Notes under the pieces: generated by a model
Told to the model about the DNA's origin: nothing
The model's input: only the letters and a program-made list of their open reading frames with translations
Databases searched by the model: none
Part shown: one piece after another, positions 1 through 64,000 of the stretch
How positions within the stretch are numbered: the first letter of the stretch is position 1
Layout: each line of letters opens with the position of its first letter
Program-made: the position numbers and the translations under genes
Assembly: GCA_030264375.1 (NCBI GenBank)
Contig: JASCQW010000032.1
Span: forward strand, 4,119,376-4,183,375
Source of the DNA: Carcharhinus longimanus
Lineage: Eukaryota
DNA length: 64,000 nt
Direction of reading: 5' to 3'

Positions 1-68
1 TTTTGAACAAAGGTGTAACATTTGCAGCTCTCCAGTTATCTGGTTCCTGCATCACAGAGAGAATAGGT

Positions 69-527
69 GATACGGTGGTTAGCATTGCTGCCTCTCAGTG
101 CCAGGGACCTGGGTTCAATTCTAGCCTCGGGCTTTTGAAAAAGTTTGTGTTAGTGTCACAAGTAGGCTTACATTAATATTTCAATGAAGTTACTGTGAAA
201 ATCTCCTAGTTGTCACATTCTGGCGCCTGCTTGCATACATAAGGGAAAATTTAGCACGGCCAATCCACCTAGCCGCCACGTCTTTGGACTGGGTGACTGT
301 GTGAAGTTTGCATGTTCTTCCCCTGCATGGGTTTCCTCCAGGTGCTCCAGTTTCTTGCTACAGTCCAAAGATGTGTGGGTTAGGTTGATTGGCCATGCAA
401 AAGTGCCCCTTAGTGTTGGGGATTAGCAGGGTAAATATGTGTGTTTATGGGGATAGGGCCTGGGTGGGTTTGTTATTTCAGACTCGATGGTCAAGTGGCC
501 TCCTTCTGCACTGTAGGGGTTCTATTA
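69..527 (+). mobile_element. tRNA-derived HE1/V-SINE-type SINE interrupted by an antisense copy (~143-290)
   Basis: Head ggtggttagcattgctgcctc...gggttcaatt (A/B-box-like), core gtttgcatgttct...tccaaagatgtg, tail ggcctccttctgcactgtaggg; inner segment matches the reverse complement of the family. Confidence 0.8.
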
Positions 528-529
528 TA

Positions 530-1810
530 ATGGCCAGGGTCTACACAATTTCCACACACACTTCCCTTGGTATACTTCAATTCTGTATGTCCGATTCTGA
601 TTACTTACCAACTGTAACTACAGTCAGCCCATTGAATACTTCAATTTGTAAACCATGCAGTGTTTCAGTTACCTCCTATTTCACTATGACTTGGGCATCA
701 CCTTTCTTAATGATAGATGCAGAGCATTGAGTTAGTGTCTCAGCCATCTTATCTGTCCTGATGCGTAACTCCTCTTTCAAGTCCCCAATTAGCTATACTT
801 TCCTTTTACTATTTATATAAAAATAGACTTTCATATTACCCTTTTATATACATAGTCTCTGCTCATAACCTCTCTTTGCTTCTCATTTCTTTTTTCCTCT
901 CTTATATTTGGCATGATTCTCAATTGTAATGTTCTGATGTCTGTCATATGCATTATTTTTCTGCTTTGGATTTGTTTGCCTTACCTTTCCCCTTTGATGT
1001 ACACAAGCTATCTCCTCTTCTTGAAGACAGCTAATTGTTCTGTTACAATTTTGCCAGCCAGTTTTTTGATTGCAGTTAATCTGGGCTGGATCTGTTCCCT
1101 CCCCATTGNNNNNNNNNNNNNNNNNNNNNNNNNNNNNNNNNNNNNNNNNNNNNNNNNNNNNNNNNNNNNNNNNNNNNNNNNNNNNNNNNNNNNNNNNNNN
1201 NNNNNNNNGTTTTTTGATTGCATTTAATCTGGGCTGAATCTGTTCCCTCCCCATTGAAGTTAGCCCTTAATTAATCCTTTCTAACTCTGGATTGCTCCTT
1301 GTTCTTTTCCATTGCTGACCTAAACCTTATGATACACTGCTGATCACTGTCCTTCCTTGTTGGGCCAGAAACACAATTTAGAAAATACTCAACATCATTA
1401 ACTCTTTTCCTTTTCTATTCTTTGCACCAGTTGCAGATTTGTTTCCCTATATCTTTCTCATTAGATGATGGCTACAGTATACCCAGCAGTGTAATGGCAC
1501 TTCCACTGTTTCTCAACTCTAACCAAATAGATTCTGTCCTTGACCCTTCTGGGACATCATCTCCCTAGGATGTCTGTGATATTCTCATTAATCAATATTG
1601 CTACCCCTTCCATTTTCTTTTAGTCCCTAAATTTTTAGAAGACCTAATATCCTGGAATACTTAATACTCAGTCCTATCCTTTTTTTCAGTCAGGTCTCTG
1701 TTATCATCATGATACATTTCCACATGACCAACTGAACCTGCAGCTCACCTAGCTATTCACTGCACATGGTGTAATTGCATGCATGCACATTAACTTAATT
1801 TAGACCTTAA
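530..1810 (-). mobile_element. Old decayed CR1-type LINE fragments
   Basis: Pyrimidine-rich reverse-strand LINE-like sequence with no intact ORF; boundaries approximate. Confidence 0.5.
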
Positions 1811-1903
1811 ATCTTTAGGTCTTGTAACAGATATTTAACTGGAGAGTGTTGTATTGAGATAAATAATTGAGTGTATTAATTTCTTCTTCCATCCTCGAAA
1901 TAG

Positions 1904-2001
1904 GTCTCCTCCTTCCGGACCTGAAATTTATAGAGGCTTGTCTTCGATGTCTTCGCACAATATTGACAAGCCCTGTGACACCAGTGGAGGTACTCTATAC
2001 A
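1904..2001 (+). CDS. ARMC8: ARMC8 coding exon (~exon 5): (G)[32 protein letters not shown]
   Basis: tag acceptor 1901-1903, gtaagt donor; 98 nt; translation matches human ARMC8 [33 protein letters not shown] as recalled. Confidence 0.96.
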
Positions 2002-2079
2002 GTAAGTACAACATTTCAAATGCCTGAGTAGATTTTGTAGTTATTGTGTTTCTGTTTACAAGGGCATTTCAATTCTTTG

Positions 2080-2315
2080 AACATAGAATCTACAGTGCAG
2101 AAGGAGGCTATTTGGCCCATCAAGCCTGCACCAACAACAATCCCATCCTATCCCCCTAACCTCACATATTTGCCCTCTGACATAAGGCACAATTTATCAA
2201 GGCCAATCAACCTAACTTACACATCTTTGGACTGAGGGAGGAAACCGAAGCATCTGGAGGAAACTCACTCAGACACGGGGAGAATGTGCAAACTCCACAC
2301 TGTTACCCAAGGCTG
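2080..2315 (-). mobile_element. HE1/V-SINE-type SINE
   Basis: catagaatctacagtgcagaaggaggc tail and ggagaatgtgcaaactccacac core in reverse orientation. Confidence 0.8.
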
Positions 2316-2705
2316 GATGTCTTATTTAAAGACATTATTTTGTGATGAGACGCAAATTTTATTTTCCCCACTTGGTTCTTGTTTTTAACTAGTTTTTCCT
2401 TTGCTCCGTTCATTTAAACAGGAGTGCTTACCCAAAGGGTATAAGGCCACATGCACATCTCTAGAGGGCTTCTGTTGCATTGCCTCTTGCTGGCTGACAT
2501 AGCAGCAAAATTGTTGCCTGCTTTTAGCTATAAGTAATGTAGTGCTCCTTACAATCAACTAGCAAGGAATAAGAAACTGAGGTGGAGGGAGTGAGGGAAC
2601 GTGCACCCTGTCAAATTTATTGGTGTGTTGGAAGTTTCAGGAAACCCAGTTATTTCTTAAAGATATACAGTATTTTAATTTTTTTTGTTTTGATACTGTC
2701 CCTAG

Positions 2706-2798
2706 GATGTTACTGTGGTTCCACATCTCATGTCCTTGCTCAGTAGATCTCGATATACACAGGAGTACATCTGTCAGATTTTCTCCCATTGCTGCAAG
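2706..2798 (+). CDS. ARMC8: ARMC8 exon (~6): [31 protein letters not shown]
   Basis: cctag acceptor, gtaaga donor; 93 nt, phase 0/0; in frame with neighbouring exons. Confidence 0.96.
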
Positions 2799-3324
2799 GT
2801 AAGAGAGTTTAATAGAAATAGTGAATTTTGTTTGTAAAGACACACAAACTGAAAAATCTTCAAGTGTCATTGCTGACATTTTAACTGTAATCTCAAAGTC
2901 TGTCATAAATCATTTTAATTATTGTGTTAAACCATATATAATGAACCTGTAACACATTTGACAAAATAGTGTGAACATGTGTTCTTGGAAAAGCACGTGC
3001 AAGCACTTGTAGCTTCAATTTACTCCACAGGAATCTGTGATCTTTTCTTTTTATTTGTGCTTTACTTCACTGAAATTGTGAAGGAATCAAAGGATTTTAC
3101 ATAAGTTTGTTTCAGCCCAGGGACCGATCTGCAGGTGATGGGATGAAACTTAATTTGACCAATTTCAACTGACGACAGAATAGCAGCACAAGTTTGTCCA
3201 ATTCAACAAAATGGGTGTCCTTTTTAGTGAGAGGTTTAGGTGGGGAGAAACACTAGTGGAGGAAAATAATCTAAGGACAGGAGTAAGGCATATTGGGGAG
3301 AAGTAACTTCATCCTTCATGTTTT

Positions 3325-3615
3325 AAGTTTATTTATTTTTTAGTGTCACAAGTAGGCTTACATTAACATGGCAATGTGAAAATCCCCTAGTCGCCACACT
3401 TTGGTGCCTGTTCAGGTATGTTGAGGGAGAATTTAGTGTGGCCAATCTATCTAACCCACAAGTTTTTGGACTGAGAGAGGAAACTGGAACCCCCGGAGGA
3501 AACCCACACAGATACAGGGAGAATGTGCAGCCTCCTCACAGTCATGCAACCTGGGAATTGAACCTGGGTCCCTGGTGCTGAGAGGCAGCAGTGTTAACCA
3601 CTGTCCCACCATACC
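3325..3615 (-). mobile_element. V-SINE-type SINE, near full length, with alternative 3' tail
   Basis: aagtttattt...tagtgtcacaagtaggcttacattaac tail; head ggaattgaacctgggtccctgg...aggcagcagtgttaaccactg in reverse. Confidence 0.8.
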
Positions 3616-4750
3616 AGCCGGTGGCCTGTTTTGTACTCATTTTGGCGTATTTATTTGCTGCCAAAAATAGGACAATATTTCATTTTTCACCTAGATGTAA
3701 GGTATTTAATTTTGGGTGGAATAGATGAACCCCACTTGGTCACACTTTTGGATTTTGACGCCAAGTATTCTCAGCTTTAATTTCACTGCTCACTCTGGAA
3801 GCTGACCTTTTTTCCCTACTCACTGGAAGATGCTGTAGATTGACGAATAGCAAGATAAATGTAACTTGACCCACCAGCTGGGCAAAGAACCTTTGGCACT
3901 GTACTCTGATTAGAATGTGTCATAAGCCTGATCATCTTGACTTTAGAAGACAGAAGAATGTGTATCAGATTAGTGATTGTGTAGAAACCCAAATTGATAA
4001 AAAATTTAATAAATAAAATGTATTTAACTTTAAAGTCAATGATCGGAATTGGGACAAACCTTTATTTATCTCCTATATTTTTGCTAGCTTCCCATGGAGA
4101 TGAAGTCAGCCATATTTATTATCCAGAATAGTAAAATTAATATTATCCAGTGTTTCTCAGTCACAACATTCAGAAGTTTAGCTTAAACAAATATGGATGC
4201 TGCTTCATAGACATCGTTACTTGGATATTTCTTTCAGCTTGGAAAATTAAAAATCTGGCTTTAATTCTGAGGTTTGTGACCGGTGAAAAGGAATCCAGTA
4301 AAAAAAAAACCATTATAACAAAAGTGTGTCAATTTGTCATCACCCTACACAGGTGGGGGGAAGAATTACCATTCTTCCTTCAGCAACTCCATACAGTTTT
4401 GACATCTGAAGAATTCAAGGAAGCATCATGTGGTGCTCAAGCATTTGCTGCAGATGTGCCTTCCGATTAGTTGCTTGTACAGGAACTTCTGACTGTGTGG
4501 GATTATAATTGCCACCGTTTACAGTTTCAAGCAGATTGTTGCGTCTACTCCGTTGACGTATTTTGGGCAGTGGTACAAATTTAGGTTCTCAGTAATCTTG
4601 AGGTTTGTGGAGATCTCTGAAGTGAAGTTCATGAAGTATGTTGACCTGAATCTGAGAAGCCCTCGGACAAAGTAGGTTTTCCTTCCTCTCTCAAACCTTC
4701 ACTACCCAGTGGAAAGCCATTTGTATTTGCTTTCAAGTTGATTTTAATGA

Positions 4751-5047
4751 GGGCGGCACAGTGGCCAGCACTGCTGCCTTATAGCGCCAGGGACCCAGGT
4801 TCAATTTCTGCCTCGAATCACTGTCTGTGTGGCGTTTGCACATTCTCTCTGCTTCTGAATGGGTTTCTTCCAGATGCTCCAGTTCCCTTCCACAGTCCAA
4901 AGATGTGCTGGTTAGGTTAATTGGCCATGTGAAATTGCCCCTTAGTGTTAGGGGGACTAGCAGGGTCAAATATTGGGGTTATGAGGATAGGGTGGGTTTG
5001 TTGTTGGTGATGGGCTAAATGGCCTCCTTCTGCACTGTAGGGATTCT
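4751..5047 (+). mobile_element. HE1/V-SINE-type SINE, full length
   Basis: gggcggcacagtgg head, B-box-like ggttcaatt, tail tggcctccttctgcactgtagggattct. Confidence 0.85.
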
Positions 5048-6371
5048 GTGCTTAAGTGACTTAGTAAATGTCTTCAGGCATTTCAGAAATGCAGAAGATT
5101 GTGCCTGAGGGAATGATTGAAGACACCATTGAAAATGTAGAATTTGAGGAAGTTTTTCTAAGTTTTGGGAGCAATGTAAGGAGAAGATTTGAGCTGAGGG
5201 TGCAAATGTTTGAAAACGTATTGGTTTCAAATAACGCAAGGGAGGGTAATACAAAGCAAATGTTGACACAGAGGGCTCGGATTCTGTAGTTTGGATAGGA
5301 CAGAAATCCAAACTTTCCATGGTATATTGGAAGGTATTGGATATTGGAAGGCCATGGAAGGATTTATGCAAGATAGGATGTAGCCAGCATTTGAGAGAGC
5401 TGAAATGTACGGCAGGATGGAACATGGCAGATTAGAGAATACAGAAGAAGCTGAAGCTGTGTGTGATGAAGATGGAGGTGGGGCAGTCATGGTACAGGTT
5501 GAAATAAACAGAAGTATATTGGATAGAATTTGGTGCTTTGAAGTTCAACCAAGTGTTAAAAGTAAGAATGTGGTTGCTTGCAGTTGGGTTGAGTCATACA
5601 AAAAGTGGATAGAGTTGAGATTTTGGGTGCAAAGTTATTTCTGGGAGTTGAATATATGTTAGGCATGGATGGATGCAGTACCATAGATATTGAGAATTTG
5701 ATTTTCTGTTTATCTGTTTTGACTCGATTTGGGCAATACCTGTTTTTGGCACTTGCCTTTAGTGCATTGAGGGTCCCATAAATCTCAACCATCTCTGCTG
5801 CATATTCCATGTTACAATTTTGACTTTCTTCCAACAATTTTAATGTCTTCACAAAACAAAGNNNNNCTTTCAAAACTTTGGTGTTGTGAATTGAATAGCA
5901 TATCACAGAGTAGGCCCTGCCCTTTTACTGTGATATTACAGACCAGAGACCAGTTGAGCAGCCTATTTGTGCAGTTCAAAAGGCAATAATTATCCGGGTT
6001 GAATCAAGGCTTAAAATAATACTAGATTCATTTGCAAGCAACATAATTGCACAAAAATAGGTGCAGCAATGTACCAGTAATACAATATCTGATAAGATGT
6101 AGTCAAACATCTTGGATGAAATAAGTGTGATCCAGTGACTTGGCTCATATAAAATTGTATTCTCATCTTTGAAACCCAAGTATATGTAGTTGTAGGCCAG
6201 ATGGGTTTTCCAGCATGATAAGGTATCAAATTATTAATCATTGTTACCATTTTGGTATACAGAGGTTTCTTAATGAATTAGATTTTAAGACCTTGAGTGT
6301 GAATATTTCCCCAGTCAACAAATTTAAGTTAATGGTTAACCAGTTGCGTTAACAGTTTTCCAAATGTTCTA

Positions 6372-6558
6372 GTTGGCGGGATGTTTTGGTGCCGGTGACC
6401 CGGGGGAAGGGGGATGATGGGTGACGGGGGTGGCTGCACTGAAAGTGAAATCCTATTGACAGCAGTGGGACCAGAAGATCCCATTGCCAGCTGATGGTGG
6501 GCTGCTTCTACTGCCTCAAGATGCACCACCGGGGGGAATGTGGAAAATCCCACCAAAC
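6372..6558. mobile_element. Non-autonomous DNA transposon (MITE) with terminal inverted repeats
   Basis: Left gttggcgggatgtttt and right aaaatcccaccaaac are inverted; body is homologous (opposite orientation) to 46965-47141. Confidence 0.6.
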
Positions 6559-8042
6559 ATCTCAAAAGGGATTGAGCTGGCTATTTCATAATCCTGCAAC
6601 AAAATTAATTTGCAATTATGGGAAATATTACCAAACAAAGGAAATTAGTTGAACCAGATTATTCTCATCGAAAAACCTACCTTGACAATTTTATCTGCTG
6701 GCTGTTCATGAAGTAAAGAAGCTGCATGTTTAGAAACAACAGGAAATATTTTTTCCTCCACATTTGTTTGTCAACCTACGGTCATGCAAAATGATACAAT
6801 TTGGAAGTTTTCCCTATTTGATGCAAATCAAAGTTCTGCTTCTGTTGTACCTTGGCTCAGTTTGGATTGCATCTGCATTCAGAAGGGGGAAGCTAATGGT
6901 GTTCTCTGGTACTTGAAGTAAGCACTGTTCGTTAGGTCTGTTGACTAATGCAATGGCATCAGCCCATTGCTGCCTCTACTTGCACAGTGTCAGATCTGAT
7001 TCAGAATTGCCAAATAAGGATGATTACATCCCACCTCCTTTCGTTTTCTCCTCCTCACTTCCACGATACAACATAATGCTTCTGAATACTTTTAAGCTTC
7101 AAGTTGGAAAGATAAATTGTGGAGAACTAATAAGAGTGCTTGTTGAGAGGAAATCCCTAGGCATAGTAAGAGGAATTAAGATTGGGCCAATTCTGTTCTG
7201 GAAGAAGTTAGTGTGGTGGATTGTGTGATGCTTTGGGAGAGGAAATTGTGATTTATAAGCAATGGCAGTGAGTTAGTGTCTTCTGGTCGATTAACATGGA
7301 TTCTAGTGTAAAACAAAAGCTCAATATTATACTTTCCAATTATTAATCACTAACTGGATTTATTTTACATTATACGTTTCCAGTTTATACTTGGTTGTGT
7401 TTAATTGTATTTGTTTTCTACAGCTCAGTTTATGGCAGTTCTGAGTCTGAGTTGAACGCCCAATTTTATAATTTAACAATGAGTACTGGCTGTTTCTGAG
7501 TACTTCTTTTTATTTGCGTGCTATTACTGATTAAATTTAACTACAGCATTAGATTGTTGCACCCCATGACCTGGCAGTAATTCTCATGGTAAAGCGATGA
7601 GCTTTTACCATCTTTTCAATCATCAGATATTTAAAATTCAAACTTAATGCTGCTTGTTCACCATCTCCTAATTTACTTTGTCTTCTCCTTTGCCCATCTG
7701 TCTGCATTTCTGACTAAATCAAGTCAATAAGAAGAACTTGAAGTTGCTATTGTGTTGCTTTTAATCTTTGTTATTGACTGGCCCTTTGCTGTAGCTTCAT
7801 TTTTAAAATAATAGTTCAGCTATTTTTAAGTTTATTGTTGACATAATGTAAGGAATATTGTTTTAATGACATTTTTATCCTTTCAATCCAAACTAAAAAT
7901 GGGCTATATATGCCCTTCAAGTCTTAACCATATAGTTGTGTTTAATATGTGGATGATACTTTTTCCTGTTTTCCCTCTCTAAACTTTGCTTTGGCAAGTG
8001 AAGTGGAACAGAAATATTATATTGCCTCTTTGTCTTTGTTAG

Positions 8043-8123
8043 ACTCCGGAGCACCAGGCTGTGTTGTTCACCCATGGTGCAGTTCAGAACATTGCCCATC
8101 TACTGACTTCATCTTCATACAAA
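8043..8123 (+). CDS. ARMC8: ARMC8 exon (~7): [27 protein letters not shown]
   Basis: ttag acceptor, gtaagt donor; 81 nt; [13 protein letters not shown] motif. Confidence 0.95.
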
Positions 8124-8431
8124 GTAAGTGCTTGAAAATTATGTAGACAAGAAATATTTGGTAAAGATATTTTAAGTTTGGCCAAGAGCCCTAGAGTAAG
8201 AATTTGTGTACTGCACTCTAACAGAAATGTCCAATTTTTTGAAGAACAGTTTTGTTTTTGAAAGCAAACATTCTTTTGAATTATCTCTTAATGATCAAAG
8301 CTTTTTTTGGTGTATCTTTGTCTATTACCTGTGCTGTTCAACAGCATTCTAGGAAAATGTCAAACTGTTTCAAATGATGCTAGAGAACCAGCTAGGGGAA
8401 GCAGTCAGGATTTTATACATTTCAAAGAGAC

Positions 8432-8715
8432 TCCCTCTCGTTCAAATGAATACAGATCTAGTTAACCCAATCTCTGCTCGTATGACAATCCTGCCACGCC
8501 AGGAATCAGCCTGGTGAACCTTTGTTGTACTCCCTCTATGGCAAGTATATCCTTTCTTAAGTAAGGAGACCAAAACTACACAGCATACTCCAGATATTGA
8601 TCCACCAGGACCTTGTACAGCTGCAGTAAGACACCCTTGCACCTGTACTTAAATCCTCTTGCAATGAAGGCCAGCATATCATGTGCCTTCCTAACTGCTT
8701 GCTGCACTAGTATGC
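8432..8715 (-). mobile_element. CR1-type LINE, ORF2 C-terminal fragment
   Basis: Reverse strand resembles decayed EYAV.FWSPYLRKDILAIEGVQ..FTRLIPG. Confidence 0.75.
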
Positions 8716-9090
8716 AATGAGCTGAAGTAACAGTGGAGGTGGAAAAAGTTAGCTCTTACGATGCAGGGAGTATTGGGTCTGACATTTAGTGCAAGGTTAA
8801 TCGAATAGGATGTTGAGGTTGCAAATAGTTTACTGTAACCTACAGTGGCCAATTAGAGGGATTGAGTTGGTGATGACAGCTTCCCAGTGTTAAGCTTGAT
8901 GAAAGTGTCCTTTCTAAGACTGTATGTTTGGCAAGAGAGATATTGTGAAGTAGCTGGAGAGGCAGAGCTGGGCCCTACCAGCATAAATGTGAAAAGTGAA
9001 CTTCAAAACTTTTTATAGCTTAATCTTAAACTGTCTTAAATGTAAATATATTGATAATTGAAGTATTTATTCAATTTTGTTTCTCAATAG

Positions 9091-9166
9091 GTTCAGATGC
9101 AAGCATTAAAATGCTTTTCAGTCTTGGCTTATGAAAATCCACAAGTTTCTTTGACTCTTGTAAATG
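9091..9166 (+). CDS. ARMC8: ARMC8 exon (~8): VQMQALKCFSVLAYENPQVSLTLVN(V)
   Basis: caatag acceptor, gtgagt donor; 76 nt, ends phase 1. Confidence 0.96.
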
Positions 9167-9775
9167 GTGAGTAGTGTATTTTGTTGAGTTCCTTTGTCTG
9201 CTTTTTTTTCTCTGTTCTATATCTTTTCCAGAAGCATGACTTGTTACATTTTGCATAACTAGAATTTATATGGAATCAAGTGTGTAAGTTGAACCTTGTG
9301 TTTTTATAGAGCTATAACCATGGTACCTAGCATTTTAGTAGAATATTTTTCACGGGGCTATTCAGTCAGGTACTAGCCTGATGTCTTAAGTAGTTTTGTT
9401 CTTACAAATTTTGATAAACCAATTTTACAAAAGAAGTTTAAAATCAATTCAGTCTGCTTTCCCTCTACATGAACATTCTTTGTCTGAAGTAATGTTTATT
9501 TTGGTGATCAGAGGCACCCTCTGCTGTTCTAGGCCTGTGATTGCAATAATATTGCTATTCTATCCTTTTTAGGATTCAAAGCCACAGGTGATTTTCATAT
9601 TAGTATTTGATTGGGCTTTATTAGCTGATATTTGTTTATTTTTGTTTAAGTATGATTAATCCAACATTTGCTGTTTCCGTCAGTGAAGTAAAAGCTGCTA
9701 CAAAACCAATGCAAACATCCTCTGTCAAAGGTTTTGCTTGCAACTTCTCCAATGATTCATATTTTTCTGTTTTAG

Positions 9776-9866
9776 TGTTGGTGGATGGTGAGTTATTACC
9801 CCAAGTATTTGTGAAGATGATGCAGAGGGATAAACCTATTGAAATGCAGCTGACATCTGCAAAATG
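9776..9866 (+). CDS. ARMC8: ARMC8 exon (~9): (V)[29 protein letters not shown](C)
   Basis: tttag acceptor, weak gtacct donor; 91 nt, phase 1/2; peptide visible in ORF 9652..9939. Confidence 0.95.
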
Positions 9867-10131
9867 GTACCTATTCATTTTTTTCATTACTGACATTTTG
9901 TTAAAGGTGCATATCTTGCCACTTACATTAAATAGGTAAATTGCTTCCACAACTTTAGATCACAGCTGTTCCAAACATTATGGTTTATGGTATAATATTT
10001 GAGGATATTTGCTTTGTTCTTAATATGTCAGCGGAGTTTATTGTCTACTCGATATAATTAATGAACACAAAATAAATGCTGAACGTTCCAATTATTTCTG
10101 TAAGTTACATTACAATTTTATTATTTTACAG

Positions 10132-10192
10132 TTTGACTTACATGTGCAGGGCTGGTGCAATCCGGACAGATGATAACAGTATAGTTTTAAAG
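10132..10192 (+). CDS. ARMC8: ARMC8 exon (~10): (C)LTYMCRAGAIRTDDNSIVLK
   Basis: tacag acceptor, gttggt donor; 61 nt, phase 2/0. Confidence 0.95.
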
Positions 10193-10230
10193 GTTGGTAT
10201 GAGGTTTCAACAGTACAATCAACCTGTTTG

Positions 10231-10280
10231 CTCTCTCTCTCTCTCACTCTCTCTCTTTCCCTCCCCCACCCTCCCTTCAA
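10231..10280 (+). repeat. (CT)n microsatellite / pyrimidine tract
   Basis: ctctctctctctctcactctctctctttccc. Confidence 0.85.
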
Positions 10281-10740
10281 TATCTCAGCTGTAGTCAGAA
10301 CCACAGCTGAGATATTGTACAAGAAAAACATTCTTCTTCAGTGTGACGAAAAATCCGAGTATCCACATTGGGGAAAGAAGTGATGAGTAGAAATCACTTG
10401 ATTCCTATTGAGAAAATTCTGTTGAAGTAAGGCTGCTTCAAGATGTTCCATCTTGTTTCAGAATCCAGGATGATGATGTTCCATGTTTTCTTGCTGTTTT
10501 TCTTCTTCACAGTAATTATTAGGCAAGTTAAGCTGTATAGTTGAGTCAGTTATTCTTTGTCTTGCTTAAGAACAATTTGGATCTGAAGCAAGCACCAGGG
10601 ATTGCAGTTGGAGGAGGGTTTCAGCAGAATGCACCCATGGGTGCAAATAAATGCACTCTTATTTCATAAGCTACTACCATTCAGTAGACAGTTTTTGCTT
10701 TTTATCTTTCCATTTTAACAAACAAACTCTTCAAGTTCAC

Positions 10741-11347
10741 AGGGACGTTTCTCCCAATCGCTTTTTCCACCCTCCGCCAGGAGTGGTTCACTCCACTGGG
10801 GTTTACAATAGCTCCCCACTAATAGGGAAATAGCGGCTGACCCTGCAGGAGTAAANNNNNNNNNNNNNNNNNNNNNNNNNNNNNNNNNNNNNNNNNNNNN
10901 TACTATCAAATAAATCGGTTGGACTTAAACCTGGTGTTGTCAGACTTTTCACTGTGTTTACCCCAGTCCAACACGGCACATCCACATCATTAAGATCAGT
11001 AGCAGAGAAGGGAGGACAGTGATTACGGTTGGCCCAGACACACATGGGAGGCCAGTGATTGGGAGGTGGAGGGTGTCAGAGATGCAGCGATTGGGAGGTT
11101 GGCAGTACGGGGCTACTGCGCATGCTCCAATTTCTGTCCTGACAGATTGGCGCATGTACAGAGGCCCACTCAGTGCAATGCTGTCGGCTTCCCTCATGGG
11201 AATAGTCCCCCCCACCCTGGATTTTTATCGTGATTCACGCTGAGGCACTGTGCAGTACTCAGTGTCAGAGATTCATTTTGCAAATGAGTTACTCCAGTTT
11301 TTACACAAATTCAGCACTTCGATGTTCTTTGGGAGAATCCCAGCCCC
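10741..11347. mobile_element. MITE-like element (GGG...TTCTCCCAA termini) carrying a nested Penelope-type end at ~10901-10990
   Basis: Left gggacgtttctcccaa and right ttgggagaatcccagccc are imperfect inverted ends; nested aaataaatcggttggacttaaacctggtgttgt...ccagtccaacacggcacatccacatca is shared with 53107-53158. Confidence 0.55.
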
Positions 11348-12829
11348 CATGTATATGCCATGTAAATGAATATGCCCAGTGGAGTTACTATTACTCGTTT
11401 TTATTTACTAATCAGAAATACAATTGACCATTTCTGGAATTCCAATTAGCTGCAGTGTGGCTTGGAGCCTAATGTACCTATTAAAGCTAAATTAGGTACC
11501 TCCTGTACCTAATAAAGAAAAATACACTGCCTCAGCATGCAATTCCTGTTGGTTTTTTTGCTTTCCTTTTATAAATTTAAGTCTGTGTTTTTACTGGAAT
11601 CCATATTCCAATTATGATGTGAATGCAGAGCCTCTGACAGGAATGAAGGTGGGCGACCGTTATGGAATGATCAGTATCTGTCTTTTAATGGTACATCTTC
11701 ATTCTATCACTGGAGACCCTCTGGCTTGCACGGTTTGCCCCAGAGATTTTGCTTGGAGGATCAAGTGTTTGTGAATTCTGTTTTGTTCAGCAACGATGTG
11801 TGGTATCTTATCCGTGGCTCACATGTCTGTGTTTGCTGTGGTCACTTCTCCAGGCAATGGGGACCCTTTTGCATATATCTTGTGTCAATTGCCTAAGGAA
11901 GTTGTATTTAGCCACTTGTAAATAGAGTATGAAACAAGACCATTGGTTCTTTACAACCTCTAGAACCATATACGCAGTCTGGAAAGACTTCTGCAGATGT
12001 CAGATACAGAACAATAATGCAGTTTAAATACTGCTGAGGAATATGGACACTAGGCTATTCCATTGTACCTTTTCTTACGAGACAAAGAATAGCTACTAAA
12101 AATATATAAGTACAGGGCAGTATGGTCTACCTGTATCTTTCTGCACAAACCACTGGAGTTGAGAACTGTGGTTGGCGACCACCTTGTAAGTTTGGTCATG
12201 TGATATTGTAACCACAGTGATGCCTGAGCAGGTGACACCTGCATGTGTTACTGTTTTTCTATCCCTGCTTCTGTGCACTTTGGTTTGGCCTCAACTTCTT
12301 TGTAAAGGTGAACGCTCTGAATTGGGGACCTCAGTCATAGCTGATCAGTACTTGAATGTCACATGCCTAAACTGTCAGGTTGGACCAAACAAATTGAGAG
12401 ATTGGGGAGATTGTTTGGAGCAGTTGTTTGGACGTTTCTCAAAGGCAAGTCATCCCAAACTTTGCTCTGCACCAGTTTTTTTTTTGAAGCAGTTCTGAGA
12501 TTTTTCATACAGTGATGAAAATTACATTTCATGGGGCCACTTGGCATCTTTTGCCAGTGTTTGTTTTTGCTCCTGTAACCCATCCCCTTCAGATTTTTTT
12601 TACATTTCTTTTCAAATATTTGTTCCACTTCAAAGGGTGATCTGGTCTCTACCTTGATGGTCACTCAAGTGCATTGTGTGGTTCAAATTGTTCTCCATTC
12701 AAGAATCCTCCTCCCATTCCCCTTGTTTCCTCCAATTTTCCCCTCTTTTCTGAACCTATTTTCTCCTCAGCCCTCACCCCAACCTTGACCGTGTACCATT
12801 TTCCTTTCAGATACCCAAGAACTGCAGCC

Positions 12830-13012
12830 TGATCAGGCAGAAGAGAAAGACCAAGACGACAGTAATGCTAAAGGCTTTAATCACTTGATTTCACTCTTGC
12901 AACTACCAACTCAAATACTGACAATGCAGATATCTTAGAGCAAGCTTGACTAAGGCTTGGTCCACAGGTCAGCTGGGGCACGTGAGGCATTTTCATGTGA
13001 CCTGCCACATCA
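12830..13012 (-). mobile_element. Possible short solo LTR
   Basis: TGAT...ATCA termini; ATTAAA plus GT-rich tract near the minus-strand 3' end; no target-site duplication found. Confidence 0.3.
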
Positions 13013-13047
13013 TTGTCACGTGGACAGTTGTCCAAATCCAACAACAT

Positions 13048-13222
13048 CCCCGACAAAATAATAAAAACTGTTTGGAACCTGTTCATCCAATCACAGGCTG
13101 GTTTCTCTTGCATTGGCTGCTGCTAGGCAGCCACTGGTAAGCTAATTAGCCGCCAAAATATGGAGAAACCAGCCTGTGATTGGACGAACAGTCCCTGAAC
13201 ATTTTTTATTATTTTGTCAGGG
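13048..13222. repeat. Long inverted repeat (foldback / MITE-like)
   Basis: 13079-13107 vs 13163-13191 match 28/29 as reverse complement; outer arms 13048-13072 vs 13198-13222 also pair. Confidence 0.85.
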
Positions 13223-13544
13223 AAGTTTGTGGACGAACTTCCGGCATCAGTTTCTGGCTAAGTTTTTAAGCTTGCAGTGGAAAGGTAAATTCAGTGGAAA
13301 GCTGGCAAGTGGGTGGGGGTGAATGGGAGAAATTGAGTGGACAGGCGGGGGTAGGTGGGATGGTGACACCGGTATAAGTGAGCTGAGAGGCATGACACCA
13401 GAGCGAGCGAGTAAGCTGTGGGGCTGGAAGGGGGAGAACCTCAGTCTGGACATGGCCCCAGCCTCGGTGAGCCCACAGAGAATGAGCTCCAAGCATACTA
13501 GAGGGACAGTGAGGTCCAAGGAAGGTAAAGTCCAGGGGGTTGTG

Positions 13545-13798
13545 AGAATGACTGAGTGTGTTTGTATGTGTGCATGAGTGAGAATCTCACTGAGCAAGTG
13601 TGTGGAGGGGAGTCCAAGAAACTGAATGAATATGTGGAGAAGAGCGTGAGAAACTGAGTGATTGAGTGTGTGTGCAGAGGGGATTGCAAGTGACTGAGGA
13701 ACTGTGTGGAGGGGAGTGCAAGGGACTGAGCAACTGAGTGTGTGTAGAGGGGAGTTGGAGAGATGGAGTATAGGGAGGGGGGAGTGCAAGAGACTGAG
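13545..13798 (+). repeat. Degenerate GA/GT-rich minisatellite running into an assembly gap
   Basis: Recurrent actgagtgtgt / gtggagggggag motifs. Confidence 0.7.
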
Positions 13799-14211
13799 NN
13801 NNNNNNNNNNNNNNNNNNNNNNNNNNNNNNNNNNNNNNNNNNNNNNNNNNNNNNNNNNNNNNNNNNNNNNNNNNNNNNNNNNNNNNNNNNNNNNNNNNAG
13901 TGGACATTTGGGAAGGTTGGAAACGCTTAAAGTCACCAGTCTCCTTTTTTAGTATCTAGTGAAGTGATTTAAGAAAAAATACAGATCATGTATGTGTGAC
14001 GAATACACATGTTTGAAAAAGAAAATTGCGTTTCAGTCTTACCAGATAATGGACTGGACCTTGCTGGAAAACTAATGGTGTACATCATAAAGTACAAATT
14101 AAGCAGCATGTTCTGGGATCTTGCTGATCGTTTTATGCAAGTTCATTGTTTGCTTTGCACAAACATCTTTTTTTTTGAAAAACCTGCAGGTCTTCACATT
14201 TGCTCACTTTT

Positions 14212-14550
14212 TTTCTTTCATGGGATGCGGGCATAAACTGGCAAGGCCAGCATTTGTTGCCTATCCCTAATTGTCTTTGAAACAGGATGGCTTGTTGGCC
14301 ATTGCAGAGGACAATTAAGGGCCAATCACATTACTGAGGGACTGAAGTCACATAGGCAGAACCAGATGAGATGGCAGATTGCCTTCCTTGAAGGACATTA
14401 GTGAATCAGGTTTTTTTTAATTTGACAGTGAATGATAGTTTTGTGATCATCATTACTGAGGCTGGTTTTATATTCTAGATTAACTGAATTGAAATTCCAC
14501 CAGCTGTCATCGTGGGATTACTAGTCCATGACATTACCACTCCATCTCCC
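14212..14550 (-). mobile_element. tRNA-derived SINE with a LINE-shared 3' tail (second shark SINE family)
   Basis: catgggatg...ggcaaggccagcatttgttgcctatccctaattg tail and gaaggacattagtgaa core; other copies at ~27900-28175 (+), 32885-33160 (-); tails only at 34500-34600 (+) and 43820-43945 (-). Confidence 0.7.
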
Positions 14551-15216
14551 CTTGTTAAACTGTTTTAGAGTGCAAAACCTCTTTTACAAGAGTGTAATAA
14601 TTGTTAATACAATTCCAATCAATCTTTCTGACACAGAATTGAAACACTTTAAATTATTCAATTTCTTTTTTGCATCTCATTGAATGTTAAAGATTTTGAA
14701 AATTATTTCAGTTGTTTGGGACTCCTTTCTCATTTCCTTCAATTCCTTTTTTTTTGTCTTTTGTGACCTTAATTTATTTTTCTCTATCTGGTTTTGATTC
14801 TTAATTCATCCTCCCTTATTGTACCTTTTTCTTTCTCAATCGTTAAGTTAGCAAGATGGACAGTTGGCCCCAGTGTTTACTGTAGTCCCGGATACACCTT
14901 GGCGAATGCCACACCGTTAAAAGCTGACATTTCCAGCAAGCTGCATTGCAAAAGTTTTTCTAACTGAAGGTTGCAGAAGGGTTTAGTTGATGGGGCGCAG
15001 TGTGAGATGTCGTGCTTCAGCATGATCTGGCCTATTCTGCGGTCAGGCTGTTTCCCTTGTCAAATTGTCCACAGAAGTCAACTAACATGTACTATGTGAC
15101 ATTTTTTATTGTGTCATTTTACTCCCCTGTAAAACATATCTATGTTCAGTTGGTCATGTTATTACAACTTTGTGGGTCTAACTAATGGAAAGTAAAATAC
15201 AGTTTGAAGGAGGCCT

Positions 15217-15365
15217 ATTTTTAGTGTGCTGCTTTGTCATCATGTGAATGAAGACCAAATAGACAGTGGATCACAGCTGCAGTTCACGAGTGACTTGTGA
15301 ACTGCAGTTGTGATCCACTGTCCATCAGGTCTTCATTTACATGACAAAGCAGCACACTAAAAAAT
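15217..15365. repeat. Near-perfect 149-nt palindrome / hairpin
   Basis: atttttagtgtgctgctttgtcat...gttcacgagt-g-acttgtgaac...atgacaaagcagcacactaaaaaat, centre at 15292. Confidence 0.92.
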
Positions 15366-15478
15366 CTAACCCTGAAAAGTCCTAAATAGGTGTTCAATTG
15401 GGCTTCCCAAGAATTTTCACTGATTTGTATGTATTGCAAATATCCTGGTTAACCTCAGCAAAACCTTTCTCTGTTTAG

Positions 15479-15679
15479 ACACTCCCATGCCTCGTTAGGA
15501 TGTGCAGTAAAGAGAGGCTGCTGGAGGAACGGGTGGAAGGTGCTGAAACCTTGGCATATCTGATAGAACCTGATGTCGAGTTGCAGAGGATTGCCAGCAT
15601 CACAGATCATCTTATTGCGATGCTCGCTGACTACTTTAAGTATCCAAGTTCTGTCAGTGCAATTACAGATATCAAAAGA
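15479..15679 (+). CDS. ARMC8: ARMC8 exon (~11): [67 protein letters not shown]
   Basis: tttag acceptor, gtaagt donor; 201 nt; essentially identical to the mammalian protein as recalled. Confidence 0.98.
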
Positions 15680-16502
15680 GTAAGTTTCTTAACTTGACTG
15701 GGAGATTTTCACAGTAACTTTAATAAACTTTTGTAAATTTATTAACGTTTTCAGTAATGTTCAGTATAATGAAGTAAATAAATAGTTGCAGTATTAGTCT
15801 TGATGAGATCCATAATAAAGCCAGCCGTGTTCATGATTTTAATCTAAACAATTGCACAGTAGTAAATTTAGTGTCCCCTAGCATTTCATATTTCTATTGC
15901 TTTTGTGTTACTCTTACTAACAAAGATCAGCCACAGAGCAGTGACCTGCAATTTAATTGTTCCGCTGCTGCCTTCAAATTAACATCACATCAGTGGGACA
16001 TAGACATTGGGTTTTTTCCACTATCTCCAGGAGATGGAGCCCTCACTTCAAAAAAAAACTACCCCTTAGTTATTATTGATAATCTTCAATGAATCTTCAG
16101 CAAAAACAGCTGTTTGAATTACTTGTGCCTTGCAGAGATGGGACATAATATTTTAGTGTTACACTCCAAAACTGGCGTTTATTTACTGCAATTAATGCAC
16201 TATTGTTACGTGCAATGTCAGCGAAAGATCTGATTTTGCCAGTAATGTTTAGTCTTATTGTAGCTTGATTTCGAAGTTTAAATTGGAAATCTTTTATTTA
16301 TGATGGTCCTCTTAAGGCAGTTATTAAAAATGGATAATTGCTAAAGAATTGTTTGATATTTTAAAAATAATTTTAATGCATGGATGCAATAATATTGTTT
16401 GAATGTTAATTCAATTTTGTGTCCTGCTATCTGTTTTATTGATTGATTATTGCAACTGCTACAAAAGTACTTCAATTTTTTGTCTTTCCTAATATCCTTC
16501 AG

Positions 16503-16598
16503 CTTGACCACGACCTCAAACATGCTCATGAACTTCGCCAAGCTGCATTCAAGTTGTATGCCTCCCTTGGAGCAAATGACGAAGACATCCGGAAGAAG
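16503..16598 (+). CDS. ARMC8: ARMC8 exon (~12): [32 protein letters not shown]
   Basis: ttcag acceptor, gtgagt donor; 96 nt. Confidence 0.97.
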
Positions 16599-16664
16599 GT
16601 GAGTCTGGGAGAGGGGCGTCCCCCGGTCCTGGCAACCAACAGGCAGGGAGTGACGTCAACCTGA
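16599..16664 (+). CDS. ARMC8: Alternative C-terminus of the short isoform ARMC8-beta (read-through of the exon-12 donor): [21 protein letters not shown]
   Basis: In-frame continuation past the gtgagt donor to TGA 16662-16664; GC-rich relative to the surrounding intron; close to my recollection of the human beta tail [21 protein letters not shown]. Confidence 0.85.
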
Positions 16665-17058
16665 GAACAAGGTGAAGAGAATTAACAGTGACTTTACGAA
16701 AGAGCATAATCAGATCTGAAGAATGAATGGGATTGACACTCATTTGTCTAGAGAAATGAGTTGTGACGTGTTCATGTTGGAATGACAAGTACTGGTGTTT
16801 CCTGTGTTGAACCTGCACCGGATCCTTAAATTACATTCTTTGCATGAGTTCGTAACAGTAGTAACAAAATAAGCACTGTGAAGTGTAGTGTATAGTACTG
16901 ACTCACATAATGCAGTAGTACTGTAATGCCAGTTATATAAATGCTTGCCTACCTATCTGCTGCAAACCGGAAGTACTCAGCTTCTGTTTCTGTATCACTT
17001 TTAATTTGTGGCCTGCTGATGTGTTCATTTGTGTTGCTGATGTGCAAGTTTAATTGTA

Positions 17059-17064
17059 AATAAA
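17059..17064 (+). terminator. Candidate intronic polyadenylation signal (AATAAA) for ARMC8-beta
   Basis: AATAAA about 395 nt after the beta stop codon, followed by a GT/T-rich tract (gctggtagcttgttttct). Confidence 0.55.
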
Positions 17065-18277
17065 GCTTTGTGCAATGACATTGCTGGTAGCTTGTTTTCT
17101 GAATCTACAGTAAAGCAAAACACTGTTTCCAGATAACTTGAATAATGGCATTTAAAATGTAGTTGAATTTTTAATCCGTACACAGTGAGTGATAAGCCCA
17201 GAATGGCATCTTACCGTATCTCAAATAAGGGAGAACCGTGTTGTGATGCACATGTACCCATCAAGACTGAGAGCCACTAATGCTGGAAAATATGCATGCT
17301 TCCATATTGTCTGGAAATGTGATTGAAATGCCAACTTAAGAGTGTCCTTTTCCTGCAACAATGTGGTGTAATCAGTCTCATTTATTTCCTGTATTCTTTG
17401 TGAGCAAGATTGTCAAATTTAACAAAGTAATGCTGTGGACTTTGAAAAGAGTCTGCTCACGTTAATTTCCCCCTCCAGCAGTTGTCATCTCTGATTTAGA
17501 GTGAGGTCCTAGTATCTCACTGATTTGTTTAAAATCATTTCAGTTTTTTTAAATTTCAGGTTCAAAATACAGGAAATGGCATTTTGACCTTTTTTGTTCG
17601 CAAATTGCAACTTTGCAATCATCAGTTTCTAACAAAAATGAGTTGCCTACAGGAATAATAAATTAGGATGAGCAAATCGTAGATATATCAGAATTGGATC
17701 TTGGAGGTGAACAGACCTAATGCTAAACATGTAGACCCCCAATCTGTTGTTCTGTGAGTCTCCATTGTGCTTTTTCTGTGCTGGTTATGTTTGGTACAGA
17801 GAGAGTAATATTTAAGTATTGGTCAGGGCACCTGAAATGCCTTATTTATATAAAATGACTTTCATTGTGAGCAGTTACTACAAGTGTGTTTTTCAGCACC
17901 TTTGGGCAGAATTTGAGGATGCTTAAATTAATTGAGAGATAGGTGGGAGAAAGTGAAGAACATCCTTTTAAACAATTTTGAGATTAGAAAGCACCTACTG
18001 CACTAGAGGCTTTTGCGCAGTTATAGTGAAATCATTGTTATACCATGGTTCTTTTTTGTAATATTGGTGTAAAAGTATTTTAAGTTAACTTAATTAACTC
18101 AAATTATAGACTCAATGCTCAGGAAAAGGCTCTTTGCCCCACTTGCGCTGGCTCTACGTCTCCAGGTCTTGCTGTTCCTACATCCACTTTCAAATTTTAC
18201 TATTGTTATATTGTCACCTCATTCGTCCTGCTAAAGTGAATTATTTCACACTTCTGTGTTAATTTTTAAAAATACTT

Positions 18278-18800
18278 GTTCATGGAATGTGAGCATTGCT
18301 AGCTAGGCCAGCATTTGTTGCCCATTGTTAATTGCCCTTAAGAAGGTGATGGTGAGCCACTTTCTTGAACGTTGCAATCCTTATGGTGTGAATGCACTTA
18401 GTGGGGAGCTCAAAGTTTTTGACCCAGTTACAGTGAAGAAATATGCTGATATGGTGCTGTCAAGGTGATGTATGGATTGGAGGAAAACTTGTAAGTAGTG
18501 GTGATTGTATGCATTTGCTTCACTTGTGTTATGTGGTGGAAGTTGCGAGTTTGAAAGGTGCTGTCAGAGGAGCTTTGGTGAGTCATTGCAGTGTATATCT
18601 TGTCTATGGCACACACTCCTGCAACTGTATGCCAATATTGCTGGGAGTGAATGTTTTAAGGTGGTGGCTGGGTCAAGCGGGTTGCTTTGTCCTGGGTAGT
18701 GTCAAGTTCTTTGTTGCTGGAGCTGTGCTTCTCTATTCCATCACACTCTTGACTTATGTCTTATAGATGGTGAACAGGTGGGAAGTTGAGGTGAGTTGCA
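18278..18800 (-). mobile_element. CR1/L2-group LINE 3' end
   Basis: Same 3' tail as the SINE at 14212; homologous to 41090-41560. Confidence 0.7.
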
Positions 18801-19710
18801 TTTGCCCAGTTCACCAGCCTGTGTTCTCCAGACAATTGCCCTCACCTGCTTTTATGCCATTTGCAAACTTTGAAATTTTGTCCCATACGAATCCCAATTT
18901 CAGGGTATTAATATATATCTAAAGGAGCAGAGACCCCAACATCAACCCCTGGGAGACACAACCGCATACTTCCCTTTACTCTGATAAAACAACTGTTGAC
19001 CACTATTCTTGGTTTTCTATCCTTTAGCAATTTTGTATCATCACTGTGTCTTCAATCACACAAACGTTTGCTAACAAGTCTATTACTTGTCTATTGCAAG
19101 ACCCTCGTCAAAAAACTCAATTGTGTTAGTCAAACGCATTCTGCAATTAACACCTGTGCTGGCTATCGTTGGTTAACCCATATTTTTCCAAATGGCAATT
19201 AATTTTGACCTGGATTAATGATTTGTAAAGTTGTATCATCACTGATGCTCAGCTGACTGGCTTGGTAGTGGTCGGATTTCTCTCTCCCTTGTTCCAACCT
19301 TGTTGAAACATTTCAAGAACTACAATCCTCTGACACCCCTTCCATATCCATTAGAGGATTGGGAGATTGTGGCCAGAATCACTACCCACATTTCCCTCAG
19401 CAACCTAGGATGCATCTCCTCGGGACCAGGTGATTTTTGAATTTTGAAAAGTAATCTTTTTATCCTTATCTATGCAATTTCTCTACTACCTTTTGCTGGG
19501 CATTGACAGCATCTGCTCTTTAGTGGAGAAACTGCAACCTGATTATTATGTCAGCCATGCTTCTGCCTCTACCAGAAGATCTCCATTTTGGTCCTCACAT
19601 ATGGCTATCCTCTAAGTATCTGCTTATGCAGGACATTTGGCTTTCTTTTTGTTATCTACTAATCTATTCTCAAGTGCACATTTTGCCCGCTTATTTCCTT
19701 TTATAGTTCT

Positions 19711-19756
<46 letters not shown>

Positions 19757-20410
19757 NNNNNNNNNNCCCCCACATACAATTTGTGTTCAACTTGCCTATC
19801 TACTGAATTATAAATGTGCCATTTATCTTAACCCTCTATCCAGTTTCATTTTTAGCTCTATATCTAGAGTTATCTGGGGGCTTCATCTTTGAAGCATCTT
19901 CTTTTTTTTCTCCCTAGTGGGGATGTGTAGTCTGTACCTGCACCTGAACTAAGCCCTCTTTGAAGGCCTCCTGTCGTAATTTAGTTGCTGGTCTTTGATT
20001 CGCTCCACCAAGGTTAAATACCTTTTTAGCTGATTGAAATGACTTGTCCTTCTGTTTGGCATTTTGATTACCCCCCCAAAAATTAAATGTAATACTGTTT
20101 CCTCACATCTGATTATCAAAGAAACTTTGACCGCCTGTATTAAATCTCTTTCTCCGTAACCATTTCTGCTTGGAGGAAAACAATCCCACCTTCTGTCCTC
20201 TTTCCACATAAATNNNNNNNNNNNNNNNNNNNNNNNNNNNNNNNNNNNNNNNNNNNNNNNNNNNNNNNNNNNNNNNNNNNNNNNNNNNNNNNNNNNNNNN
20301 NNNNNNNNNNNNNTAAATGAATTCTCTCGTTCCTGGTGTTATTCTAATAAATATCAGACCCTACTCCAAGTCATTTGACGTCCTTCCAAAAGCGTGGTGC
20401 CCATCTTTGA
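18800..20410 (-). mobile_element. Old decayed CR1 LINE ORF2 fragments
   Basis: Reverse complement of VPQG..LGSLL (ccccaacatcaacccctggggagacac) and SPGP..MHPR (cctaggatgcatctcctcgggaccaggtga) motifs. Confidence 0.6.
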
Positions 20411-23400
20411 CTTTCCCTAAATATTCATCAATTATTGGTTAAGTTCTGGGAAATAATTTTCACTGGCCCAATTTTTACAATGTCATTTTTAGCATGTTAT
20501 TACAGGAAAATCTTGTTGCCATGATGGATTTTATATCAGCTGACAAAAAAAGTTGGTGAATATTCTACATTTTTGTGATGTGAATTTAATCAACTTCTTA
20601 ATATGTAAGTACGTTTCAGAATAATTGCACAGAAATAAAGTTCAAATTCTGCACTTCATAGAGCTTGAGGCAGTTTTAAAGAAATATGTATGAATGAGAG
20701 ATTTACAAATGAAGACCATATTCCTATATGATTTGAGGATATTGAAATGGGACTTAAATATACCCACCTCTGCAGCTTGTAAATATATTTTAGAACACTT
20801 TTTCACCTTTTCCTTGTGCCTGTATTGTTAATTAACAACAATGTCATTGACCTCCATAGTTCACACTAATGTCCCTTTTGCTACAGTGGGACAGAGAATA
20901 AAATTATCTTTTGCACATTGTATTAATGTAACAAGACAAATTATATTTGTATATGGGCACTGACTTGCATCTGCATAAATGGGAACCAAATCAATTCAAG
21001 GTTCACTTATTATCCTACGCCGTCTTAATCCATTCATTATTCATTTATAAATGATAGGCAGGTGCTCTGCTGCTTATGCTATTGACTGGGAAGTTGAGTT
21101 GTCTAATGGTTACTGCTATTTTAATTCCACCTTCCTCACAAGACAATTTCATTAAAATTTAAAATATACCCATTCTACCTTCACGTACTTGCATTTTGCT
21201 GTCCAATTAGAAAACACTAGCGTTACTGATCATCAATAGCTTTGGCTTACGGTCTTGCTGCCCATGCATTGAGCTTTATTTGTAAGGCCACTGAAAGAAT
21301 ATTGATTTTAAAAAAGGTACGCCTGAAATTTTGCAACAAAAAGACAGTAGGAATTCATATTGCATTCTGCACATTATGAAGGTCTGTCACTTAACAATAT
21401 ACAAAATATTTACAATCCAGAACAAAAGGTCTTGGGCATAATCCTTGAAAAGTACATGCGTATAACACATGCAAAACCTCGAAAGCAAGAGTTTTCACAC
21501 TCTTGTGCGTACTTGTATGCTTGAGAATCTCTGCCGTCTCCTACCCATGGCCTGTGCAGTTACACAACATTAAAATGAGGTCTGTCCTTTGGCTCGGATA
21601 TATTTATGCATGAATCATCAANNNNNNNNNNNNNNNNNNNNNNNNNATTCATGCATAACTATCGATTGCATTACTTGACATACAGAATCAATCCACGGCA
21701 GGTTGACGTTATAATTCTGGGATATTAAAAGAATTAACTGGCACACAGTGCCTAGAATTTTTGGCTATTGAAATAAGGCTTGTTGTTAAGGTCAACATAA
21801 ATTCATTCAGTTCAAAATGATTTGTTTCCACATCTTATTAATTTTAACTAAGAGCTGCCACAGGATCCTTTATCTTGAGCTTGTTCAGAGTTGTTGCCAA
21901 CCTATCGGTTTGTTTTTGATTTATCTTTGCAGTTAGAAAATGAATAGATGTCGTTTTCCAGGGCATCGGTCAGATACTTTCTGCATGAAGTCACCTTTTG
22001 CATCAGGAGTTCTTTTGAATTCTTCCCACCCTTGCTGAAAATGCTTAGTGAGTGTTTTCATTGAGTCCTAGGCCAAATATCAGACGTGACGTAATGCTGG
22101 ATTTTAATCAATTGCAGTATGAGTAAATGGGAATATTTTTAGCTTGGTAGTGAAATCCTGCAGTGGTCTGACATTTTTCCCATTCCAAAGTTGCTTTCTG
22201 GTTTTGAAATAATGTTTTGGTGTTTTTCTTTTTGCTCAATGTGTTCTTTTGTACTATCATAGTCATTACTTTTATTCCTTCAAATAGATAGTTAACCTTC
22301 ATTTTTGCAGTGCTGTAAATTCAAAGGAATCCCTTGTTTGGATCTCTTTTTGTATTTGCAAGCTAAGCTGACAGAGCCTTTTAACAGCTTCAGGTTGGAC
22401 TGTTATTTAGTACATTCAAAATAATATCAATCAAAAAACTTTGGAGCTCCTTTGTTTTGCTGGGAAAAGGTCTCATATTTGGAAGAATTGTCCTCTTTTG
22501 GTAATTTTATGATTTCTTGAAGATTTGTAACCCATCTCATTTCTTAGTAGTGATATTCAGAATAATTGTTCTTCATCAATGTACTTTATTTGATGTTTCA
22601 GCAAAAAGCAATTTCAACAACAATTTTAAAATGCTTTACCTGTTTGAGATTTCAATAGCACAGTGAGTTATTAGACTTGTGTGTGTAAAAATTATTTCAT
22701 GGTGCAATAGTCTTTGAGGTTGTGGTTAAGGTGCATTGTTGGAGCACAGTAGTTGAAAGCCATGCGCTGTACCTCCCTATGTTGTACATGGCTGAGTACA
22801 TCATGCTAAATACTGTTAGAAGTAAAACAAAAGTGTTCTATTCTCCAGCCAGCACCAACATCCTTCACCTTTGATACAAAAAGATTCCCCACAAAAATGG
22901 AATACTCACAATTTCAAAAATAGATTGAGAATTCAGAAGAACATGTTTAATTTTGATGTTGATGTCCTTGTACAGAAAACTTAACTCGGGAGTTAAAGAA
23001 TCAGTTGAAAGTAGGTTGTTGATGCTCAGTTAGTAACTACCATGCCAACTGTTTCCAGCTTAGTTTACAAAAACACATTCTCCTGTGGCTTCCTATGTTC
23101 AGTACAAGTCAAAGCAACAGAAAAATACCAATGCCCTTACAAAAATTGATGCCTTAACTATGAAAGTTAGCGGTATTGCCACAAACATTAGGATTTTAAC
23201 CATTGTTTAATTAGTGATATGATAAAGTGGGAGATGCTGAACGGTTGAACTGATGACCAATATTGCTGCTGGTTACTGCTGTCATTTTAAAGGTTTAAAA
23301 TGCAAATCTATTTTTCTCTCATGGAATTCTGTTGTAAATTTATATTCTTTAAGTTTAAAAAATAAGTACCTTTAGCACATTGTAGATTGGGTCCATTACA

Positions 23401-26400
23401 ACAGATGTTCTGCTATTGACAATGAATGAGTGAGTATTTGTTCACTTTTTTATGACAGCTGTAGATTTAGTTATTTTGTTTTATTTCTAATAACCTGATA
23501 GTTTTATGATGAAGGTGTGAATCATAAATTCTCTACTGTAGCAACATATTTCAAGATTTTCTTTTATAGTAAGTACTTCTGTTTGCAAAAGACAAATGAC
23601 CTAGGGTTATCCTCAGCAATCCAATTATTAGATAACTTTCAAGCTCCTTCTATGTATTTTGAACTGTCAGCTTAGAATAAACTGACAAATTATTATAAAA
23701 TGGCATTTCATCCCATTTAGAGGCTGCCATCATTACATTGATAAACTGCAAATTATAGAAAAATTATCTCCATCATATCAACTAACAGACTTGATTTTGT
23801 AATGAGACTTTTAAGATCAATCCTGTGGTAAGATAATATCATAAGAGCAAAGTCAATACAGTTCATGACTTGTTGAGCATTTAGGTTTTTAACAAATTAT
23901 AAACTGATTATAGAGCACCATGTCATCAGGGGTATTGAAAAATTGATTATGGTAATTCATAACTTAAGATGTTCATTATTTCCAGTAATGTTAAAGCAGT
24001 CATGAAACCATAAATTTTATCATGTGTTTTATATATGTATAAAATGCAGCTTGGAATGTCTTTCTCTCTGTGCAGAATTAACATTGCTTGAAAATGCATT
24101 TGTCAAATTGTGGGAAAGCTATGACTTTCTTGTTGGTATGGCAGTCCAAATTTTGCAGCCTGCCATCTCTTATAACCACCAAAATTGAGACAATTGTCCT
24201 CATCTGTCAGCTCTAGCTAAATCCTACAAATGCTTCTTAAAAGTTATGTAGGGGTTTTTGCATTTAACTATGTATCTGTTTTCCTTTTAGTATCTTTAGT
24301 TTCATTTACAAACCCTGAGGAAAATTAGTTGCTGTAAGCTGAGCTGTATGAAGGCGAAGTTAACAGCTCCATTGATAATTCATTTCCTTCATACCATTGC
24401 CAGTAATAGCATCTGGCCAAAAGCCTTGCTTTCATCTGTAGATAGAGTTTTAAAAAATATATAAAATGTTTCAATGAGATTCTTTTTAATCATATGCTCA
24501 TTTTACTCCAGCGCTGCTGATGGTGTTAAAAATCAAACTTTAGTAAAACTGTATAAAAACTTAAAAAATCATTGAATACTGTAATATGTATATGTTCAGC
24601 GATCATAATGTTACAATGGTCCACAATGAACTAGCCATTCCAATTATCCTTCACCAGCTCCTTAAATAACTATAATAGAATGGCTAATTCATAATGGCCC
24701 ATTCTAAAGTAGTATCACCATGTTTAATTGCTGATTGATTAGTGGGAATATGGTAATAATGGCTTGTTAATTTGATGGTTACAACTTTGTCAGATTTGTT
24801 ACTTGGTAGCAGTTTCAGCTGTGGCTCAGAAGACTCCGTGTTCCAGTCTTATTCTGGCATTTGAGTCCATAATCTAAGATGACACCCAAATCAAGTCTAG
24901 TGCTGGATGGTGGTGACTTCTTGGGTGAGACGTTAGACCAAGATGTTCTGTTGATGTTAAAGGTTGGCTTTGTCAGAGATCCTGGGTACCAGCAACCTTG
25001 GGCACTCTTAGTCAACTTGAGTACGAACAGCGCTAGATACCATGCATAATCCAAGACAAGGCCTCTAATGGCTTCCAAACTATGAAACTTCAATCTGAGC
25101 ATTTTAACTTCCACAGCTTTCATTATTCAAAAAGTCCATGCCTACCTCGGGTGCCGTTTATTATACTTTGCTATGTGCAGAATGGCTTTTATGTTTGCCA
25201 ATGTAGCACTAACTATTTTTCAAGGGAATTCAGCAGTAAATACACTTCAAGGGAATTCATTCTGGGATATGATCAAGTGTAATATAAAAGCAAGTATTTT
25301 TATTGGGAGGTTAAGGATTTTGTTAAAAGTATAGTGTGGTATTAACTCTCAGGATGCCTCCATCCTGGTTCTGCAAATGGCAGTTATTTGGATCGAAGGA
25401 ACTCTATTCCCATTTTATTTTTATTAAATGCAGTTTCTTGCAAGAATGGCATCCTTATAAGACCATTTCATTTTTCATCAATGCTGAAGTTATAGAACAA
25501 ATCCTGATTTAGGAGCAAATCAGAGTGAAATGTCTTGAAGGAAACTAAGCACGAGTCTTGTCTGGTCTAGCTTTTGATATATTATAACTGTTGCTGAAAG
25601 TCTGTATAGTATAAATGCAGCCAAAGGAAAGCAAGATTTTCAGAGAATCCAATGTTCTTACAGCTCTCTTGCGATATACCAGCTATTGCGCAGAAGAGGC
25701 AAATCTTACACCGGCATGCCAGCCATAAGCTGTGGGGACTGTATGTTCTGTCCTCCTGCAAAATGTTTTGAGAGAATTTTAAATAACATGCACAAGTTGC
25801 ACTTTCATTTAAAGAAATGTAATTCTGTCCATGTCTATAGTAAATTAAGATGCATCAACCTAAGTTGCTTATATTTAGATCTTTTTGCTTCAGGGCACAG
25901 GTCAGATTCAAGTTACCACTGTCTTTCTCTTTTGCTGACTTTTGCTATCCCCTGCAATCCAACCCTCCATTTCAGTTCTTAACCTAGATGTTTCTTCATA
26001 GAGCGAGTCTGATTTTTAGGGATTGCCTTGAAGAAGCAGAGATTTCTTGCCAGTTTGCTTGGCTAGAAAATTGAGAAGAGGGTTTCAACAGCATTCTTGT
26101 GCTGTTATCATCAGTCTTCAGCATGGGTTCAGCACTATTAGCCTCTGTTATCATTGTTTTCATTTCTTTGAACTCCATGTTATGATTACAAGTTGACTGT
26201 TGAAGGGTGCAATTTAACGTTGAGATTAAAAATAGAAATTTGTACCTGCTGGAGTTCTGAAATTAAAACCAAGAAGAAACTATAAATACCCAGCAGGTCT
26301 GAGGCATTTGAAAGGAAGTGTATTTGGTGAGCAGATTTTCCTTAAGTCTGCTCTCGAAGAACTTTGGTGAAAGTAAAGAGTGCTATGAGCAATGTGCATC

Positions 26401-27899
26401 ATTCCTTGTCTCAGTATTATTGTTGAATGCCTTCAGTAAAGTATCTATAAATCTTCAGATGCAGGACAAACCGGTTCTTGAACTTGAATTTCACTATAAG
26501 AACTTAACAGGAGTTTGATGTATGAATGAGGATTTGTACTTGGTTGGGTTTGTCTGACTAATTTTAATACGTTGGAATAATTTTAATACATATTTAATTA
26601 AAGTTGTGGTTTGGCAATTTTCTTCCTTTTACTGTTATCCGTTTATGTAATATCTTTAACAAAAGAGCAATGTACCTGAAATGAATTTCTGTATGAGTTT
26701 CCTTTATAGATAATAAAGTGAAATTGAATTTGAATTGAAAAGATGGTTTAACTGTTCAAATATAGATTAGAACCATTGGCATATCTTTCCCCTTTATGGT
26801 TGCTGACAAGACCTGTTATGTATTTACCATATTTCTGTTTATGATATTCAGACAAAGTTCACAGCAACCCAAAGGTTTTATACTTGGGATTATCTAATAC
26901 GAATAGCTGTTCATTCCAACTACAGTTCAGGCCTATGTGAGGCAATAGTAGGTGAGGAAGGAACTGTGTCAAAATAACAGCATTGATGCGTGGTGCTGGT
27001 TCTAAGACTCCCTAATGTCACAGCAAGTTAACTAATTGTATAGTTGTCAATTTTAAGTAACCATTAGCTAAGAAACCCTTCAGCTGGGAAAGTTGACTAA
27101 GAATTAAAAATACAAATTGAAATGGGATTTGTTTCATCTTCTAATGTAAATCTGAATTTCTGAGTTAATGCAGATGTATATTTCCAGAGACAACCTTAGG
27201 GATATGAGTGTTCAAAACTGTACACATGTGTACATGGATGTTTTATTTAAAGAAAATCTGTTTCCAGTATACTATACTAGTTGAGTTGAGACTGATTATT
27301 TCACCATGATTTTCTATAAGTTTGTTTATTATTTTAGAGAGATTTTCAGGACCAACTAATTTCCTGAAGAAAAGTATAATTGCTCCTTCCCTAGCAGAAT
27401 TGTAATATATTGAAAAGTGGAATTTGCATTATTATTGCTGTACAAAATTTAATTTAATATCTCAGTTTATGACTTTGGGTTTGACTACAGTGATAAAAAA
27501 TTGACATTAGGGAGATTTGTGAGAACAGATGCCATATTGCTTTGCTAAAATGCTGTTTTCCTTCAGGACAAAAAAGGTTGTGTTAATAGAAGTGCAGTAA
27601 TGTATTTTCAGTGATTATGCCACAGTTATTTCACCTCTTCTATATGTACCAATTAATAATATTTTCATAAAATGTCCACTATAAAGATCAGGTTTAAATT
27701 TCAGTCTGTTTCATCTAAGAACAGGCTGTGTAGTTTTTCCACGTACTGCTCGAGATTCAAAATTATACACTGTGCTTGACCTAAGATTAAAACTAAGGAA
27801 TGAATGCATCAGAATGCAATGTAGTACATGGTGTGCAAATTTAAGAAGAAAAAAGTCAGGATGAAAGAGGACTTTGCTTCCTTTGGGAATCCTTAAGAG

Positions 27900-28175
27900 G
27901 GTACAGTAGCCTTGTGGAATGTGGTTACTAGCCTTGTGGCTAGTGACCCGAATGTTATGAGGTTAAATGACATAATGATAGATTGAATTCACTGGCTTGC
28001 TGGGCTAGCATCAGGAAAAAAAATGACAGTGAAAGCTGCCAAGTTGTTGTAAAAGCCCAGTGGCTCACTCATGTCCTTCAAGGGTAGGGGCTTCTTACCT
28101 CTACCTGATCCATTCTGAAAATGACTCCAGTCCCGCACTGTGTAGAGTCATAAGGCCCTCAAGGGGCAATAAGTA
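27900..28175 (+). mobile_element. Decayed SINE (family of 14212-14550)
   Basis: gttgtaaaagcccagtggctcactcatgtccttcaaggg core and ggggcaat tail. Confidence 0.6.
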
Positions 28176-29343
28176 CTGTCATGTTACTGTTGATTGCATT
28201 CCAATAACTAATAAAAAAAAAGTCGACATCTGATGCATGTTTTGATTTGGGGTCGGGGGGATGGCGAGGGACAGGATGGAGCAAAAAAGATGTTTTAGAA
28301 AAATTGCTTTTGAAAGCTGATTTCCAAAAGAACTGTGTTGTGAGGCTGGATACAAGTGTCTCAGACTCTCGGGTGATGGCCTACCTTGGAAATGGCATCC
28401 CTGATTGGGTGGCTGCACGTTGCCAGGTAAAATCTATAAAATATAATTTTCTCTTGAGCAGTGCATTTAAGAAGAATTGCACGAGGAAAGGGCTGACATA
28501 ATGGTTGATTTTAACAACTGAGATGAGATTGAAGTTTGCCTTTCCAACTGCTACCAATATTTAGAAATCGCCATTAATGAAGTAAAATGCTTTCTAAGAG
28601 CATTCTCAAACAAAACTTGACTCACAGATATAAGACAGATGAGGTAGGTTAAAATAATTGTTATTTTGTTTACACCCTCTGAATAAAGATGGTGGTGCAA
28701 GGAAATCAGAATAACCAAATCTAAGAATTATCTATTTCGAACTTAGTGACCAAATTTTGACATCATTTTAAACATTATGAAAACTTAATTCTTCACTGTG
28801 TTTGGAAGAGTTTAGATTCAGATAATGTCAATCAAGATGATACATTTGATCTCCATTTCTTAGATTGGCTAAGTTACCAAATCCAGGAGATGAACAATTG
28901 CCATGGGAACTTCCTACAAGCACAGTTCATTTCAGGAACAATTGCTGCATGGATGGTCTTTTGTTTGCTTGCAAACCTTATTAGTCTGTTAAGATTCCTC
29001 TTGTGGAGGATAAAACTTAGATTGTTGGTGCCAGATAATAGAAAATATAGACCAATTGACCCCCAATTTGCGATTAATGGGTTAGTACTGATGACTTATC
29101 AATTGTTTCAAACCCATATATGAGTGTCTACCATTAAACTATTCTATCTTGATATTGTAGTAAATTTGTTAAGATTGCAAAGTTTGTGAAAACAATTTGA
29201 ATAATTTTCTCCACTTCTTACTGAACCCCAGCTAAAATAATACCTTATAAATTGCAAAAGCTAAATTTAATTATGCCTCAAGTGAATTTGTGACATTACA
29301 AACCCTGTTAGTTACTTATGCTGCTGTTAACTTTTTGTTATAG

Positions 29344-29426
29344 ATTATTGAGACTGAAAATATGATGGATCGAATTGTGACTGGCTTAGCTGAGTCTAGT
29401 ATCAAGGTGCGGTTAGCTGCTGTCAG
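29344..29426 (+). CDS. ARMC8: ARMC8 exon (~13): [27 protein letters not shown](R)
   Basis: tatag acceptor, gtatgg donor; 83 nt, phase 0/2. Confidence 0.96.
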
Positions 29427-30559
29427 GTATGGATGGACTCCTGAACTTTCCTGTCTGAAATACAATTTGATAGTTCTAAAACCAATATAGTGACTAGTAT
29501 TGTGTTGACTCGGCAGACACTGAATCTTTAATCAGTTTAGCAAATACTCCTGTAACATTTGCATGGGTAATAAAATAGAGAATGAAAAAGGGCCCAGATT
29601 TGCTACATAATTAGTTGGCTATTGTATTATTAANNNNNNNNNNNNNNNNNNNNNNNNNNNNNNNNNNNNNNNNNNNNNNNNNNNNNNNNNNNNNNNNNNN
29701 NNNNNNNNNNNNNNNNNNNNNNNNNNNNNNNNNNNNNNNNNNNNNNNNNNNNNNNNNNNNNNNNNNNNNNNNNNNNNNNNNNNNNNNNNNNNNNNNNNNN
29801 NNNNNNNNNNNNNNNNNNNNNNNNNNNNNNNNNNNNNNNNNGATAGTTTTGTGATTACATTTTCAAATTCTCATGTGCCTGGGGGGAAGCTTTTAGCTTT
29901 CATGATTTTTTTCTAGTGATTAAATCCAACAACCTTGTTGATCTGTGAATATTTGATTTAGTAAATTATTCTAAGATACATCTTAATGAGTGTAACTAGT
30001 TAGGCAAATTTCAGTTTAATATTGTTTTTGTGTAAGGTGCAGCTATGTACATTATATAGGTGGAGTGTACCTTGGTTGTTTTGAGTTGTAGTCTTGCATT
30101 AAGTGGATGAATGTTAGTTTGACTGGAGTAACCCTGAGTTAAGACATTGAAGGCTGATCCCAGGCATAGAGGACTTGAGACAAAATAAAAATTCAGATGT
30201 TGAATCTTTCGAAACAATTTGGGGAAGACCTCATAAGGTTCGTGCTAACATTCTTTAATTGTGTAGGAATAGTAAGTCCTCATGTTAAATTTTGATAGTG
30301 GGACAAAGAAGAAAGGTTTAAAATTAGTCTGACAGGTTTTATACTGATGTCAGGAAGTTGTTCTTGATCAATTGGATCAAGTTTATTCAAGAAACTATTG
30401 GACACTGCAAAAGTGGTTTGTAGGTAGGATAGACGGAACAACACCTTCATTTTTCTTGTTATCTCCTGATCTGTCATTACTAATACACAGTCAGACAGCT
30501 TGAATTTTGACACTGATCGTTTGGGCAGTTTAACTTTTAATGGCCAATCCTATTTTTGA

Positions 30560-31860
30560 ATGTAGGAACAAATGAGGCACAGATGCAGGCAATTCAGCCC
30601 ATTATTTCTGCCATTTCTATTAGCCTCCGTAACTCTCTTCAATCCCTGTCCTTCTTCCATTTCCCTTCATATGGACTTCCCAAGTGTTTCTTTTTTTAAG
30701 CATGTCAGTTGACTTTGTCTTTATGACCATCTGAGGAGAAATCATTCCTGAATGATATTCCTGAACTGGAATTCTAGGAATAGATTCTCTTGTTCTAGAT
30801 TCCCCATCAATTGTCATCATCATTTGAATTACCTTAGTGGGATTATCATTTAAACTCCTCAGCTATTGGACATATTTCCAAAATCTCTCACCATAACAAC
30901 CTCCTAGGTAATTTCCTAGTAAATAATTGTTAGATTTTCTTTAAGTAAACAAATCATTCCTAAGGCCAAACTGTCCGATTTGATACATTACTGGCATGGT
31001 GCATAATTGAAGTAATACTTTTATATTCTCTATCTCTTGTGATGGAGCCTGTGTCATGTTATGCTTTTGATTGCTATTTGCACTTGAACCATAACTTTTA
31101 GTGGTTTATATACTTGAACCCTTAAATGTTGTCTGCCCCATCCAGTATTTTCCATTCAAGCAATACTACCTGTTATTCTTAATCCAAAATGTATCATTCA
31201 CTCTTTCTTGAATTACATCGGCACATTCTCAATCCATTTATGTCTGTACATAATTTTCTACTGTCTTCTTTATTGTATTTACGATCTTAGGATCATCTGT
31301 AATGAAGGATTTATTTCCATTTGTTCCCAAATCCAGATAATATGTGAGATGAAAAGCTGAGAGCCAACATAAATTCTTGGGGTGGGGTGTAATAGCAATT
31401 CTTATTGCTATCCTTTTCATCCTAATTGTCTACCTTCTACTTTCCTACTTGTTTCTCATCTAATTCCATGTACTTTAATTTTGGCTCGCAATGTATAGAA
31501 TTTCAAGTCTATGAATAGACAACCTAATCCTCTTCCCTGCATCACCTCAGTGTCTGTGACAAGGGGTCCAATAGATTGATTGACATGATCCACCTTCTGC
31601 AAAAGCATATTTTGATGAGAGCTTTCACTCTATCTATTCTTAAAATCTTTCTACTGCAAACATTAATCTTACTGATTCATCGGTATTTGATTTCTCACCT
31701 TCCTTTTGGAATAAAGACGTTTGATGTCTTCCAGTCCTACTGTACTTTCTATACGCTACCTCTAGTTTTAAAAAAAACCTGAAATCTATTATCTCTTTAT
31801 TGATCCTAAGTACTTTCTCTAAATCCAGTGACCTTTAATGAATGCATTCCCGGTTTATTT
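30560..31860 (-). mobile_element. Highly decayed CR1 LINE
   Basis: taggaacaaatgaggc...cagccc CR1-type 3' end and reverse FITDD.KI RT motif (ORF 31238..31420). Confidence 0.5.
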
Positions 31861-32306
31861 GCCTCCCCTTTTAATATACATACATATCAAGGTCCCGCAA
31901 TTTGTGATTTCATAATTTTATCCCATTATAATTTTTCTGTTTTGAATTAATTTCTCTGTGCCAATCTTTAGTTTTCCTAAACACACTTGCATTATATCTT
32001 CCTTCTGTAATGTGAAAATTGAAAATAGCATTATGGTTCTTCTGCTAAGTACTCATCTTCTGTTATTGTTTTGAGTATATCGTCAGGTTTATTTGACACA
32101 GATCATAGACCAATATTACCTTGATTTATTATTTCAGATGTTGATGGGGATTGGGTTTATTTAATCTGCTCAATCACTGGTCTTGTATGTTTGATCACTA
32201 CTTATTCTTGCATTGTTAAAGGATGATCAAGCACACCATCCACATTTGTTTAATTCTATATGTTTTTTTTGAGAGATATGTATCTTTGTCTGATTTCCAT
32301 TCATAG

Positions 32307-32388
32307 ATGTTTGCATAGTCTGTCCAGATCAGTACAGCAACTCCGGACAAGTTTTCAGGATCATACGGTGTGGAAACCACTAATGAAG
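32307..32388 (+). CDS. ARMC8: ARMC8 exon (~14): (R)[27 protein letters not shown]
   Basis: catag acceptor, gtaggt donor; 82 nt, phase 2/0. Confidence 0.96.
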
Positions 32389-32884
32389 GTAGGTAGTGGC
32401 ATGCATTTTAAGAAGCATTAATTATATTGAACTTTCAAAATGAACTTTAAATGTTTTGTGCCTCAATAGAGCTCAAGCTATTAGGAAATTAATTTGTTTG
32501 TTGCCACTAACTTGAGAAGTGTAATGTAGACATGGAAATTAAATAAGTTATTTATCTGCCAATAAAGGTCACTGGTGCACTGAGTTAAATCACCTGCAGA
32601 ATTCAGTCAAGGATCTGTCAAGTGCACAACTGGTTTGTGCTTGTGAATGAATACCGGCATATAAATGATGGATCTGATTAAAAACGCCGCTGGAATTAAC
32701 TTGCAATCCAGCAGTGAATACTTATCTAAAGATATAATGATCATACTCGATTAATTGTTCTGTATTAACAGGACCTGTTAAGAACAAAAAGGCAGCAAGT
32801 TTGGGTGTAACAAGTTAGAACTTCTAAAATCACATACTCAGAATGCAAAATTTGGGACCAACAAATTGTAGATAAAATGAGTAT

Positions 32885-34010
32885 TTTTCTCTCTTTTTCA
32901 TGGAATGTGGGCACCATTGACAAGGCCAGTATTTGTTGCCTATTCCTAATTGCCAGACTGGGCAAGGATGACGGATTTCTTTCCCTAAAGGACATTAGTG
33001 AACCAGAACTATCAATGATAGTTGTCATGTCACCGTTACTGAGAAGAGCTTCATATTCCAGATTTATCAATCGAATTCAAGTTCCACCAGCTGCCCCAGA
33101 GCATTAGCCTGGACTTCTGGATTACTAACCTAGTGATGTTACCACTGTGTTACCATCTCTGACAGTACAGGGTGCACATAAGCTATGGTCTGATTGAATG
33201 GTGGAAAAGACGAAGGGCTGATGGCATATTCCTGTTGCCATGTAACTATCACTGAATTTCTGACTTATCATAGAAAATACAGAGGTAATATCGCATTAAT
33301 GGAAGCCATTCAGTCCATCAATCCTGCACCTGCTCTCTTGAAGGACAACCCAGTTAATCTTACTTCCCTGCTCCTTCCCCATATTACTGCAATATTTTTG
33401 CTTCAGTGTTTATCCAGTCTCTCTCGGCCAAACTGTTCATTCCAAACTCAAATCGCTCCTTGTGTTTAAAAAAAGTTTTTCTATACACTACCTCTAGTTT
33501 TTTAAAAAAACAATTATCTGAAATCTGTACTCTCTTTATCGATCTTAAGCCATTGGAAACAATCTGTCTTGATTACGAAGTCTAAAGCCTTCAAAAATTT
33601 CAACAAATTATCAAATCTGCTCTTAACCTTCACTGCTTTAAGGGAACAACCCCAGCCTGTCCACTTACATAACAGTAATGCCTTAACCATGTGACTAAAC
33701 CTCTTCTGTACCCTCCCCATGCCCTTCCTAATGTGCGGTGTCCAGAATTGGGCACCCTACTTCAGCTGGCTCCGAACTAGTGTTTTATGTATGTTTAGCA
33801 TAACTTCCCGGCTTTTAGACCTTATGCCTCAACTGTTTTGTGAATCTGCCCTATTAGCTTCAAAGAATTGTGCACAGGTATCCAAAGGGGTCTCTCTCCT
33901 TGCATCTCTTCAAAATTGTACTATTTAGCTTGTATTATCTCTTTATTCCTCCTTCAAAAATATATCACCTCACACTGAACTGTGTTAAATTTCATTTTCC
34001 ATGTGTCACC
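32885..34010 (-). mobile_element. SINE (32885-33160) followed by a CR1 LINE 3' fragment (33268-34010)
   Basis: SINE tail as above; ORF 33514..33720 MGRVQKRFSHMV resembles the CR1 ORF2 C-terminus LERVQRRFTRM. Confidence 0.65.
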
Positions 34011-34204
34011 CATTCCACCAGCTAATTTGCATCCTCATGAGATCTGTTAGATACTGAACCCTAATTAACTTAATTTGATATATTACCAATCACCTATTTA
34101 AACTTTATATTCATAATATCAACTGCACAGTACTTATGCACCCTTGCTCACCTCATAAAATCCTCAATTGAATTAGTCAAACTAGGTCTCCCCTTAGTAA
34201 CTCA

Positions 34205-34410
34205 TATAGAATCCCGACAGTGCAGAAGGTGGTTATTCGGCCCATTGAACCTGCACTGCCTTTCCAACACAGCATCTTACCCAGAACCTCTCCCCGTCCT
34301 ATCCCCCTAACCCCATACATTTACTCCACTAACCCCCCTAACGTATACATCTTTACACAGTAAGGGGCAATTTAGCATGGCCAATCCACCTAACCTGCAC
34401 ATCTTTGGAA
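34205..34410 (-). mobile_element. HE1/V-SINE-type SINE, 3' half
   Basis: atagaatcccgacagtgcagaagg tail; gggcaatttagcatggccaatccacctaacctgcacatctttgg core. Confidence 0.8.
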
Positions 34411-35283
34411 AAATCCATAATACTTCACCATTACTATTCATGCTTGTCCAAGAGGCTGTCATTTTCACCCAGATTATTGTTTCTTTTAAGAATATTTTCA
34501 TTGTGGTTGACTCCCAACCATCGTCCAAGGGCAACTAGGGATGGGCAATAAATGCTGACTAGCCAACGATGCCCATGTTCCATGAATAAATAAGAAAAAA
34601 TTAGGAATTTTCCAGTTTACATTTACCACAAAACACAACAAATCCCCAAAATCACAGTATAGAGTAACCATTATTCCACATAAAGCTGCGGAAAAGACCA
34701 GCGGAAATGATTCCAATTATTAATCATTGTAGTCGGCGTCTCCTCTCGTACAGATAAAAGGATACAAAGAAGAGTTGGGGGGTGGTTTCAGCATAACAGG
34801 ATGCAGTCATGAATACGTGGCCCCAAGGTGCACAACCTCCTCCACACAGTAATACAGAACTGCACAATATACCCAGGACCGCCAAACAATGAAAGGATAA
34901 CCCAGAAAAAGGCAAACTTCAGAATGCTGCCATCAGTACAAAATGTAGCATGCCAACCTATGCTCATGTACAGGAACCAGTAAACTAAGGATTTGTACAC
35001 CACACCTAGGCTTGCAACCTCCCTCCTCTCCAACTGTGTCAGAGGCACCGATTAGGCTCCCCATCACCAGAAAACTTAAAACCATTTTCCCACTAACAAA
35101 GAAAAGGGGAATCGTCAAGACACCCGTACCTCAGGAATAGATATGACCATCCTCCCAACAAATAAGGGAAACTCTCCAGGATTAACTATAAAAATCAGCC
35201 TTTATCAACGCCTCATCCCACCCAAATGAAGAAAGGAAGTCCCAGAGAGAGAGGAGCATCAGGATTATCCAGTAGATGCCAGA

Positions 35284-35488
35284 CGTTGTTTTTCCACATT
35301 TAAGTCACCATTGCCCCACATACCAGAGGCTCGTGGTGATTTAATCAGAGGTCAGCACATCTCAGGCAAAGGTTGAGAAGGTGGGCCTTCATGAATAATC
35401 TTAGCCAGTGCGGGAATTGAACTCACGCTGTTGCCTGCGCTTTGCATCGCAAACCAGCCAAACAGTCCACTGAGCTAAACCAACGCCC
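35284..35488 (-). mobile_element. tRNA-derived SINE (third family)
   Basis: Minus-strand head gggcgttggtttagctcagtgg (A box) ... gagttcaattcccgc (B box). Confidence 0.7.
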
Positions 35489-38400
35489 AATAGATTTGTC
35501 AGAATTGAGACTTCTACATACCACATGAGTTTTGTCACATATACTATCACAGGAAGGACACCGGGAGCATAACAGTACAGCTTTGCAAGGAACAGGACAC
35601 TGTCCTATGTCCCCTTCACCCTACAGGAGTCTGAGCCTTGAAGAAAGACAGACAGACTGGAGGTCTTCATATAAGACCACTTGGAGGAGGCAATCTACTT
35701 TGCCAGCCAAAGAGAGACTCCATCAATGCTGAACTGAAGCACCCAGTCTCGTGCACGTTGTGTGACCAGCAGGACATTGCATTCCTAAAGGAACCAAGTC
35801 TCAGGAGAGAGAGCAGTCCAGGAGCCCCCAGAAGGGAATGTCTTAGGGAGGGCAACCTTCTCCCCTGTCCAACGTACTCTTCACCTGACCCGGATGAACA
35901 AAGCCATGACTGCCCAAACCTGCTGAATGACACCCTGCCTTTTTAAAATTCTAATTTAGTTTACCAGAGCTTTGGAAATCCTCTTTTCCAAATGAGCAAA
36001 ATTTCATTTTGTACCTCAAACATGCCTAATGCCTTCACCAATAGATCTCCATTTTGGTCTCAAAGCAGCTTTACTGCTCCTGTGTCAACCTGTTTATTGT
36101 TAATATGACTATAGAGGATCTTTTGGATTTCCTTTTGATATTAGCCACCAAACTATTCTTAGACTTTCTTTGCTTACCTTATTTCCTTTTTCACTTCCTT
36201 GCACCTTTCACATTCTCCCTTGTACTATTATGTTTGTTAACTGCTTCATCCTACTCCCCCTTCTTCAGTCTTTTGTGTGTCCCCTCCTATCCTGTCTGAG
36301 CTCATTTATCGTTTGCAGGAATAGGGGGAGATGGTGCATAGTGGTAATGAACCAATAATCCCAGGTTATCACTATTTTGTTCATTAGAAGACATGAAGTA
36401 CCTGCATTTTTAATGGGAGTGATGGTGTAACTGCAGTAATGAAAGACAGCAAGCTGTAATTTTGAGTGGGTGTCATCAAGATCTGGGTATATTATATTCA
36501 TTGTCACTGACAATCTGTCCATTATTACGCGCATGATCTCTTTGTCAGTCTTAATTATTCAGGAAGAAACAGCTGAAACTCAAATTTTTAACATTGACTG
36601 GGGCAGTTCTCAACAACAATCACTCCAAATTTACCTGAATGGGAAAATTTACCTGAATTGGTTGTAATCTCAATGTTGGTCCACTTGTACAGTGGTGCAG
36701 TTTCTCTCCCTGAAGAGTGCCTCAATTCAGTGACTTTGATATGGATTTAGTTTGGTGCCTCTGTATAGACTACTACAAGGGAAGGATCATGTCGAAGGCT
36801 AAAGAACACCTGTCATTTAAATAATCGTAATGACCTGGACTAACTGTTTCTGATGGCTCAGATCAAGTCATGTTGCCCAGTGTTATAGTGCATGATTGTT
36901 CAAAACTATAATACATCTAAGGAGTTGCTCAGATTCAGAACTGATTTTTAAACAGATGTTACCTTTGGTATAGCACAGAATGACTGACTTTATTTCTGAA
37001 AGATCACTGTAACAAAATACTGCAATTTAACAGTAAACTGGTGACTAATAGAATGCCTGTTCCAGACACTGGATATGTTTATATATGTGACATTTTTCAC
37101 ACCGACAGAATACAACCAATTTTCAATTTAAGTTATAAAAAAGCAGCATTAACCAGATCTGAGCAATACTATCTGAATTGTGTTGGAAAACCAGTAATAT
37201 ACCACAGGATTGGTGACTTTGCCAACAGCAATACAAACTGAAATAAGCCAATACACGCTGTGCTCAAATGCAATTTAGATGATGAGAGTCGGATTGAAAG
37301 TACCACTTGCAACTTCGAGAATACACACAAGCACACGTGTGCACAGACACACGCACGCAGGCATGTGGTGCCCTTTGATGCGTGCGTAAAAGCACTTATG
37401 GGGTTTTTAACCATGTTCCCAACGAGACAGAACCCCAAATGCCATTTAATCTCATACACGTTGCAGTAATGTCATCGCTGCGGTAATGTAACCTTATTTG
37501 TGATGCTAATGAATAAACTTCAAAAAACTTCTAAGATACAGAATGAAGTCAGTACCTCTGTCCTTATTTTAAGCTCCTCAACCAACACCCCATGGTCGTC
37601 TGCCTTTACAAGCCCAGTTGGCAGACTCTTTACCCACAATACACTGAGAGCCTGCAAGGGGCCACACGGGACATGCTGCGTTCATTCTTCCGCTACAACT
37701 TCTCTATCCTCAGGCTTTAAGGGATGGAAATTCATAATTTTGTTTTTTTTTTAACTCAAAGCCCAGTCTAAACGATTGCTTTAGATTTCAATATGAACAA
37801 CACAACTGTTATTTAAAATCATCATGGAAAAAGACTCGCCTGGAATAAAGTCACCTCAGCGACTTTGGATCAGTGTTCTCCTGCTCTAAGGGGACTTAAA
37901 ATTCAGAGCATGATGTTGCTGTGCGTTGCCTACTGATTACAGAGCTATTAGGGTCTGATTGAAGCCCCCCACAGCCATAGGCAGCCCCTCCCATTGTGAG
38001 ATCCCGTCCGAGGCAGGGTGTATTTCATTGTAAGTCTGTCTCTGTGCCTGCTTACTCGTTTGCTAAGGTCACTGCTGCTGCATGCCAAGACATCTGTTTC
38101 ACCTATTGTTGGACTGAAACTACTACGGAGAAAGGGGAGATTCTCCCACAGGGATCGCTAAATCTTTGTGTGTACCAAAGATTTGTATACCTTTTTCAAA
38201 GTTAGCGATAAACTTTATTGCTGAACGCAAAATCTGGGTCTATAGGTACGTACTGAATAAGAAGCAGCAATACCCACTGTCTTCCTGTTATGTAAATTTG
38301 ATACTGGTGTTATTGAAATTCCTGTCCAACACTTCGGATACACTCAGCATTTTAACAAATGGATACCCTAGCAGAGGTACATTTTTGCCTCTTGATCGTT

Positions 38401-38864
38401 GGTTAAGAAGTGAAGCTACTCAGATGGATCTTTGCTGACCTTTATAACTAAAACTACCAGAGCTTCTAGGAGAGAAGGCCACTTGTTACCTAATATGGAA
38501 AGTTTTGTGCATCTTTTTGCTTCTCAGACTAAGGGTTCTGCAGAGGCTTGAGTAGAAAACAATGGTTACGTTTGTATTATATGGCTGTATGTTCAGTTGT
38601 TAATCTTGTGGTCCACATGGCTTGTGGTGATGCGTAACCGTTATCGTTGCTGTATAGTGATCATTAAACAAGTGGTCCAATCCCAAGAGGAGTTCTATTT
38701 CAGTTCTGCTATTGGATGAGCCATTCTGTGTTCTAATTCACAATTTAATACTTTATGCCTTGGTATATAAAATGTTATATTTTGTACAATTTAAATCATT
38801 TTACAAAGAAAGGATACCTATTTATAATAAAAGCTTTCACAATTGTAGGCATGTAAATGACAAA

Positions 38865-39770
38865 AGGATAGTAAGAGGAGGTTGGAGAAATTAGGGACAA
38901 AAGGGGGATCTACACAAAGGCTTGACAAGGCAACAATTGAATATTTTATATCTTCCTTCAGCAAAGAAGAAGATGCTACTCGGATCATAGTGAAAGAGGG
39001 TGTAGTTGAGATACTGGATGGGCTAGAATTTGAAAGGTGGTATTAGAAAGGCTGTGACTGTACTTAAAGCTGATAAGTCACCAGGACCAGATTGAATGCA
39101 TCCAAAGAATTTTGAAGGAACTAAAGGTGAAATTGCTGAGGTACCACTCATAATCTTCCAATCCTCTTTAGATACAGTGTTGGTGACAAGAATTTGGAAA
39201 GTCACTTTAAACTTGATGGTGGGAAAGCTTTTAGAAATAGTGATCCTGAACAAAATTAACATTCACTTGGGCTGGTGAAAATTAAATAAGGAAATTCACA
39301 ATGGATTTGTTCAAGGCAAGTTGTGCTGAACTAACTTGGTTGAAATTTTTGGTGAGGGAATGAAGAGGTCAGTAAAGGTAATGTAACTGAAGTCTACACA
39401 GCCTTCCAAGAGGCAATTGATAAATGTTGCATTCAGGCTTTTCAGAAAAGTTGAAGCTCATGGNNNNNNNNNNAGCGGGCAGTGTCAACTAGATACCAAG
39501 TTGGCTGAGTGGCAGGAAACAGTAGTGGTAAGTGGATGTTTTTCAAACAAGAGGATGTTATACAGTTGGGTTCCCCAGGAGTCAGTACTAGGATTATAGC
39601 TTTTCTTGATGTACATCAATGACCTAGATTTGAATGTATAGGCACCACTTTAAAATTTGCAGATAACACAAAACTTGGAAGTATTATCAATTGTGCAGAG
39701 GATTGTTACAGAATTCAGGAGGGCCAGGTTAGTGAATAAGTGATAGATGAAATTTAATGCAGGAAAGTGA
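38865..39770 (+). mobile_element. CR1 LINE ORF2 (reverse transcriptase) remnant
   Basis: Frameshifted KSPGPD.MHPK, VPQESVLG, YINDLD and KFADNTKLG motifs. Confidence 0.8.
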
Positions 39771-39910
39771 TTCACAGTTAATGAAGTGCTTTTGTAGTGT
39801 AATGTAGAAAACATCTGCTGTCATTTTTCACTGGAGTGTTTTGCTTGCTAAAGCATGTTGGAGAATACTGAGCAGTTGACAAACTTGTTTCTTGTCTTTT
39901 TATTTTTCAG

Positions 39911-39997
39911 TTATTACAAAATGCTCCTGATGAGGTCCTTGTAGTGGCGTCATCAACATTGTGCAATCTTCTTCTTGAATTCTCCCCAAGCAAAGAG
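39911..39997 (+). CDS. ARMC8: ARMC8 exon (~15): [29 protein letters not shown]
   Basis: long polypyrimidine tract plus cag acceptor, weak gttcgc donor; 87 nt. Confidence 0.95.
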
Positions 39998-40389
39998 GTT
40001 CGCCTTTATCAAATGAATGGGCACATAACTGCCACTGTTGTTGGTATTAATTATTAAATACACCTGAATATTTTCTGGTGACTGCTGAAATATGTTGTCA
40101 TTAATTTGTTTCAGATATTAATTAGGCCACTAAGATTTAAAATAATATTCTCATACTATTCATTTTTTAAAAATGCCACTAAATTGCAACACACACTTAC
40201 TCGAAAGGTGATTGGGAAACCAAAGTTGGTAGTGGTGTGGCTGTTAAAATGATAAGTGTCAAGATGATGCATAATTTTGATTAGCTTTTTATACCAATTA
40301 CCAGATTCTGAACTTTCAGGAAAAGATGATGATCCTTTTTTCTAATAAATTAAGTGTATAAAAAAAAGTCATAATCTTGTATGTTCCAG

Positions 40390-40482
40390 CCTATCTTGGA
40401 GTCAGGAGCTGTAGAGCTACTGTGCAACTTGACTCAGAGTGAAAATCCAGCCCTCAGAGTTAATGGGATATGGGCTTTAATG
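40390..40482 (+). CDS. ARMC8: ARMC8 exon (~16): [31 protein letters not shown]
   Basis: ccag acceptor, gtaaga donor; 93 nt. Confidence 0.97.
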
Positions 40483-41089
40483 GTAAGAACTTTTCATAAT
40501 AAGGCTAATCATATTGTGTTATTTAAATTATTTATTTCCTACAAACAATCTCAGGCTGTTTTAGAAAATGGTTCAAGAGCTTTTTAATTGTTTACCATTC
40601 CACACACTTCAATTGAAGATCTATCTGGAAGTACACAGGACTTGCTTTTTCCAATTTGTTGCAAAGTTTATTTCCTACTGCTCCTGCGTAAGTAGAATTA
40701 TTTGACCATTTAAGTTGCTCTGAGTAGTCAGCTCTAAGCTTTTTCTGTATGTGACAAATTTTTGATGGGTAATATTCAAAATTATTTTGAGTTTTGATAG
40801 AAAACATGCTCAACATTTAAGTGTAGGAATGTTACCAAAAATAAGTTGTGATTATTAAATTAAAATGCTTAATGGACTCCCTTACCAATAAGTACATTAA
40901 ATTTATTGGTTTTTTTTCTATATTCATCCCCATTCCTTTTTTAAAGAATGGGAGGGCGCAGCTGAATTAACAGCATATTTCATTTACATAACATCTTTAA
41001 TGTCGAAAAGTCTAAGGATGCTTGATGGATACATGAAATCAAGAGACCAAACCAAAGAGATTAGTCAAAGATTTGCACTGAATTTTGTT

Positions 41090-42330
41090 TTTATGCATTC
41101 ATGGTTTGAGGCATCAGTGGGATGCCAGCATTTATATTCCATCTCTAATTTCTCCTGAGAACTTCCTGCTTGAACCACTGCAGTCCATGTGCTGTAAGTA
41201 GACCCATAAGTGCTATTAGGTAGGGGGTCTCAGGATTTTGACCCAGCAACAATAACGGATCACTGATGTATTTCCATGTCAGGATGGCATGAGACTGAGT
41301 ATGGAGCTTGCATGTGGTGGCATCCCCATGCATCAGTTTCTCTTCTTCTAGGCATTGGAGCTGGCACCTTCAGAAGGTGCTGCTGAAGAAGCCTTGTTGA
41401 AATGCTGCTGTGCGTCTTGCATATGATGCACACTGCAGCCATGGTGCCCCACTGGTAGAGGGAGAGAATGTTTAAGATGGTGGATAGGGTGCCAGTCAAG
41501 TGGGGTGCCTTATCCTGGATGATGTTGAGCTTTTTGNNNNNNNNNNTTTTGAGTATCGGCTACATTTATCCAGCCAGGTGTTTTGGTAGGTGATGCACAG
41601 CCTTTGCAGTGTTAGGGGTTGAGTTACTCACTGAAGACTATCCAGTCTTTGATTGGCTCTTCTAGCCACAGTACTTATGTGGCTCATCCAGTTAAGGCTC
41701 TGGTCAGTGGTGACCTTACAAAATGTTGATTGTGTGGAATTCAGTTATGGTAATATTATTGAATGTCAGGGTGAGGTGGTCAGATTCTCTCTTGTTGGAA
41801 ATGTTTATTCATCTGAGGAGTGAACATTACTTGCCATTTATCAGCCCAAGCCTAAATGTTGTCCAGATCTTGCTGCATGTGGGCACAGACTGCTTCATTA
41901 CTTGAGTTGCATATGGGACAGAAAGCAATGTTGTCCACAGTGAGCATCTGTACTTTTGACCTTTTGACAGAGGAAGAGTCATTAATGAAACAACTGAAGA
42001 AGTTGGGAACCGAACCCTACCCTCAGGAACTCCTGCAGTGACGCACTTGGAGCTGATCTGCTGGCTTCCTTGTTTTATGCTAGTTATGATTCTGGCCAGT
42101 GGCGAGCTTTCCCCCTGATTTTCATTGCCTTCAATTTTGCTAGGACTGATTAGTACCACACTCAGATATACACTGCTTTGATGTCAAAGACATCACTCTT
42201 ACCTTACCCCTGGAATCCAGCTCTTTTCCCAATTTTTGGAATAAGGCCCTAATGTCTGGACTGGACTACTCCTGGCAGAACCCAAACTGAGCATCTGAGA
42301 GTGGATATCGATGAGGATGTGCTTTTGATG
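41090..42330 (-). mobile_element. CR1/L2-group LINE 3' portion with RT remnant
   Basis: ORF 41827..42159 TAGVPEG...SLMTLP resembles AGVPQGSVLGP...INDLP; 3' tail at ~41095-41150. Confidence 0.75.
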
Positions 42331-43514
42331 GCAGGTGCTGCAAGCCCTCAGTACTTAATTCAAGTAACTGTTCTGCATGTGTGAGCCCAGCCAGTGAATG
42401 TTGATAGACAACTCGAGTAAACATGATCATGTCTTTGCCTTTTCTTGCTCAATGTCGATGTGTGCTTAGTTGCCATTGGAGGATAAGTGATCAATGGTGC
42501 ATATGGCCTGATTTTGTTTTCTCCACCTTCTTGGTACAAGACTGCTGGAACTAACTTTGGCATCCCTCCGTGACTGTTTTACATTAGCCAATTCAAGACG
42601 AACGCTGCTGATGTATGTGGTTCAATATCATATACTCAATCAGTAAATCATCTTGGGAGCCAAATTCACTGCAGTTATTAGGATTGAAATTTTGGGAGAA
42701 TGCTTCTCCTTCATCTTTATTGTGATTAGTGAACTCCAGGCAAAACAATAATTGGAGTTTGAATGAAAAATTATCCTCAAACTGGCAAAATAGATTAAAT
42801 CGATGAAGTGCCAAAAAATTGGATTAATTATCAGGCTTTTTGTGTTGGGGAACTGCAGTCCAACCCCTTTAATTAGAATATGCAAATTCTAATTATTTGT
42901 TAACCAAAATTAAAATTCTTTTGATTCTTTAAAAAGTGCACATGCTTTTTAATTTAAATTGCATAATTTGAACTATGGGATAATTTGATGTGTTCAAGAA
43001 AAGGTTAATTTGATTAGATTAAACCAGCAAATATATTTTCATTTCAAGATATTTTTGTACACTGTGGCAGTTGTTTAAGTTTTTAACCATGGACCCTAAA
43101 TTGTTAATTAGTTGATGTAACTTCAGCTTATCACTATGGCCCTGACATTTCCTGCTAAATGTTGTTTGTAAGTCTTGATACTGACTCCTTCCTCACATCT
43201 TCATTTTCAATTGTTTACTGAGAAATGGTTCCACAGGCAAATTTAACACACACGTCCAATTTGCATCATGTTGCACACAGTTGTTAGACATTAAAACACA
43301 GTAGCTAACTCTCTGAAAAAGTTATTTTCCGATATGCTTTTTCTTCTATATGCTTCTTCTTCTACAAGTTTATCCACTTCAGTCTTTAAGAGCCATTATG
43401 TTTCTGTTGGACAGCCTATATCAAAGTAAACCTCTAAAGAAATTTGTCCCAGTTGTAGTGTGAATTCTTGCTTTCATCTGTGTGGAAGGGAAAAAATGTA
43501 TGTCAGGATTAGTA

Positions 43515-43817
43515 TGTGTGTTGCAACCTCAGGGCGTTCCAAAGCCTTTTAGTGCAATATGCTTTTGGCAGGTAGTTACTGCTCTAGTGAAACACAGTAG
43601 CAATTTGCAGACAGTAATCTTTCACAAGCAGCAATGTAATGCTGTCCAGATAATCTGTTTTTGTGATGTTTATATAGAGGGACAAATATTGGCCAAGGAT
43701 TAAACCCCTACTGCTTTTCAATTAGTGTTTTGGGATCCTTTGTGTCTTTCTGAAAGTGCAGATTGGGCCTCAATCTGAAGGACAGTAGTTACAACTGTGC
43801 TGCACTCCTTCAGTACT
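43515..43817 (-). mobile_element. DeuSINE (SacSINE1-like)
   Basis: Reverse Deu-domain-like gaaggacagtagttacaactgtgctgcactccttcagtact and ccagataatctgtttttgtgatgtt. Confidence 0.6.
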
Positions 43818-43959
43818 TTTTTTTCTTTCATGGGATGTGGGCATCTCTGGCAAGGCCAGAACATCCCAAACTGTCCATCAGCTGAATGATTTACTATGCC
43901 ATTTCAGAGTCAAACATATTACTGTGGGTCAGTGGCAGACTCCCTTTCATAATAGAAAC

Positions 43960-44338
43960 GTATCATAGAACCCTACAGTGCAGAAGGAGGCCCTTCAGCC
44001 CATCAAGTCTGCACCAAACACAATCCCACTCAGGCCCTACCCCCATATCCCTACATGTCAATGTTTCTACAGTTTCCGTCTCTGATTCTTTGGTTGCTGG
44101 AAACAGTTTCTCCTTTATCAAAACCCCTTCGTAGTATTGAATGCACTCATTAAACCTCCCTTTGACCTTATCTGCTGTAAGGAGAACAATCCCAGTTTCT
44201 CCAATCTCTCCACATAACTGAAGGCCCTCAAATTTTGCTAAATAAAACATTCCGCGCACTCCAAGCTTTGATATTTTTCCTAAATTGTGGCACCCAGCAT
44301 TGGGCGCATACTGTATACTCCAATTTAAACCTAACTGG
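43960..44338 (-). mobile_element. V-SINE tail plus CR1 3' fragment
   Basis: catagaaccctacagtgcagaaggagg tail; ggagaacaatcccagtttctccaatctc CR1-like segment. Confidence 0.65.
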
Positions 44339-44339
44339 C

Positions 44340-45215
44340 ATTGAGAGAGGAGGGGGAGTGGCACTTTTGATTAGGGAAAATATCAGGGCAATTCTGAGAG
44401 GGGATATATCCGAGGGTTTGGCCACTGAGTCTGTATGGGTAGAACTGAGAAATAAGAAGGGGGAAATCATTTTGATAGGGTTGTACTCTTGATCCCCAAA
44501 TAGTTGGTGGGAAATTGAGGAGCAAATATGTAAGGAGATTACAGATAACTCCAAAAAAAATAGGATGGTAATGGTAGGAGATTTTAATTTTCCCAACATT
44601 GACCAGGACAACCATAGTATTAGAGGGTTGGATGAAGAAACATTTGTTGAGTGTATTCAGAAGGAATGTGGATGGCCCAACTAGAGAGGGGGCAAAACTN
44701 NNNNNNNNNNNNNNNNNNNNNNNNNNNNNNNNNNNNNNNNNNNNNNNNNNNNNNNNNNNNNNNNNNNNNNNNNNNNNNNNNNNNNNNNNNNNNNNNNNNG
44801 TAATGGTAGGAGATTTTAATTTTCCCAACATTGACCAGGACAACCATAGTATTAGAGGGTTGGATGAAGAAAAATTTGTTGAGTGTATTCAGAAGGAATG
44901 TGGATGGCCCAACTAGAGAGGGGGCAAAACTTGACCTCCTGTTGGGAAATAAGGAAGAGCAGGTGACAGAACTATTAGCGAGGGATTGCTTTTGGGCCAG
45001 TGACCATAATTCTACTAGTTTTAAGGTAACTATGGAGAATGATAGATCTGGCCCACAAGTTAAAACTCTAAATTGAGGCAAGGCCAATTTGATGGTATCA
45101 GGCAGGAACTTTCAAAAGTTAATTGGAGGAGTCTGTGGGAAGGCAAAGGGAAGTCTGGCAAAGGGAGGCTTTCAAAAGTGTGTTAACCAGGGTTCAGGAT
45201 AAGCACATTCCTCTG
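44340..45215 (+). mobile_element. CR1 LINE ORF2 APE-endonuclease fragment
   Basis: GGGVALLIRENI, ESVWVELRNKKG, VGDFNFPNI, PTREGAKLDLLLGN and SDHN motifs. Confidence 0.9.
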
Positions 45216-46462
45216 TATGAGAATTGGCTTTCAGACTTTGAGCTGGAAATAATTATAAGCCTTCCAATTCTTCTATGCTGAGGTGACCTTGCTCCACGCT
45301 GTGTTTCTTGTCATTATAACCTGCTATGACCATATGTGCCGGCAGGAGTGTTATTTCCTCATTGTACTCACTTATTTAGACATGGTAAGACAGTGTTAAA
45401 AAATTTAATATTTTGATTTTTCACTTGCTGTCATTGAACATTGCATTTGAGATGGGGTGCATCTGTTGTAATGTAGCTATCTCAGCCTGTTTCAGAAAAG
45501 GCTGTGTTCTCTTCAGTGACAGTTTTGCATGTAGTCTATTAAAAGTGGACTCATGAAAGTCAAGTCATGGTTACCTAACTCTGTGATCTTAATCAAGTTG
45601 GTGATGAGGGTAACATTGTAGATATTGTGCACTTCAATTTAGAGACATTTTGTACAGAAATTTGTGGGATAAAGATAGAAAGAATTCAATGGTGAATTGG
45701 TTGGTTAATCGAGAGTTGGGGCAGTAAATGTTTCAATTTGACAACTGTGATTATTTGCTTGGAGGAGCACACTGTAGCTCTCAATGGAAGGGCAAAACGT
45801 GAGCAGGAACCATGGATTTTGTGCAGCTAAAAATCATTTTTGACTTTGTTATAGTTGGTGATATTATACCAACAATGAGGTAGGGTACATGCACAGACTG
45901 GACACCAGATTTGTAGGGCCAATGTTTTTTCCATTTTGCTCCCATTTCCTACTCTAAGTAAAGAAATACTGAAATCTATTTGTGATGTCAATAGATCTCT
46001 CAACCATGCAATCATTTCACTGGGACTTGTAAAATAAATTTTGAAAATTCACTCTCATGTTACAGGATAATTTATTTCACAGCACTTAATCACAGTTTAA
46101 TAATGCTCTTTATGAATATTGGAAAGGTTGTGAAATAAAACCAATATTTTACACAATATAATGTAACGTTTGTGCTATATACTGTCAGATGTGTATTGAC
46201 ACTAAATACATTTGTTTTAAAAAATAACAATTTGGACTTGATTTTGAAACTGAGAAAGAATGTATTGTACATACCCCATTGTTTCCTCATTGTATTCACT
46301 CACATAAACTTGCATAATTTCTTGTGCACAAGGTTTTAGATATATCAAGGGGAAGTCTTAAAAATTTAAGAAACAGGCCATATAAGATGTACTGCACATC
46401 ATTGTTCCAGTGAGAGATGACAGGCAAAATAGCATTTAAATCATCTTTTTTTCTTTTTTTAG

Positions 46463-46612
46463 AATATGGCTTTTCAAGCTGATCAGAAGATAAAGACCGA
46501 CATTTTGCGAGGACTGAGTACAGAGCAACTCTTCAGATTACTCTCAGATTCAGATGTGAATGTACTAATGAAGACTCTGGGACTCCTCAGGAATCTTCTT
46601 TCCACTAGGCCT
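46463..46612 (+). CDS. ARMC8: ARMC8 exon (~17): [50 protein letters not shown]
   Basis: poly-T plus ag acceptor, gtatgt donor; 150 nt. Confidence 0.97.
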
Positions 46613-46964
46613 GTATGTATTTGTAATTTGAATCTCAGCAGTTTTCTATTCTAACTAACCTCTCTCTGCTCCTGAGTATTGCGATGTTGAGCTGCTAAAG
46701 TGGCCTTGGTCTTTAAAATGGCCAAACTCAGGTGATCGTAGATAATTATGAAGTACTGAACTCAATCAGAGGACAATTATAACTTCATAAATTTCAGGCT
46801 CATGGTCAGTGACATTTTAATAATTTGTACCACTAAAAAGTATGCAGCATTTTATAAAACTTCCCAAACATCATTTGGTTTGCTTTTCAGTTTTAAAGAG
46901 TGCAAACCTTTGCTTCCCTGAAGCACTTCACTTAAATGGAACATTTATGGTTGTTAAACAAGAC

Positions 46965-47141
46965 CCTAGACAATGGCAGGAGGTGGCACACCATTAGCTG
47001 ACAGTGGAATCTTCTGGCCCTGTCACTGTCAATGGGTTTCCCATTCAGTGCATCCCTTGCCACCGTGAAGCCTGTGGTGGGGATGAATCGTCAGCGGGAC
47101 TGGAAGATCCTGCTGGTGTGAATGGCCGAAATGTTCCAGGC
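46965..47141. mobile_element. MITE copy (family of 6372-6558)
   Basis: accattagctgacagtggaatcttctggccctgtcactgtcaatgggtttc matches the reverse complement of ~6447-6505. Confidence 0.6.
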
Positions 47142-49499
47142 ATTATCTTTTATGTATTTGCAGATAGCCAAATGTTTGTAGGAGTGTACTGAAATTATAA
47201 ATATTTGTTAATATTATTTCTAGGAGAGGTTTAATTCTTTGGTTCTGGAGAGTCTGGAGAATATTAGATCTATTATTGTCTTGACATATAAGAATAGATT
47301 GAATTCACTCTTGAATTTCAGAAGCAACTATTTCCCACATAATGCATGAGAAACTAATTTTATTTCAGCATTGTCTTTTCTCTACCCCTTACTTATTTGA
47401 GCCTGTTTGTGTCACGTTATCTGACCTAAGACAGGCATGCAATTTATTTCCATGACTTTCACTAATATTGTTATGAAACTTCTTGAGCTTAGAAGGGCAT
47501 GACTAGGAAACATTTATTTTTCAATCCTGTACTCGCCACCAGTTCAAATTGATAAGCCCTCATAAAGACAGGCATACTGACAACCTACAAATTCATGCTG
47601 CCACTGATCGAGATTCCAGTGTTATTCAGAAAATATTATTGCAGCAGTAGTTGGTAAGTACCCATGTGAAATCTGATCTTTAGTACATTAAGATGCTTAA
47701 TAATTATAGCTCTGGACCTCTTTGTAGAATGGCATTTGCATTATTGAGAAGCTCTATAAAAGAAATATGTTAATAAGACCTCGTAGTTCAGAACGCCATA
47801 GAAATTTCATAAAGGAAAATGGGCAACATCCTATCAATCCTGCACTGGTCTGAACTTTACAACTGGAGCTTCTTATTCTAATTCTACTTCTCTACCCTTT
47901 CCTTGTATATTTCTACAGTAGGTCATGGCGCGTAAGTAGACATGACATGTAAGATAATCTATTCAGTGCCAAATGTATATCGTATAAGTTGACTCCCTCC
48001 TCCTTCAGCTAACAAATTTTCTTTGGCCAAGTGGATTGTACAAGTTTCAAAAAGATCAATTATAAAAATGTTTTTGAAACACTAGATAACTGGATGAGTT
48101 CTGTCACACCATTTGCTGAAACCTTTCATGTCACATTTTAGCATACACAAAATTGCCTGCAGTTCTTTTACTGTGGCCCAACCAATGTTGTGCCAATTCA
48201 ACAGCACTTACTTTCCAGTTCACTGCAAGAAATAAAAAAAAAATCCTGCTTGTAATGGTTCAATCAATTTTTAAAAAGTCACTGTAGAATTTATTAATTA
48301 CATTAATATAAATAAAAAATTGAATTGAATGAGGAAAAAATGTGAGCAAAAGACCTTAACTCCCCTTTTACTTCATGTTTCATCATTGTTTATTTTTTGC
48401 ACTGTCTAGAATGAAATACCGTCAATTATGTAAAGAACCCTACTGATTTACTTGCAAGAGCTTCTCAAAAACCTGAGGAATAACTTGAAACACTGGTTTT
48501 TAGTGGTGTATATTTGTTTGGACTAATGTTAAGAACTGTGCACAATCCAGTGAGGAACCAGTCAGTTGTTTTATGTAAATATTTAATTGAATATTTATCA
48601 AAGGAAAAGAAAAACACATGACAAAAGTAGTATATAGTACGGCACAAGTGTGTTAATAACTAAACACAGTTTTATCTGAAGTTGCCTCTTGCTCCCAAAA
48701 TCTACCCATGTTCCCTGAACTTACTAAGATACCCCTTTTCTAAGCAACGTCCATTTCACATTCAGCTCAGTACCACACAATACAGCTTAGATGACCAAGA
48801 CTGTGAAAGTCCTTTTGCAAAATGAAGGTACAAAGCTACATCTTTTAGAATCTGCTGTGGCTTTAAAGGTTAGATGGAACAGGTCTCCATGTCTTTGATC
48901 ACAGATGGAACTGGCCTGCTGATGATTTTGGCCTGCCTGGCTGTTGGGTAGAAGCCTCCTTCTCCAATAAGAGTGCTAACAATTATACTTATAGCTGCTT
49001 TGATATCCACCCTGTGGATTCACCTTTATCTCTCAAAATCCTTGCCTTTAGATGTTAGAAATTTTGTATAACCCCACTGATTTCCAGTACACAATGTTTC
49101 TGATATGGCAATTCACACCCCAATTTCTCTAGATGCTTGCTAATCTTGTTACTGGGCAAACTGCATTTCAGTATTTCACTAGAAGCCTACAAATCATATT
49201 GCTTGTCATTTGTTTTCATCTCAAGTTCACTGATAACCTAATTAACTTGCAAATTTCTAATACCTATTGCAGAATTATGAAGTTCAAGTTTATGTGAGGA
49301 ATAATTTTGGTTGAAGGTTACCTCCTCAAATCTACAGCGGGTTATGTTGCCTTNNNNNNNNNNATTTCATCAGTGCTGTGCACCCCCATCAATCAGTGTC
49401 ACATTTACTCTGTGATGTTATGTGAAGTAATTAAATGTTGAAGAAGGTCTGCTTGTTTTAACTTTGAAAATATATAATGTCACTCTGTTTTATTGCTAG

Positions 49500-49595
49500 C
49501 ACATAGACCAGATAATGAGCACTCATGGAAAACAGATAATGCAAGCTGTGACCCTCATCCTTGAAGGAGAGCATAACATTGAAGTTAAAGAGCAG
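49500..49595 (+). CDS. ARMC8: ARMC8 exon (~18): [32 protein letters not shown]
   Basis: ctag acceptor, gtaagt donor; 96 nt. Confidence 0.97.
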
Positions 49596-50959
49596 GTAAG
49601 TTTCATTTTTCTTGGACATATTTACTTTACATGCTGGAACATTTTCATTTGAATGTCTATGTTGTTTATATTGTCAATGCAAACAACCTGCAATTTATGC
49701 TTTTGGAATGCAATATCAAGCATGAATTGGATATTAAAGCTAACTTTACAGGGGTTTGACATATTACGTGTGCAGTGTACTTGCTATTTGTGGGTTGAAT
49801 GTAGATTCCGTGTTCTTTTAAGAATAGGGGAAATGGTAGTTTCAGCTCTTCCTTATCTCTTCTTTCCTTCTGTCTACCATCAGTGGCAAGGCTTTCAAAT
49901 ATCTTGACCTCACACTCTGGAACTCTTTCCCTAAGCATCACTCACTGTCTTTTTACTTCCATCTCTGCCTTCAAAAGTTTCCTCAGAAACTATTTCTTTA
50001 GCATTCCTATTGTTATCCACATAAATTCTTCTGCTACATTTGCATCAATTTTTGCCTCCGTAAATGATTTTGGACTTGTATTGGGCTGAAGGCATTAGGC
50101 AATTGCACGTTGTATATTTATATACAATCTGCAGGCAGATTGAAAAAGATAGTTTTATTTCTAGATTATATAATGACCACTTATTGCAACATATATTATT
50201 GATAATGCAAGCGAGTCTGTAGAAAACAAACTGGATCTTCAGGGTTATTCAATAATGTTTCAACATAGATTTGCAGAAGAAAAATTGAAATTGTCCACGA
50301 CTATACATTGTACATGTCACTTTGGTGAATTTGAAGTGGTTGTTAGCATTTTGAGTGTGTGCATTCTTATCCTTGCTGTGTTTTGCAAAAATTGAATAGG
50401 AATAAGAGCATTAAGTTGTCTTCTTTTAGGACTCGGTGTAAATGTGATTTATTGGAATTGTTTGTTTTGTTTCTCTGCCTGCGAAAGCATTGAAAATTTA
50501 TTCTGCACGTTTTTAAATGAGGTGAGGGACCTGAGGGGAATGAAACCTATTAGTAATTGTGTTTGGAGCAGATATTTTTAATACTGGCTGGATTTATCTA
50601 TGTTTACTTTTCAAAACAAATTGGATCTAATTTGGATAGTGCAACCTGATTATTTTTCAAAATGTGTATCTTGCTGCTAAATAGAGCTCAAAATATTATG
50701 ATGATAGTGTTTAAATGATTTTGCATTCATTGCAGGCTTACCTATACATATCAGATTTCAAGTTCTCTTTCAGTAGAAGTAATACCCTTGTAGAAATAAT
50801 AAGAGTATTTCCATTTTATCGTCATTGATTCCAGAGTTACTATGGATGCAATGACAGGACATATAGTTCTGCCTTTACTGATAATTAATAAATCTGTTTT
50901 CAAGAATCTCGCTGCTCAGCTTATTTCTGGATCTAATTGATGCGATCTCTTTAAAATTG

Positions 50960-51240
50960 GAAGTTTATTTATTAGTGTCACAACTAGGCTTACATTAACA
51001 CTGCAATGAAGTTAGTATGAAAATTCCCTCTTTGCCACACTCTGGAATCTGTTGGGTATACTGAGGGAGAATTTAGTATGACCAATGCACCTAACCAGCA
51101 CATCTTTCGAACTGTGGGAGGAAACCCACACAGACATGGGGAGAATGTGCAGGCTCCACACAGTCACCCAAACTGGGAATCGAACCCAGGTCCCTGGCGC
51201 TGTGAGGCAGCAGTGTTAACCACTGTGCCACCTTGCCACC
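50960..51240 (-). mobile_element. V-SINE-type SINE with alternative 3' tail
   Basis: Homologous to 3325-3615 along its length. Confidence 0.85.
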
Positions 51241-51809
51241 CCAGCAGAAAAATAAGCAAATGTTGCATTACAAGATCTGTTTTGTACTTTTATTTAAATT
51301 TCTGGTTGATGTTAATGACTGCCCTCTTAGCCAGTTTTTATTCTCTAGTCTCTGTGTCAGGACTAATTCATTCTGGATGTTTCATAGTCACTGAGTCAAA
51401 GGAAGCGTTAAAAGTAGTTATTGAAACATGGATGATAAAATTTATGTCCGTCAACTTGATGTGAAAATGAAACATAATATGTGACAAGTCTGTCACTCCT
51501 GAGCAATGTACAGCACATTTGTTGATACAATTTGGACCTGCTTGGGGTCTAGTCTAAAAGCAAATATAGAGCCATTTTGATGATTTTATTTGACAGCTGG
51601 GATGTGGCTCTTATCAACGTGTGGTTATAGGTTATAACAATTATGTGCTGACACTATGCAGTTAACCTAAGGGAAGAAAGAGAAACTCACCATTTGTTTT
51701 AGAAAGAATTATTACATCAAATGCTAACGTTTTTAATAACTTTTCATTTAAGATACTATTCTGAATTATGGGCAAGATTACTTCAAAAATAGCATTGGAG
51801 AGAGTAAAG

Positions 51810-52145
51810 GAAATGACAGCAAAGGAACAGGTCCTTTGGCCCTCCAAACCTGCACCAACCATGCTGCCCGACTGAACTAAAGCCCCATATCCTTCCAGGG
51901 ACCATATTCCTCTAGTCCCATCCTATTCATGTATTTGTCAAGCCGCCTCTTAAATGGTACTATTGTATTTCCAGGGACCCATCATCTGTGTGAAAAAAAA
52001 ACTTGCCTTGTACATTTTCTTTAAACCTTGCCCCTAGTACCTTAAACCTATGCCCCCTTATAATTGACTCTTCCACATTGGGAAAAAGCTTCTGACTGTC
52101 CTCTCTGTCCGTGTCTCTCAGAATCTTGTATTCTTCTATCAGGTT
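51810..52145 (-). mobile_element. CR1 LINE 3' end
   Basis: ggaacaggtcctttggccctccaaacctgcacc tail; taccttaaacctatgcccc resembles reverse RGHRFKV. Confidence 0.7.
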
Positions 52146-53076
52146 ATGTTAGGATAAAAGTTTTCCATGCATAAATGTGCAAGTGGAATTTGAGCTGTAA
52201 CTGAATTTACCCAGTTTGTGCTCCAATAGCATGCCAACAAAAATTGTTGACCTGTTGATTCTTGCACTTACACAAACTGTACAAGAGTATTTGCAAACCC
52301 TGAAAAGCAAACTGACTAACATACAAAATTCTGAAATTAATGTCCCCAGTGGTGGCACTGAGCACACTAATTAGGACTAAATTTTGGGGACCAGTTTTTT
52401 GGCTGCAAAGAATTGTAATTAACCTGAATGTGTGGAATTCACTACCACAGAATGTAGTTGAGGGCAAAAGTTGTCTGATTTCGAGAAGAAATTAGATCTA
52501 GCTCTTGGGGCTAAAAGGATACGAGAGGAAGATCGTATTGTACATCAGAGCAGCAAGCTGCACATGCTTGTTGGGTATCCCCAGTTAGCTCAGTAAAGAC
52601 CATTTTAATTACAAGTTCCTTGAATGACTCTTGGATAGGCTTTGAAAGACAAGGGTTGACCTAGAATTGGGGGGGGTTAGTGACCAGGAAGGAGGAGAAG
52701 GTAGCAATCAGCAATGGGGATAACCTTTGTTTTAATGCAATCCTTCACCACCTCATTATATGTTTAGGCAAGTATTTTTACCTTTTTCAAAACAGGCTCA
52801 CAGTAGTCCCTTTTAATGAGTATTGCTTAAGCAATGTTGTTCTTGGTAGCTGAATTCAGAGCAACCAATTGTATAGGGAGAGTAAAGTAGACATCAGGCT
52901 TCTTATTGGTAGATGCAAAGATGCATGTTTGGGGCACAGGCCCTGGTGCCACTTACGATGCCGATACCAATGTTGCATGTGGACATCTGCCCCAGAATGA
53001 ATATGCATTGTCTGTACTGTTGGATACCTAAAAAGTAGGCTGGTCATCACTGATTTAACCTAATGTCATAAATGAC

Positions 53077-53172
53077 TGTTTTTTGGATAGTAAAAAGTCT
53101 GACTTTGTCAGACTTTTTACTGTGTTTACGCCAGTCCAACGCCGGCATACCCACATCATGTTTTTTGGATAG
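53077..53172 (+). mobile_element. Miniature Penelope-type insertion (53091-53158) with 5' inversion and 14-bp TSD
   Basis: Direct repeat tgttttttggatag at 53077-53090 and 53159-53172; hairpin agtaaaaagtctgac-ttt-gtcagactttttact; 3' end shared with 10940-10990. Confidence 0.75.
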
Positions 53173-53801
53173 CCAGAATTTGGACAATGTACCTGTAGTA
53201 ATAACAACAGAACAGGAGGAAGTGATTCAGGTAATGTTCCCTCCAGGCTGCAGGGTCAATGCAGCAACTTGAAAGTTCCTGCACAGTCAGCCTTTATAAA
53301 TTATTTCGCAAAAAACAAATCAACCACGCACTCGGAAAACAAATAGGGTGAGCGTTGCTGTCCCAGTCTTCAAGAGGTTGGTCATGCGTCTAATTGGGCT
53401 AGGCAAATAGAGATGCCATCGATCATGAAAGAATTATAGAACCCACTGGAAGTGATATCATATTTTTGGAATAATATGCTGTGACCTGCTACCCACTGGA
53501 AATCCTTGAATAACTTAAGTTATAATTCAAGCCTCCGACTGACACGTACAGTATGAAGGAACGGCTACATTACTGCAATGTTGGAAACTACAGTTTGTCT
53601 CCTTGTCTGTTTGCATATTTATACATTTCTCGCTCAAGCAGCTTTTTTGCTTAAGATTAAAAGTGCAGGTAACAAATGTTCGATTCCTTGTAACATTAAA
53701 AAAAAATCATTATTAAGTGACGAAATGCCACAAGATTAATTCAGCTAAAAGACAAAACGGTACTATTTGAATAAAAGCAAATTAGTTTTCCCAATTACCC
53801 T

Positions 53802-54020
53802 AAATACTGCAATGCTGGAAATCTAAAACAGAAACACAAAAAATCCTGGAAACGGTGGGTGGATCAGGCAGCAACATTAGTAAAGAAAGGAAGAAAGTTA
53901 ATGTTTGAGACTCAGTCCTTCAGGATTCTGATGAAAAGCTAAACCTGCAGTGTGAACATTCTTCCTTGCTTTATAAACTCTGCCCAATTTGCTGACTGGG
54001 ACTTTATTCTTATTTTTATT
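53802..54020. mobile_element. Decayed palindromic Penelope-associated repeat with a degenerate hammerhead-like core
   Basis: aaatactgcaatgctggaaatctaaaaca...tcaggcagca arm, central CTGATGA at 53928-53934, eroded mirror arm. Confidence 0.45.
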
Positions 54021-54203
54021 CTCCCTGTTGGTTCCTCAACATTCAACCAACACCATCACAAAAACAGCTTAACCCGTCATTTACTGTTTGCTATAATCAC
54101 ATCAGATGATGTGTGGGTAAGGTGGATTGGCAATGCTAAATTGCCCATTAATGTCAGGGTAAATGCGTGGGGTTATAGGGATAGGACCTGGGCAGGATTG
54201 TTA

Positions 54204-54374
54204 TAGAACATAGAACAGTACAGGCCCTTCAGCCCTCTATGTTGTGCTGAGCTATGTCTGAACCCACGATCAAGTTACCCACTCCCTATCGTTCTGGTGT
54301 GTTCCAAGTGCCAATCCAATAACCACTTGAAAGTTACCTAAAGTGTCCAACTCCACTATCACAGCAGACAGTGC
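54204..54374 (-). mobile_element. CR1 LINE 3' end ending at an assembly gap, preceded by a + strand V-SINE fragment (54105-54202)
   Basis: atagaacatagaacagtacaggcccttcagccc; same subfamily as 56871-57317. Confidence 0.75.
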
Positions 54375-55559
54375 NNNNNNNNNNNNNNNNNNNNNNNNNN
54401 NNNNNNNNNNNNNNNNNNNNNNNNNNNNNNNNNNNNNNNNNNNNNNNNNNNNNNNNNNNNNNNNNNNNNNNNNNGTGCAGGGCTTTCGCATATCATTCTA
54501 CCATTCATTTGTTTCTTAAATAAAATCATGTCTTCAACATAAGTACAATGCATTTTGACTCTTTGTATTTAGCTTAAGTCTGAGCCTCGAGAAGAAAGAG
54601 AGACACAGAGAACACGTGCAGTCAAAGAGGCTGCGATTCTGGCAGCCTGTGGAGAGGACAGAGACAGAGTGCCCTCCTTAGGTCGGATGAGCAGTACTGC
54701 AGATTGGGAGAGTCAGAACATCCTCCTGTGGTCTCTTGTAGCAAAACAGGCAGCAGCCAGTGAAACAGGCTGAAGAATGGCAGCAGGCAATTTTCATGGA
54801 AAGGATTTGGAAAGAGAAACAGAGGATAGTTTGATACAGGAAATGGCAACAGAACAGGGAAATTAATAAAGAAAATTTGTACATTAACAACAGGACTGAA
54901 TCAGATAATGGTGCAAGATAATCCGGGGCGGAGTGGAGGGGAAGAGATAGAGATGATCGAATTGGTAAGGTACCAACTTAATGCTGCAAGGCATTAAGGT
55001 ACCAACTTAATGCTGCTTTTGTTTATAGAACCTAGAGCATGCTCGAAGAAAGAAGACAACTAGCCACTTCAACCTAAGAGCTCTCCACCAGCAAGACAAT
55101 GGAAATTCACCAACATAGATGACAAGATGACATTTTGTACAGTGTCATTCAATGTGAAATATAATCGAAATTTGCTCGTTCAACGTTGACTGATATTCGA
55201 AACCTACGTAAAGGGAGAATTGTGGCAATTGTTCTCATGAATCTGTGTGTTAATTTTTTCCAAGTACTAATTATGTAGACGTTGGCTCAGACAGGACTAG
55301 CATCTCAGTTTTTCCTGAGGGAGATGCTGAATGATCTATCTTCCCCCGTCTTTAATATAGCCAATCCATCACCTAGCTTTATTTTACAGGAAGCAGACTA
55401 GAAACTGAAATGGATATTATATGTTGAGAAGAGAAAGGGGTCTGGAAGATACTTGGTCACAAGCCGGTGTCAGCATACAGTAAGTACAACCAGCCAAACA
55501 TGTGTGAGTCCACCTCATAATAATAGATCATGCAACATTCCGTATTGTTTTGAAGGAGA

Positions 55560-56300
55560 GCACACATACTTGACCTTTAATGGCAGTGATTAGATTTGTG
55601 GAAATAGGGCATATCCATGGCTACAAAAGGGATGAAAGAGGACATATTACCTTGGATATGTGGTCCCAATATGTCCATCATACTTGCAGCCTCCCCACTG
55701 AGAGAAGTCGACAAGGTCTAGTAGGACTTGACCACTACTTTGCTATAATGTTACCCCCATATGCGTATTCAAGATCCACAATCGAGATCAAAACTATTGT
55801 CTTGATGTTGAACAGGTAGCCAATGACACAGCTATGGCCCTCACTGCAATCAGTGATGAGATGGTTGCAATGCGCACTCTTGTGCTACAGAATCATATGG
55901 AGTTAGATTTTATCTTGGCAGTTCAGAAAGTTGCATCTATATACCTGACACTTAGGAAAACATAACCAATTTGGTCTTACACATTCGGAAGGAGGTGAAG
56001 AAACTTAAGCATCCACAACCTTAAGCAGTTGGTTCTCAGGCTGGTTGGGTTCCTTGGGGTTAGCTATCTTGCAGGGAGTCATACTCACCTGCATTGTGAT
56101 TCTGATAATAGTGGTAGTAGTGAATATGCTCAAATGCTGCTGTGCCCATTTAGTTAAGTCAACAGGAGGCATAGTGATGGCAGTTAGTGTAAGAAAGAAG
56201 AGAATCAGAGAGTCCAAACACTTAGTAAAGACCAAGATTAGTTACTTAGATACAAATAAGTGGCCTTATTTGGTACTTGGTCAGCAGCCAAAAGGGAGGA
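55560..56300 (+). pseudogene. env: Endogenous retrovirus env remnant (gamma-type envelope: SU C-terminus plus TM)
   Basis: FNGSD*ICGNRAYPWLQKG*KRTYYLGYVVP; heptad VANDTAMALTAISDEMVAMRTLV; immunosuppressive domain LQNHMELDFILA (55885-55920); SESCIYIPD; TM helix LAILQGVILTCIVILIIVVVVNMLKCCC; contains stops and frameshifts. Confidence 0.88.
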
Positions 56301-56850
56301 AATTGATGTAGGGAGCAAGAATAGGCTAATGAACACAACTATAGATTTAGGAACACTAACACAACACTAACTTTAGAATGAATGATCTTGGACTATGGGA
56401 ACTTAAGGCAGCCGGGGCTGTTGTTATAGAAGTCAGCTCTGTATGATTAACAAGTATTTTGAACTTAAAAGACACATTTGGAATTTACAAGATGGATGTA
56501 TTTTGCATTTGGTAACATCTTGTGAAATGTCAAGTCAGTCACCAGGCCCTGGTGGGAGAGGTGAGGAACAATAGATCTCCTGAAAAGCTGTAAAACTATC
56601 AGCCCAGGTTGAGAACAAGATGGCTACCAATGCTACCCTTATGACTAGGGTCATACAACTCAGGAGATAATGCAGGTGGTGAGCAGACATAAAGAATTTC
56701 TCAGAGTTAGATGAGACTCATGTGGGTTCAATTCAGTGGGAATCATTCTCCCATTTCACTGTCCAGCGTATTGAATTGCTAGGCAATTTAATAACAAATG
56801 CCATCCCATTAGGTCATGATGTGTGTTGTTATTGGCTGGAGTTAATGACA
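56290..56850 (+). mobile_element. Polypurine tract plus 3' LTR of the ERV
   Basis: PPT aaaagggaggaaa (56290-56302), TG at 56304, TATA-like cataaa ~56690, degenerate polyA aataac ~56790, GT-rich tract, ends ...gaca 56850 (end approximate). Confidence 0.7.
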
Positions 56851-56870
56851 GGATGATTATTGACTGACTT

Positions 56871-57317
56871 ATAGGAACAGAACAGTACAGGCCCTTCAGC
56901 TCTCGATGTTGTGCTGAGCTTCGTCCGAAACAAAGATCAAGTTATCCCACTCCCTATCATTCTGGTGTTCTCCATGTGCCTATCCCATAACCACTTGAAA
57001 GTTCCTAAAGTGTCCGACTGCACTATCACAGCAGGCAGTCCATTCCACATATCAGCCATTCTCTGAGTAAGTAATCTACCTCACATATCCCTCCTATATC
57101 TCCCACCATGAACCTTATAGTTATGTCCCCTAGTAACAGCTACATCTACCCAAGGAAATAGTCTCTGAACGTCCACTCTATCTATCCCCCTCATCATCTT
57201 ATAAACTTCTGTTAAGTCACCTCTCATCCTCCTCCGCTCTAAAGAGAAAAGCACCAGCTCCCTCAACCTTTACTCATAAGACCTATCCTCCAAACCAGGC
57301 AGCGTCCTGGTAAATCT
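56871..57317 (-). mobile_element. CR1 LINE 3' fragment
   Basis: ORF 57081..57266 LFSLERRRMRGDLTEVYKMMRGIDRVD...TRGHNYKV is the canonical CR1 ORF2 C-terminus. Confidence 0.92.
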
Positions 57318-57519
57318 GTCAGTGCAGGCTGGATTCTATATTTTAAAAAAAGGGGCCTGTTGCTTGTCAACTGTTTTGAGGCAGAGCTATGGGTAGAATA
57401 AGATAATATACAAATGCACATTATGTACTGCCTGGTATTAAGCTCAGATGTGAAATGCAGTCCTTGGGAGAAGATCTTGTACTGTTTATTTTTTAGTCAG
57501 CTTGAATTTTAACTCAGAA

Positions 57520-57800
57520 GTAGCAGACTTGGCTTTGAATGTAAAGGTCATGAGTTTAATCCCCATTCTAAAGATTTGCACATCTAATCTAGGCTGGCAG
57601 CAGCGAAAGTGCCTCACAATGTTGGAGGTGCTGTCTTTCAAATGAGACATTCGAACAAGGTCATGACTAACTTGTTAGGAGAATGCTAAAGAAATGGAAA
57701 AGACTGGTGTAATTGTTTTCTCCAACAGACCAAACACAACTTTCGTTATTCATTTGGATTCTGTGCTGGAAGTTCAATGTTCTGTTGCTGTGCAGAATGT
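57520..57800 (+). mobile_element. DeuSINE (SacSINE1-like), decayed
   Basis: tgttggaggtgctgtctttcaaatgagacatt Deu-domain-like core downstream of an eroded tRNA-like head. Confidence 0.55.
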
Positions 57801-58759
57801 TTTTTCCCTTTTGTTTTCACAATCCTTTGCTGCCTGACCCAAATAGCCAGTCTTCATATGTGAATCTGATTAGTGAGGACTAATAGGCAATTCAACGGTG
57901 AAACACAATTCTGGCCTTATGAAACACCCACATGCGTGAGCCTGCAGAAATTGTTGAATGGGAAACACAATCTTTTTTTCTGTAATTTTTACCATTTGAC
58001 CACTGCCTCAGTTGCTGCTCTGCATGATACAGTATCATATTGAACAGTGCATTTACCCACTAAACATTGACCTTCCCTGTGATATCGGTCTTTAAATTTA
58101 ACTTTTATTGGTTTAAAAAGTAGAAAGTCAGTTTGGATTTGTTGTTCTTCCTGTGCTCATTTATTCAGTGATGCAAACTGTTGACTCATTCAATACATTG
58201 GAGTTTTCTTACAGTAACATCGCACTGTATTACGTGGCTGACATTAGGAGATCTTGACAAAGTGTTTTGCTCTGTTTGATCTGTTGCTTGCATTCTGATT
58301 TTTATCTAGATAATCACTCAATAGGCAAACTGGTAGAATCACTTATAGTTGTGCCCAACTAATAGTTTGTGTAAGTTTGATGCTGACAGTATGCAGTCAT
58401 ACCAGGTTGGTGCAAAAGAATTTGCTGTATTTCAAAATCCACCAGATGGTGCTAATTAACTAACGTTTATGCGCTTTATGGCAAAATGGAGTTGTATGTT
58501 CAGATAAAACTGTTATCACCACTGAACATGTTGTTTTGATGCATGTTTAGAGAAGAATGAGTAATGTTATAAATAAGTGAGACAGTATTATGAGTTCCGA
58601 GTAGTCTACAGATTAACTAAAATATCAGGCCATATTCATCAGATGGTACCACAACAGTTTGGGGTATGGATATAGAGCAGGAATTTTATCCTGGGTTGAA
58701 TTACCAATCTCAGCCATGTGCCTTGGCATTGTGAGACCAATGAAAGTATGAGGAATTGA

Positions 58760-60390
58760 AATAACAGCAACTTGTATTTATATAGCAGAGTTAATATAGT
58801 AAAACATCCCAAGATGCTTAACTAGGGCACTGTCAAACAGAATTTGACTCCAAACTCCAGGTATTATCATGTTGGGGTACTTCCCTATCTTGAGCAAAGA
58901 GATCAGTTCTAAGGTGTTTTTAAAGGAGAAAGTATTATTAGGGAGGGAAATTCAGAACTTAGAGACTTGGCAGGTGACGGTGTAGCAATTAAAACCAGGG
59001 ATGCTCAGGGGCCAGAATTAGATGAGAATGAATATCATGGAGGGTTGTGTAGCTAGAGGAGATTACAGAGATGGGGAAAGCAAAACATTGTTGAACCAGG
59101 AGCCGGTTTAGATCAGCTGACATGGGAGTGGTGGACAAACAGGATTTGCTGCGGGTTCGCACACAAACAGCAGAGCTTTGGATGGTGTCAAGTTTACAGA
59201 GGTTGAAACTTGGAGGAACATGGTGGAATGGGTCAAGTCTAAGAATGACATAAATCAGAGTTTCAGTAACAGATGAGCTGAGGCAGGAATGGAGTCAGGT
59301 AATGTTATGAAGGTGGAATTAGGCGGTCTTAGTGATGGTGTGGTCGGAAACTCATCTCGGAATTAAATATGACACAAGGGTTCAGTCTGGTTCAGCCTCA
59401 CATGGTTGTCAGGAAAAGAAATGGAGTCTGTGGCCAGGGAGCAGAATTTGTGGCGGGACCTGAATTTCCTCCAGCTAAATACTTGGGAAGACTGAAGACA
59501 ATGTCTTCGGTCTTCCCAATATTTAGTTGAAGGAAATATTTACTTAAATAGTGTTGGATGTTGTATAAATCGTCAGATAGTTTAACAAGTTGGTGGATGT
59601 GATGAGGTGGAGCTGGGTGTCATTAGTTTATGTGTGATGTGTCTTTGGATGATACTGCTTAAGGACAACATAAATGAGGAATACGTGGGGTACAAAGATA
59701 GATCGTTGGGGCATATGATGGATAATGTNNNNNNNNNNAGAAATAAATACAGGTGGTTCTCTGGCTATGACTGGAGAGAAAAGAATGGAACCAAGCAAGT
59801 GTAATTCCACCCAGCTGGATGATGGTGCAGAGGCATTGGAGGAGGTTGACGTGATCAATTATGTGAGAGACTGCAAACAGATTGAAAAGGATGATGAGGG
59901 ATGACTTTGTCACAGCCTCAGGCTGTCATTTATGACTTTGAGAGCTGTCTTGGAAGCATGACAGAGGCAAAAACCTGATTAGAGGGACTTGAATGTGGAG
60001 TTCCAAGAAAGATGGACGTGGATTTGGGAGGCAACATGTAGAAGGACTTGGCAAGGGAAAGGAAAGTTGGAGATTGGGCAGCGGTATGCAAGGACGAGAG
60101 TGGGGCGGGGGGGGGAGGTGGTGGGTGGTGTGTGACAGCCATTGGTCACATCAATTAACATGGGAGCCAGGAAGGGAAGTTGGGTTGTCAGTGGGAGTAG
60201 AGTCCAGGGAACAAGAGGTGGAGGTTATGGACAAGGTGAGCTCAGAAAGTGCATGAGCAAGAAAGGAGAGAAACTTGGGAAAGATGCAAATTCAGTGCTA
60301 GGGCTGTGGGGAGCTTTACAGGAAGTTAGGTCCACTGAGCTCGGGGAAGAAAGGAGGTGGCAAATGATTTAGATGTTCTCAATCTTAGAG
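58760..60390 (-). mobile_element. L2-clade LINE, 3' 1.6 kb with RT remnant
   Basis: caacttgtatttatatagc L2-type 3' tail; reverse-strand PISNFPF, ILFNLFAVSHIIDH (cf. LLDLSAAFDTVDH), LAWFHSFLS, PQRSIFVP..FLIY. Confidence 0.85.
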
Positions 60391-60396
60391 ACAAGT

Positions 60397-60690
60397 CATA
60401 GAATCCCTACAGTAAAAAAGAGCTATTTGGCCCATCGAGTCTGTACCGACCACAATCCTACCCAGGCCCTATACCCGTAACACATCTACCTTGCCAATCC
60501 CCCTGACACTAAAGTCAGTTTATCATGGCCAGTCAACCTAACCTGCACATCTTTGGACTGTGAGAAGAAACTGGAGCACCCCTGGAGGAAACCCATGCAG
60601 ACACGGGGAGAAAGTGCAAACTCCATACAGACAGTGGCCAAGACCAGAATTGAACCTGGGTGCTATAAGGCAGTAGTGCTAACCACTGTG
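60397..60690 (-). mobile_element. HE1/V-SINE-type SINE
   Basis: catagaatccctacag tail, acctaacctgcacatctttggactgtg core, gcagtagtgctaaccactgtg head. Confidence 0.85.
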
Positions 60691-61346
60691 GAGGAGGCGG
60701 GCATGGGATTTAAGAAAATGGTTTGCAGTAGACAAAAAAAATCTGGGGCATCTTTACATTCCAGGATGATTCTGGATTAATTGGTTTTAACACAAGAACA
60801 CAAATAAGAGTAGGAGTAGGCCACATGGTCCATTGAGCCTGCTCTACCATTCAGTGAAATGTGTCAAATTATCCATTTGAAGCTTTGATACATTCCCCCA
60901 AAAGTGATATAATGTGATGATTACCTGTGTATAGATGATAAGGTTTAGATACTCTTTTGTAATATTCTATTTGAATACTTCGAATACTTTTTATTTAGAT
61001 ACACCAAATGATTCCATCATTATTGCAGTATTCATCTAGTAGATATTTGAAGTGGATTATTCAGCACTGGAACTAAGTTCTATGGTGGGGGCAGGAAGTC
61101 AGAGGGTTTCCTGTTGCTGAGTGTGGTGGGTAAACCTGCTGAATTGTGCCGTGTTCAGATCATTAATTACGCAGGTGCAACGTCCACTCAAATCTTGTGA
61201 TGAGTCGGTCAGGAAGTTGGCTGCCCCGCCAATTACCTTAGCTTCCNNNNNNNNNNNNNNNNNNNNNNNNNNNNNNNNNNNNNNNNNNNNNNNNNNNNNN
61301 NNNNNNNNNNNNNNNNNNNNNNNNNNNNNNNNNNNNNNNNNNNNNN

Positions 61347-61408
61347 TCCCTCCCTCTTTCCCCCCTCCCTCCCTCTTTTCCCCCTCCCTCCCTCTTTTCC
61401 CCCCTCCT
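61347..61408 (+). repeat. C/T-rich short tandem repeat at a gap edge
   Basis: (ctccctccctcttttcccc)-like units. Confidence 0.75.
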
Positions 61409-61516
61409 ATTTGAGGTTATTTTTATTTTAGTGAGTTTACCTAGTTTAGCATTAATCCATTACCTGAACGTTCTTACATATGTTCTTTATCTGTGCTTTT
61501 TTTAAATGCCACCCAG

Positions 61517-61612
61517 ACATTATGTATACTGGCTAATATTGCGGATGGAACAACTGCAAAGGACCTCATCATGACTAATGATGACATATTACAAAAAATT
61601 AAATACTACATG
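61517..61612 (+). CDS. ARMC8: ARMC8 exon (~19): [32 protein letters not shown]
   Basis: ccag acceptor, gtaagt donor; 96 nt. Confidence 0.97.
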
Positions 61613-62345
61613 GTAAGTACAAAGTTTCTCTGAAATTTCCGTAAATTATCAATTTTGTTTTTGTGGTGTTGAATTTCATTTTGGAAAAGAGTTAATAGTT
61701 CTAGCAGTAAACAAACATAATTGCTATTCTGAGACTAATTGGTTTGCAGTGTTTAGTGAAACCATGTTAAAAGTGCAGTGCTCTGCACAATGGTTTGGAT
61801 TTAGAGGAGTTGCAGTTTGTGGAAAATCTTATCTGCTTCAGTCAGCAGTTGGGTTGTGTGCTTTTATTACTGGATATATGGGCTTTAAATTTGCATTAGT
61901 AAATGCCTTAATCTAGCTAGGATTTAATTTACATGCTAATAAAAGTATCCAAATAGAATTATGCACTTTAAACAATCATGAACTCTTCAACCATATTTCA
62001 TGTCAACGCCACTTGTACATATTTTATTGTAATTTGAGGTAATCTTTTCTAATATGTCAGAACTAGAGAGACATTATTTTTCATCAATTGATTGCTACCT
62101 CTACCATATTGTTAAGAGTTACATCTTATCCATCTTGCAGCTGAACTTGCAGGACCATTCTTAGATGAAGATAATTACTTTTTGAGCACTCAATTATCAG
62201 AATATACCAGAGGGAAGTTTTAGAGGAAAGTCACATACCTTCCTGTTGAAATTTGAAATAGTTAAGCTTAAACTGTTACCTTATTTTAAAGGTGGCACAT
62301 TAAGCTTCCCAAAATCTCATTTACCACAGATTGCACTTTGAAGTC

Positions 62346-62620
62346 ATAAGAACATAAGAAATAGGAGCAGGAGTAGGCCATCTAGCCCTTCGAACNNNNN
62401 NNNNNNNNNNNNNNNNNNNNNNNNNNNNNNNNNNNNNNNNNNNNNNNNNNNNNNNNNNNNNNNNNNNNNNNNNNNNNNNNNNNNNNNNNNNNNNNCCTAT
62501 CTAGATCCTTCTGTAGACTCTCCACACCCTCCGCACAATTTGCCTTTCCTCCAATCTTGGTGTCATCAGCAAGTTTCGGCACCCTACACTCAGTTCCCTC
62601 CTCCAGATCATCTATATAAA
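62346..62620 (-). mobile_element. Young CR1 LINE collapsed across a gap (3' tail plus RT core)
   Basis: cataagaacataagaaataggagcaggagtaggcca tail; IYIDDLEEGTECRVPKLADDTKIGG. Confidence 0.88.
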
Positions 62621-63457
62621 TGGAGTTCACTTGTGTGGAAATTTGATTAGTTCTGCAAAGAGGTAATTTAGTATCGGCCGTCATATTCATTCACTAATTA
62701 AAGCAACAGACACCATAGACCACAAAATCCTGGAAAAATAAAAACCAATGATATCCATTGCAGCTGTAACAATCCCCATAAAGACTGATAATTTTTAAAA
62801 AGAGATGTATTTCTTGGCCACTGACGGAAAGAATGACAAAAGCTGTTTCCAACTCGGAGTCTCTGTCTAAGAGTTTATCTCCAGCAAGACCAACTGCTGC
62901 TGCCTTTTGTGTCAAGGTGTGAAAACTGGCGCTTGAATTTCTGTGGGATTTGACCTGGGCCTCTGTCCCATGATGACCAATTCACGTGGTTTCAGCATAC
63001 ACAATTCCAGAACGTTAAGTTTTATCGTGTATTAAAGGAGATGATTTAAAACATAAATGCCTTAAAAACTCATAACATCATCTTTATCATTTCACAGATT
63101 TCCCTTCCCCATACCCTTTTAATCTCTACTCTTCTTTGGGAGAGGAAAGTTAACTGATGCTCTTTGTGCTCCTGCATGAGCACATCTACAAATGCCTAAA
63201 CACTGTTTGTGACATACTGTCCAAGAACTTGCGTGGGATGGAATTGAAAGTCCCTAGGAATTTAGTTAGATTGCTGTTGGATTAGTATTTGTTGGTACCA
63301 GACTGTTTGGAGCAGTTATGTTTAAGTATTGGTTGGTACATGATGTTTCTTTCTTAGCTCAGAATCCATAGAAGTTAATGAGAATCTAGATGGTGTCGCC
63401 TAGCTCATGACAGTGAGATGGTAGCAGTGATTATGTCACGGAATGTAATTGGAGTTG

Positions 63458-63648
63458 ATAGAATCCCTATAACGCAGAAGGTGGCCGTTTGATCCATCGA
63501 ATCTACCGACTTTCCGACACAGCATTTTACCCAGGCCCTGTCCTGTAACCCCACGTATTTATCCCACTAATTCCCCTAATCTATACATCTTGGGATGCTA
63601 AGGGACAATTTAGCATGGCCAAACCACCTAACCTGCGTATATTTGGAT
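63458..63648 (-). mobile_element. HE1/V-SINE-type SINE, 3' half
   Basis: atagaatccctataacgcagaagg tail; caatttagcatggccaaaccacctaacctgc core. Confidence 0.8.
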
Positions 63649-63859
63649 TAAAATCAACAATCGTGATTCTTCTACAGTTGCTGCTTCTGTATTTGGTTAT
63701 AGCCTTTCTCAGCAAATGGCATTTATACTATTTTACTTCAGGAGCAGGGAAACTGGAACATTTAGCGAGATACATTACTCGTTGGGAAACTTGTTAGCGT
63801 TAAATGCATTTTGAATTATTTTAGCCTTTATGTAATTAAAGCAAATAATTATTTTGCAG

Positions 63860-63932
63860 GGTCATTCAAATGTAAAACTTCAGTTAGCTGCTACTTTTTG
63901 TATATCTAATCTTATATGGAGTGAAGAGGAAG
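63860..63932 (+). CDS. ARMC8: ARMC8 exon (~20): [24 protein letters not shown](G)
   Basis: tgcag acceptor, gtaagg donor; 73 nt, ends phase 1; gene continues beyond the window. Confidence 0.96.
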
Positions 63933-64000
63933 GTAAGGGCATCAGTAGTTTCCTTCGAGTTTATATAATTGTTTTCTTGTAATTTGGATACTATTACAGA

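What the first reader, a model, noticed from the sequence alone, without database searches (positions are those of the whole stretch)
16599..17100. ARMC8-beta switch (intronic read-through tail plus polyA site) appears conserved in a cartilaginous fish
Seen: the exon-12 donor continues in frame as [21 protein letters not shown], followed by about 400 nt with no recognisable repeat and an AATAAA with a GT-rich downstream tract. Established: mammals make a short ARMC8-beta lacking the C-terminal ARM repeats, reported not to recruit the GID4 substrate receptor to the CTLH/GID ligase. My recollection of the human tail ([21 protein letters not shown]) differs at only 3 of 21 residues. Inference: this 'intronic' peptide and the alpha/beta switch date to the jawed-vertebrate ancestor and are under selection, either as a functional C-terminal motif or as an overlapping splice/polyA regulatory element.
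Basis: partly seen in the sequence, partly recalled or inferred. Interest (0 to 1): 0.72.

Follow-up and report, generated by a model that had tools for sequence, protein, structure and literature searches.

The report
Ancient ARMC8-beta switch in cartilaginous fish
This cartilaginous fish carries the same read-through ending that makes the short ARMC8-beta protein in mammals, and a leftover copy elsewhere in its genome stops right behind the early poly(A) signal, so this switch, which likely sets how much of a protein-degradation machine can load its GID4 receptor, is likely as old as jawed vertebrates.

Summary
Confirmed and extended. The ARMC8 exon 16503-16598 reads through its donor into a 21-codon tail (stop 16662-16664). 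The tail differs from human beta at 3 of 21 residues and from a skate at 1. Two frogs and tuatara keep the 21-residue tail; painted turtle has a drifted tail without the stop; 19 teleost read-throughs are unrelated. New evidence of use: a 415-nt copy of 16666-17080 sits inside a repeat on another contig (8 of 8 fetched sister copies lack it). It ends at a CA 15-16 nt after AATAAA 17059-17064 and is followed by an A-run, most likely a retrocopy of the polyadenylated RNA. Conservation continues about 125 nt past the stop in one unnamed vertebrate record, and tail changes are mostly non-conservative, so selection is more likely on the RNA than on the peptide (about 60:30). No read evidence and no dN/dS were obtained. 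In a human atlas this intronic site is regulated (usage 0.19 in naive B cells, 0.64 in plasma cells). Known kind (composite-exon intronic polyadenylation, known mammalian isoform); its age was not found in my paper searches or in this scan's notes.

The parts
16503..16598 (+). ARMC8 exon shared by alpha and beta (residues 347-378 in 673-aa numbering)
   Evidence: no amino-acid difference in 8 of 8 tail-bearing records
16596..16604 (+). splice donor used for alpha and skipped for beta; 7 of 9 match to the U1 consensus, not weak for this gene
   Evidence: 11 donor-like 9-mers scored 5-9, picked by a rough rule; consensus recalled
16599..16664 (+). beta-specific read-through tail, 21 codons plus TGA; 65% G+C, three G-runs
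16651..16658 (.). CRE-like palindrome inside the tail, the only one in the window; implied broken in several orthologues, so probably incidental
   Evidence: motif name recalled
16665..16789 (+). conserved, purine-rich first part of the beta 3' UTR
   Evidence: aligns to the stop-loss read-through of unnamed record P0004, 38.9 bits against a null maximum of 22.2 in 539 bins; 63% purine, 9 GAA
16665..17080 (+). beta 3' UTR; 16666-17080 is the part copied to G000:C190 (L001:4217-4628)
16884..17058 (+). five UGUA motifs upstream of the signal (16884, 16889, 16922, 16991, 17055); the last overlaps a Pumilio-type TGTAAATA
   Evidence: P 0.0065, but 1 of 8 other intronic AATAAA also has five; CFIm and Pumilio labels recalled
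17059..17064 (+). polyadenylation signal AATAAA, 460 nt after the donor
17079..17080 (+). inferred cleavage site (CA, 15-16 nt after the hexamer)
   Evidence: 3' end of the retrocopy followed by an A-run
29344..29427 (+). next alpha exon (residues 379-406), the spliced alternative

Best explanation
The stretch 16503-17080 is the composite last exon of ARMC8-beta: the donor at 16598/16599 is likely either spliced to the exon at 29344 (alpha) or ignored, in which case the RNA is likely cut and polyadenylated at 17079-17080, giving a protein predicted to lack the GID4-binding half, and the tail is likely conserved mainly because its RNA and the next 125 nt help make this choice. Shown: the sequence anatomy, the orthologous tails, the inserted copy ending at the CA with an A-run, and homology past the stop in one other record. 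Inferred: that the copy came from beta mRNA; that the shark makes beta protein today; that it fails to bind GID4 as human beta does. Also inferred, from recalled splicing knowledge and untested: G-runs and GAA-rich sequence just behind a normal-strength donor bind hnRNP/SR-type proteins that delay splicing, while UGUA motifs strengthen the signal, so that cleavage can beat both splicing across a 12.7-kb intron and U1 protection. The peptide is under some constraint too (length and frame), but probably as the weaker partner. Odds: beta-type polyadenylation real in this lineage about 0.93; RNA-level constraint dominant about 0.6.
For: Retrocopy: 89.4% over 416 nt, ends at 17080, then AATAAAAA; 9-mers with 8 or more A are 0.1-0.2% of local sequence. 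Its flanks are two halves of one repeat, contiguous in 8 of 8 sister copies fetched, with 0 of 386 insert positions filled. All 5 parent CpG have decayed in the copy against 2 the other way, so the window is the parent. Orthologues: skate 1, human 3, frog R. imitator 4, Myotis 4, tuatara 7 differences; frog A. truei 5 (read by eye); 22 records identical to the human form. RNA over peptide: P0004 aligns over 37 codons past the stop with at least 16 substitutions in 111 nt, while its intron-11 part does not align (14.6 bits, null mean 12.7, maximum 16.0). The stop is lost (Trp) in turtle and P0004. Of 16 residue changes 13 score BLOSUM62 0 or less, while the upstream exon is invariant; 15 of 17 changes are one step from the window's own codon. 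The tail is flexible in the mouse crystal structure, 5-9 residues resolved (PMC9932110). The human site is a measured, regulated intronic poly(A) site (PMC5928244 supplement 4).
Against: No DNA of any orthologue was in hand, so synonymous sites were not measured; the codon-state test is weak (P 0.047 under a too-simple null). UTR conservation rests on one unnamed record whose clade is not known; the 10 turtle residues after the stop are not significant (282 of 2123 null bins score as high). The tail keeps 21 codons and the same stop in shark, skate, two frogs, tuatara and mammals, and its only indel (turtle) is a whole codon, whereas the P0004 UTR alignment has frame-shifting gaps; this favours some protein-level selection, although frame-shifted tails would be missed by a protein search. 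The retrocopy starts after the stop and crosses no splice junction, so it does not itself link the poly(A) end to the upstream exon, and no clear target-site duplication was found (at most 3-4 nt). No RNA structure supports a donor-masking hairpin (z from -0.45 to 0.48).
Confidence: 0.6

Rival explanations
1. Same beta switch, but the 21 residues are what selection keeps: a short C-terminal motif (partner binding, degron, or cap on the last ARM repeat) that gives beta a role beyond lacking GID4 binding. The UTR conservation would be a separate, ordinary 3' UTR element.
For: Length and stop position are fixed across shark, skate, two frogs, tuatara and mammals; 22 records are identical to the human tail; the one indel keeps the frame; G4, E5, G6, L11, Q16 and T21 are invariant in the 9 rows and in P0244.
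Against: Mostly non-conservative changes (L3P, P9L, V18E, R15M, T19M, S20P) and two stop losses; flexible in the crystal; V1 and S2 are forced by the donor sequence; teleosts do without it; two unnamed records stop after three residues.
Confidence: 0.28
2. The conserved block is a DNA element (enhancer or internal promoter with CRE-, GC-box- and ETS-like sites) that overlaps the read-through frame, possibly driving a separate 415-nt polyadenylated RNA from 16666; the retrocopy would then be a full-length copy of that RNA.
For: The only CRE palindrome of the window lies at 16651-16658, and an ETS-like site at 16967. The retrocopy starts 2 nt after the stop, 8 nt after the palindrome, a coincidence I cannot explain.
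Against: Four of the 17 observed changes (V18E, T19A, T19M, S20P) imply a broken palindrome (deduced from amino acids). The human beta protein is established and abundant. 5' truncation is the usual fate of retrocopies (recalled).
Confidence: 0.08
3. No selection: slow evolution of cartilaginous-fish DNA plus the donor consensus keeps an intronic frame that looks conserved, and the poly(A) site is leaky background.
For: An open frame of 21 codons is common by chance; many teleost gene models also end in read-through, so such models are cheap.
Against: 18 of 21 identity to human against a mean of 6% for teleost read-throughs; the neighbouring intron-11 end does not align even where the UTR does; CpG kept in the parent and lost in the copy.
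Confidence: 0.04

Closest known systems
Mammalian ARMC8-beta (human Q8IUR7-6, mouse PDB 8A1I)
   Same: Same breakpoint after residue 378 (364 in the shorter numbering), same 21-residue tail at 18 of 21, same loss of the C-terminal ARM half. Human beta enters CTLH but does not recruit GID4 (PMC8567238).
   Different: Described only for mammals in the passages I read. Shark protein expression and GID4 exclusion are untested. Human has two listed intronic sites about 1 kb apart; here only the first is supported.
Composite-terminal-exon intronic polyadenylation (Singh 2018 atlas, PMC5928244)
   Same: Unused donor, read-through to an intronic AAUAAA, truncated protein; human ARMC8 is in that atlas.
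   Different: The atlas is human and reports conservation only as average phastCons near cleavage sites; here one event is traced to cartilaginous fishes, with its tail and UTR.
Immunoglobulin mu secreted/membrane switch (recalled, not looked up)
   Same: Read-through of a donor into a roughly 20-codon tail with a nearby poly(A) site, competing with splicing; favoured in plasma cells, as human ARMC8-beta is (0.19 to 0.64).
   Different: The mu tailpiece has a proven protein function and its donor is suboptimal; here the donor is of normal strength and no tail function is known. No homology is claimed.
5'-truncated processed retrocopy (for the C190 copy)
   Same: Ends at the cleavage site, A-run, inserted into an unrelated repeat, CpG decay.
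   Different: Covers only the 3' UTR, so no intron loss can be seen; target-site duplication at most 3-4 nt and uncertain.

Membership tests
ARMC8-beta isoform (orthologue) | Lies in the single ARMC8 orthologue | tested here: met
   Exons map in order through the window; the upstream exon has one match in the genome.
ARMC8-beta isoform (orthologue) | Diverges from alpha at residue 378/364 into a 21-residue tail with a stop | tested here: met
ARMC8-beta isoform (orthologue) | Beta mRNA and protein are made in this species now | tested here: inconclusive
   Only the retrocopy, a record of past germ-line RNA; no read evidence.
ARMC8-beta isoform (orthologue) | Assembles into CTLH and does not bind GID4 | not testable with these tools
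   Shown for human in PMC8567238; inferred here from the shared truncation point.
Composite-terminal-exon intronic polyadenylation | A donor that is used in the long isoform lies inside the terminal exon | tested here: met
   Donor at 16598/16599 and downstream exon at 29344.
Composite-terminal-exon intronic polyadenylation | AAUAAA/AUUAAA with cleavage 10-30 nt downstream | tested here: met
   AATAAA 17059-17064; retrocopy ends 15-16 nt later at CA. The 10-30 nt range is recalled.
Composite-terminal-exon intronic polyadenylation | U/GU-rich downstream element | tested here: inconclusive
   No richer than 2 of 8 other intronic AATAAA.
Composite-terminal-exon intronic polyadenylation | One RNA runs from the exon through the donor to the poly(A) tail | tested here: inconclusive
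   Database models in skate, frogs, tuatara and mammals join exon and tail, but the retrocopy does not reach the exon and no reads were seen.
Processed retrocopy (C190 copy) | Insertion into an unrelated site | tested here: met
   Empty site in 8 of 8 sister repeat copies fetched.
Processed retrocopy (C190 copy) | Ends at the poly(A) site with an untemplated A-run | tested here: met
   5-8 nt A-rich run, depending on where the target begins.
Processed retrocopy (C190 copy) | Target-site duplication | tested here: inconclusive
   None of 7 nt or more; 3-4 nt possible.
Processed retrocopy (C190 copy) | Intron loss | not testable with these tools
   The copy holds no coding part.

The most novel reading that the evidence does not exclude
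The roughly 190 nt behind this donor (tail plus first UTR block) are a jawed-vertebrate RNA switch, kept since before sharks and tetrapods split, that overrides a normal-strength donor in a cell-state-dependent way. It would rise with secretory differentiation like the immunoglobulin mu switch and so turn down GID4-dependent Pro/N-degron ubiquitination by CTLH in plasma and T cells. The 'conserved peptide' would be the shadow of that RNA element, and teleosts would be natural deletion mutants.
Probability: 0.25. Interest if true: 0.7.

Novelty: new member of a known kind. Interest (0 to 1): 0.45.

Why it matters
Reviews treat ARMC8-beta as a mammalian isoform of open function (PMC9180843, PMC12687426; passages read). 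Deep conservation says it is not splicing noise: a way to build CTLH ligase without its GID4 receptor has likely been kept since the shark-tetrapod split. It also points to the sequence to mutate (tail plus 125 nt), offers natural variants (teleost loss, turtle stop loss), and links to a human data set in which the site triples in plasma cells. GID4 recruitment is of interest for targeted protein degradation, so the alpha/beta ratio could set where that works (inference).

Tried and rejected
Sequencing runs: no RNA holder listed (22 of 24 rows hold half or more of the words, none on record as RNA). Laying 4 of those runs on 16675-18050 placed 0 contigs in 4 of 4, which the tool says can be false; neither result is used as evidence. 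No related genomes are held. RNA folding of five segments from 16575 to 17100 shows no structure beyond shuffles, so a donor-masking hairpin is not supported. AlphaFold of tuatara beta on a 15-row alignment gave mean pLDDT 52 with residues 256-346 under 50: uninformative, no fold search run. Frameshift-aware tests of 12 other read-through peptides against the region: 10 were within the null (5-42 of 63 bins as high); two (P0019 18.7 bits, P0175 21.9 bits) beat all 63 bins but stay under the 22.2 maximum of the larger null and were treated as chance. The crow model (VSLGRLVW...) is not significantly related (5 of 63). A mobile-element origin of 16666-17080 was rejected: two copies only, CpG decay in the C190 copy, and homology next to the tail in P0004. 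CRE as the conserved function was rejected (see rival 2). Contamination was rejected: most exons are closer to chimaera than to bowfin and the tail is closest to skate. PMC4584193 (passages) has nothing on beta. No complex prediction was run, since no binding claim is made for the tail.

Full report
Observation. The window holds most of ARMC8 on the + strand. The exon 16503-16598 ends in AAG|GTGAGT. Unspliced, it continues for 21 codons, [21 protein letters not shown], to TGA at 16662-16664. The first AATAAA of the 12.7-kb intron is at 17059-17064; the next alpha exon starts at 29344. Most exons match chimaera better than bowfin and the tail is closest to a skate, in line with a cartilaginous fish. 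The upstream exon has one match in the 2.68-Gb genome. The exon number 12 was not checked.

The tail is the mammalian beta tail. The human/chimpanzee record P0133 differs at positions 12-14 only. PDB 8A1I, mouse beta, has the same tail after two extra residues. Among 263 proteins fetched, 118 read through at this point and 22 are identical to the human tail. Differences from the window tail: skate Amblyraja radiata (XP_032879440.1) 1, frog Ranitomeya 4, Myotis 4, tuatara 7, frog Ascaphus 5 (by eye); all keep 21 residues. Painted turtle has 6 differences, one a whole-codon gap, and Trp at the stop; the unnamed record P0004 has 3 and also Trp. Nineteen teleost read-throughs average 6% identity (maximum 15%) with lengths of 11-47. 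No beta record appeared for chimaera, gar, bowfin, sturgeon, chicken, Xenopus, coelacanth or lamprey, so these are untested; the reedfish model ends at the first residue. Only the best 120 of 951 hits were listed. A tail shared by elasmobranchs and tetrapods implies presence in their common ancestor, with loss in teleosts (inference).

The poly(A) site has left a fossil. A search of the own genome with 16675-17150 found one other match (again). It is L001:4217-4628 on contig C190, 89.4% identical to window 16666-17080, with 39 substitutions in 411 aligned sites. Homology stops at the CA at 17079-17080, 15-16 nt after the hexamer, and AATAAAAA follows; 9-mers with 8 or more A make up 0.1-0.2% of local DNA. 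The flanks are the two halves of one repeat family (48 matches, 40 of 97 candidates scored). I fetched 8 copies chosen because both halves lay side by side; in 8 of 8 the halves are contiguous and none of 386 insert positions is filled. All 5 parent CpG have decayed in the copy, with 2 changes the other way. The simplest reading is a 5'-truncated retrocopy of an RNA polyadenylated at 17080 in an ancestor's germ line. Limits: it has no coding part or splice junction, the target-site duplication is 3-4 nt at best, and its start 2 nt after the stop codon is unexplained. No sequencing-read evidence was obtained either way.

What is under selection. P0004 has lost the stop, so its translation exposes its UTR. 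The 47 residues after the Trp align, with frameshifts allowed, to window 16673-16789 at 38.9 bits; 0 of 539 null bins reach this (mean 12.2, maximum 22.2). The alignment covers 37 codons with at least 16 substitutions, while the same record's intron-11 part does not align. Conservation therefore continues into non-coding sequence. The record is unnamed; its tail has the tetrapod-type residues 13-14 and shares the stop-to-Trp change with turtle, but its clade is not established. Turtle's own 10 residues after the stop are not significant (282 of 2123). Within the tail, 13 of 16 residue changes score BLOSUM62 0 or less, the upstream exon is invariant in 8 of 8 records, and 15 of 17 changes are one step from the window's codon; 6 of 7 codon-dependent cases fit (P 0.047, weak null). 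In the crystal the tail is flexible, with 5-9 residues resolved (PMC9932110, passages). Against this, length and stop are fixed from shark to human, the one indel keeps the frame, and the UTR alignment does contain frame-shifting gaps. I put RNA-dominant constraint at about 0.6 and peptide-dominant at about 0.28. No orthologous DNA was available, so dS is unmeasured.

Mechanism. The donor matches the U1 consensus at 7 of 9, normal for this gene, and the signal is 460 nt away, where U1 tends to suppress cleavage (PMC5928244 passage). Frequent read-through should then need help. Candidates are three G-runs in the 65% G+C tail, nine GAA in the purine-rich first UTR block and five UGUA before the signal (1 of 8 other intronic AATAAA has as many). 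Their protein partners are recalled, not tested. No RNA structure stands out. The product would stop after residue 378 plus the tail. Human beta assembles into CTLH, stabilises it, cannot recruit GID4 and leaves HBP1 ubiquitination intact (PMC8567238, section 8 part 1 of 2). The human site is regulated: usage of chr3:137964478-137964523 is 0.19 in naive B cells, 0.30 in blood B cells, 0.45 in blood T cells and 0.64 in plasma cells (PMC5928244 supplementary file 4, all 7 ARMC8 rows seen; ARMC8 does not occur in its main text). That this site is the orthologue of the shark site is inferred from its retained coding fraction (0.575 of 2091 nt).

Known and new. Beta is known in mammals (PMC6680376 passages; PMC9180843 and PMC12687426 passages), and composite-exon intronic polyadenylation is a common class. 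NCBI already has a skate model ending in the tail. I found no paper on the age or sequence conservation of beta: searches for ARMC8 with intronic polyadenylation (1 listing), alternative polyadenylation (3), ARMC8beta with zebrafish (7), polyadenylation/intron/isoform (4) and conserved-element terms (25 of 1,267 listed, none with ARMC8). I saw only listings for most of these; Kobayashi 2007 and subscription journals were not read, and other supplements may list the event. This scan's notes hold no such finding (one unrelated fungal Gid5 note, not used).

Verdict. A real, ancient and probably regulated isoform switch, supported by an unusual piece of genomic evidence. It is a new member of a known kind. 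Interest 0.45; 0.7 if the RNA-switch and immune-cell reading holds (probability 0.25).

Noticed in passing
L001:4217-4636 (G000:C190:43331216-43331635): The retrocopy begins 2 nt after the beta stop codon, so it equals the 3' UTR almost exactly. Chance truncation, a stall at the G+C-rich tail, or a free 3' UTR RNA are all open.
   Followed up: partly
PDB 8A1I chain A: The deposited mouse beta sequence has two extra residues (II, the start of the next alpha exon) before the tail, unlike the natural beta records fetched; probably a cloning leftover. It may account for part of the 5-9 resolved 'beta-specific' residues. The cloning supplement was not read.
   Followed up: partly
P0001, P0121, P0122: Skates have short 'ARMC8-like' models covering only two exons; one has the full tail, one stops after four tail residues, one ends differently. 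They may be partial duplicates or assembly fragments.
   Followed up: no
P0218, P0220: Two unnamed records stop after three tail residues, one base change from the window's fourth codon; possible lineages that lost the tail.
   Followed up: no
P0234-P0242: Divergent, unnamed, invertebrate-like ARMC8 sequences also break at the same codon with unrelated read-throughs, suggesting the intron is older than the tail.
   Followed up: no
window 55574-56308: Open-frame pieces resembling the transmembrane part of a retroviral-type envelope gene lie in a later ARMC8 intron (resemblance judged by eye, no search run).
   Followed up: no
window 44181-45073: Fragments resembling a CR1-type LINE endonuclease region, partly duplicated around assembly gaps (judged by eye).
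   Followed up: no
L002-L009: The host of the retrocopy is an old dispersed repeat (64-77% identity of the host copy to 8 sister copies); its family was not identified.
   Followed up: partly
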